This document shows, in pieces, positions 1 to 64,000 of a DNA stretch of 64,000 bases (position 1 is its first letter; every line of letters begins with the position of its first letter). The stretch comes from Ylistrum balloti (taxonomy: Eukaryota): contig NW_026782248.1 of the NCBI RefSeq assembly GCF_031769215.1, positions 434,001-498,000 on the forward strand, read 5' to 3'. A program made the position numbers and the translations under genes. The notes beneath the pieces were generated by a model. The model was not told the origin of the DNA, made no database searches, and was given only the letters and a program-made list of their open reading frames with translations.

Positions 1-39
1 ACAAGCAACAGCGAGACTGACGTTTTACAAGACATCTCT
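1..39 (-). CDS. Candidate coding exon with start codon and hydrophobic start (MSCKTSVSLLL...), running off the window
   Basis: Minus strand reads attttgtatttttacAG|AGAGATGTCTTGT..., a canonical acceptor (AG at 41-40) followed by ATG at 35-33 and an open signal-peptide-like frame. Too short to verify. Confidence 0.25.
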
Positions 40-126
40 CTGTAAAAATACAAAATTAATGTTGATCGGTGTACACTGTATACAGGCGCAAGGAGCAAGC
101 ACAACAAGTTATGATAAGGTTATGGT

Positions 127-2360
127 GATCGTGAACCAACACGACACACAGACAGCAGTAACGATTGTGAATCAACACGACACACAGACAGCAATAACGA
201 TTGTGAACCAACACGACACACAGACAGCAATAACGGTCGTGAACCAACACAACACAGAGACAGCAATAACGATCGTGAACCAACACGACACACAGACAGC
301 AATAACGATCGTGAACCAACACTTCACACAGACAGCAATAACGATCGTGAACCAACACGACACACAGACAGCAATAACGATCGTGAACCAACACGACACA
401 CAGACAGCAATAACGATCGTGAACCAACACGACACACAGACAGCAATAACGATCGTGAACCAACACGACACACAGACAGCAGTAACGACCGTGAACCATT
501 ACGACACACAGACAGCAATAATGTTCGTGAACCAACACCACACACAGACAGCAGTAACGACCATGAACCAACATGACACAGACAGCAATAACGATCGTGA
601 ACCAACACGACACACAGACAGCAATAACGATCGTGAACCAACACGACACACAGACAGCAATAACGATCGTGAACCAACATGACACCGACAGCAATAACGA
701 TCGTGAACCAACACGACACACAGACAGCAATAACGATCGTGAACAAACACGATACAGACAGCAATAACGATCGTGAACCAACACGACACACAGACAGCAA
801 TAACGACCGTGAACCAACATGACACACAGACAGCAATAACGATCGTGAAGCAACACGACACACAGACAGCAATAACGACCGTGAACCAACATGACACAGA
901 CAGCAATAACGATCGTGAACCAACACGACACACAGACAGCAATAACGATCGTGAACCAACACGACACACAGACAGCAATAACGACCGTGAACCAACATGA
1001 CACAGAGAGCAATAACGATCGTGAACCAACACGACACACAGACAGCAATAACGATCGTGAACCAACACGACACAGACAGCAATAACGACCGTGAACCAAC
1101 ACGACACACAGACAGCAATAACGATCGTGAACCAACACGACACACAGACAGCAATAACGATCGTGAACCAACATGACACACAGACAGCAATAATGATCGT
1201 GACCCAACACGACACACAGAGAGCAGTAACGTTCGTGAACCAACACGACACACAGACAGCAGTAACGACCGTGAACCAACACGACACACAGACAGCAATA
1301 ATGATCGTGAACCAACGCGACACACAGACAGCAGTAACGACCGTGAACCAACATAACACCGACAGCAATAACGATTGTGAACCGACAAGGCATACAGACA
1401 GCAATAACGATCGTGAACCAACACTTCACACAGACAGCAATAACGATCGTGAACAAACACGATACAGACAGCAGTAACGACCGTGAACCAACACGACACA
1501 CAGGCAGCAATAACGATCGTGAACCAACACGACACACAGACAGCAATAACGATCCTGAACCAACACGACACACAGACAGCAATAACGATCGTGAACCAAC
1601 ACGACACACAGACAGCAATAACGATCGTGAACCAACACGACACACAGACAGCAATAACGATCGTGAACCAACACGACACACAGACAGCAATAACGACCGT
1701 GAACCAACACGACACACAGACAGCAATAACGATCGTGAACCAACATGACACAGACAGCAATAACGATCGTGAACCAACATGACACACAGAGAGCAGTAAC
1801 GATCGTGAACCAACACGACACTGACAGCAATAACGATCGTGAACAAACACTTCACACAGGCAGCAATAACGATCGTGAACTAACACGACACACAGGCAGC
1901 AATAACGATCGTGAACCAACACGACACACAGACAGCAATAATGATCGTGAACAAACACGACACACAGAGAGCAGTAACGATCGTGAACCAACACGACAGA
2001 CAGCAATAACGATCGTGAACGAACATGACACAGACAGCAATAACGATCGTGAACCAACATGACACACAGAGAGCAGTAACGATCGTGAACCAACACGACA
2101 CACAGACAGCAATAACGATCGTGAACCAACATGACACAGACAGCAATAACGATCGTGAACCAACACGACACACAGACAGCAATAATGATCGTGACCCAAC
2201 ACGACACACAGAGAGCAGTAACGATCGTGAACCAACACGACACACAGACAGCAATAACGATCGTGAACCAACACGACACACAGACAGCAATAACGATCGT
2301 GAACCAACACTTCACACAGACAGCAATAACGGTCGTGAACCAACACGACACACAGACAGC
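127..2360. repeat. 36-bp minisatellite (34-bp variants interspersed), about 60 copies
   Basis: Unit acgacacacagacagcaataacgatcgtgaaccaac repeats directly. It explains all overlapping ORFs at 56-2475. Confidence 0.97.
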
Positions 2361-4749
2361 ATTATTGATACCTGTAGTATTTAGTTATATTTTGCACAAC
2401 ATACTTGACGAACGTTTACTACATTTGATATTTTCACCAAACAATCTTCCCTTTCCTATAATAACCGTGCTCTGACAACCCTACATTCCGATAATACCCC
2501 CACATGGACTACAAAGTATACATAATGTCCCTCATAACCATAGCCCTTCACTATATTCTCATGGGGGAAATTGTTTCTAGATGAAATTAGCCCACAGTAG
2601 CGTCTTAAGACTTGGGTTTAAGTTTCTCATCGATTATCGTTTTCCTCCTGTCTCCAGGCTTTTCAAAAGCCAATAACACACTCATTGTTCTGGCGTGGTC
2701 CTTCATAACATCAAAGCAGCGAATTAACCCGTTATATAATGTTTCCTCCGTATGTAAAGCCATTCGTTAATAGTTTAAGGTTATCTGTTAAAGACCTTAG
2801 AAAAAAGTAATTAAAAACGCGCGCACTCATATACATTTAATCAAAAAAAGATTAATTACTCATCGGTATAGTTGATAAATAATTTATTTCAACCTGCAGC
2901 AACTAAACTGTAATGTTAGGGACAATCTCCCCATGCGAGACGAGTGTTGTCGACAGGATATATTTATATAAGCCTCCTTTAAATTTGAAAGTGCTGAACT
3001 TAAGCCGACGTTATAGTGTTATCACACTGAAGTATATTGTATACAGCGGAAGGCCATCCCACCGGTCATATTATACTGACTACAGGTGAACCAGTTGTTA
3101 CACTAACAAAATACCGTGGTCCTATCTTTTGTATCACCTCAGGTGCATCAGCTGCCGAAAACGTGCTGATTATCATCGTCACACCATCACGTTTTTTTCT
3201 ATTTATAGAATTATCGTTTTAGAGTTTGTAAACGATAGCATTTAACCGGGTTAATGTAAAGGATAAAAAAAATGTTCCTCATTTTTCAATGGATGGAAAG
3301 TTACTGTTTTAATCATAGACTACCAGAACAATGTATATTGTGGTATACCTACACAATCACACTAACTGCTCAAGTCAGCGGCAGCAATTTTAATCTGAAG
3401 TCAATATATCGTTTAAAACATATTTTGATTCTAAAAAAACAAGGGAATTTTCAAAACCTAACATCACTGTTGACATCATCACACGCTTTGTTGCCCACAA
3501 AATTAAGATATTCAGATATCAGACACAGAGGAGATTTTGTATTATGCATTGAAATTATTACTGTGTAATCACACCAGTGAAAATGTCAAATTATCACATT
3601 CCTAACTGATTCGTGACAGAATACACAGCCACAAATAAATATAAATAAATCCCTTTCTCCCGGTATAACAAAAACAAACAAAACTTTGATGAAACAACAG
3701 AACAAACACTTGTAATAAACACTGGACACGATCATCTATACAGGTAAACACGTGACACTCAATTTATGACAGATTGAACAAAAGCGTGACCTGCAGCCAT
3801 GTTTGGTTGCCAAGGCAACGCCTGTCGTTTACGTCATATCAACTGACTGGCAGGAATAACGATAATGTAATAACTACAAATCGTGACGTCAACAACGGTT
3901 ACTTTATACAGAGAATCTTTTGTTCTTTTCGCCCATGAACAAGAAGGAATTATTTAAGTTTGGGACAAAAAATTGTTTCTTTGATAACTCTTTCATATAA
4001 TCCCCAGAGGACGAAATGAACATGAGGCGAATTCATGTATCATCGTACAAGGGTGAAAATAAACTGGGATGAAAATATTTTGGTATATTCTGGGCCTGTA
4101 TCCCCGCACCTTGTACACAGGAGCTTGACGAAACGATTCGATCACTCTAAAATTTCTGAAAATGGGTTTTTTTCTAGAATCTACAAACATTTATTTGGAC
4201 AATTCCACGAAAATGAGAATTATTCATACCAAACTGTATACCCTTCCAGATAGATAATTGTTAAATATCATAATAAACCTCTTCATGTTACAGGCTATAT
4301 GTTTAGAGCAAAGGGGAAATGAGAAATCCTGGAGTTGTTTTTCCCTTTTCCCAGTATTCTACCGGCAGTATTTCAAAAGACGCCGTTAAAATGTCTTGAA
4401 CAATTCAACTTACACAATAACTTTGAAAGTTTTACAAATTAAATTACTTTATCAAACTTTATAACACTTAACTACACCATGTGTTTGGTCAAACTCAGCC
4501 ACAGCACTTTGGTTTAAATATTTTCATATATTCGACCATAATGACCTTGAAAATTCCCGAACGTCATTTATGTTATTCAAAACGAGGCCGGACGGAGGTA
4601 TGGACGGAAGGATGTCGATTCACAGCAACAGGTCACCAATAACACCGCCCATGTCATTTAGATAGAAAGGTGGGCTTAAATCTTAGACCTTTGAGTTGAG
4701 TTACTAGACACAAAAATAGAACTAAAATTCTAAAAATAAATCAAAGGTC

Positions 4750-5380
4750 AAACAAGAGGACAAGCGGCCTTGAGGGTCACACGAGATAAGCAATATTGAA
4801 TATAAATGTTATAGGCTGAGTAGCTTTCAAGTGTCATGAAAAAGGAAATTGTAACATCGATGATGATAACACTTAAGTGATGCTTTATAAGCCCTTGGAG
4901 GTCTGCCAGTGTCATTACATGCATACCATGAAAACTATTATCCTATACTATTATGATAAAGTCATTTCAAGTGGAAACTAAACAATGTTAAAATGTACAT
5001 TGTACATTCTTCTATAATTTATGGTAAATTTAACCCCCTCCCCAGGGAAAATGCGAGACCCTGGGGTCTTAAAATCATAGTTAAAGAACCTTAAAATGCT
5101 TCCACACATGAAATGTATTTGATTCTACAATAAATGGGTGTTGACCATATTTTCAAAAATTTGAGTCAATTTGACATATTTTGGCCCCACCCCTCAGGTC
5201 CCTGGGGGTGGGGACCGTATTATTTTTTATTTTGGTTTACCTTTGGCCAGGAAAGGTTTTTGGAAAATTTCACTGAAATCGGTTCAGGGGATTTTAAGAA
5301 AAAGTCGAAAATGTTCAAAGTTTATGGACGCAGGACGCACAACGCCGTACAATAGGCGATCGCAATATGTCACCATAAGG
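4750..5380 (+). mobile_element. Non-autonomous interspersed repeat of the 'aacaagagg...aaagttta-ggacg' type
   Basis: Starts aacaagagg, contains the ttttggccccacccc...ggggtgggg hairpin, and ends with aaagtttatggacgcaggacgc. Same layout as 22010-22960. Family assignment is from recall. Confidence 0.5.
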
Positions 5381-7929
5381 ATTCCTATTCCAGAAAAAAA
5401 ACATTTGAATCCCAAAAATAGATTTACAAATATATATCCAAACATTAACCCACTAGAATGTATCGAAACGAGGTTTACATGCAGACACTCTTTCTATTGA
5501 CGGGAACAAGCCAGCACTTCATGATCGACAATGTTCCGAAATCCACTCCAATTCATACTAATTCAAACGAAATATGATCGAATTGGATAAAAAGGCCACA
5601 AGCGTGAGAGATGACGTAATACTTTGACGTGTAGGGAGATGATTACTGTTCCTATCAGGACAAAAATCAAATATGTCTAACAGCTCTGTCTCCATTTTAG
5701 ATATCGAGTCGTATGTTCTGAGTCCGTATCGGAAGGATAAATGTAAAATACGGAATGACAATAAGAAGCGGGACGAACATAATTCAGACAAATTAATTAC
5801 AGTGGTATATGCTTAGCCGGGAGTTTGTAGAAATGGGACGCGGGAAAGCAGGGTTAGCTTTGTATAACATGCCATTTGATATGAAACTCATATTCATTCC
5901 CTTATATCAACTTACTGCAGCTTTTCACCACATTTTATACCACACGAAGCGCTGATTTTACTTGCAATTATGATAATTGTGTTGATTGTGTTTATCGGCG
6001 ATGATTTGTCTTCAAATTTATGAACTGATGGAAAAATAAGAACACTAATTCCTTGACATAATGACACCATTCAGTGGACGGATGAAAAACATCTTTTTGA
6101 ATACAACAGAAGGCAAACTTGGATCAGACGGGGGCATTGATTCCGTAATTTATACATAACATATCCACAGGCAACAATTTGTTCTGCCAAACAACATACA
6201 AGCATAATGAATAATTTGTATATTTTGTCACAAAAAGATACATAACAATACAGATCAGCACGAAGTTTAGTAATAAAACGCCAATAAATCAGTATCGAAA
6301 GTGTCTTGATTCACTGTGTAGTGTAGACATACATAGCCCCTGGCCATCCTGTGTCATGCACTGTATGCTTTGCCAATGACTGCCACTGTAATGCCACATT
6401 AACACATTATAACCTTGGAATTGTACCTGCAGGTCGTAGTTCCAACACAACATATATAAACAACTGTCTATTTTGATTGATTGACCACTAATAATGTAAG
6501 TCAATTCTAATATATAGAATGCCTGCCCAGATCTGTCAAAATTTTCCGGAATGATGTGTCCAAAATTTAAAAAATGAAAAAAGAGAAATTGGTTCAGTTA
6601 TGCGTGTTGTTAGAGCACTACATTACGACCCCGTGATGCAAATGCAGGGAGGGGCATTCCTATAACCTATAATTAAGTCCATTCGTTTCATTCTATCAGT
6701 ATGTTGTTTAGCGATAAGCTTGGTAGCCAATGGGGGAGGGGCGTGTGAACATGTTTCCAGATTGTAGAGAAATATGGCAACATTTCTTGTGTTTAAATGT
6801 CTTTTGACTAGATGTGTTACAGGCGATTTCAGTTGGATATGAGCAGAGCAGAAAAGATTCATGACTTTAAATAACGCCACCAGGGAACAGGGGCGAGCGT
6901 TGAACAATCTAGAGACAGGATGTGACGGGGCACTGTAGTGCACGGCGCGTAGGGCCCACCACTGGATAAAGCCTTATTATAAATTTGCACAAAATGTAGA
7001 GACAGCTAAACGTAAATGCATTGTATCCATCTGTCTGGTATACCTGTTTTATAGGAGTCAAGTTATCAAGTTCTTCAAAATTAAATATTTGTTTTCAATT
7101 AAGCACCCTGAGATAGTGAGGGACCTCCGTGAAACCAGGAACTACCTCCTTCTCCAACTAGAAAGGTCTTTATAATAATACACAGCGGGGAACACATATA
7201 CAGATCTAAAAAATACAATCTCCATTTATCGAAGTGACATCTATGAAACCAGGTTAATACTTCTTTCAGAATCAACCTTCCTCGTAATACTTCTGGATAC
7301 AAACACATGTGATTTTTTCATCTTAAATTAAACATTTCAATTGGTGTTTTAGAGCATTTTTAAAACACTGTATACATCGAGTTGTTCTCTACAAAAGTAC
7401 ATAAATTTTCAACTAATATTATGATTTTTCAAAATTTTTCGAGTACATAACATGATTCCCAAAAGAATACTTACATGCTTATTATAACAAATACAACAAA
7501 AATTAAACTTCCGGAGTTTTCTGTAGGAAAAGAACGATAAAAATCTACCTTTGTTTTTGAAATTTCCGGTAAACAATCCACAGACGGTATCCTTGTTCTG
7601 TAACGGTATGCCGTACACACCTGATCTGATCGCCTCAGTTACTAACTGACCCCGACAGGTATGTATTATGTCACAGTCACCTGTGTTTAGGTAAATGCAG
7701 GTAAATATAGCACAGGAGAGAGTTAATGCATTTATTTTTGATGCCACTTCATACTCGGTCTTAAAAATGGAGACTATTTGAACAGAACGTCTGAGTGTCT
7801 CGATATCGGCTGGGTTTTTAATGCAATGAAACTCCAATTCTTCGTCTACACATCAATGTGTCGTGATATCTTGTGGCACTATAAACGGCTACTGGTGGTA
7901 GTTAAATTTGTAAACGTCCCCATCGTATC

Positions 7930-8180
7930 CAATGGTGTCACGTGACTCGTTGTATAGACGTGAAACTTAAAAAGATATAAAAAAAAAAATCATTTAAAAT
8001 GTCTACTGTGGATTGACAAAAGTCTTTTGGAGACGAAAACATAACATAAATACTATGTGGGATTGTCAATGGGATATTTTGCATATTCACTGACGTAAGT
8101 GGTTGAAAAATTGCTGTCAGGGGCGATATGGGGCGGATAATGGTGGTGGAAGGGGTTGGGGGAGGTGTGGGGGCGTGGCG
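7930..8180. promoter_or_regulatory. Promoter-like motif cluster
   Basis: Palindromic E-box gtcacgtgac at 7937-7946, a tgacgt CRE half-site near 8092, and GC boxes ggggcgg and gggggcgtgg in an otherwise AT-rich context. Confidence 0.3.
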
Positions 8181-8534
8181 ATTGTAAAAGTTAATCGTTA
8201 TAATGGTTTGTTACATTGCTTCGCGCTATGAATGTGTCGTATTGTATAACTATCGTCAACCCTAAACAAATTTGACAAGCACAAAATCTGGAAATGATTA
8301 AATGATGTTTGTGCGTGGAACAAACACCACTAATCGTCGTTTATACATTATATCTTTATATAATTGAAAATTTCCCCGCTATCTTGACATACACTGCCTA
8401 TTAATTTTTCTTTTAATCCAAGATAACACACAAGCGGAATTTTGAACAATATTTTATGTGTACTTAGGAACAGCAATTTATCATGATGCTTGTCCTTGAG
8501 ATACAGCCATGACAGAACAAGGCTATCCCTGAAC

Positions 8535-8610
8535 CTTTGTTTGGGATCGAACCAAGGTCTCCAGTCTGCACCAAAGTCTTTACTCTGATGCTGTTTCGAC
8601 TCTATCTCGG
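8535..8610 (-). mobile_element. Degenerate tRNA-derived SINE head
   Basis: Minus strand gagaccttGGTTCGATCCC is a Pol III B-box/T-arm (plus 8543-8553). No full cloverleaf. Confidence 0.35.
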
Positions 8611-11414
8611 TACATGGGCTCTCTGGGAATAAGGATGTTTAATAGCGGTATGTATATACACTCAAAATTTCTCAAATTAATTTTTTGTATCACGATGTCA
8701 TACAAACATGTGTTATCCAGATACACTTATAGTGTAGACATCATCAATTTTGTTTCGTTTAGATTCCAGTTCATGAACGTCTCGTTTTATAATTCCACAA
8801 TAATTAGTTAAATAGAGAACCTGAAAGTTTGCGCTTTGAAGGGAAATAGTTTCTTCAATAGGCCTAAACATGTTGAAAAATCGTAACTCAAGATAAAAAT
8901 CAATAAAACCGCACTGCTTTATGGACTAACTGCAAAAATAAAGAGTCAAACAATTTCAAGTCATGAACAACTGAAACAATATAAATGTAAACAAGAGTAA
9001 ACAACCCCGGAAGTCAACCAAGAATGAGCGTGAGTCAGCATGAACGTTTTGCCCAAATTAACCACCAAGATCACTTTTGTCCACTTACCGGGTCGATGAA
9101 AACCAATTGATTTCCTTGCTGTCTGACTTTGTTAGCCTGATAAATGTCGAACGGAATTAGCCTGTATGTCACTCTATCATGACAATTCACTAGTAAACTT
9201 AATTCTTCTTATAGCCTATTAGTTCCTGGTTTTGACCTAACAGGCAAAGAATCTGGAAACAAATACTTGCGTTGTGTCTACACTTAGTTTTAAATGTATC
9301 ACTTATCTTGTCGTCTCTATAGCATTTCTAAACTTACAAACAAGTACTGCTTTTATTCGACAAACGATAATTAATACTCTTTGCTCAAACTAATACCAGA
9401 GAAAGAGGATCACGTGTAAAACTAAAAATAGATTTAGAGAATGCCAAAGGCAAAAAATGCTACAACTCTAAAAAAAATACCGTTTCTTGAAAAAAAATCA
9501 GGAAAGAGCACAATCGATCATTGAAAAAGACAAGAAAATCACCTACAAGTAGCGTGTCCGATGTGATTGTACTTTCTTTGCTGGAATGCAGCATGATACC
9601 CCCTATAATGATGACAAAACACCAGTGCTACCAAATTTTCCACTTTATCATATTTTCCTTAACAAAACTTTCTCCCTCATATTTTCCACAACAAAATATT
9701 CCGTATGTCATTTTTTCCCTTGGAAAGACTTTGTGTCTATCTTAGATTTCCATTCACGACGTGAAAATACGACACGTCTCATCAGAATGATCTTTAGGCA
9801 ACAAATTCAATGCACATATCATTAAACATTTGTAGACTGGGTTTGAGGTCAACATGTATTATGTGAAACTAGAGGACTAGACATTTGCCTGAAGCCGAAT
9901 TTTGTCCCAGGGTTCGACCGAAGGCAAACGTTTGGACCGATGGTTCAACATAACATGTCTACAAATGTTTTGTTATACCTTCAACCGTTGATATCTGAGA
10001 AAACGAATCATTGTAAATAAAAATAAATGATAATGGCGGAAATTGTCGATTAAACCCGGAAAGTACCGAACAGTAATGAGTTGTGACGTAAGCAGCCGAC
10101 ATTGAGATGTTGACCGGTAACCATGGTTCTGGAGCAAACAACTGGATGTCAGGCTGTATTCACTATAGAAAAGTATGGAGTAAAGATATAAATATTCTTT
10201 GATTCCGTATATTTTAAATTCATCGACAATCCGCCAAATATGCCAATATTGATTTGCGTCAATAAATTTCATTGGAATATCTGACAACATTAGCGATGTG
10301 TCAGCCCATTTCAATGGATAGACGTGTTACACCAGTAGTCATAACGATTGTTCTGGTGATTAATTAAACGCCCATCGATTAACTAAGTTACGTAACAAGG
10401 ATCGAGACACGCCAAAATTTTGTCTACATACGTTTCGTGATTGAGTGCTATCAGCTTTATACTTATCAACCCACTCATCGCCGTAATTTCAGAACTTTAA
10501 TGGATATCGACCAGATTTCGTAATTGGTCGCCCATTACAATTTATTGTCACTTCTATAGGCAATCTTGGTATTCACATGTCAACACTATTCATTGCTTTT
10601 CTAAACTGCCATTATTTCCTTACGATTTAATATTTGCATGCATTGTAATGTTCAGAAAAAAAATAGACTCGAAAGTATCCTGGTCGCTATGACTTGAAAA
10701 TAAACATAACACTACAGCAGTAATGTTAGCGTGGAAAAAAATGCATAATGTGAAAATTTGATTTTAAAGTTTTCCTTAGATCTTATTTCAGTAAGAAAGA
10801 GACAATAAATACATGACCATTTCAACGATACAAGAGAACGTTTTCTCCACACGGCGATACAAATGTATCAGATTATATATATAGACGAACAAAGTTTATT
10901 TCAATTCCCTAGATTCACATCCAGGAGTAGTAAGGAGAGAATGTGAAAAAGATTCACAAAAGTGCAGGGTTGTCAGCCTGCAGTCAACGTAAAATTTCCT
11001 GATTTTTCACTGACATTTCCAGGACCAAATTTAATTTTCTCCTGACCAAAATAAGTAAATTTTAACGCCCTCCACGCACGCACCTGCAGCCGTCCTGTCC
11101 ACCCATCTCTTAAGAACTTCCAATTTATCCAATGACAGTCACGTTTATCTCAATGATAAGAAAATGGTTTGTCGCTCAGAGTTGAATAAGGCGTAAAATG
11201 GAGGCTAGACTTTCGTCAATATAATGTGACTGGGACATAATGCTAACATGTCCAGGTTAGGACATTTCAGGGTAACAACACTTTAACACATCTGCCAATG
11301 GTCCCGTCGTTCGTGGACAAAGCCTTCTCTAAGGCCCGTGATTTTAGTAAGCTCTATGCACTACCGACAGATCTATTTTCGTTCGGGTTAAACCCTAAAT
11401 GTGTATAAAAGATC

Positions 11415-11670
11415 GGCGTGGTTAGAGACCCGGGTTCGATTCCCTGTCGGATCACTCGTGTGTGTATTTATATCCCTGTTCCTGTTGATTCAAGTTGACA
11501 CCCAACGAAATCTTACTGGTTGCGGTTTTTAGTGTCGGGCTCAGATTAAGAAAACCGAAAAAGAGCAGTTTGGTGAGGCTTGCTCATGGAACTAAATACA
11601 GTTTCTGTCATTCTGCTGGTAAAACCATGGATTATCACGCTACAGACACGAGTTTGATTCCTGGTCGGGA
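11415..11670 (+). mobile_element. Two degenerate tRNA-like (SINE) T-arm segments
   Basis: gagacccgGGTTCGATTCCC at about 11425-11444, and tcacgctacagacacgagtttgattcctggtcggga at about 11634-11670, which resembles the 3' half of tRNA-Asp. No intact tRNA. Confidence 0.35.
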
Positions 11671-12949
11671 AATTCAGAAGGAAACGGGGGAAATTCCAAA
11701 ATGAATGAAAATGAATTCAAATTGCAATATTCTGAGCTAAATAAATACAAAAAAGACAAGTATACATGGGTACACATAGCGTTACTTGTACAGCTGTGAT
11801 CTCAATACACATCGACATAGTCGAGGCTTGCCCTGGTCGATAACTTTACAAATAGTACAGGCTGTGATGTAGTAAACAACCTGCAGTCCAAACACCGTAA
11901 TGAAACGCAGTTGATTCTCAATTCTAAATAATTACGTTAAGTTTTGTGACGAGACCGCTTCATATTGATAGCTTTATTGTATATCAGGTATTGACATGCA
12001 ATGCCGCGTTATTGTTGGTTTGTCAAATTGCCCATTCAGAATTAAACCGACTCGTTATAAATAAAGGCTTTCATGTCTTGTACTAGAAATCTAAGATGAC
12101 AACTCGTGACATTGTCTTTTTGTATTTATCAATTATTGCCATCACCCAGGGCGATTAAAAAATAAACATATTCATTTCAGGAAAAAAAATTGCTGAAAAA
12201 TGCACATTACATCCAACTTCGGGCTCCCAGAGTGTAAAAAGTCTCGTGCGTGTAGGCTAATCGCATGTTGCAATAGTTAAATCCCTAAAGGTGCAATTTT
12301 TCATGCAGATTAATATCAAAGTGACGTGGTTGAAATTGTATACGGGAAGATGCATACATATTTCGCGGTAACCTGAGAAAGAGAAGTGCCTGCGTTGTAA
12401 TGGAAAATGTCCAGGAGGTAGTCTGGTTACCAGGTAATGACACACGATGTCCTTCTCTATGAGCGTCAATGTTTTGTACCTGTCTAAACCAGGTCCTAGT
12501 CATGACGCGGCGACACAATCAACAGATAAGAAAATGAAACAAGAGTTTTCGATCAATTTTGCCGTACTGGGTTTGCAATATCAATATTTATCGATAATAC
12601 GTTTTTTCAATATCTTTACAATGCTCGCATTTATAGATAGAGCTATTCTCATTATCACCACTATTATAATATGTGCAAACTCTATTAATTTTTTTTAATA
12701 TTATTAAATCTACCGGTTTCAGTTTACAATCAATGGGGTAACAAGCTACTTAACACCTAGACGACAACTCGTCCAAGCCTATATATTCATGCTGAAAAAA
12801 AAATCAATCGTCCTAAATTGAATTTAATTCAGTATAAACACTCCATCGTCCAATATTGAATATTTTGAAAGACATGGGATTAAAAATTTCTAAACCTTTG
12901 ATAATGAAAACTCCTGTGTCAACAAATCGTGACCACAAGCATATCTCAT

Positions 12950-14030
12950 GCATTAGAATAATAATTTCTCAAACAATTTGCCCGCTGTTTAATTTTCTCT
13001 CGATTCGGCAGATAACACATTTAAAAAAGTTAAAAAAAAAAACATGTTTGTCCAGGGTATAATTACTAGCATTCTTTCTTCTCCTGAAATTTATTTCAAA
13101 ACGTTTAGGATTCTTTTTCCTCATAAAGTTCAATACATTACCTCGGTGTGTTTTGTACTCCCGTTTCAATTTCAATTCCATTTTCTTAAAGCTAGTTTTT
13201 TTTCAGAAACAGTAATTTTGTGAGTTTTCTCGTTCTTACAAGAATTAAATTCAAATGACATCTTCTTATATTCATTGATCTTAATTTACAAAGAGCACTG
13301 AACATGGCTTATCGTCGTCTTCTGTACATTTTTTCTTACGTTCAGAAATTATAACAACACTAAGAGGTAATTACAATTACTTATGACAAGTACTTTCTAA
13401 TAAATGACATAAAGTTGTTGAGTTACTATCGTTCCATTTAACACGTGCCATGGTCTTCTTAGTATAGTTTTCTTCTTTGCCATGTTTTGGTACACTAGAG
13501 CTCAAATTGATACACCGGAAATTGATCAAATAAAGAATAAATACTCTTCTATCAAGGTGAACAATATTCTTTAAGGACATTATCAAACGCTAGAACGTTA
13601 TCAAAAAAGACTACCCCTCTACTGTTAAACAACATAATACAACCGTAATGATAACGTTTATGGCTTCAGTTTGCAATTCTAAGGCATGTAGTTTTACATA
13701 AGGATATCATTCTTCAACCAAACTGACTTATAACCCCGTCTGAATTAATTAGAACGTTCTGTAGTATCAGAATCGGGTCCATAATGTAATACATTGGACA
13801 GAACATCTACAGAACAGTCTCTCGAATACATCCGTACTAACAGAGTTGCTATAACTGTCTGTTTTACTACTAAAATCACAAAGAGCTAAAACTTTACCAA
13901 TATCTTTATACTGACATACCAGACAGACGAATATGTCATTCTAATCTTTTTTTAATAGAAAGTACAATTTACAGGCGGGAAATAACAGGCAATATATACA
14001 AATCAAGATTTTCATGAAATAAAACAGAAA
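12950..14030 (-). pseudogene. LINE ORF2 remnant (APE endonuclease C-terminal half and linker)
   Basis: YKDIGKVLALCDFSSKT (GDFNSRT-like), SDGVISQFG*RMISLCKTTCLRIAN* (D..N.FG..L..LCK..L.I.NGR-like), ARVKWNDS and LNFMRKKNPKRF. Multiple stops and frameshifts. Confidence 0.7.
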
Positions 14031-14879
14031 ATTAAGTACAAATACAAAATTGTCAATCATATTATCAATTATATTACAGTGACAAGTTATAGTTGACGTA
14101 ACAAAAACAACAATGCCATCTCTTTTGTCGTATAATCTGGGGAAAATATGGCTTTCCTAACCTTCTGATTCAACATCTTCGTTGATACAAACATATGATG
14201 TAATGATTATTTAAAATATTTCCAAAATTACGAGAATAAAAACTGACCAGAAATTGACTTACATGTATTCGAAGATATTATGGAAATACCCTCCTCATCA
14301 TCCTAATATGGATTGTGTCGTGAGTCATGCAAATTAAAGTCTTTTCGCGGTGATGTGTTTATCGAAAATCTGACATAACTTGATTTGGTATCGGACTTCC
14401 TCTGTTCCGGCAGATCACTCGAATGTCCACCTCTTGGCTTCTGGTTCTGGTTCCGGTACCAGCGGTCGGTTTACAAACAGAAGTAGATCGTTGACTCAGC
14501 GAACGAGACATGTTTGGTTCATGAAGTTGCTACGCGGGAGTATTCGACTGTCTACCGGGAACTCGCGGTCAGTGAATCTCGGCCCTATCAATAAAGACTG
14601 ATAGAAAGTAGGACGCGGTACTGAAATCTTCGGATGATTGTTCAGAGTAGATGACCTAGTTGCGAGTACAGTTCCAGATGAGTCTGAATAACGAATTGAC
14701 TTTGATTCGGTCACATTTTCGATGGGAGAGACAACAGACTTTGTCGCTTGGATACTCAGCTGTTATGTTACATGGAGCAGCAGTCAATAAGCCATGCCAA
14801 TAAGCAGAGCCCGAACAACATCATAAGAATAACTTCGCTTCAACTTTGTATCCATCGAATATCTATCAGAGACTAAGTT

Positions 14880-15618
14880 CGTTGTTCAACACTTCTACAA
14901 AGCCTTTGTCTAGTTCTCCGCTGACATACATCTGTTTCGGACCAACTCCACATTGCAGCCTCTGGATTTACAGCTCCTTAATGTGATATCGAGTTTTACG
15001 ACGCTCCAAAACTGCCACAGGAAACTGCTCACTTATTCCAAACTGGGTATTACGTAGGAGGTAGCCTCTTTCTAGCACTGATCAGTGATAAATAAATCGA
15101 TCGACTATTGGACGTTTTTCCCCATAAATTAATTTCTTAAAGCAATGAAATTCTATGGTCGATTGTATGCCGAGTTTATAACTTCCTAGATCTTGTCCTC
15201 TGTATTTCAATTTTACTGTTCACGTAGTCCAGAGAATACCCGATTGTCCTTCATAGAACGGCACTGAAGGTCATTGTCCTCCTTCCGGGGAGAAATGAAC
15301 CCTCTCTCTACCATATCCTTATATCGGTGATGTTCTTTCATTTCGCTGTTCAGCTGTCTAATCGTTCCCTCTGTGGTTTCTGATATGGTCTCCACACCAT
15401 CATAAAATACTGATCGCCTCGGCCGATATTTCCAATTCTACTGTCCTCTGTCTAATGCTCGTTATCTCATATTCCAAACCAGTAACTTTACATGCTAGGG
15501 AAGTCACAGAGAATTCAATCTTATCTCTTGTCTTCACTTGAGCTTCGATCGCTCCCAGTCCAGTTTCTAGTCTATTGTCTATTCTCTGAATCATGACCAT
15601 AAAGCCGTCTAACGCCAT
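14880..15618 (-). pseudogene. LINE ORF1 remnant (coiled coil plus RRM/CTD, L1 ORF1/Transposase_22-like)
   Basis: Manual translation across frameshifts gives a coiled-coil segment, DLQCRSMKDNRVFSGLRE, KLGIQSTIEFH, RPIVDRFIY and LRNTQFGISEQFPVAVLERRKT. These are characteristic ORF1 motifs. Confidence 0.8.
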
Positions 15619-18533
15619 GGTTCCTTGTAAGGCCCTTTGGGCCTCTTATAAAGTTGAGATACACTCGACATTGGCCTATATAATACCCGCGCTCCAACAG
15701 ACCGTGACGAAATTTTGTCAATGACCAATGTTCAATGATACAGGAAAACGCACAGGTATACAGTTCTATTGATATACAGGTATAAATATATAAGGTTTTG
15801 TTGTGGACCTTGTCAAAATATACTTTAGACTGTCATCCCACGACAACAGACAACAAAATCATTGCGAAACAGAGTCGGAATTTTCAGAACTCGCGTCTGA
15901 ATAATGCTGTCCTCTCGAAAAACAGGAAAAACGGTGATCCGCTGAGTAAATAACGCCCATCACCATACCGGAACCGGAAGACCAAATCATTAACGGTAAC
16001 TCTCTTATTTGAATATTATAACTTACTCAGCATCTTGTGGGCGACTATCATGAATGTTAACGCTACCACGTGATTGCGTTCATGAATCATTTCATGTCAA
16101 AATGACATCAAGACGTAAACACATCCATTAATGATTTTCTGACCGTTATACAGTTTTTTATGAAAAGAAAATGACCTCACAAAGTTTCTTGAAGAGATCA
16201 ATATCGAATAAATTAATAAAAAAAACAAATAAATAATAAATAAATAAAAATAAAGCATCATCAATCTCCATGAGTGCACGTTAAGTTTATCGTTTCAAAA
16301 GAAGTATAAATTATTGAACCTTCTTGGAACGAGTGGTCGTTTTCAAATAGAGATCTTTGTAAAGTCGATATCAACGCTGAAAATCTTAAAATTTCGTTTC
16401 CGGTGCAGAGCAAACCTAGAATGTAGTAATATATTTTGACATTCCCAGACAGAATAAATAAATTGCCTACTCGATGAACATTTACACAATAAAAAAAACA
16501 TATCGACTTTAGATAGATTTTTTTAGGTTTTAAATTAAAACTACAGAAGACGAGATAAGATTTTACAACGTGCATGCGATTCTCAACGACGAAGAATTAC
16601 GAATGAAAATTAATTTAAAGAAAGTATCGATTTGTTCTATGTCAATAAAGAAGGAATGGCATAACATTCACAGATACAGATCCGTGAAATCCTCCTCTGC
16701 TTCGATCGAAATCTCCAGAGGACTTTCCTTAAAGCCTGCACTTCCTCAAATGTTTTCCTTGCTTCATTATCCAATATAAATGTCATATTTCTACAATTTT
16801 AGATTGTCTTTAAGTGTATTCTGCTTTCGATATATTCTAGCTTGTAATTTCCAGAGTACATAAGACATTTGACAGCTAGAGGTAGAATTACAAGAAACAT
16901 GAGACCCAACAGTGTAAATGTAGTATGTACCTTTATATCAGATGCTTTTAAGTATTTATGACTTTCAATGTAGGTCAAGGTCATTTTTGTTAACAAAACT
17001 ATATTTTACATACAGTAAGTGTAAATATTAATAAATTTATGTTGATTTCACCTGTGTGATCTCTAAATTCTGCCATGGTGATTTTCTTGTACTGCGTTTT
17101 TATCGCGACAATCGTTGTTTTCGATTCATATATATTTTATCAATTCAATATTTTTGACGAAGTAATTTAATATTCATATATATTTTTCTCTTGGGTAACC
17201 ATTGTGATTGTTTTAAATCTATGATAAAATTTCATTTTAAGAACTTGTAATGTGTTAGCAACCTTTTCAGACAACTACGATGAATTTCTTTTTGGGCAAG
17301 ATATTCCCGTGAAAAGAAAACATGACGGTGACATAATTACATATTTTGGTATCTAAGTCAACTTGAAATAACATATATTACAATAACATACCAAGGACAA
17401 CACGCATTCAGGACATATTAGTCATAAATAGAATAGCTTCCTTCTATATGTTTACACAACTAGCATAGAACATAATTGTAAAAATACATTGTACATTCGC
17501 AAGAAAGTTAATACTTTTTAAAATTTGCCATGTAGCTAACAAACTCCAAACATGTAAACCTCGCCTTATCGTTGTTTCCACAGTCCACAAATTAACACGA
17601 ATCATTCCGAACCAGAGTTTGTCACTAGCTTTTATCAGCAAGTCGTGTTATCTGAATTTCACGACATTTATCAAATATAATTTTTCTCCTAAGATTTGCA
17701 AGTAAGCTGAGCGAGATTAATTTCTAAACACGATCCCATAACACATTTATAAAAAAGATATCGAAGTGAATTTTATCGAGGACAGAACAATTTTTTTCTA
17801 TCGACAAGCTCGCCAAAGGATCAATGCTGAGATTTCAGAGGTCGAGTGCTATTTATTCTTACGAATCAAATGACCTCCCTTCGTAACGTTTTTAAGCCTG
17901 ATAATTCAGTAATTTAGGATGATCAATCTCTCTGATTACAACTGTTAGTGCTAATGGTTTGAGTTGCGTAATATAGAAAACCGTGTAGAAACTACATCGA
18001 AAGGGTTTAATATTTAATTAAGATAAAATCTTTATCACGAAATTCAAAGTTCGATCACCACATCCATCATGCGCTGGGGAAATTGCGTCATAATCAGCTA
18101 GACATCGCTTAAGTCCTTAATATGCCTTCTTCTGTAAAGGCGAAAAGAAAAGAGAAAGCTGTAATAAAACTCATATCTAGGACGTCCGGGTGAGGAACAG
18201 GTGATGGGTGTCCGGTAAGGGAGGGGAAGGGGTTGCTGGAGAGAGACACAACGCATAAAAAGAAGTAGCGAGGGAATGGGCTAATCGAATTATCTGTGTT
18301 CCTTTACTGTTCCTGTTGACCTGTAAATAAACATTGACATTTGGAGGCGGGCCCCTTTTAGTAGCTGGTAGCTAACTCATCGAACAACATACGGGAGGCG
18401 CGTTGCATTCTATTCAGAGGTATTCGGAGCAAAGTGTCTCGTTAAGGGCGGCAACCACGACAGGATAAACGGATTCGAATTTCAGTTCCACAAGAAAAAC
18501 ACAAAATATTCTCCAGGGCAATGATCTCGAATT

Positions 18534-18631
18534 TTATTTTGGAGTTGAAGGGAAATCGGGTGTAGGAAGGAGTCTCCGACCTCGTGACATATAACATCTA
18601 ACATTGTATCCACTAAATGAAATATCCAATC
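18534..18631 (-). CDS. Candidate terminal coding exon (..LDISFSGYNVRCYMSRGRRLLPTPDFPSTPK*), product unknown
   Basis: Acceptor tgtgttttactgtccaatacAG at 18633-18632, then a phase-1 frame open to TAA at 18536-18534. No recognised homology. Confidence 0.25.
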
Positions 18632-18664
18632 CTGTATTGGACAGTAAAACACAATAATACACGA

Positions 18665-20020
18665 GACAGGTGTGTACATAAGTGTCCAGTGTAAAACAGA
18701 TTTACCCAGGCGACAGGTGTGGACATTGCATATAGTCAGTGTAAAACAACCTAGCCAGGTGACGGGTTTGTACAAAAGTGAACAGTGTAAAACAGACTTA
18801 CCCAGGTGACAGGTGTGGACATTGCATATAGTCAGTTTAAAACAACCTAGCCAGGTGACGGGTTTGTACAAAAGTGAACAGTGTAAAACAGACTTACCCA
18901 GGTGACAGGTGTAGACATTGCATATAGTCAGTATAAAACAACCTAACCAGGTGACGGGTTTGTACAGAAGTGAACAGTGTAAAACAGACTTACCCAGGTG
19001 ACAGGTGTGGACATTGCATATAGTCAGTATAAAACAACCTAGCCAGGTGACGGGTTTGTACAAAAGTGAACAGTGTAAAACAGACTTACCCAGGTGACAG
19101 GTGTGGACATTGCATATAGTCAGTATAAAACAACCTAGCCAGGTGACGGGTTTGTACAAAAGTGAACAGTGTAAAACAGACTTACCCAGGTGACAGGCGT
19201 GGACATTGCATATAGTCAGTGTAAAGCAACCTAGCCAGGTGACGGGTTTGTACAAAAGTGAACAGTGTAAAACAGACTTACCCAGGTGACAGGTGTGGAC
19301 ATTGCATATAGTCAGTATAAAACAACCTAGCCAGGTGACGGGTTTGTACAAAAGTGAACAGTGTAAAACAGACTTACCCAGGTGACAGGTGTGGACATTG
19401 CATATAGTCAGTATAAAACAACTTAGCCAGGTGACGGGTTTGTACAAAAGTGAACAGTGTAAAACAGACTTACCCAGGTGACAGGTGTGGACATTGCATA
19501 TAGTCAGTGTAAAACAACCTAGCCAGGTGACGGGTTTGTACAAAAGTGAACAGTGTAAAACAGACTTACCCAGGTGACAGGTGTGGACATTGCATATAGT
19601 CAGTATAAAACAACCTAGCCAGGTGACGGGTTTGTACAAAAGTGAACAGTGTAAAACAGACTTACCAAGGTGACAGGTGTAGACATTGCATATAGTCAGT
19701 ATAAAAACCTAACCAGGTGACGGGTTTGTACAGAAGTGAACAGTGTAAAACAGACTTACCCAGGTGACAGGTGTGGACATTGCATATAGTCAGTATAAAA
19801 CAACCTAGCCAGGTGACGGGTTTGTACATAAATGGACAGTGTAAAACAGACTTATCCAGGTGACAGGTGTGGACATTGCATATAGTCAGTATAAAACAAC
19901 CTAGCCAGGTGACGGGTTTGTACATACGTAGTCAGTGTAAAACATACTTACTCAGGTGACAGGTGTTGACATCTGTACATACGTGGTCATTGTAAACAAA
20001 CTTACTCAGGTGACGAGTGT
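18665..20020. repeat. 96-bp minisatellite (dimer of about 48-bp subunits), about 13 copies with degenerate edges
   Basis: Period of 96 measured (18804 to 18900). Each half begins ccaggtgac. It explains the 385-aa ORF. Confidence 0.95.
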
Positions 20021-20498
20021 ATAAGAAGTATACGTTCATGTTATTACATAAGAAAGCTCTCTAACCTAAAGTACATGACCCTATTATCTTCCTCTTGCAA
20101 GTCATAAACACCCACCACAACATGTTGTGCCTCTAGCTCACATAAATAAGTTTCCAATCCGTGTATGCGTGGGGGAACCTTCTTCAATGTTTTGTACTGT
20201 ACATCAGCTACATATCCAGTATAACTGCATGGTACGATGCGAGCTTGCTCGTGACCTTGTCATACCAACTAGTGACTTAACCGGAAATCATGCGAGGCTT
20301 TCCACATGTAACGACCCAACGAGAAATAAAAACATCAATTTCAGTTAAACATGAAAATTCTGATGAATGGATCTAACTTGAATCAGGAACGCGCCATCAA
20401 GGTGCCCCGCCCATGTTCATTTGCAAAATATTCACATTTGAAGTGAGCAACATGGAAAACTTAAGTATTGAAACCATTTATTGTTTATGTTCAGTTAA

Positions 20499-21758
20499 AG
20501 TGACTATAACGTTAAAAACACTACGAGAAAACGATATAAATCGTTCTATTTTCCAATAGTATGTTACAAAACTAAGACTTTCTGTTTATTACTGAAATTA
20601 AAAGTCGCTGCAACCATTTTATTGATATCTAAAAAATAAAGAATGTAAACATTGCGATCTTGATCTAATTCATACATTACCGCTCGTAACCCTGATGCTG
20701 CGCACGCGTATAAGCCTAGAAAGAAGCAATATGGCGGACGCAAATACGAAAAAGCAACGAGAACATAAACGTTACGTTACAGAAAGTGCCAGAAAGCGTA
20801 AGAGGAAGGAATCAGACCAGAAAAGAGGACAGGTATGAATTTTTATTAGCCAGGAGATCAGGTGGCGAAAGATGAAGGAGGATCTTGGACTGAATACGGA
20901 TCCAGAATTTGCGAAGCTGCTGCTTGACTGGTTAGCTTAACGTCAGTCCTATAATTATAACGTATCCGCCTGTCATTGATTATAATCCAATATCCAGTGT
21001 TTGACGCGTGAATATGTTATGAACAACACTACTAAAAGTATTATATGATAAATGTTGAATGAAAATAGTTGTGTTATTCGCTTGAAATTACTATCGACAA
21101 TGTGTGTTTGACTGCAAGGTGAGGCCAAATTTGGAGTATTCGTTCTAAGTGTAAAAATATGACGGTGCTGGTGTTACTGTAAGAATAACAACCGTGATGA
21201 TAAACATAGCCTTCATAATAAATAGTGCAATATATATTTATGTGTACAGACAAAGTATCAATTCCTTTGCATTTCTGCACAATGAGTTTTTTTCCCCGAT
21301 TATATTTACCCCTTTGGGGCCCCACCATTGACATAGATAATTCTCGCACGACAAAGCCAAAACAAAACGAATTACTATGATTGATTGTTAAAAATTATAC
21401 ATTATGACACTATAGAATAATTTACTACAAAGAAGAATTAGCAGAAAGGCGCAACAGCAAATGTCATGCATAATACATATGCGTTTGTTTACCTCGTAAT
21501 CCAGTATCCATTGCGGCGGAAGTAAATGACTTTGTCACGTGACAAGCCATGTGACCCACTCGGCTTTCCTCGTAATCAACCGAGCGTGAACATGTTTATA
21601 AACACCAGTGAAGGTAAACAATGTTCCGACGGCGAAATTATGTACAAAACAGCAAATTTGACGTTACAGGTCGTGTATCGCTTTATTATGGATATATTTT
21701 ATTATTCATAAGCCGAATTCTCCATTTCCCGATGTTGAAATCTAAGGTAATAGCCGCT
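20499..21758 (+). mobile_element. Non-autonomous Kolobok-like DNA transposon with TTAA target-site duplication
   Basis: TTAA at 20495-98 and 21759-62, AG...CT termini, and imperfect TIRs (ttaaagtgactataacgtt vs ttaaagcggctattacctt, 15/19 including the TSD). Confidence 0.7.
20731..20940 (+). pseudogene. Transposon-protein first-exon remnant inside the Kolobok-like element
   Basis: MADANTKKQREHKRYVTESARKRKRKESDQKRGQV*IFISQEIRWRKMKEDLGLNTDPEFAKLLLD has one internal TGA (20836-38) and a possible GT donor at 20931. It matches the basic ..RWR.LK...G...D...A..LLD motif I recall from transposon-derived proteins. Confidence 0.55.
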
Positions 21759-22009
21759 TTAAAAGTTCGGTTGAAAATGATCAATGTAATATCAATTTAG
21801 TAGCATAACAGTGTGAATATGCAAATCAGCTTATCATACCTTTATATTCCCTCCTTTTACCCAATGTTAATGATAGAATATTTGTCACTTAATTTCAGTG
21901 ATGCTGGATCAATCAATGATTCTATCACCGCTCAAGTAAGACAAAACAGTTTATACACATTAACAAGAAGCCCACGGACCTTAAAGGTCATCTGATTATA
22001 ATGACCTAA

Positions 22010-22960
22010 ATATGAAAGAAGCCAAATAGGCCTAAAATTAATTGTTCAACTACACTACAGCTTACATATAAGGCATTGTTGGTTCACGAAGATATTCTCT
22101 GCAAACTTGAAATAATATTTTGTATACATGCACCACACTAATAACATTACTCTGGACCTATTACTTAATGCAAAAGGAGGTTATTGAGAAGAAGTTGCTT
22201 AAGCATTTAAATTGACCCCTGTGACCTTGACAGGAAATCAAGGTGAACAACTTTGTAAGCCCATTATCCCAGCATGCTAATGGCTCAATATCAGTACCCA
22301 GGACCTTTTTACTTATTAAGAAGTCATTTAAAGATTTTAACATATATGACCCCGGTGACCTTGAAAGCAAGTCAATAATATGAACACATATGGTAGCCCT
22401 TCATCCAAGCATGCTACAGGCCCAATATCAGCACCCCTGGCTTTTGCTTATTAAGAAGAAGTCATTTAAACATTCAAACCAAGGTCAGGGTCATCAATAT
22501 TAACAAGCTTGGTAGCGCTTCATTCTTGCATACTTTATGCCTAATATCAACACCACGGGACATTTGGCTATTGAGAAGTCGTTTAAACATTTCAAGATAT
22601 TTGACCTCTGTGATCTTGAGAGCAAGTCAAGGTCATTCATATTAACAAACATGGTAGTCCTTACGCAAAGCATGCTTCATGCCTATTATCAACCTGTGGG
22701 TTTTGGGTATTGAAAAGAAGTCATTTAAACATTTTGTAATATTTAACCCCTGTGGCCTTCAGAGCATGTCAAGGCCATTCATATAAACAAACGTGGTAGC
22801 CCTTTGTCCCATCATGCTACAGGCCCAATATCAGTAAACTGAGCCTTTTGGTTATTGAGAAAAAAGTCATTTGAATTGAAAGTTTACGCACGGCGGACGG
22901 CGAACGGCGGACGGCGGCGGAGGAAACAAGAAGGCTATTAAAATGTACACGGCTTAAGGA
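22010..22960 (+). mobile_element. Non-autonomous element with about five internal ~140-bp core repeats and an ACGG-type microsatellite end (pearl/HINE-like layout)
   Basis: aagaagtcatttaaa...tgacc...caaggtca...ggtagccct...atatca blocks recur from about 22190 to 22870, followed by aaagtttacgcacggcggacggcgaacggcggacgg. Confidence 0.6.
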
Positions 22961-22997
22961 AGCCTCAAACCTGTATAAAGGAATGCGGATACCCACT

Positions 22998-23085
22998 TAT
23001 ATATATATATATATATGATATTCCGTGTCTCACAGAAATAGCTCCAATCACTCATCATATGTCGGTATATATATATATATATATA
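22998..23085. repeat. Two (TA)n microsatellites
   Basis: Runs at about 22998-23017 and 23067-23085. Confidence 0.9.
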
Positions 23086-24179
23086 GAAAGAATTCGAACC
23101 AAAAGTCTGTGGTCAAAATACGGTCAATGCAAGTATAAAGATGGCATCATCCAGTACAGGTATTAGATCAAAGCAAAGATATCTCGATTACTAACTACAT
23201 TTTTGTGAGGTTTTCAAAGCAATCTGTCTGTATTAATTCATATTGAGGAGAACTAGGAAGACCGGCTGCACTGGATATTTATTACTTAAAAACGAAAACA
23301 TAAAAAAAATATTAGAAGTATGCACTGTTGTCATTGAAGATGCTCAAGCAACCACGAAGAGATATGTACCGTGACCTTCACGATATAAACATGTTGTTAA
23401 CCACATACATCTTTATGAACAAAGTGATTGTTGTAGTCTTGTCGCCGATCGCTTTACGCAAAAGCCTTGATGTGAGAAAAATCATGTAAACCTTAACAAG
23501 AAGTCTATGTATATAACAGGTTAAAATTAGCATGAAATCGACACTGCCTAAAAGCGAACACAACTTCATTAACAAATTATACCTGCATGATTCATGGCTT
23601 CACTGAAGCGTGTTTAAATTGCTAAAGACACTAAATGGTTATGTATTCATTTCATAACTGTTAAAAGCATTATAACACTTAAATATATATTAAAATAGTG
23701 TATTACTGTTAATTGTACTATTAAAAAGTTTGCATAACCGTTTTACAAACAACGTCGTAATTAAAACAATGATAGGAGCGACCTAACACTAATTCATATC
23801 ATTATCGTTCGGAGAGTGTATACAATGTCTTTGCGCATGCAATTTCAGATTTAGATTAATTCAAGTTTGTTAATTTCCCTCTGTCACGCGTATAGCGTAA
23901 AAAAGGTGTCATTTTACAAAGCAAGAATTAAAACATGACTGGCGAATTAGGTTTCGACTATTACATCATTATACAAAGTAAGAAATCTGATCAAAACGAA
24001 GGGTTAAAGCAAGGTTCCGAGAAGTCACGTGATGAACTCGACTACCCCAGCAAAACAGCAATGGGTGGTATGCACAAAAGCGAGAGTCGACTAGCCTTAG
24101 TTTGAAGATGATAATCTTAATCAAAGCACAAAAGCGAGAGTCGACTAGCCTTAGTTTGAAGATGATAATCTTAATCAGG

Positions 24180-25855
24180 GTGAGAGGTCTGTCAAAAACA
24201 CTTGCCAATATACTGAGAGGTCTGTCAAAAACACATGACAGTATACTGAGAGGTCTGTGAAAAACACATGACAGTATACTGAGAGGTCTGTGAAAAACAC
24301 ATGACAGTATACTGAAAGGCCTGTGAAAAACACATGACAGTATACTGAGAGGTCTGTGAAAAACACATGACAGTATACTGAAAGGCCTGTGAAAAGCACA
24401 TGACAGTATACTGAGCGGTCTGTGAAAAACACATGACAGTATACTGAGAGGTCTGTGAAAAACACATGACAGTATACTGAAAGACCTGTGAAAAACACAT
24501 GACAGTATACTGAGAGGTCTGTGAAAAACACATGACAGTATACTGAAAGGCCTGTGAAAAACACATGACAGTATACTGAAAGGCTTGTGAAAAACACATG
24601 ACAGTATACTGAGAGGTCTGTGAAAAACACGTGACAGTATACTGAAAGACCTGTGAAAAACACATGACAGTATACTGAGAGGTCTGTGAAAAACACATGA
24701 CAGTATACTGAGAGTCTGTGAAAAACACATGACAGTATACTGAAAAAAACACATGACAGTATACTGAAAGGCCTGTGAAAAACACAGACAGTATACTGAG
24801 AGGTCTGTGAAAAACACATGACAGTATACTGAAAGGCCTGTGAAAAGCACATGACAGTATAGAGGTCTGTGAAAAACACATGACAGTATACTGAGAGGTC
24901 TGTGAAAAACACATGACAGTATACTGAAAGACCTGTGAAAAACACATGACAGTATACTGAGAGGTCTGTGAAAAACACATGACAGTATACTGAAAGGCCT
25001 GTGAAAAACACATGACAGTGAAAGGCTTGTGAAAAACACATGACAGTATACTGAGAGGTCTGTGAAAAACACGTGACAGTATACTGAAAGACCTGTGAAA
25101 AACACATGACAGTATACTGAGAGGTCTGTGAAAAACACATGACAGTATACTGAGAGGTCTGTGAAAAACACATGACAGTATACTGAAAGGCCTGTGAAAA
25201 GCACATGACAGTATACTGAGCGGTCTGTGAAAAACACATGACAGTATACTGAGAGGTCTGTGAAAAACACATGACAGTATACTGAAAGACCTGTGAAAAA
25301 CACATGACAGTATACTGAGAGGTCTGTGAAAAACACATGACAGTATACTGAGAGGTCTGTCAAAAACACATGACAGTATACTGAAAGGCTTGTGAAAAAC
25401 ACATGACAGTATACTGAGAGGTCTGTGAAAAACACATGACAGTATACTGAAAGGCCTGTGAAAAACACATGACATTATACTGAAAGGCCTGTCAAAAACA
25501 CATGACAGTATACTGAGAGGTCTGTGAAAAACACATGACAGTATACTGAGAGGTCTGTCAAAAATACATGACAGTATACTGAGAGGTCTGTGAAAAACAC
25601 ATGACAGTATACTGAGAGGTCTGTCAAAAACACATGACAGTATACTGAGAGGTCTGTGAAAAACACATGAAAGTATACCGAAAGGCCTGTGAAAAACACA
25701 TGACAGTATACTGAAAGGCCTGTGAAAAACACATGATAGTATACTGAGAGGTCTGTGAAAAACACATGACAGTATACTGAAAGGCTTGTGAAAAACACAT
25801 GACAGTATACTGAAAGGCCTGTCAAAAACACATGACAGTATACTGAAAGACCCTG
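24180..25855. repeat. 33-bp minisatellite, about 50 copies
   Basis: Unit tactgagaggtctgtgaaaaacacatgacagta, period 33. It explains the ORFs at 23969-25867. Confidence 0.97.
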
Positions 25856-26379
25856 AACTTGCGTCAAATGGGAAATAAAAAAATCGAAGATATTTGGTTT
25901 AAAATCACAGCATCATTACCATAGCCGAGTCTGACAAGTTTATAACCCGGCCATTACTGCTCTGGAATTCACATTTCACCAATCCCACTGCGATGAATGA
26001 AACTGTTGTAATTACCCCACCAAGGTCGATAACTCCGCCAGGTCGCCATGGAGAGGTGCCAGGCCCTGAGATTTAACTGATGACAAGGGATTAGGATAGG
26101 CTGACTAACAAGTTTTTGCCAACTGTGAGTTGGCTACAGTTGATATACACAATCACATAGAAAACTACAACAGTTAAATATACGTATCATTAAATAAACA
26201 AATATTGATCTCCTAATTCAATTGTCCTTAAATATCGTCCGCATTCAATTCATGCCACCGTTCCTCTCCAAACCGCTCCTACATATAGGTACTAATACAA
26301 CCAATGTATCGGGAAAATATAGCTTTACAACATACGTGTACGTGAGCTACAAAATACTTGTGGATCACTTTATAACTAT

Positions 26380-29070
26380 ACCTGTCGATAACGTGTAATA
26401 TCTATCTAATAGACCACTCTCTATAACGACCATCTGTATATATCTACTACGCACTTGTAGCTAAAATCTGTCTCTAACATGTAATATCTACCTTGATAGT
26501 CCATTCTCTATAACGACCATCTCTATATATCTTCTACGCAACTATAGCTAACACCTGTCTGTAGCGTGTAATATCTTCAATGATATAGCACTCTATATAA
26601 CGACCATCTGTATAGATCTACTACGTGCCTAAAGCTATCACCTGTCTATAAGGAATCAACTCTTCATAGAGATAGTAGCTATAGGTTGTACAGGTATACT
26701 GTAACTATTGGGTGTATTGGTATACTGTAATTATAGGTTGTACTGGTATACTGTAACTATAGGTTGTACAGGTATACTGTAACTATAGGTTGTACTGGTA
26801 TATTGTAACTATAGGTTGTACTGGTATAATGTAACTATAAATTGTACTGGTATACTGTAACTATAGGTTGTACAGGTATACTGTAACTATAGGTTGTACT
26901 GGTAGATTGTAACTATTGGGTGTACTGGTATACTGTAACTATAGGTTGTACTAGTATATTGTAACTATTGGGTGTACTGGTATACTGTAACTATATGGTG
27001 CACTGGTATACTGTAACTATAGATTGTACTAGTATATTGTAACTATTGGGTGTACTGGTATACTGTAACTATTGGGTGTACTGGTATATTGTAACTATAG
27101 GTTGTACAGGTATACTGTAACTATTGGGTGTACTGGTATACTGTAACTATTGGGTGTACTGGTATACTGTAACTATAGGTTGTACTGTAACTATAGGTCG
27201 TACTGTAACTATAGGTTGTACTGGTATACTGTAACTATAGGTTGTACTGGTATACTGTAACTATATGGTGCACTGGTATATTGTAACTATAGGTTGTACT
27301 GGTATACTGTAACTATATGGTGCACTGGTATACTGTAACTATAGGTTGTACTGGTATACTGTAACTATATGGTGCACTGGTATATTGTAACTATAGGTTG
27401 TACTGGTATAATGTAACTATAGGTTGTACAGGTATACTGTAACTATAGGTTGTACTAGTATACTGTAACTATAGGTTGTACTGGTATACTGTAACTATAG
27501 GTTGTACTGGTATACTGTAACTATAGGTTGTACTGGTATATTGTAACTATAGGTTGTACTGGTATACTGTAACTATAGGTTGTACTGGTATACTGTAACT
27601 ATAGGTTGTACTGGTATACTGTAACTATAGGTTGTACTGTAACTATAGGTCGTACTGTAACTATAGGTTGTACTGATATATTGTAACTATAGGTTGTACT
27701 GGTATACTGTAACTATATGGTGCACTGGTATATTGTAACTATAGGTTGTACTGGTATAATGTAACTATAGGTTGTACTGGTATACTGTAACTATAGGCTG
27801 TACTGTAACTATAGGTTGTACTGGTATACTGTAACTATAGGTTGTACTGGTGTACTGTAACTATAGGTTGTACTGGTGTACTGTAACTATAGGTTGTACA
27901 GGTATACTGTAACTATAGGTTGTACTGGTATACTGTAACTATAGGTTGTACAGGTATACTGTAACTATAGGTTGTACTGGTGTACTGTAACTATAGGTTG
28001 TACTGGTATACTGTAACTATAGGTTGTCCTGGTGTACTGTAACTATAGGCTGTACTGTAACTATAGGTTGTACTGGTATACTGTAACTATAGGTTGTACT
28101 GGTATACTGTAACTATAGGTTGTACTGTAACTATAGGTACTGTAACTATAGGTTGTACTGGTGTACTGTAACTATAGGTTGTCCTGGTGTACTGTAACTA
28201 TAGGCTGTACTGTAACTATAGGTTGTACTGGTGTACTGTAACTATAGGTTGTACTGGTATACTGTAACTATAGGTTGTACAGGTATTCTGTAACTAAAGG
28301 TTGTACAGGTATACTGTAACTACAGGTTGTACTGGTAGATTGTAACTATAGGTTGTACTGGTATACTGTAACTATAGGTTGTACTGGTATACTGTAACTA
28401 TACTGGTATACTGTAACTATAGGTTATACTGGTATACTGTAACTATAGGTTGTACTGGTATACTGTAACTATAGGTTGTCCTGGTGTACTGTAACTATAG
28501 GTTGTACAGGTATACTGTAACTATAGGTTGTACTGGTATACTGTAACTATAGGTTGTACTGGTATATTGTAACTATAGGTTGTACTGGTATACTGTAACT
28601 ATATGGTGCACTGATATACCGTCATTAGCGATTATCTACATAGGAAGACCAGTTTTCTCATTCTTAAGATAATTTCACGTATTAAGCGAAATATGATGAA
28701 TATATCTATATACTACCTATGGCGACCACATGTCTAGGAAGAAAATCTCCTTCTTGTAGCAGTTTAAGGCACTCTCTATAACGACCATCTGTCAAGGAAG
28801 ACGGTTCTCTCTACCACGATGACAGTTATATACACTCTCTATTGCAGCCTTCTGTCTGGGAAGATCAGTTATCTAAAACCTATTGGCAGTTTCATAGACT
28901 CTCTTTGGGTTCCATATCTCTTAAAAGACCATTTATTTTTACTCAAGCGGTTGTTTTATATACTCTCAAATGCGAACGCCTGCCTAGGAATACCAGTTCT
29001 CTGATGGCAATTTGTTGACTCTCTATAACGATCACCTGTATAGGAGAGACCATCCTCTCTATCCTAAAGG
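26380..29070. mobile_element. MITE-like fragments (ctctataacgacca-ctgt motif) flanking the 26-bp satellite
   Basis: The motif recurs three times in ~100-bp degenerate repeats at 26390-26650, and again near 28772 and 29020. Confidence 0.45.
26680..28612. repeat. 26-bp minisatellite, about 70 copies with truncated variants
   Basis: Unit gtatactgtaactataggttgtactg, period 26 (27481 to 27507). Confidence 0.97.
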
Positions 29071-30348
29071 AAGTTTTTCACTGTGAGAAACACACTCATT
29101 GGCACCCAGTTAGTGTGTAAACGCCGTGCTATTTTATTTATTCTTTGACAATTAATGGATCTTTATTAGCATTGTTTTCTCTCCCTAAAATACAAAAAAA
29201 GACCTTAAAAATCATTACGTCTAATTTTACAGCTTCTCGTGGCCTTGGAACATGTAATATGTAGTTGCCTTCCATAATGTGCCTCCAGTGTGTTCATTAC
29301 TTATGATCCATACCAGTAATCGGTTATCGCTTCACTGCCGCATCAAATATCTCTCTATAGTGTTGATCAGGCTTTGTATCGACCCATAAATTACGTAGTA
29401 TAGAGGATCAAGACATAATGTCAAACAGTGACATTGGCTCTAGGTTTTCACCAACGATACATTGGTTGTTCTGGAGAACTGGATAAAACACGTAATTAGG
29501 ATATCACCCAAATAAATCTCCATTGCAAGACGAGATAAGACGTGTATAGCCGGAAAAAGCCGGGAAATGTCGGAAATGACCAAAAAAGGTCAGAAAAAAG
29601 GCATATTTAAATGAGCTTCATATAATCATCGAGATTGTGACGTCATAATTGAAATTATCAGAACCAAAGGTGGACAACTATTCCGTTCAGTGTTGTCTGT
29701 TTTAACGTTCCTTGCAAAATACCAAGTAATGTATCATTTAAGATTAATTAGTAGGAAACAAATGCGTCTGTGATATCAATTCTAGTTATAATCTCCTCCC
29801 GTGAACACAATTTGTCTGCAAGACAATCTAAACGACACATGCATTCTATCTAGAATAAGCATGACGTCACGTCATAACAGCTTTTACACTATGACGCACA
29901 TTAATATGAGGTCATTATGACTAAGCCCTGACCCATATTCATCTTGACGTCATAATAGTTACGTCACACACTCGTATGATGTCATAATAAAGCTAAGCTG
30001 TCACACCCCCAACATGACGTCACACTGTTACGCTTTGTCGCAAAATCTCATAATGTTAAAATAATAGTGCGACCATGTAATGGTCGAGTATGACGTCATA
30101 GTCATATGGTAACGAGGTGTCAATTAGCAGCAGTCATTAGCGTACTGACCAACTCATTTTGATGACGTTCGTGGTTGCAAATACATGTCTGCAATGTCTG
30201 GCAGATGTATTTCGAAACGATGAGGAACACCAGTCCAATGTTAATTAATAATAATGATAAGTCTTACATAACCCTTTAAACTGTGTGAAACTAGATCGCA
30301 CTGTACAAACATAATTGGTATTTGTTCCAGCGAGGAAACTAGCTCCAG

Positions 30349-30432
30349 GCTAAGGAAGACATACAGTCTTACTTCAAAAATTTACGCCAATTGCTTATAA
30401 ACGGTTTGTGTGTACGAATCCCTGTTCTTCAG
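30349..30432 (+). CDS. Candidate 84-nt phase 0-0 exon (AKEDIQSYFKNLRQLLINGLCVRIPVLQ), product unknown
   Basis: ctccAG acceptor, open frame, and strong CAG|GTAAGT donor at 30433. The stronger upstream acceptor (30329-30) gives stops in all frames, so the exon may be non-coding. Confidence 0.3.
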
Positions 30433-31854
30433 GTAAGTGTTAAGAGAGATGTATGTGTTGGCAAAATTCGTTCAAGGTCGCTTGTTTTTATCAAACGAAA
30501 TAAACCGCAGAGAATTCATTTCACCGTCAGTCATGTACATTTCACTGTCAGTCATCAACTCAATTTCAAAAGTCTATTAACCTTCTTTTTTCAAGGTGAG
30601 ATGTCTTTACAACACTGTGAATGGTTTTAACTCACTTAAACAAACCGTTTGATGAACTACAGTTACTTTAATTCCAGAAAAGATCAAATGAAGTCTTATG
30701 TAATTTAAAGTTCTATTGCACAGTTGTTTTTTCTAGAATACTTTATTGACGCCAATCTGAAGCTGGCTGATATTTCCAGGCACTTGAAATGTTTGTATTT
30801 CTCACGTTTAGCTAACTTCAGTTGTAGCAGGGGAGATTTTACTGTTAAAGTGCAAACAATGTATTATTTGATCTATCTTTCATTCAGTTTTTTTTTTTAC
30901 TTTTTCAATAAACATCAAAGAATAAAACTAGGGTAACACAAACACAATGGCCACTCTCAAAGAAATAAGACTGTGGTGCAAATGTTTTCATTCAATATTA
31001 AAAAAAAACGGATTCAGTTGAAATTTATTTACGTGGCGTTCATGCTTGTGCATGTATACATGTTTTACAATGATCCAAGATACGAACAGAACAAATACTA
31101 TTTACTCTCATAAAATAACAGATCTTTGTAACCAAGGACAACGTTGTGTATCGTAAACATAAACAAGTTCCCTGCGCTGGCTGTAAATATAGCGAGATCT
31201 ATCTATGTCTTCTCATATATATATATTTAACAATCTCCAAATATACCACTTGTCATGTCAGAAAGATATGCATATGTAATTATTACGTAGCGCGGGCAAT
31301 TAGTGTAGCACGTGCCTGGGATAATTATAGTCACTTTCATGGCTAATTATGTCACACGTCACTACAATATGCACGCATTGGCAACAACAGGTGCTGTCAG
31401 AAGTGGAGTGCAGATTCACCACTATTCAAGGCTAGACTGTGACTGCCTAAAGCACTTCAATTTCAGTAAAACATGAGCAAGCTTGTCTAGGATTAATTTA
31501 ATATCATTCGCAGAAATTGAGGTTAAATTTGTTAGATTTTAAAAAAAAATGAACTGAAAAATCATTCTAAAAAATCAATGAAATTTTATTAATACCCAAT
31601 TATTTTGGTCTATTCATTTTAATTATGGAAGACCGGGATATCGATATTTTTAGAATTGACACGGTTCATTCATTAGATAAATAGTTACAATACACTAATA
31701 TTAACAACTGCCATTGTCTTTCATACATGTTTAGGAGAATAAAGTACATTTCGGCAAAACAAAATTAAATTGCAAATACCTCCCTTACGGGCAAAGGATG
31801 AATGATGGAAAAGTCACACGCAGACCTGTAAAAAAGTACAAAGAGAATAAGATC

Positions 31855-31915
31855 ATGTTCCAGTAGAGTAAGCGTCTCCAACTTCGTCGACGACATCCGT
31901 TATACAAATCTTGTA
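31855..31915 (-). repeat. Short interspersed repeat (gacgcttactc motif), copy 1
   Basis: Minus strand ggatgtcgtcgacgaagttggagacgcttactctactggaacatgatcttattctc aligns with 43960-44020. It resembles retroelement 3' tails I recall from molluscs. Confidence 0.45.
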
Positions 31916-33604
31916 AATGTATCATGTTAAAGGATACTTACAATGACCATATTATTGATGGAGATAGTATCAACTGGAAATGAAATTTTAGTAGACGAGA
32001 AAAGATAGAAAAGTAAGTTGAATAGCTAAAGTAAAGAATGAAAGTAGATACAGGAAGTGACAAGGGGATGAAATAAAGATGGAGTCGACTGCTTCGGTGA
32101 CCTACTACAGCATTTTAGAGATCGACTCCGTGGTCTAAAATTGTTGTTATATTTGAACCCTGGGGAACGTCAGCACCTACGCTACGTGTCTGTATATCAG
32201 GAATGGAGGGTTCGAACATATGATACCTTGTTATAGTATATTAGAATGTATTTTTGAAGTGCGACAAATCTTAAAAAAATCAATTTGAATTGGTCATCAT
32301 CCTACTATATCCTAATCAGACCTATGTGTTGGCCATTCAATCATCATATTTTATATGTATAATGCAGCGATGTAAAACATATTATATCCTTGTTGAGATT
32401 CGACATCTAACTATTTCAACAAGCCGGTCTTGTTTCTTTAAACAACTGAAACACAAATCTCTCTTGTATAGGGCCTCTGGCCCCAAAGATGACCACAATT
32501 GGTGTCCAATAGCTTACACCTGTTGTGGTCAAAAGCAGAAAATCTCTACCAGGCAGTAGTATTGAAAACTGGCTTGTCTTAGCTTGTCTCTGGCTCAAGA
32601 GGCACCTTGCTGTCTAGACGAGTCGAGACGGCCAAATTAATATGTATTATTAATTTCATAACTTTAAGGAGAGTATTGAGAAACCGTTGTAATTAACGCC
32701 TACCTAGGGGTTGATCATATAACACCTGCATGACTTCGTTATTTTTAATGGCGCGAGGCAATTGTGAGAAATTGAAAACGCATATCGACCCCTCTATATA
32801 CTGAGAATTACATTTCGTATCTACATGTAAAATGTATACGTCATACAACAATATTCCATTATCATGATTTATATGATGTCAATTCAATTCATTCATTTGT
32901 TATTGATTTGAGAAACCAAGATAAGCATTGAGTGAAGTTGTCGTGTATTTCTTTATAAAACGAATGCAATATCTGTTGCGTGACACGATATCATTAAGAA
33001 TGCCTGAAAAAGATTTGAAAAATAATCCGGTTCAAATTCAACGTGCGTCCGCGTGTCCTTTTCGTCATAGAATGAAAGTAAAGTTAGGTCAGCTTCTCCT
33101 ATCTAAATCCGGATTTAAACATCGGATTACATGAAAATTAAGAAGAAAAAATCCAAAAATATAATGTAGGTCTGTCATAATGGAGCTGTTTATGAATTTT
33201 ACCCCCCACTTTACCCCCCCATAACTAATGAATGGCTCAGATCTGACCTTAATTTTATGTCATATCATGACCGCCTAACCCCAAGGAATTCCTACACAAG
33301 AAATAAAAAATATCGGTCATGGCCGCCAGAAGGCCCAAATTGGCACTCCTCCTTTTATATAAAAACATTGATAAATCGACACGATCGAGGGAAGTTTGGT
33401 CATCTTAACAAACCTTACAAGAGAATATCTTTGAGTGGGAAATGTTATATTTATTGGTGTTTATCTTTGCTGTTCTGATCAAGTGGAAGTAAATACACAT
33501 TATGAACAGAAAACACTTTACTGTGAATTAGAAAAGAATTGGGTTAATCAGATGGGAAGCCCACTAAACAAAATTCATAAGAAGTACTGTAAACTGCAAC
33601 CTTG

Positions 33605-33605
<1 letters not shown>

Positions 33606-33635
<30 letters not shown>
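33606..33635. repeat. (TA)n microsatellite
   Basis: Direct observation. Confidence 0.9.
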
Positions 33636-33636
<1 letters not shown>

Positions 33637-33739
33637 CAAATGCGAAATAATAATTTCATGAAGCACGCGACGGCAGTACTCCTAGTACTCTTTACCGTGG
33701 AAAACTCATTTGATTGGGTAGGTAAGAATATCATGCCAT

Positions 33740-33805
33740 GTCAGACACTCAAATCGAACCCCAATCGCCTTTTGTGGAGGCGTTACCAGTACGCTACCAG
33801 ACGTT
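33740..33805 (-). mobile_element. Degenerate tRNA-derived SINE head
   Basis: Minus strand has tggtagcgtactgg (A-box-like) and ggggttcgattt (B-box-like) at tRNA-like spacing. Confidence 0.4.
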
Positions 33806-34214
33806 CTGCAAGATATATATAGCCGTCAAACGTATGTGAGACTCTGGTTAAGTCTTTTCCTGGTTCACTAGCACTCATGATGATGTTTCGTTGCATACGC
33901 GCGATGTCGTATGCATTAACGATTTAAACAATATAAATGTAAATCACATGTTTGAAACACGCTTTGTTGTTGCTGTGGAGATCGATTTAAAACACCTAAG
34001 CTTCCTTTCTGTAACGTCTCAAAGTTAAAAAGCCAGACCCACTCCGTTATGGATATTTTTTTTCATATTTCATTGACTGGAAATGTTGTATACTAATAGA
34101 TAATATATAAATAAAGACTTGTATAAAGTTTTGAAAATGAAATTGAAAGGGTACCGGAGATATCGGTGCCGGAATTAGTTTCATTAATCAACACCAGAAT
34201 ATGAATATTGATTA

Positions 34215-34279
34215 GGAAATGTCACGTGATACGTTCAGCCGCGGTTAGAACCAAAACAAAAATGGAGGAAGAGGTGAGT
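34215..34279 (+). promoter_or_regulatory. Candidate promoter and first exon of a plus-strand gene (ATG GAG GAA GAG | GTGAGT)
   Basis: E-box gtcacgtgat at 34221, aaaATGG start at 34262, MEEE, and a consensus donor GAG|gtgagt at 34274. Downstream exons were not identified. Confidence 0.4.
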
Positions 34280-35955
34280 AGTATGTCTATGTGACATCGC
34301 TTGTAAAGAGATTTTACCGATAAATGCAATCAATATTCTATATATCCTGTATGGAAATCATCTAACGTATGTATTGATCATATCTTTCAATGTTTAGATA
34401 TGACACAAAAACGTGCAGATTAAGAGAAAAAATACGATCAATTGCAAAGAGGCCCTCAAATGGGGGCTACGATATGGTAACAAACATATAGAACATCGTG
34501 AAATGGATCTATCTAAAGCAAATATTCGGTAAGAGTATTCATGAATATAATTTTAGAGTGATACTACACGAGAGCCAAACAGAGAGCGATACAGAGTATG
34601 AAGCAACCATCTTCCTTTTTCTTCGCCTCAGAGTCCGTCAAAACACGTTTTCTTCCCCGCTTCACTCGCACGCTTTCTGCCATGTTGGAAGACGGCAGAT
34701 TTATTTACATTTTTTTGCGCATGCGTCAGAGGGCAGGACTTCCCGCATAATTATGAATTAGCACTGAGTCGTTTCGAATTCTTTGTAAAAACTATTTATT
34801 ACGTTAGATTGGTAGCGATTTACTTTAAAGTTGCGGTATTGCAGGGTTAGACAGAACTTTTGCTACACAAGGAAAATAGAAAATCATGAATTGTTTTTTG
34901 ATATAATATAATATCGGTCGAGGAGTGGGTCTGGTTCTTTTAAAATTTCAGTGAAATGAATTCTTCTCCGGAGAAAATCCAATCATTTCCCCGTATCGGG
35001 AATTCGGAAACACTCAAACCAAACTATTCGCATCATTGTTATCGGTACATGTAACAAATATAGTATTAAATACTGTTATTCACGATATATATCTTTTCTA
35101 CTAAGGTTCCTACACAGCAACCGGGAAATGTAAGCTCGTCATTCAGTGCGTTACAGTTTACACACAGTGAGAGAAATGCATGCGTGCCGATAAAATGCAC
35201 TTTTTCTCACCAGTCATGCGCTGAATGTACATTGTCTGTACAGAAATCCATTAGGGTCGACTGTATCTTATCTTAGACAGCTATAAACATGTTTATATAT
35301 CACAACATAACACTTGAGGTATTAACGGAGAACTTGCATATCAAAGCACGTCTTGAAACAAAGTCACCACGGGGGTTAAACTGTTACGCGCTTTTTCTGC
35401 AGACTAATGTTCAGTGAGAACAGTCAGGAGATATAAAATATTTTTTTTGTCATCAAGATATCAAATGCCGATTAAAACAACATTTGTGGCAAACTTTTTT
35501 GTTATTTCTCCTGTGTGAAGATTCTATAAATGACGACTCTTTTGAAAATGCAAGACTCTTTTCCAACAAATGTCACGTTTAGATGAGACCCAAGACAAGT
35601 GTTAAAGATAGAAGAAATTGTAATTAGACATTAGACACAATAAAACGCATTCTGTTTACGAAATGTGTGTATCGATCTCCAATTCAAGCTCATGGTGATG
35701 TTCTTAAAATAGATTTTTTCCGTGAAGAGAAACGATCATACATTTATGAGACAACTATTGTCTACCAGAAAACAACAATATATAGATAAATACACCTACT
35801 ATAAAGAAAGTCTGGAGGAACCAAGAAAGATAAAAAAAATCTTACAGTGTAAATCCTCTTCTTTATAATCCCTATATACATCCGCCCAGTTCCTTCACCC
35901 TCCACACGGCACTGGAATAGAAACAAAAAATATATACACATCCTCCTACTCCTCG

Positions 35956-35956
<1 letters not shown>

Positions 35957-36027
<71 letters not shown>
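35957..36027. repeat. (CAT)n microsatellite, about 23 units
   Basis: Direct observation. It explains the poly-Met ORF. Confidence 0.97.
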
Positions 36028-36029
<2 letters not shown>

Positions 36030-36384
36030 CCATAAAATTATTCCAACCTGATTTCTTCATATGCATACATTTGTATTGTAGCATTAGGGCATACACTTTT
36101 GGCTGACAATCGTTTAACTATGGGCGACAACTTGATTTATAGCGAGAAAACTGACACTTTTATAAATATATGCGACATTCCGCCTTTGAAAAAATATTGT
36201 TGTATCATATGCCAACTTGCTTTTCTGACAATGTGACACACATTCCGAACAGCCTTTCGAGAATTCTGGAGAAAAGTATGTCTGTACATGAAAAAAACAG
36301 GTAGGGTAGCAGAGTACGTGCAAGATCGTACGCATGTGATTACAAGCGTTGCATTTTAGACGGATTCGGAAAAAAATGCGTTAA

Positions 36385-37370
36385 GGTTACGGAACACTCC
36401 GTTTCGAATTTTAAACCACACGGCAGAATCGAGATCGAATTTAATCATTTAATGACCACGATAAATTAATGGGTTAGTCTCGTTCGATCAGACTCTTGTC
36501 TGCACAAGTTATACCAACATAATAACGAAGTAATAAAGCGGCTTGGTGAACTAGACTGTTAATGACTGTGCTTATGCAATCATCTGGGTGTTTTACATTT
36601 TGTCAAGATCTTTGAAACGTTTTACAAGTATGTAAGTTCTCTGTACTAAACAAACACCAATAAGATTTTCCCCCGAACGTTCCTTTTTTATATATGATCA
36701 TTGCAGCAGTCCTCTTCCAACTTTTACATGTTTAAACCAGGAAATCGAATGGTAAAATCAATCAATAGAGATCAACATTAACAACGGAAGGCTATTTTCT
36801 GAAGCAATCAATTTGCTGTGGAATTAAAATAGCAAATAACTTAAGCTTTAACATCGTTACTGATGGGTTCAAGAATGGGAGATTCGAAGAAAAAAAGAAC
36901 CGATTTTCTCCCAAATCCGATTACAACTTGTTAGGACAGGAGGCGCCGTGCAATGTTTGTGTACGCTTAAATGAAGGACGACAGTGTCAACACTACAGTA
37001 AGCGTACGGCGAGATCCTCTTTCACATTCCAAAGTGCCCGGATATCAAACAAGACTACAATGGAAATTTAGGTACTGCAACACTGAGAAATATCGCTGTA
37101 TGGCTAAAATGCATTTTATAGTTTAATCAGACTGACTATGTATGCTTGTAGTGGACGAATTCCAAAATTCACAAATGAGTCATAACAAAACTAAGGACCA
37201 ATAAGCAAATTAGGGACAAGAGAAGAGTTTTTTCAAATGACATGATTTCCGTGTGATTGATGGCTTCAATTTTATCAAATTGTGTTTTTTAACTGCAGCC
37301 TTTTTTCACACAGTTCAACGGTTATAGAACATTAAGAGTTATACAGAAAAAAAACAAGTGAACTCTAACT
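36385..37370. mobile_element. Possible degenerate Kolobok-like element
   Basis: TTAA at 36381-84 and 37371-74, GG...CT termini, and weak TIR similarity (ttaaggttacggaacactc vs ttaaagttagagttcactt, 13/19). Confidence 0.35.
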
Positions 37371-37425
37371 TTAAAAACCAATTTAGAATTAGACACAATA
37401 TAAGCAAATTACAAATTGAAACTGC

Positions 37426-37875
37426 GCCATACAACTGTTTCGTCCTTCTAGGACTCATAAGTGATACTACATCATAAAGTTGTTTCGTCCTTCTAGGACT
37501 CGTCAGTGAAAATACATCATACAGCTATTTCATCCTTCCAGGACTCATCAGTGATGCTACATCATACAGTTGTTTCGTCCTTCCAGGACTCATCAGTTAT
37601 GCTACATCATACAACTTTTTCGTCCTTCTAGGACTCATCAGTGATGCTACATCATACAGCTGTTTCGTCATTCCAGGACTTCTGGGAGATGCTAAATCAT
37701 ACAACTGTTTCCTCTTTCTAGGACTCAATCGGTGATGCTACATCATATAGCTGTTTCGTCCTTCTAGGACACGTCAGTGATGCTACCTCGTACACCTGTT
37801 TCGTCCTTCTAGGACTCATCAGTTATAATACATCATACAGCTGTTTCGTCCTTCTAGGACTCGTCAGTGATGCTA
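37426..37875 (-). ncRNA. Tandem array of 10 minimal type I hammerhead ribozymes (45-bp unit)
   Basis: Minus-strand unit: UAG CAUCA CUGAUGA GUCC UAGAA GGAC GAA AC AGCU GU A UGAUG. This is stem I 5', the CUGANGA core, stem II, GAAA, a 2-bp stem III with palindromic loop, the GUA cleavage triplet, and stem I 3'. Period 45 (one 46). Confidence 0.92.
37831..37875 (-). ncRNA. Fully canonical hammerhead copy (rightmost); predicted cleavage between 37836 and 37835
   Basis: CAUCA-CUGACGA-GUCC-UAGAA-GGAC-GAA-ACAGCUGU-A-UGAUG: all core nucleotides are present and stems I and II pair perfectly. Confidence 0.9.
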
Positions 37876-38169
37876 GGTGTCTAGACTATTGAAACCTAGA
37901 AGGCGACCGCGTAAAACTGGTTAAAATAAGAGGTACATGAACCATAAAAAATATGAATTTTGATATTGATAACTTCTCTTCTTCGAAAGCACTATATTGT
38001 GTTGTTGCTTGTTCCCACCATCCAAATTGATTTTATTGTTCATAAATTTATCAGATGAAAAACGTCTCATTTGCGATATTAAATATAATGCACTATAACT
38101 ACATACTTTTGTGAACTACAGTCCCCCTATTTAATTGACACACTGTTTCACCAAGGTGAAGCCGTACTC

Positions 38170-39130
38170 AATGTATCATGTTCCACAAACTAGTAGTGTA
38201 GAGATAGTGCAGACATTTTTGTTAACTATGTGGTAACTCAAAGGTCCATAATGTAGAACTTTGGGTAAGTCAAAGGTCAAAATGTAGGTCAGAATGAGAT
38301 ATGTTTGATACCATAATTGCAACATTGCCTCAACAGAGTGAAGCTTTACCCAAGGTATGAAGTTCAAGTGTAAGATTCGAGACAAACGGAAAAAAACGTA
38401 AAGACGGAAGGACGGAAAGACAATAAAAAAGAGATCTCATAGGGATCTCGGCGCCCACCATTGTTTGATCTTTATATGCTCTTTTAAAGTTGGATCTTTT
38501 CCCTTTTTTCTCTTCCCCTCTATGTTTTTGCTTTTAATGATAAGACATTTCAACATTCCTTTGCAGAAATAGCGATGATAGTGACTAGCAAAATCCAAAA
38601 TGGCTGCTTGTTGGCCATTTTGTTTGTCTGATCAGTCTCAAACAGGCACAACAAGGGATCAAAGAAAGCAAACACATGAAATTTGAAGAAGATCTATGTT
38701 GTAGTTCCGAACTGGAGTCAAGAAATAGCGATCACAGACCCAAAATAAACTGGAACAACTAGGAACCAATGAGAACCGACTTATGAAATTTAACAAAGAT
38801 CTATGAAGTTCCTCTTAAGAAATAGCGATAACAAACTTTCAAATTAAAAATTAAAGATGGCCACCTGTCGGCCATTGTGTTTTTCTGATTAATCCCTAAA
38901 TTAGATTGCAATAACTAGGGACCAAAAGGAACCTATATATGGAAGTTTAGAAAGATCTATGGGGTAGTTCTCAAGAAATAGCGAAAACAAACTTGCAAAG
39001 TCAAAATCTAATATGGCCGTCTTTCGGCCATTTTGTTTTTCTGATCAGTCCCAAAATCACATGGGCACAACTAGAGACCATGGGTAACCTATATATGCAA
39101 TTTGAGAAAGATCCTTCGAGTAATTCTAAA
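38170..39130. mobile_element. Adjacent non-autonomous elements with tgacc/ggtca motifs, a GACG-type tail and ~155-bp core repeats
   Basis: gacggaaggacggaaagac near 38403. gaaatagcga...atggc...ggccattttgttt.tctgatcagtc blocks at about 38565, 38820 and 38977. Confidence 0.55.
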
Positions 39131-40249
39131 GCGAAAACAAAAATTGTTTGAATAGCCAACCATCATCAAATGGTGGGATTAAAATAAGAACCTCCGCCCC
39201 CAACCCAACCCATCCCCCACCACGCGTTTTCCAGTGAGGGACTTATATACAAATATATAGTAGATAACCGGAAGGAAAATAGTGAAGTATATATATACAT
39301 ATATACAGTATGCTCTACAAGTGATGTGACGCTAAAACGCCCTTCTTCCAGAGGTCACACTGAGGTCATTTGGAGGTTACGTGTATCTGAACTCGTACTT
39401 AAAATCATATCATGTCTCATGACTTTCCCATGTCCCCATCACAAGACAGTGAGGTCCTCAATGTCAGTGAAATTGATCTGACAAGTAAAATGATTCACTT
39501 AGTGTAAATCCGATTCACAACATTTCCGTTGTCGCGGCAAGTTCTGTGCTTAAATTTGCTAAAATATAAGCGACAATCGATTTTTTTTTCATTTATTTTG
39601 CCGACAATTACATGTATCAAAATTCACTTTGTTGAAGTTTAACCACAAACGACATCTGAATAAGACACGGTAACGGAAATACATAAAACACACGGAACCG
39701 AGAGTAGTTTAAACTAGAGATCTACATAAACTTATACATAAAAACAACTACACGTTACGTAAAGGCTTCACATAGTAAAAGATATAAATTTAATCTTACA
39801 GTATATTAACTAAATATAGAACATATCAATTATATTTCTCGAAAACACAGAAAGAACGACTTCACTCCATGTCGATTTTAAAAGATGTCTGACATTCGCA
39901 AGACGATATATCTCTTATCCATTCATTCAGTTTTATTATCTAGAACGTTACATTTAATCAAATTTGAATTGAATCCCTACAATATCTGAAAGTGTGAGCA
40001 GAACCAATCTTACCGGCTGTTATTCTGTAAGCACTACTGGAATCGTTGAAATATCAGCTTAAAGCATTCAAGATTGCAGTAACGGGTTAACATATTGAAT
40101 ATCAGGATAGTAGATAATTTAGTGGTAGATAATTCAACATTACAATAACCGACTAAATTATTCCATTTTATTATAATGGGTTATTCAACATAATATCCAA
40201 TTAAATCATTACAATACGCGAGTAGATCCTTCAGCATTATCAAAATTTA

Positions 40250-40775
40250 TTAAAACTAAATAAATCATTCAACATTACAATAGCCGACCAAATCAGTCAA
40301 CATTACAATAATCGATCAAATCAGTCAACATTACAATAACCGAGCAAATCATTCAATATTACAATAACCGATCAAATCAGTCAACATTACAATAACCGAG
40401 CAAATCATTCAATATTACAATAACCGATCAAATCCGTCAACATTACAATAACCGAGCAAATCATTCAATATTACAATAACCGATCAAATCAGTCAACATT
40501 ACAATAACCGAGCAAATCATTCAATATTACAATAACCGATCAAATCAGTCAACATTACAATAACCGATCAAATCATTCAACATTACAATAACCGATCAAA
40601 TCAGTCAACATTACAATAACCGATCAAATCAGTCAACATTACAATAACCGATCCAATCAGTCAACATTACAATAACCGATCAAATCATTCAACATTACAA
40701 TAACCGATCAAATCAGTCAACATTACAATAACCGATCAAATCAGTCAACATTACAATAACCGATCAAATCAGTCA
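40250..40775. repeat. 28-bp minisatellite, about 19 copies
   Basis: Unit aacattacaataaccgatcaaatcagtc, period 28. Confidence 0.95.
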
Positions 40776-43700
40776 TCAATATAATTATCGATTGAATAAT
40801 TTATCCTTGTCAAAAGGGGGCAATTTATTCAATATTTCAATAACAAATTGAATCACCACAATAAGCAATTGGACCAATCAACGTTATTGTAACAGATGAA
40901 ACACATTTCATTTTAATATTCGATTCAATCGGTTGACATGATTCTTTAGACGATTAAATCATTTCACAATGAAATAGCTACGTAGTCATTTCATAACCTT
41001 ATAGCACGCTAAATCATTCGACATTAATTTATCCGATTCAAGTACGTCTTGGTTATATACATAACAAATAAAGTTAATAATTTCACAACTATGGAGGGAT
41101 TGGGACGGTAATTCGCTTAATTATCCTTTTCCACATATGCATGTACGCCAAGAATGCCAGGAAAGTGACCCTATATCCAAGTTAGAAGTGTCTGTGACTA
41201 GTAGTGTAGACAATAATTCCCTGGAAAACCTTTTCTTTGATGTAGGGCAAAGGTAAGACTTTAAGTCAAATTGTAAAACCAAGGCAAAATACATGTAGCG
41301 GAAGGAGAGATAGACACAGTGTAAAACTACAGTCAACTTCCCAACAAATTCCCGTCTGGGGACTACTAACCTGCTTGTTCACTCGAAATTACAATTCTGT
41401 ACAAAAAACGCGAAAGATATACAGCGCAGTTGTATTGTACATGTTTGATCTTGCTCTGTGAAATAGTTCCCATTCTACATTTGTTACAGTTAAACAAGCA
41501 TGGGAATTAAACTTAACTATAAAGATGAAAAGTTCTCAAAATCGTTTTTAAAATATGATAATGATTGGTAATGAGATATTATGACAATCAGATGATACTG
41601 GGTTTCGCTTAAAACACAAACGCTATTATTGCAACAATTTCCCATTTCCGCTGAAGCAGTGTCTCTCATGAGCGAATCAATGCTCTTCGTGGTGAGTTGG
41701 AGTCCATTCGATCGATGACACTAGAAACTACCGCCCACAAAAAAATGAGGAAAACAAACAAATATTCTGTATCACGAACTCATCAAAGCCATGCAGGCTA
41801 TAACTTGTTTGACTTAAGGGGGCATGTTACGTTATTTAGAAAAGAATTCCAGGATTTATTAGTTATTGCGTTCAGCAGAGTTCATGTTAAGAATAATGAT
41901 CTCAATAAAACGAAGGAATCATTAAATGCGAATTATAGGAATGATTTAAAGACAATAATTCCAACAAAAATAAAAAGTAGTTTAAATAGAAATTATTTTA
42001 TGTAAGGGAGACTACTCTGATCTGTTTATAATTATATTGTAATGAAGAAAATTAATGCACAAATAAATTTTCAATCCCTGTCAGATTGCATTGCGGCTTT
42101 CAACTATTTTGAAACAGATTTTACTACGGTATCATAGTTTTTATGAAGTGGTTTATATTAATTATACTATATTTTTCAACACGGAGAACGTGTGAAACAG
42201 ACTGTCGGTATTTTCGCGCGTAAGGAAGCGTGCAAGAAATTTCTGCTGGGAGGCTTGTGAGATATTATCATGATTAATAACATTATTACCAATCACAATT
42301 AGCGTTATTTTATAACGTTTTAAATCAATTTCACACAATGTGCCGTTTCATTCCGTCCATGTAAAGGAGAAGACTTCGTCGTTAGACTAGCCTTCAACAA
42401 GTATTACTCGTAAGAGAAAAATGACATCCGAAAATGCTTAAATGTCAGTATCCTAATAGGAACGAGGACTTCAGATATAAAGGTTCGTTAACATTATTTC
42501 CATTATTTCCGGTGACGTCATGAAAATGGCCTTTCTGGAGCCAAACAGGTATAATACCACTAGCAATATTTAAACTTTCCGACACCACTGTGAAAAGCAA
42601 ATTAATCATTTTAAGGTCGGAGAATAAAGTTGCATTTGTTAAATATATACACATTATTTAATTTATAACAGCAACGAAACAAGCTTTCAGCTCATCGTGT
42701 TGAACCTGATGGAAGCGCACGAGGGTGGGGTTGGGGCTATTGAGAAATAAGAGGTGCTTTCGGAAAAATGCAATTAAGCTCACGAAATATTTTTTTTAAA
42801 TTGAAGAGTCTATGACCTTGACCTAGAACGTGTAAATGGTAACGTGAAATTGATGACAACAATTTGTCCGAATTTTCATGAGATTTGGTAACTGCGATTG
42901 ACCAGGAATGAGAAGCAACATCCAATTTCCCAATCAATACAGATTTTGTAGCTGTTGCTAAACCTAATCGTACGCCCGTTATGACTCTATTTGCGAAGGC
43001 TACTGACAGGGAAACATTCCTTTATAGCATTGCAGGCAACCAAAGCATAAAGATAATAATTTGCTGTGTATACGAGGAAAAGTCTGCTTTACAAAAATGA
43101 AACTAGGATGTTTACGCCCCCAGTAAGACATAGGGAGTCATTTCTAGTCGTCATGAAGACAGAAATAGCTACTAATTTTGATTAGACTGATCAACGGGGA
43201 TAATTGGCTTAAAATGGCGACTCACAATATCCCGCTAACACCTTAAGCAGTGAAAGTAATTCAAAATTAAGATTTAACATATGATACGTAATGCTAATGG
43301 AAAAGCGAACTCTAAAATACCGCAAAGTTAACAGATCAATCTTTCCCAGAAATCCTTTCTGCCGTTCGAGACTATTTAATAATTAAAGCGAATTCCCTCT
43401 CCACCGCGTCGTGTGTGTTAAGACAGGTAGTTCCTGCTTCAGACCTAGACTTCCGAAAGCAGCGGTGTTCTGAATGTGTCATCACTAACATACAAAAACA
43501 ACTTTTACATCCAGGATACCAAGTAAAGATATAGATTTGTTTCGAAATCTTACATTGAACAACAAACAAACATCAAATAACATCAATTTAAGTCAATAGA
43601 AGAAGTTCCCGATAAAGAAACTAGTGTTAAGCACAGCATATTCCAGATGACCAATCATTCACGACTTAAATTTGTTTGTCATATCTTATATTCGTTTCTG

Positions 43701-43954
43701 TTTTTTTTTTCGTCAAAATTCGTCGTGTGCAGTTCGGTATTAGGCAAAGCTTAACACATCCTACGTATGTTCATTCGAACCGGAAATTGGCATCCGCTGG
43801 TTTTAGTTTAGTAATCGCATTGAGAAATATTCTATTTCTTTGCGCGATATGAAGCTGGACGTGTTTGGTGCACGTTAGTTTACCATTTGCTTCCGCTGTT
43901 GTATACATAGTTCTCATTTGAGAACGTGACACTTACTTGGATTGACAAAGGTTT

Positions 43955-44025
43955 ACATAGCGGGTGTAGTCGATGAAGCAGAAGACGCTTACTCTTCCAG
44001 AACACATGGTCTTATTCTCCTCGTA
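43955..44025 (+). repeat. Short interspersed repeat (gacgcttactc motif), copy 2
   Basis: gcgggtgtagtcgatgaagcagaagacgcttactcttccagaacacatggtcttattctc, matching 31855-31915 on the opposite strand. Confidence 0.45.
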
Positions 44026-44299
44026 CTTTTGCATGAGTATCCTTATAAATAGTTCTTCTGTTTATATTTGCCGTTTTTATAGAATTTGAGTTATGATTAA
44101 GATTTTGTTCACATATTTGTTTTTCTTGATTTTTCTTAAAGATAACTTTGGAATGACAAAACATGGCATGGCATTCAGTAACAAGGTACTGATTATTGAC
44201 CGTACTGTTTATATACACACATCCAAAATAATGAAGACTTGGAGTTACCGTCTTTTTAAGTGTTTTCAGTTCTCAGACAATAAAGAACGAACGCAGAAT

Positions 44300-46260
44300 C
44301 CAACAACGTACCTGTGTGTCAACGTACTCAGGACTCAATGTATCAAAATGTGGACGTACCAAGGTGTCAACGAACAAGGCACGGTATCAGCGTACCAAGG
44401 ACTCAATGCACCAGAGTGCAACGTACCAAGGAGTCAACGAACCAGGAACGGTATCAGCGTACCAAGGACTCAATGCACCAGAGTGCGAACGTGTCATGAC
44501 GTCAATGAAGCAGGTACAACGATGTCTACATAACAAGGTGTATATTTACCAAGGTACTGTACCAAGGAGCCAAAATACCAAGGTCTCAACAAATCCAGAT
44601 ACCAGCGTACCAAAGTGTTAACACACTAAGGTTTTTTTTTACAGTATCAAACGGTAACGTACACCACTGTCAGTCAGCCTACGAAGATGTCAATGTCCAA
44701 AGATATCCAAAAGATTCAGTGCACTATCTTATCAACATATTAACGTTTTTACCGTTCTATGGTGTCAACTGAATACCTCAATGTGTCAACGTCCAAAGAT
44801 GTCAACGTATCCAGGGTTCAAAGGTTCTATGGTGTCAACTGAACACTCCAATGTGTCAACGTCCCAAGATGTCAACAAACCGAGGTGCCAAAGTCCCTAG
44901 ATGTCAAGGTACCAAGGTGTCAACAAACCAAGGTGCCAACGTATCCAGGATTTAAAGGTTCTATGGTGTCAACTTAACACTCCAATGTGTCAACGTCCCA
45001 AGATGTCAACAAACCGAGGTGCCAACGTATCCAGGTTTCAAAGGTTCTATGGTGTCAACTGAACACTCCAATGTGTCAACGTCCCAAGATGTCAACAAAC
45101 CGAGGTGCCAACGTATCCAGGCTTTAAAGGTTCTATGGTGTCAACTGAATACTCTAATGTGTCAACGTCCCAAGATGTCAACAAACCGAGGTGCCAACGT
45201 ATCCAGGTTTCAAAGGTTCTATGGTGTCAATGAACACTCCAATGTGTCAACGTGCCAAGATGTCAACAAGCCGAGGTGCCAACGTATCCAGGTTTCAAAG
45301 GTTCTATAGTGTCAACTGAACACTCCAATGTGTCAACGTGCCAAGATGTCATCAAGCCGAGGTGCCAACGTATCCAGGCTTTAAAGGTTCTATGGTGTCA
45401 ACTGAATACTCTAATGTGTCAACGTCCCAAGATGTAAACAAACCGAGGTGCCAACGTATCCAGGTTTCAAAGGTTCTATGGTGTTAACTGGACACTCGAA
45501 AGTGTCAACGTCCCAAGATGTCAACGTATCCAGGTTTCAAAGGTTCTATGGTGTCAACTGAACACTCCAATGTGTCAAAGTCCCAAGATGTCATCAAGCC
45601 GAGGTGCCAACGTATCCAGGCTTTAAAGGTTCTATGGTGTCAACTGAATACTCTAATGTGTCAACGTCCCAAGATGTCAACAAACCGAGGTGCTTAAGTC
45701 CCTAGATGTCAAGGTATCAAGGTGTCAACAAACCAAGGTGCCAACGTATCCAGGTTTCAAAGGTTATATGGTGTCAACTGAACACTCCAATGTGTCAATG
45801 TCCCAAGATGTCATCAAGCCGAGGTGCCAACGTATCCAGGCTTTAAAGGTTCTATGGTGTCAACTGAATACTCTAATGTGTCAACTTCCCAAGATGTCAA
45901 CAAACCGAGGTGCCAACGTATCCAGGTTTCAAAGGTTCTATGGTGTCAACTGAACACTTCAATGTGCCAACGTTCCCAGGTGTCAACAAACCGAGGTGCC
46001 AACGTATCCAGGTTTCAAAGGTTCTATGGTGTCAGCGAAATATTCCAATGTGTCAACGTTCTCAGGTGTCAACGTATCGAGGTTTTTAACGTACTTTAAT
46101 GTCAACTGAATACTCTAATGTGTCAACGCACAAAGAAGTCAATATACCAAGGTGTTTTGGTACTAAAGCTCCGGTGCAATATTTTGTCAACACAATAGGT
46201 ATCGCACCCAGGTGTCAACAAAGCAAGGTGTCAACGACGTAAGGTGTCAACGATCCTAGG
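44300..46260. repeat. 86-bp satellite built from gtgtcaac/gtaccaag subrepeats, with degenerate flanks
   Basis: Period 86 (45011 to 45097 to 45183). The core array spans about 44760-46140. Confidence 0.92.
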
Positions 46261-46929
46261 GGTAATTTAGCAATGTGTCAACTCATTGTTCAAAGGTGTC
46301 AGCATGAAGTGTTTAACGTCTGTTTCTACTCCGATGACAACCATTTGAAGGCGGCATGTGTTACGGTATCCTCGATTTTCCTTTCGCGTCATTTGACCCC
46401 TAGGGGATCGAGATCCTTCTATAACACAACATTTTAAATTATTCAACTGGTCCTTTTGACAAAATAAATCAAATTTCACTCGGCAAATTTAAAATATCAG
46501 CACATCAATAAATTGTTAACAGACGGGCGATGGACGCGGCGCGACGTAAAATGAGTTGCACGCAAAAAAACCTCGTTTTCTGTTATAAAATTCGACAGAA
46601 TAAGCGCAATACTAAAATTCCCTTAATGAGCAGTGACGTGAGATATTTATTGGTGTAGAGTTAGGATCCCGTATATGCTCAAAAATAGCCCGTGTAGAAA
46701 AGAGGAAAGGTTAGTGGTAGCGTCTATGGTGTTGGGAGACGGAGAATACATTATTAGATTATTAGACTTGGAACATGAGATGAAATCTTCTCGGCGGCTT
46801 TCTCGTACAACAACATCAAATTCAATTCTCTCGTACTAGTATTAGGTGTACAAAGGTACATTGAATATAGACAAGACAATTTACTTCGGTTAATGATATC
46901 TAGAAAGGGAGTAAAACTAGTCATGGAGG

Positions 46930-47760
46930 GTAGCATTACTGAGGGAGAGAAATAACATCCAGGGCGGGTAAATGTGGCATTAGTCATGACGGGTAACATT
47001 ATTCAGGGAGGGCAACATTATGAACGGAGGGTAACATTATTAATGGAGGGTAACATTATTCATGGACAGCAACATTATTCATGGAGAGAAATATCATTCA
47101 GGGAGGGTAAATGTGGCATTAGTCATGACGGGTAACATTATTCAGGGAGGGCAACATTATGAACGGAGGGTAACATTATTAATGGAGGGTAACATTATTC
47201 ATGGACAGCAACATTATTCATGGAGAGAAATATCATTCAGGGAGGGTAAATGTGGCATTAGTCATGACGAGTAACATTATTCAAGGAGGGTTGTTATTAT
47301 TTATGAAGGGTAACATCATTCATGGAGGGCAACATTATCAATGGAGGGTAACGTTATTAATGGAGGGAAACATCATTCATGGACAGCAACATTATTCACG
47401 GAGGGTAACATTATTCATGGAGGGCAACATTATCAATGGAGGGTAACGTTATTAATGGAGGGAAACATCATTCATGGAGGGCAACATTATTAACGGAGGG
47501 TAACGTTATTAATGGAGGGTAACGTTACTGAGGGAGAGAAATAGCATCCAGGGTGGGTTAATGTAGCATTAGTCATGACGGGTAACATCATTCAGGGCGG
47601 GCAACATTATTCAGGAAGGGTTGTTATCATTTTTTAAGGGTAACGTTATTAATGAAGGGTAACAATATTTATGAAGGGTCAAATTCATGAGGGGTTACAT
47701 TATTCATGGAGGGTCTTATTATTTTGGGAGGATATCATTATTCACGGAGGGTAACGTTAT
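46930..47760. repeat. Degenerate ggagggtaacattattcat minisatellite with a 139-bp higher-order duplication
   Basis: The gagagaaata...ggtaaatgtggcattagtcatgac block recurs at about 46945, 47084 and 47223. Confidence 0.85.
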
Positions 47761-47789
47761 TTTTGTGGAATGGGTAATTTTGTAGAAGT

Positions 47790-48360
47790 TAGTGGTTTCT
47801 CTATTAAACACCATGCGGGAGGGTAACGTGGTTATTTTTGTGGGTTTCTCTATTAAACACCAATGGGTTTCTCTATTAAACACCAATTTTGTAGAAGTTA
47901 TTAAACACCATGCGGGAGGCCGGTAACTTTGGCTGGTGGTTTCTCTATTAAACACCATGCGGGAGGCCGGTAACTTTGGCTGACACATTAAACACCATGC
48001 GGGAGGCCGGTAACTTTGGCTGACATTCTCGTGGTTTCTCTATTAAACACCATGCGGGAGGCCGGTAACTTTGGCTGACATTCTCGTGGTTTCTCTATTA
48101 AACACCATGCGGGAGGCCGGTAACTTTGGCTGACATTCTCGTGGTTTCTCTATTAAACACCATGCGGGAGGCCGGTAACTTTGGCTGACATTCTCGTGGT
48201 TTCTCTATTAAACACCATGCGGGAGGCCGGTAACTTTGGCTGACATTCTCGTAGTTTCTCTATTAAACACCATGCGGGAGGCCGGTAACTTTGGCTGACA
48301 TTCTCGTGGTTTCTCTATTAAACACCATGCGGGAGGCCGGTAACTTTGGCTGACATTCTC
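47790..48360. repeat. 55-bp minisatellite: six near-identical copies (48031-48360) plus a degenerate lead-in
   Basis: Unit gtggtttctctattaaacaccatgcgggaggccggtaactttggctgacattctc. Confidence 0.95.
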
Positions 48361-50104
48361 ATCCTGGGCAACAAATCGCCAAAGAATCTATATTACTGAG
48401 GCTAATGGAGAGCATGCTATTTTTACCAGTGTCGTCTGGTTATCAATCCCCTTGGTGTGTCGATGTTCACTTGAATTCATACATTTGGTAGGTTTTTGTG
48501 AGCAGATCATCCGCTCACCAATTCATTAGATCCCAAAGTCAATATCCGGAAGGACGTGTTAGCAAACAAATCTAGGAGCTGACTATTGGACCGTATTACG
48601 AAATTCCACATCATCATTTTTGAAATTAAACGTCGAAGCATCAACGACATGAAAACAAAACATGCCTAAAGCATGGACACGTGTCTTGAAATGGGAATCC
48701 GTGTTGACAAAGGTCTAGACTGTAGTTAAACTTGTATACAGAGAGTAGGTAGTCATCACGTTTCTTAATTGAGACCACGTCACAATATTCGTCTGGTATC
48801 ATGTACGAAGGCTGTTAGACATTAAGTATAAACTGCTTTGGGATTAATTTAAATTGGATGGTCTACACTTCTACAGGCTGGGCATGATGACTGCAATGAC
48901 AGTTGTCACTCGTTACATATTGCTCACGTGCATTCCCACGTGTAACACGTGCACTCTTATATCATGTAACACAACCCACATTTGTTATTTGATGACAAAT
49001 AAGGGATCAGGGATCAGAATTTCATTTCTTTGTTTATAATATTTATTTATGTTAGTCCTAAAGTATTCCGGTTTATTAACATTCCTTTCGTGCAAACAAT
49101 TTATTCTGAAGGAAGAAGGTAACGCTTGAAACCGGAAGTTCAGAAGTCTCTCTCCCCCCCCCCCCAACCCCCATCTCGATTCCCCTCATTTGGCTGCATC
49201 CAGCGTTCATGAACCTGACAAATGCAATGGAATCTGACTCGATAAACATCAATCAAAAGACTTGTATAAACTGTTAGACTGTGACCTGCTGTGCAAAACA
49301 TCTGCAGCCTTATCTCTTCAAAACAAAATGATGGCATGGCTGGTATTTCCGTACAGATTTCTCAATGTTAAAAACCATTGTAAAACACATCCCTACACAA
49401 GCCGTTACGAGAGCTTCTCTCCTCACATGACTATCGCCTGTATTATTCGTATTTATGTCACGCGCGTCATCAATTTAATAGTGGGGATGAATTCCGTAAT
49501 AAGAACGCTCCGCTTCAATAATTCCTTTATCTTTCTGTACTGCCGATTTTCCGAATTACAGTCATGTGACATTGCAACTTAAAACCCGAACGTCTAATTA
49601 ATTATCTGGATATTATGAACTGATCACGTGCAAATCTGATCTGTTTTCTGTGATACATATTTTGTTGTTATTTTTCTTTTGTTACACCAAAAGATTTATA
49701 ACCTTTAATTTGCATTTTCCCCAGTATAATCTCCATGGTAACGGGGTATTTTTCTTAATTTCTGTACTAAACGCTAACAGAAGAATAAATGAATAAATTA
49801 TACTATCGGAAAGACAAAGAACACCTGATATTTACGTTCTCTAAAATCCAGCATGGTTTCTACTGCCACTCGTTAAATCTTTAATTATATTTGAAATTAA
49901 CGTGATCTCCCGTTTATACATAAAACAAGCATACTATAGCATCCTAAAACCAATGTAATATCGCGATAACCACGAAATTCGAGAAAACCTCAAATTGGCG
50001 CTTTTTTTCGTTTGAAACAGTCTCACCTGTCCTTAGCCAATCAAAACGCCCCTTTTAATCACTGTCGATATCATATGGTCTATATGACAAAGAAATACTA
50101 CCAA

Positions 50105-50660
50105 AGGGAAGCTACATACAGTGTGTGAGGCGAGTGTTTGAGGACAAACTGAAGCCACATACAGTGTGTGAGGCGAGTGTTAGAGGACAAACTGAAGCCA
50201 CATACAGTGTGTGAGGTGAGTGTTAGAGGACAAACTGAACCTACATACAGTGTATGAGGTGAGTGTTAGAGGACAAACTGAAGCTACATACAGTGTGTGA
50301 GGTGAGTGTTAAGAGGACAAACTGAAGCTACATACAGTGTGTGAGGCGAGTGATAGAGGACAAACTGAAGCTACATACAGTGTGTGAGGCAAGTGTTAGA
50401 GGACAAACTGAAGCTAAATACAGTGTGTGAGGCGAGTAACAGAGGACAAACTGAAGCTACATACAGTGTGTGAGGCGAGTGTTAGAGGACAAACTGAAGC
50501 TACATACAGTGTGTGAGGCGAGTGATAGAGGACAAACTGAAGCCACCTAGTGTGTGAGCTGAATGTTAGAGGACAAACTGAAGCTACATACAGTGTGGAA
50601 GGCGAGTGATAGAGGACAAACTGAAGCTACATACAGTGTGGAAGGCGAGTGATAGAGGAT
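50105..50660. repeat. 43-bp minisatellite, about 12-13 copies
   Basis: Unit gaggacaaactgaagctacatacagtgtgtgaggcgagtgtta. Confidence 0.95.
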
Positions 50661-53399
50661 ATAATGTTTGGAGACTACCTATTTCAGTTTATGGGTAGGA
50701 AGAACAGGCGAAAAAATTAAATAGATCATTAACGAAAAGTTGAAAATAATAAAGACAAGCCTAGGAGAAATAATGATAAAGGAAACAGTCTGTGGACCTT
50801 GGAAAAAACGGAGAGATTTTGTTCGGTTAAGGGAAATGTAGATAATTTACAGAGAATTGGAAATAAAGGAGAGAGTTCTGTGAGGAAGTGGAAGATAAGG
50901 GAGACAATCTGTGTCCGGTTCTGAGCAGGCTGTGACAGTCTAAGAAGGGATGAAAATAAAAGTAAATTATTGTGGATTGCTGAAATATTACAATGAAGGG
51001 TTGGAAACTAATGAGCATATTTTTGATAGGGGTGGAGTTTGTGAACCGCTGGGTACTGAGATAAGGGGAGATAATCTACGAATGGGTGGACATGAGGTAC
51101 ATATGTGGATTGTGTGAGCAAATATAATAATATACGGATTGATGAGAAGAGAAACAGGCAGAAAAGGGTGAAAATATCTCTGTGTCCAGAAATGGTGGGA
51201 GAAAAATGAGATTACAAGACAATAATGGAAATAAGCGCTGACAATACGGGAATAGCGGAAAGCGGAGAATTTCATTGAAGAGTCGAAATAAGGGAGATAA
51301 TATGTGGTGGAATGACAGGATCGGAAGTAAATCAAATGCCAGACACCCATATTACAGGCAAAACTCTTATCGTGATTACAGTAGAGATTAACAAGCGGCT
51401 GTCCGAGTAAAAATGATCCACCGAGAATCCCGCGCCGATCTGTTCACCGAGAAATCGATAACACCAGCAGTATTTTATACTCGCAAAATCATTGATTCAA
51501 TTTCAAATTAAACTATTCTTAAACGAATTTTAAGTCAGGGGAATAAACCAAGCTGTTGTTATCGTATTGTTTTACTAGTTGTCGTGTTCAGACGATTACG
51601 TGTGTAACAGCTGGAACATATATATCTATATCATTGCTGTCATTTTCACCTGATTAAGTCGTCCAATCTCTCTCTATTCAACCAGGAATAAAAAAATTGA
51701 CGTATTGAATTTAAATAGAGTAATACTTGTAACCCCAATGACTTGATTGTACTAAAGGGGGAAAAATCTCTCCCCGCATCGCTCTCAACACTTCCCCTCA
51801 TTCCTCCCCCATCCTTTACATATCAACGATCTCCCTTCAAACACAGATCGTCACGTAACAATGGTATACCTTGACAGATAAATTGTCACGTGACATCGAT
51901 CTCCCTTAACACATCGAACAAAATGATATCTTCGCAGCAAACCGGCCGTCACTTACAAGGCCCAAGGAGGACACAACCACTTCACCTGACCGGCACGATT
52001 TCAAGATTCTGGAGAAATAACACCAAGCTACATGTCGAACAACGCATCGCCAATCCTCAACTGACCTTGCGTATACTAACCTTCTCTCGAAGTCTCCACA
52101 TCTTTGTGTTTCACATTTTTTGTGGCGTTGACATTTACATAGAAAGTGCTTGTAGTGTAAATGAAGTTGTGTATAAACAAACCACCAAACGTGTAATAAT
52201 ACTTATTGTGTCAACGTGATAAAGAATATATCAATTTAAACACAACCTTAAGGGTGTATGGTACCTTGTTTTGAATACAATACTCTATACATTGCTTTAA
52301 CGAGACTCCACCCTCCTTCAAACAAAATGGAACATGTTTCAAGTTAACTATGAAAGGGTCGGACCACTTTAACCAAGTGATATAACACTAAAGATGTATG
52401 TAAGTATCCTAACTGTCATTTGGAGACTGATAACTATATATACAAGTAGGTCAAAATGACGTAAAATCGGCGATTGAGCCTCAATTTGAGAAAGAGACTT
52501 GAGGTTGTCTTATACGTACACAATACTATCGTTGCCTTACACTTGCCATTAAGAATTCAAAGGAATAATGACAAATGTTCTTTATGGTATCATAAAGACT
52601 TAAGGATGTATGCTACATATATATACACGTATATGTGCATATTGCTGTGATATACAAATAAGTGAGGACTATTAAAGACGGTCTTGTCAATAGACTTAAG
52701 GAGGTATGCTACATTATCATGGCATTTGTAAAAATGTCCTCAAATAAAAATAATTTATCTTCACATGGGCAAGGGAGATAACTCCTACCAAAAATCCTGA
52801 AAATCGTAGTAAAAATTTCTTTTTGAAGTACTTTTGGCTGTTATATTGATTTATCATCTCATGCGAGAAGTTAATGGCAACAAGCACGTGGTGTTTTTAT
52901 TCTTTAGGGAGATAGCTCCTATACAAACCACATACTAAACTCAATCTGATTCATTACAAATTAATCTGACGAGGAAGCGTATGGCACTAGCGACCTTCCA
53001 TATACGTACTGAAGTGGCCATAAAAGGAATCGGAGAATGGTCACGTGTACTTGAAGTGTCAGAGAGTCATTCGTCTCGGGATCTCGACTGTATGTGATGG
53101 ATAATGGTCTGTCGTCATTGCCTTTTGATATCAGAGATTCAGCAATACATTGTGCTGTCCATTGATTATAATGCCAAGAATGCTTACAGCAGCATCAGTA
53201 GGAATATTTCTTTAAATGAACATCACAATAGTTACACAATTAACACATCTGGTTCTATGGCGGGAAATGTATTTTTTTAATTTCCCAATTTTTGTCATGA
53301 AGCTAATGATTTTATTTCATCTATTTAAAAAAAAAAATTTTTTTTGTACCTTTCAAGGAAGCACTGTTTAAGTCATGATAGCAATTGTTAATTACCAAC

Positions 53400-53574
53400 N
53401 NNNNNNNNNNNNNNNNNNNNNNNNNNNNNNNNNNNNNNNNNNNNNNNNNNNNNNNNNNNNNNNNNNNNNNNNNNNNNNNNNNNNNNNNNNNNNNNNNNNN
53501 NNNNNNNNNNNNNNNNNNNNNNNNNNNNNNNNNNNNNNNNNNNNNNNNNNNNNNNNNNNNNNNNNNNNNNNNNN
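53400..53574. other. Assembly gap (175 N)
   Basis: Run of n characters. Confidence 1.
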
Positions 53575-53720
53575 ACCCATCCACCCATCTACCTACCTAC
53601 CTATCCACCCACCCATCCATCTATCTACCTGCCTACCTGCCTACCTAACTACCTATCCACCCATCCACTCATCTACCTACCTACCTACCTACTGTGCCTA
53701 CCTTCTTTACCTACCTACTT
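53575..53720. repeat. Compound (CCTA/CCAT/CCAC)n microsatellite abutting the gap
   Basis: Direct observation. Confidence 0.9.
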
Positions 53721-54657
53721 TCTTACCAAGCAACCTATTTTTCAAAATGTGACAGAAAGCACTATCATTTTATGTTTTAATACAAGACAAACCTCAGATT
53801 TCCTCAGTATTCACCTGTAAGACTGTGTTGGTCGGAAAACACCTTGCATGAAAGCCTCTGCAGTGTCGGTGTTCTTAACCCCGCCCTCATCCCCCTTAAA
53901 CCCTCAACCCCAAGCCCCGCTTAACCTCAGCCCCCAAACCCCTTGTTTTTGAACTTAAATCAATTTCATTGCATAAATATTATAGAAAAGGATCGGACGC
54001 AAGCTGTCACAACATATATCCTCTCCATAATACAATTATACATGTGAATAACTTAGAAATGGCCCAAAGTTAGACCCCTGTCTTTCTGGATTTAAATATT
54101 TGCAGAAATTGAGAGATTTATTTGATTTTTGTTCTCTCTCGACTCTTTCGACTTCGGTGCACGATATTCGAGAAGGTAGATAACTCGTCCACGATCACGA
54201 CAGTCCCAAACCGATTTTTTAAAATCTATTTGCTACTGTTGTGTCCGATATTATCGTAAAGATAAGGTAACTCGTTATCCATATATCCATACCAACACTC
54301 GGTATCAAAACAAAACAGCATACAACATCTCTACTATCATCCTTGTTTCATTTACCGACTACTAAACAGCTGTCAGATGGTATTTGTTTAGAATGTATAT
54401 ACAATCTCATTCTGTGAAGTAGATAAATGGAATTGCGTCCGTTGGGAATGAAAGACTGTTTATTTAGGAAATGTTGTCAACATTCAACAATCATCAGTGT
54501 AATCTGGGTGACAGTTGTATGAAATGCCAGCCTATTGGCCGGATGTCGTAAAATGTATTTATCTGTCAGACTGCAATCTTACAACCTGACAACTATTTCA
54601 TAGTTATGTATCAACGTCAAATACCATTTCAAAATAAGACCTTGTTAAAAAAAAACT

Positions 54658-54975
54658 CCGACCAGAGCGAACCAAACAAACAACTCAGACCAGAGCGAAC
54701 CAAACAACCAAACAACTCAGACCAGAGCGAACCAAACAACCAAACAATTCAGACCAGAGCGAACCAAACAACCAAACAACTCGGACCAGAGCGAACCAAA
54801 CAACCAAACAACTCGGACCAGAGCGAACCAAACAACCAAACAACTCAGACCAGAGCGAACCAAACAACCAAACAACTCGGACCAGAGCGAACCAAACAAC
54901 CAAACAACTCGGACCAGAGCGAACGAAACAACCAAACAACTCAGACCAGAGCGAACGAAACAAACAACTCAGACA
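54658..54975. repeat. 32-bp minisatellite, about 10 copies
   Basis: Unit gaccagagcgaaccaaacaaccaaacaactcg. It explains the ORFs at 54606-55058. Confidence 0.95.
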
Positions 54976-55999
54976 AGATGGCCATCTGTTGTTTGTTTTA
55001 TCAACCTTTAATGGAATTCAATTTTTTAACGTTAACATCTCCGCGACATCATGTGTGATGTTATGGCAATAACTTTGCGTTCCAACTTCAGTTTCCACAA
55101 ACGAATATTAAAAATATCTAGAATTCTCACATGTTATGAATGAGAAAGAAAAAGAAATTGTGCTGGTCTTAAAACAAAAAAAAATTTAAATAAGAATAAT
55201 GCTACAGGCGCATAATGGTAATTACCCGATTGAGAATTTATGCCGTAACTGGAATCATGGGTCTTGTCAGGTCGTGAGACTCAGAGCTGTGTTACTCAAT
55301 AATCATGCCAAAAGTAATTCATTCCTTAACTTTCATCGTAAGTGTTATTCGTAATTTTCCATTAATGATTAAAAGCTGATAACGATATTCGATCTGTTAG
55401 TAAGAATTTTTAAATTTCTCTCCAATCAATTCTGGAATGAATACAGGAACAACACAACTAAAACGTAACACTGCGTTATTCTAATTGGATAAGAGATTGT
55501 CATGTGCAGGTTGATATGTTTCTAAATTTAGAACATCCGTCCATACGGACCCCGGAATGCGCCGTACCGTTTCGGTTCGCATTTTACATGAAGATGCGCT
55601 CCAGCTTATAAACAGAGATGGCGAATACCAGCAACTCAGTTCCAGCTAGGAGAAAGGTTATCGTGTTTGATTACAAGTACAGGCGATTTTCAAAATAAAA
55701 ATAAATTTTATTCTCTATTTTATTATCCAATTGGATAAACAACACAAAATACGAAAATGTATTTTATACACTAATGTGTTACAAATACACAATATACAAT
55801 ATATGTATATATATATGTGTGTGTGTGTCACTCCTTTCCATTAATAACTATTACATTTTACAGAAACAGAAACCCCACACAGATGAACTTCTATTACATT
55901 TTACTGCAAAATAAAAATTTCCACGTCCGTGTGTCCCTACCGGTGCCGCCTGAATGACACGTACAGGTAACACGCAACAGTACGACCCTTGTCATGATT

Positions 56000-56950
56000 T
56001 GCACGTGCAAATCATACACATAGCGCCCCCTATTGGCGACTCATACCACAGAGAAAATAATTTCACTCTAATTCCAACCCGTCAAACGGTTAAAATTATA
56101 TAAATGTCATATAAAATAGAAGGTCATCATTTCCGGTCAATATGGTGTTGTAAAAACCTGATATAAAAGAATGACCTTGATGAATGTTGGCTTTGAATCG
56201 TCTTGCAGTTTGCAGTACAAATTGGTACGAAATCATTTACATGATTATTCATCCAAAAAGGGGCATAACTCTGTATAAGATATTCAAATACCACGTTCTT
56301 CATACATAACTACAAGTATGTTTCTCTACACATTTCGGAGATGACCTTGAACGATCAATATTTGTCTGCATCTAGAAATTCCTTTTACGCGGATTAACAG
56401 GCTTTCATGTCTCGGGGCAAAATGATCATGAACATTCTACAATTATCAGCGGATCGCCGAAATACAAAATGAAGGCGATGTCACGTGGTCATGTTTCTCA
56501 GCATGCGAAATGACACGTGGTCATGCTAGTTTTCTCAGATGTAAATTCTCGGAGATCCCACTAATACCTAGATGTGCTAACACAGTAGAAGTACAACAAA
56601 ATCACCACATGAAATCTGCACGCAAGATCGATCGGTTTTCATGAGTAGTCCACGCTGTCTGCGAACTTCCAGATATATATATATATGTATATATACATGT
56701 ATGTATAGATAGTCTTTTGTGGCGCTAAAAACCCCCTAAGACAAGCAGATTTATTCAAACGACGAATGCAGTTTAGGAGATGCAGATACATACGTCTAAA
56801 ATATCTAAAACTATTCATAATCAAATAGATAGCTACCTCGGACTAGCAGACGGTTTGACAGATGGGCGGACAGCCAGACATTTCGGATTGACGGTCAGAC
56901 GGACAACGCTATACCATAATATGCTCCCACAAAATTATTGACAGGCATGA
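56000..56950 (+). mobile_element. Non-autonomous element with atgaccttga motifs and a GACA/GACG microsatellite end
   Basis: atgaccttga occurs twice, aaaaggggcataactc once, and the element ends cagacggacaacgctataccataat. Boundaries are approximate. Confidence 0.45.
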
Positions 56951-59864
56951 GAACAACAGCAACTTGAATTATCCAAGGGCGTACATTTAACTTCACTTTA
57001 AATTAAAGTACTATCCAGTGCTGAATAAATTGCGGATTTTACAATACATTTTCAACTATCGATAATCAAGATGTTTTTTTTTTCAGTTTGTCATGACCAG
57101 TATAAGACACCAATGTGTTAATGAACTCCAAAACAATAATACAGATTTACTATTTTACCAAATACGATAATTTCATAACGGGAAGTTGATTGTTCTTAAA
57201 CATATGTAAAATTGATTTACAAATTCAACAAATGATTATTTCCACATACTTCATCTTTCTATCCTCAGAAATTTAACGGAAACATTAACTGTCCCGCTGC
57301 AATGCACCCCCCCCCCCTCCTCCCAACCCGTCCTCAGCCTTTACCCTTCCTCTCCAACACTCGAACGCACGCACTGGAAGAGTGCTATAGTTCCTGATCC
57401 ACGCTATGTCATTTCAATGTGATGACACTATAAAGTCGTTCATGAGAGTCCCTACTCTCCGTGGATATCGTATAGCCTTATCTGTTACCAGGACTCAAAA
57501 CACGTAAACAAACAAATAAACAAACGAATGCACACGTGATTTTTCTTGGAAAATAATTGATTTTCTTTTATCTTCAATAATGCAATGCTATCTAGATTCA
57601 ATTAAGGAATTCGTGCTGGTGTTATATACTCACGATAAAAAAAACATTCGGTCCGAATTACGCCTGCAGTATCTCTGTACACAGCACTATCATCATAATT
57701 TCTGAAGGGAATTATACAGACATAAAGTGTATGAAGTGTAAAAGACACGATACTAAAATGCAGACGGATATTGTCGTAATAACGATATCCGTAGTCTTAC
57801 GCTCAACAATACAGGAGTTCAATGATAAGTCAAGGATATCAGATCCCAACGAACATCATCACCATCATACCTCGTCATTCCGCTTTAACGCATGGTAGAG
57901 CGTACTAAATCTATAATTTTTAAATGACGGGAACATATTCAAGAAATGAGTTGAAATTGAAAAAAAAACAAGTAAGTTCCTTTACATTCAATTTTCAGGG
58001 TTAGATTCCGTACGTGAAAAGGTCTTGGGTCACCTGTTCCATTATGTGCCCCCCCCCTCCCCCCCCCCCCCGCACCCCCACCCAACCCACCCAAAAAAAC
58101 AAAAAACAAAAACTTGCGTGCTCATTTTTATAATAAGTGTGAGTTAGTTTAACTTGTTTTGCAGTTGTACCAGCTTTATTTTAATTCAATACAATCAACA
58201 TGCAACGCTTACACAATGTACAGTACCTGGGACTTGAGCAGGACTATTCCATCCGTATTATATAATGTAATACAGAAAATGGCAACTGAACTCATTAACT
58301 TTACACTAATGATATAGGTGATGTGGTCTTAACGAAAACCGTTGACGACGAAGAGGGAGCAATTCCGCGACACATTTTCTACAAAACGTGTAAAATGTTC
58401 TCTTACTTATAAATACTTCAATTCTCAATTCATTTATTCATTCAATTTCTATTTCTTGGAGTGAAGAAACAAAAAAGAAATATATGTAGTTCATTATCAA
58501 ATATTACCCTTAGGTGTGATTACATTGTGCGATGCTTAATAAGCTAATGAATATTCATGTTTCTGTCAGTAAATTGTGAGTCACAAGTGTCAGTAAGTTG
58601 GTTAAAGACTAATTGTTTTCTATTTCTGTTAGATGAGTTTTTTTTGTACTCTTACTGTCACTGACACAAGTGTTTCTGGTGCATACATTTACTATCATTC
58701 GACAAATCTCGACTGATTCCGGTATCCTCCGTTTTTCCTGATGCCTCGACATATTAGGTCGTATTACGGTACTGCGACTTTTCCAGTAATTATTGAGATT
58801 AGTTTTACTTCTGAAACTAACACAGCTTATGTAGACTTGTGGAGATATTAAGTATGACCGGTCAAATTTAAATCATCACGGATTTTGACCTGAGATTTTA
58901 ATTCTTTTGTTAATTGCGTCCACAAATCGTCATAGGCCAAAGATGGCGTCAGTTATACGCGTATAAAATAAAAGCAATATTGGGGTTACGGTAGAGCGAC
59001 CTAAAATAAAACTGAATGACTCACAAGTACCGCCATTCGATTTATTGTGTCAATCTTATAGCATCTACTTCTGTTTTCAATTTCAAATTATAACGGTTCT
59101 TGTTCTGATACTCTTTAAACTGCCTACTTCTCTAATCCCCTGATAGATGTTTACACGATATGTAACCTTGCCAACAATTTAGCTGACGTAGTCGTGTCTA
59201 CAGCCTCTTAATGATAAGTGTTTTCATCTCATAACACTCTCTCTATTTATAGCATTAGTTTCGAATGGCATAACAAAGAGCTGGCATAACCTGTTAATTG
59301 TTATTTTCGTACTTTCTTCGCGGTACTATTTATTTGGAATTCTCCTTGTCTATAGGCAAGAACACACGATCTTAAGTATTGACATTGCCCGTGAGCTGGC
59401 ATACAATTAGAAGAGTTATTTTCGAACGAAATAGACTTGTGTGATGTCGCGATGTTTCTACATTGAGACCACAATTTAGCCTGAGCGCGAGCCAAATTAC
59501 GCTATTAATATAACGGACGAGACTTGAAAGTAACCGGGAACTGATATTTCTTATTATACATGAATAGTTAATTAATAAAGTTTGCCTGAAACGACGAAAC
59601 AAAATATGACAATTCCGATATAACAGGGATTCTCATAACAGGGTAAGCACAATGTTGGTTCATTTATAGCTGTTTCTGGTTGGTTTAGAATGTAACTTCC
59701 CTAAACTCAAAACATCGGTCGTATGAAAGGTCACGTTATGTTATAGTAACTCTCATCCCGAATCTCAGCCATCTACTGGTAATAAATGCGTGCCTGTACA
59801 TAAGTGTTACTTTACTCGTGCGTTTTCAGAAATAGGCTTTAACTAGATTCACGAAATATGAATA

Positions 59865-60180
59865 CATGAATGGAAGACAACTCCCATTGGCCAGAATTAA
59901 AAACATTATTTCTCAGTTTGATTAGGTTAAATGAATGGAAGACATCTCCCATTGGTCAGAATTAAAAACATTATTTCTCAGTTTAATTAGGTTCAATGAA
60001 TGGAAGACATCTCCAATTGGCTAGAATTAAAACACCATTCCTCAGTTTAATTAGGTTAAATGGAAGACATTTCCCATTGGCTAGAATTAAAACACTATTC
60101 CTCAGTTTGATTAGGTTCAATGAATGGAAGACATCTCCATGGCCAGTGTTAGAAAATTATCAATAAGTTTAATTAGATTC
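59865..60180. repeat. ~63-bp repeat, about 5 copies
   Basis: atgaatggaagaca.ctcccattgg.cagaattaaaa...ctcagttt.attagg recurs. Confidence 0.9.
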
Positions 60181-60419
60181 AGGTCTCCAAGTTCACTTAC
60201 TGTCTGTACTTTGCTCAAAGAGAAGCGGTACAGAAAATGAAGTGGAATGAGGGTCCTGAATTTAATGAGATTTATAAGTAAAGACACCTTCCATTGGATA
60301 GAGTTAAGAGTGTATAACTAAGCCCTCCTTTCATTAACTATAGTAATACATAAAGACTTATCTCATTTGATAGACCTTTGATTAAAGACACCTTCATTTG
60401 TCTGGAATTATCATTAATG

Positions 60420-60870
60420 CCACCTACCATAGCATAGAAGTATCACTAAAGACACCTCCCATAGCATAGAGTTATCACGAAAGACACCTCCCATAGCATA
60501 GAATTATCACTAAAGACACCTCCCATAGCATAGAGTTATCACGAAAGACACCTCCCATAGCATAGAATTATCACTAAAGACACCTCCCATAACATAAAAT
60601 TATCACTAAAGACACCTCCCATAGCATAGAATTGTCACTAAAGACACCTCCCATAGCAAAGAATTATCACTAAAGACACCTCCCATAGCATAGAATTATC
60701 ACTAAAGACACCTCCCATAGCATAGAATTATCACTAAAGACACCTCCCATAGCATAGAATTATCACTAAAGACACCTCCCATAAAATAAAATTATCACTA
60801 AAGACACCTCCCAGAGGATAGAATTGTCACTAAATACACCTCCCAGTGGACAGAATTATCACTAAAGACA
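60420..60870. repeat. 32-bp minisatellite, about 14 copies
   Basis: Unit actaaagacacctcccatagcatagaattatc, period 32. Confidence 0.95.
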
Positions 60871-63224
60871 CAATCCATTATTTGTGTAGAAAATTGTCTT
60901 TAGTTGTCTACCGTTACAACTGAAGACACTTCGCAATGGCCACAGTTTTTAACCCAAGCCAGTTCCATTGACTGAAGTCATAAATGAAGACACTTAAAAC
61001 GCGTTAAAACCAAAGACTCGCGTCGAAATTTGAACTAAAAGGTGCTTTTCACTTGTGTCTTTTTGTACCATCTTATAGACTGCAGCAGGCAAGGTAGCAT
61101 TGCCGCAACAATCAACCAATATGAAAGCAGACGAATACGGAGCAAAGAATCAAGACACTAATATTTGTGTTTGATTTTATGATGCTTCCTGTGTATCTAG
61201 TATACCATACGTCAGTTTAAGCTTGCTCACTTAATTTGCATATCCACCATTTTGGTTTTTGAATATACATGAAAGTATAACAGGAGAACAGAGAACGGGT
61301 GCAGTCTTAAAAATAACGGGGCCGGGCACATTTTCATTGGTCAATTATTTCACCTGACACCGTTCCGTATGCAATGATATATCAAAATATTCATAACATT
61401 AACGTTAATTTTTCCGAGGTTTTCACAAGAAAACAAGAACCTGAAGCGGTAAGTTCTATATAATATTTGACGTCATGTTACAAAATGGCAAGATATCACC
61501 GTTTTCGATGACTTTGGAGGACATTACTTGGTTGTATCCTTCGAGAACGGCAAGTTTCACCGTATGTAATATACAGAACCGAATCGATATTTTCAGATTC
61601 CGGAAACAATACCAAAGAAGAAGCAGATTAAAACGTTCCTCAGACCTTTGAAATGGCCAATAATGCATTTGTGGTCAAAAGTTGAAGGGGTCAGCAACGG
61701 GGCAATTAAGCTTATAACTTGCAGAACGGTTAATGAAAACAAAAACCATCAATAGGTATTCTGAACCCGGTGTCACCGTCCATCCGTTTTACCCAATAAT
61801 AACTAGATTGTTACTGTATGGCCACCAGAAGGGCGTGAGCGTTTGTAAAGTTATAGAAAGTCGAACACAGTTCAAATGTAAATGTGAATGACAGATTCAC
61901 TTGAATCATTGGCGGTTGTAGGTGTATATAGCTATATAAAGTACAGGGTTATAGGTGTATATAGGTATTTATAGTTTACGGCTGTAAGTGTATATAGGTA
62001 TATATTTAAAACAAAAAGTCCGCAGGACCGCCATTGTTATTTATACTTACGTTAAGTTGGAAAACACTCCGAAACGAAGACTTTAGAGTGCGAGATATTA
62101 AACAAACATATATCTACATCCACTTATCATTTCTACTCGAAAACTTTTCAGTGTCATCTAAGATGTATTTCCTGTTTTCTATTGTTTAAATGTAAATAAA
62201 ACCGGAAGTATCATATGCTTTCTACTTCCGTTTGTCACACTAAATTTGCCTACAGTATTAGAGGCTTTCCACATTAAAACAAACCGGAAAAACTCCCGCC
62301 AAGTAACAACACTTAGTCACCATTCGCTTCTAACCCTTCCCACTCCCCCATCCAACGAGTCCGGTGTTCTAGAGGTGAGTGTAGCGTGAACTTCTCTCCT
62401 CTTTTCCGGGACTTGAATCACAATAAGAGACTGTCTACTAAGATAACTTCCCGATTGTAATATCCGCTGTCATTGACTTGGTGGCTTTTATGACTAAAAT
62501 GCTAAAGTTCACGAGGGCCTGTCGAATTGTCATGTCACGTGCACGTGGTCAAGTACATTCACCATTTCATCATGAGGTCGGGGATCATACATATATATAT
62601 AATTTAAAAAGATAAAAACTTTGTGTATTGTATATACAGAGAAATATATTTATATATACGCTTGTGTTATCTTTAAAAGATAATTACGTTTTATTCATCA
62701 AACAAACTAGCTAGTTTGGTGACTTAAAATATTATTGAAAATATATCAAGAAGCATCAATTTCATTTTAAACACTCTTATACGGGAAATATGCAAGGCAT
62801 GAAACAATGACTTGAGGTCAGGTATATGTTTTATTATTATCATTATTATTATTTTTGCATGTAAACCTGCGAATGTGAGACAAGACATATGCATGCTAAA
62901 CAAAAAGCAAGAATTGTACGTTCATCCGATATCGACGTATGTGTACATACAAGTTATTTGACACTTAAATCATATGAACTAGAAAGATCTCATCAAAATT
63001 CTGTTGGAAGACATTGAAAACGATAATTATAGAGACCAACCGTTGAAATTATGTTATACACGTGCAGTACACGTGTTTCTTCAGACGTTTATTAAGTTCA
63101 TACGTGTTAATTAAGTATCATATGAATGTTAAAACAAATCATGGGAATTTTTTCGCGTGCAACCTATTAACGTAGTAAAATGAGCATATAACAAGTATTT
63201 GTTTCTATTTCATGCAAAGTCGTT

Positions 63225-64000
63225 AACATTTACACAGCGTATAATGTAGCACACATTACATTAGGGATGTGAATGGTTTACACAGCGTGAAATTTCTCGT
63301 GGATAGGTAATGGTGTGAAAGTTTACACAGCGTGAAATATATCAGGCATGGATAATTATTTCTCTTACCCCGGACAGGGATATCCACAGTTCTTACCTGT
63401 GTGAGATTTTTCTATCTCATCCTAGGGTTGAGACAAGCTACACGCGCTCCTTGCGCGTTCTCAACAATAATGTGACGTCACTATCTTGACCCGGAAGTGG
63501 AACTTGACATGTAAATGACATCATTGTAAAATAACGATTTAATAATATGTGTTGATTTTGTGTATATATTGAAGTCATTAAAATTGTTTTTTATCATTAA
63601 TATTATGCCTTTTTATGTTTTACTCTACCGTTAATGGGAATTATATTTTGTGCGGGATATCACAATTAAGCGTGACGCGGTTGAGATGGCCTCGTCACTA
63701 TATTCATACGTTGTCTACGAGTTTTTGTTTACAAACATTCTATTTCGTATTTTACAATCAACGGGGGAACAGGGTAAGAGAAAAATAATCATTCACCCCC
63801 TTTGGGATGAGACAGGGGGGTCTCAACCCTCGAAAGGATTATCAAGCTGTCAAACACTCGGCAAGCCTAGTGTTTGACAACTTAATAACCCCACTTGGGT
63901 TGAGATCCCCCTGTCTGACCCCAAAGGGGATGAAAGATTCTATTAGTAGACGTTTACACAGCGTGAAATGTCTCATGCAAAGACAGTCGTGTAAACGTTT
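63225..64000. mobile_element. Probable non-autonomous element with repeated gtttacacagcgtgaaat boxes (Crypton-like by recall)
   Basis: The motif occurs near 63277, 63322 and 63952 (variant near 63228), and gggttgaga occurs twice. The superfamily is not demonstrable from this window. Confidence 0.35.

Follow-up and report, generated by a model that had tools for sequence, protein, structure and literature searches.

A tandem array of 45-bp units, each laid out as a minimal hammerhead ribozyme, in a minisatellite-rich stretch of Ylistrum balloti DNA

How does a tandem repeat come to consist of hammerhead ribozymes and of nothing else? The ribozyme-bearing repeats of animals, such as retrozymes, newt satellite 2 and schistosome Sm-alpha, hold one hammerhead per 150-500 bp. 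In the 64,000-nucleotide stretch of Ylistrum balloti DNA analysed here (the window), ten 45-bp units follow one another head to tail on the minus strand at 37423-37875, and each of them, read on that strand, amounts to an entire minimal hammerhead that runs into the next without a spacer. The locus thus poses the questions of what its units are, whether they could still act as ribozymes and by which route, through RNA or at the level of DNA, such an array could have been made.

The array and its hammerhead units

Tandem Repeats Finder (TRF) places the array at 37428-37875, with a period of 45, 9.9 copies, 82% matches and no indels, and segmentation of the minus strand in register takes it to 37423 and resolves the ten units, one of which is 46 bp long. 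Aligned in register, the units have a mean column identity of 89%, with 23 of the 45 columns invariant. The GC content of the array is 42% and that of the window 36%. An earlier, sequence-only reading of the locus had described the 45-bp monomer as exactly one hammerhead, present in ten copies without spacer, and both TRF and the segmentation confirm this. The units, named m1 to m10 from right to left in window coordinates, are as follows.

37423-37875, minus strand: whole array, ten units and, at 37875-37874, 2 nt (TA) from a unit before m1, from TRF and alignment
37829-37873, minus strand: unit m1, with CUGACGA; helix I 5/5, helix II 4/4 and helix III 2/2 pairs; GUA cut site at 37836/37835
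37784-37828, minus strand: unit m2, core kept; helix I broken, including the core-adjacent pair (C1.1 opposite A2.1)
37648-37783, minus strand: units m3, m4 and m5, cores dead as judged by sequence
Within 37648-37783, minus strand: unit m3, A9>U and G16.2>A
Within 37648-37783, minus strand: unit m4 (46 nt), U4>C, a 1-nt insertion in the core, helix II broken
Within 37648-37783, minus strand: unit m5, CCCAGAA where CUGANGA is expected
37468-37647, minus strand: units m6 to m9, cores kept, one or two helix defects apiece
Within 37468-37647, minus strand: unit m6, C15.2>A
Within 37468-37647, minus strand: unit m7, a single helix I mismatch
Within 37468-37647, minus strand: unit m8, G-U at 10.1-11.1 and U at 15.2
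Within 37468-37647, minus strand: unit m9, helix I weak, G16.2>U
37423-37467, minus strand: unit m10, core G5>U; helix I with a degenerate 3' strand where the array ends

Read 5' to 3', a unit begins with the helix I strand CAUCA, which is followed by CUGANGA, by helix II (GUCC/GGAC with the loop UAGAA) and by GAAA, and it ends with C, AGCU, G and UA, the cut, the helix I strand UGAUG and 3 bases that lead into the next unit. The junction between units is the 3-nt loop that closes helix I. Helix II is 4-5 bp long and free of bulges, the fifth pair, U-A, being added by ViennaRNA, while helix III comprises 2 bp capped by the loop AGCU, and GUA precedes the cut. Since helix III consists of these 2 bp and the loop AGCU, ACAGCUGU, which extends from A15.1 across the loop to U16.1, reads as an 8-nt palindrome. 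The anatomy given by the sequence-only reading (CAUCA/UGAUG, CUGANGA, GUCC/GGAC, GAAA and a helix III of 2 bp) is the layout found in every unit, the coordinates that it assigned to the cut site of the last copy, 37836/37835, are correct, and its division of the copies by their cores is exact: counted from left to right, copies 2, 3, 4, 5, 9 and 10 (m9, m8, m7, m6, m2 and m1) keep CUGANGA, and copies 1, 6, 7 and 8 (m10, m5, m4 and m3) carry core changes.

Several searches point to the hammerhead as the identity of the unit. A 25-nt pattern that spans the core and helix II gave 8 matches with at most three mismatches, all of them inside the array, against 0 in 100 shuffles of the window. In a permissive Rfam scan (64 kb, both strands, 4227 families) every match was to a hammerhead of the array, bar one weak microRNA (E 0.39). 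Hammerhead_1 matched unit m1 with 32.7 bits and a window-wide E of 3e-4, and Hammerhead_3 matched in the array with 39.7, 33.4 and 32.2 bits (E 4e-5 to 6e-3), crossing unit junctions at 37612-37662 (39.7 bits, E 4e-5) and at 37522-37572 (33.4 bits). In the Hammerhead_3 alignment, helix I is the local hairpin UGAUG-UAG-CAUCA and helix III pairs neighbouring units. At gathering thresholds the whole-window Rfam scan returned no match, the best scores being 32.7 against 34 for Hammerhead_1 and 39.7 against 48.5 for Hammerhead_3. The type I model, a scan with which had been suggested as a check on the locus, recognises m1 at a score slightly below the curated cut-off.

How much weight should this shortfall carry? 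The 25-nt module of core and helix II occurs, letter for letter, in 20 metagenome and 2 viral contigs, which are unrelated and carry it in single type I hammerheads with GUC sites, whose helices I and III are of full length, helix III being long and helix I reading AGAUUAA/UUAAUCU; there are several such hammerheads per contig. Examples of exact matches to the module are these.

Contig L010: 1823-1847, 2129-2153 and 4563-4587
Contig L002: 1007-1031 and 4459-4483

Among the canonical-looking type I hammerheads with an identical core in the metagenome contigs, none attains the Rfam gathering score of Hammerhead_1. Since these module-bearing type I hammerheads miss the threshold too, it is a poor test for this sub-type. 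One of the metagenome contigs that carry the module (L017, 48.8 kb) also carries a tRNA and, at 6893-6948, a separate type III hammerhead that scores 49.0 bits in Rfam, just over gathering.

Neither the pattern search nor Rfam found a hammerhead elsewhere in the 64-kb window, outside the array. A junction-specific 20-mer of the array had no match in prokaryote genomes or viral contigs, and a protein search with the open frame of the array was blank when word-based and yielded two spurious low-complexity proteins when exhaustive. At the level of sequence the hammerhead assignment of the array is secure, and that the array is hammerhead-derived is close to certain.

Decay of the units and predicted folding

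Whether the units could still cleave can be judged by the rules of Perreault et al. 2011 (PMC3088659), under which a hammerhead is accepted if its core is complete and no mispair adjoins the core. The core tested comprises C3 U4 G5 A6 N7 G8 A9, G12 A13 A14, A15.1-U16.1 and H17 (Rfam clan CL00010). The consensus and six of the ten units (m1, m2, m6, m7, m8 and m9) have this conserved core, which is damaged in m3, m4, m5 and m10. As for the helices, those of m1 are perfect; m6, m7 and m9 have one or two defects apiece, all distal, and pass, m8 passes with a G-U wobble at 10.1-11.1, and m2 fails at 1.1-2.1. Taken together, the rules leave one unit fully intact (m1) and four borderline (m6-m9), while five (m2, m3, m4, m5 and m10) fail and are predicted to be catalytically dead.

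The substitutions themselves carry no demonstrable mark of selection. They fall on 6 of 110 core positions (5.5%) and on 36 of 340 positions elsewhere (10.6%), a difference that is not significant as a sign of selection on the core (p=0.13); no substitution touches GAAA or the 5' strand of helix II, and N7, where any base is allowed, ranks with the most variable positions. A test of 11 pairs of the type I structure for covariation found none: compensatory changes are absent, and 87.3% of the cells are paired against 88.0% in shuffles. Complementary variants of helix III in neighbouring units (CAGUUG/CAACUG) were considered as well and are attributable to chance, with 47 paired positions against a permuted mean of 47.9 (P=0.86); neighbour junctions with a perfect helix III number two, fewer than in most permutations of the unit order. 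It is therefore likely that the array is a relic copy, decayed without demonstrable constraint.

The consensus and the real units also part ways in their predicted folding. For the consensus dimer, ViennaRNA gives a minimum free energy (MFE) of -27.9 kcal/mol, and the structure is exactly the double hammerhead, in which helix I occurs once on the outside and once as an inner hairpin, there are two helices II, the 8-bp helix III is shared and both cores are unpaired; two separate type I folds of the same dimer reach only -11.0 kcal/mol. In a single consensus unit a misfold at -13.0 kcal/mol is favoured over the type I fold at -5.5 kcal/mol, and consensus 3-, 4- and 10-mers are predicted to form stacked hammerhead three-way junctions with unpaired cores. 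This predicted behaviour of the consensus agrees with what has been published on animal type I hammerheads whose helix III has 1-2 bp and a small palindromic loop and which are weak as monomers and active as tandem dimers (PMC4209133, PMC7229834, PMC6155905). Real neighbouring units reach only -0.7 to -11 kcal/mol in the double-hammerhead fold, their MFEs lying between -18 and -24 kcal/mol, and a helix III shared between units has a probability of essentially zero when the ensemble of the real array is considered.

Since the real units are predicted to prefer non-ribozyme folds, a clean 45-nt ladder is not to be expected from this locus. The suggestion that a transcript of the array would be cut into 45-nt monomers thus does not hold for the locus as it now stands, where five of the ten units fail the acceptance rules and other folds are predicted for the decayed ones. 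At best, it is plausible that cuts would occur after m1 and after m5-m9, which would release one piece of ~181 nt and three or four pieces of 45 nt.

The state of the units also bears on the idea that the array serves its host as a cis-acting cassette that cleaves minus-strand transcripts, for example by destabilising or processing an intron-containing pre-mRNA. While the intact unit m1 could be taken to favour such a role, half of the units are dead by sequence, the core is not significantly spared, compensatory changes are absent, the real sequence is not predicted to adopt the ribozyme fold and no gene is recognised around the array. The sequence-only reading had raised an RNA-cleaving cassette as one possible function; since the pattern of substitutions shows no constraint, we find the idea unsupported and consider it very unlikely.

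Routes by which the array may have arisen

Relative to the consensus, each unit carries 1-7 substitutions, 42 in total. Eight variant states occur in at least two units, where independent mutation would lead one to expect 6.5 (P=0.28), and neighbouring units are no closer to each other than distant ones (7.8 against 7.3 differences). A sharing of variants that is near chance and a lack of similarity between neighbours fit an origin in one burst followed by independent decay: it looks as if ten identical units had been made at once and had then decayed independently. The array does not have the neighbour-similar pattern of ongoing unequal exchange, a comparison in which ten units have little power.

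The same differences speak to the possibility that the array is an artefact of assembly, in which longer retrozyme units were collapsed or joined into a chimera. Tandem repeats are error-prone in assemblies and the window has a gap at 53400-53574. However, units that differ by 1-7 substitutions, one of them with an indel, look like distinct copies and not like a stuttering read, and the junctions with the unique flanks are clean, so that an artefact of this kind appears extremely unlikely.

If the array was made in one burst, was it made in place or did it arrive as an insertion? The flanks hold the following features.

37415-37422: ATTGAAAC, left copy of a candidate 8-bp target-site duplication, abutting the degenerate edge of m10 (37423) and 5 nt outside the TRF start at 37428
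37888-37895: ATTGAAAC, right copy of the candidate 8-bp target-site duplication, 12 nt outside the array end at 37875
37895-37906, plus strand: CCTAGAAGG-CGA, a possible inverted 9+3-nt fragment of helix II and its loop, marginal

An 8-bp direct repeat shared between the 30-nt flanks has P=0.008 against shuffles and is met at 2.1% of random non-repeat sites of the window; as a target-site duplication it is a candidate, no more. Both ends of the array lie a few bases 3' of the cut site, in the region of helix I and loop 1, and so at about the same phase, which fits a self-cleaved multimer and an in-place duplication of one unit equally well. The flanks were not found repeated elsewhere in the window, and local alignment detected no similarity between them and the unit in the same sense (P 0.69-0.84). 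In the inverted sense, the fragment at 37895-37906 scores 19 when aligned with the unit, where shuffles average 13.1 (P=0.03). An inverted truncated copy is frequent at one end of Penelope-like insertions (PMC8557442); the fragment seen here is too short to be called such an end.

The wider surroundings hold little that resembles a retroelement. None of the 20 longest non-repeat ORFs of the window contains a reverse transcriptase, an endonuclease or any other Pfam domain, which indicates that there is no Penelope-like ORF nearby, and the window yielded no tRNA and the array no recognisable gene around it. The window is crowded with unrelated minisatellites, whose periods run from 26 to 172 bp and whose copies number up to 75; more than 12 of them have periods of 26-156 bp.

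First part of the window, minisatellites: 127-2361, 18665-19972, 24181-25846, 26675-28619 and 40262-40775
Second part of the window, minisatellites: 44754-46154, 46944-47761, 47987-48360, 50108-50659, 54650-54967 and 60405-60871

In one minisatellite of the window (55 bp x 6.8) the copies are 99% identical, and the long ORFs of the window all lie inside minisatellite arrays. From this crowd of ordinary minisatellites it is clear that array formation at the DNA level is active in the window. At 38589-39113, 0.7 kb from the hammerhead array, there are about three copies of a ~156-bp repeat, each with the palindromic core AAATGGCCG-N5-CGGCCATTT; the repeat is perhaps a small mobile element or satellite in its own right. 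The stretch at 53400-53574 is a run of 175 N, either a gap or masked sequence.

It is possible that the hammerhead array is simply another DNA-level minisatellite, in which a single hammerhead was duplicated in place, or which is internal to another transposable element and travels with it, and in which the ribozyme is incidental. The seed for duplication in place would have been the hammerhead of a retrozyme, of a Penelope-type pseudo-LTR (pLTR) or of a dispersed solo copy, multiplied by slippage or unequal exchange. Such an origin would sit well with the more than 12 unrelated minisatellites of the window, with a core and a pairing that show no selective constraint, with array ends at about the same unit phase, as if one 45-bp segment had been duplicated, and with the lack of a reverse transcriptase among the 20 longest non-repeat ORFs nearby. 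However, a blind DNA process has no reason to choose a period that is nearly the minimum for a whole hammerhead. Moreover, the flanks contain neither retrozyme-like nor unit-like sequence, the candidate target-site duplication suggests insertion over growth in place, and there is none of the neighbour similarity or higher-order repetition that unequal exchange leaves, although ten units give little power on this point. We take a DNA-level origin to be a tentative but serious alternative.

The reading that we place first, at a probability of roughly 0.5, is that the array is a spacer-less derivative of animal retrozymes that spread through RNA. The sequence-only reading had raised an ultra-minimal retrozyme or rolling-circle product, which we consider plausible. 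The ancestral unit would have been a complete hammerhead of the animal type, from which all non-ribozyme sequence had been lost, with animal non-LTR retrozymes or the hammerheads of Penelope-like elements as its source. In a multimeric minus-strand transcript of the consensus, neighbouring units would pair through the palindrome into double hammerheads, which would cut after GUA and release 45-nt monomers. The monomers, or circles derived from them, would then have been copied by the reverse transcriptase of a retroelement into head-to-tail cDNA, either by rolling circle or by template jumping from end to end, and the cDNA would have been inserted as a ready-made array of roughly 0.4-1 kb. The array at this locus would be an old insertion from one burst that has since undergone neutral decay. 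We infer self-cleavage, circles, reverse transcription and insertion alike.

What favours this RNA route is that the period is almost the shortest that keeps the whole ribozyme with every helix closed, that the consensus dimer is predicted to fold as a double hammerhead, and that the array has the look of having been made in a burst and is bracketed by a candidate target-site duplication. The RNA route is weakened by the lack of a reverse transcriptase or endonuclease domain in the 20 longest non-repeat ORFs, by a candidate duplication that is only 8 bp long, not flush with the array on the right and of P 0.01-0.02, by array ends at about the same phase, which also fit duplication in place, by the wealth of ordinary minisatellites in the window and by the absence of any unit at the Rfam gathering score. 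A bolder extension of the RNA route, which we regard as rather doubtful, is that the 45-nt unit is the smallest self-cleaving mobile RNA, a retrozyme of which nothing but the ribozyme is left. Younger arrays elsewhere in the genome would be transcribed and cut by double hammerheads into 45-nt monomers, which would be ligated into 45-nt circles, or used end to end, and turned again into complete genomic arrays by the reverse transcriptase of a Penelope-like or other element.

Significance and comparison with known ribozyme-bearing repeats

The 45-nt repeat is far smaller than any known ribozyme-carrying mobile element, and to our knowledge the smallest self-cleaving circular RNAs are well above 100 nt. 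In the literature that we searched we found no ribozyme-only repeat, no such repeat of 45 nt and no paper with the sequence of the array; an earlier description of a ribozyme-only repeat may exist. Taken alone, the locus is a dead copy and the value lies in the 45-nt repeat family. If a family of ribozyme-only repeats exists, it would move the lower size limit of a self-processing, and possibly mobile, genetic element to a new value, it would be a natural test of whether a bare double hammerhead suffices for cleavage, circularisation and spread by reverse transcription, and it would provide a template from nature on which very small circular RNAs could be made. If such repeats are instead DNA-level minisatellites seeded by a ribozyme, they would show how retroelement ribozymes become satellite DNA, and they would serve as a warning that counts of hammerheads in invertebrate genomes are inflated by such arrays.

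Among known systems, animal non-LTR retrozymes carry type I hammerheads in tandem repeats (Cervera and de la Pena 2020, PMC7229834; Li et al. 2026, preprint, 10.64898/2026.07.22.740005), and their monomers of about 150-450 bp include a non-ribozyme body (PMC7229834, PMC7761336). Like these, the array is arranged head to tail, is low in GC (42%) and has a similar total length, and its hammerhead is of type I, with a helix II of 4 bp, a helix III of 1-2 bp and a small palindromic loop. Unlike these, with their 150-450 bp, it has a monomer of 45 bp that is ribozyme throughout, and its helix I is closed by a 3-nt loop at the unit junction. Since there is no non-ribozyme spacer, the unit has no rod-like self-paired body. 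The sequence-only reading had placed the unit with the animal type I hammerheads that have a tiny palindromic helix III and had noted a monomer far below retrozyme size, and it was right on both counts. Of the traits by which a retrozyme would be recognised, the array thus has the type I hammerhead in low-GC head-to-tail repeats and lacks the monomer size and the body; as to multiple copies with duplications, there is one array in the window, with one candidate 8-bp duplication (P 0.01-0.02).

Penelope-like elements carry minimal type I hammerheads, two copies of which join by a palindromic region of helix III and act together as a dimer (Cervera and de la Pena 2014, PMC4209133); minimal hammerheads of these elements are also attributed to Lunse et al. 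2017 in a citation given in PMC6765202. These ribozymes typically lack helix III and have a long, bulged helix II of 6-8 bp, and they sit in pseudo-LTRs ~3 kb apart, around an ORF for reverse transcriptase and GIY-YIG (PMC4209133). The array resembles them in its small type I hammerhead, in the predicted need for a partner copy and in the palindromic helix III region, theirs being tied to invertebrate retroelements. It differs in a helix II of 4-5 bp without bulge, in a helix III of 2 bp with a 4-nt loop and in copies that abut one another. Both in context, where no such ORF was found among the 20 longest non-repeat ORFs and no hammerhead outside the array in the 64 kb, and in architecture, the array does not conform to a Penelope pLTR.

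The double hammerhead is known from newt satellite 2 and from avocado sunblotch viroid (Forster et al. 1988, as summarised in PMC6155905). There, too, tandem copies share an extended helix III and both sites are cut, and the MFE structure predicted for the consensus dimer of the array is the same fold. The newt satellite has a monomer of ~330 bp and the viroid is a 247-nt replicon, whereas the ribozymes of the array are contiguous. Sm-alpha of Schistosoma and pDo500 of cave crickets are satellite or SINE-like tandem DNAs whose transcripts contain a type I hammerhead, and the array shares with them that it is tandem DNA which encodes such a hammerhead. However, their units run to hundreds of bp, with promoters or other sequence and one ribozyme per long unit, while the unit of the array is the ribozyme alone.
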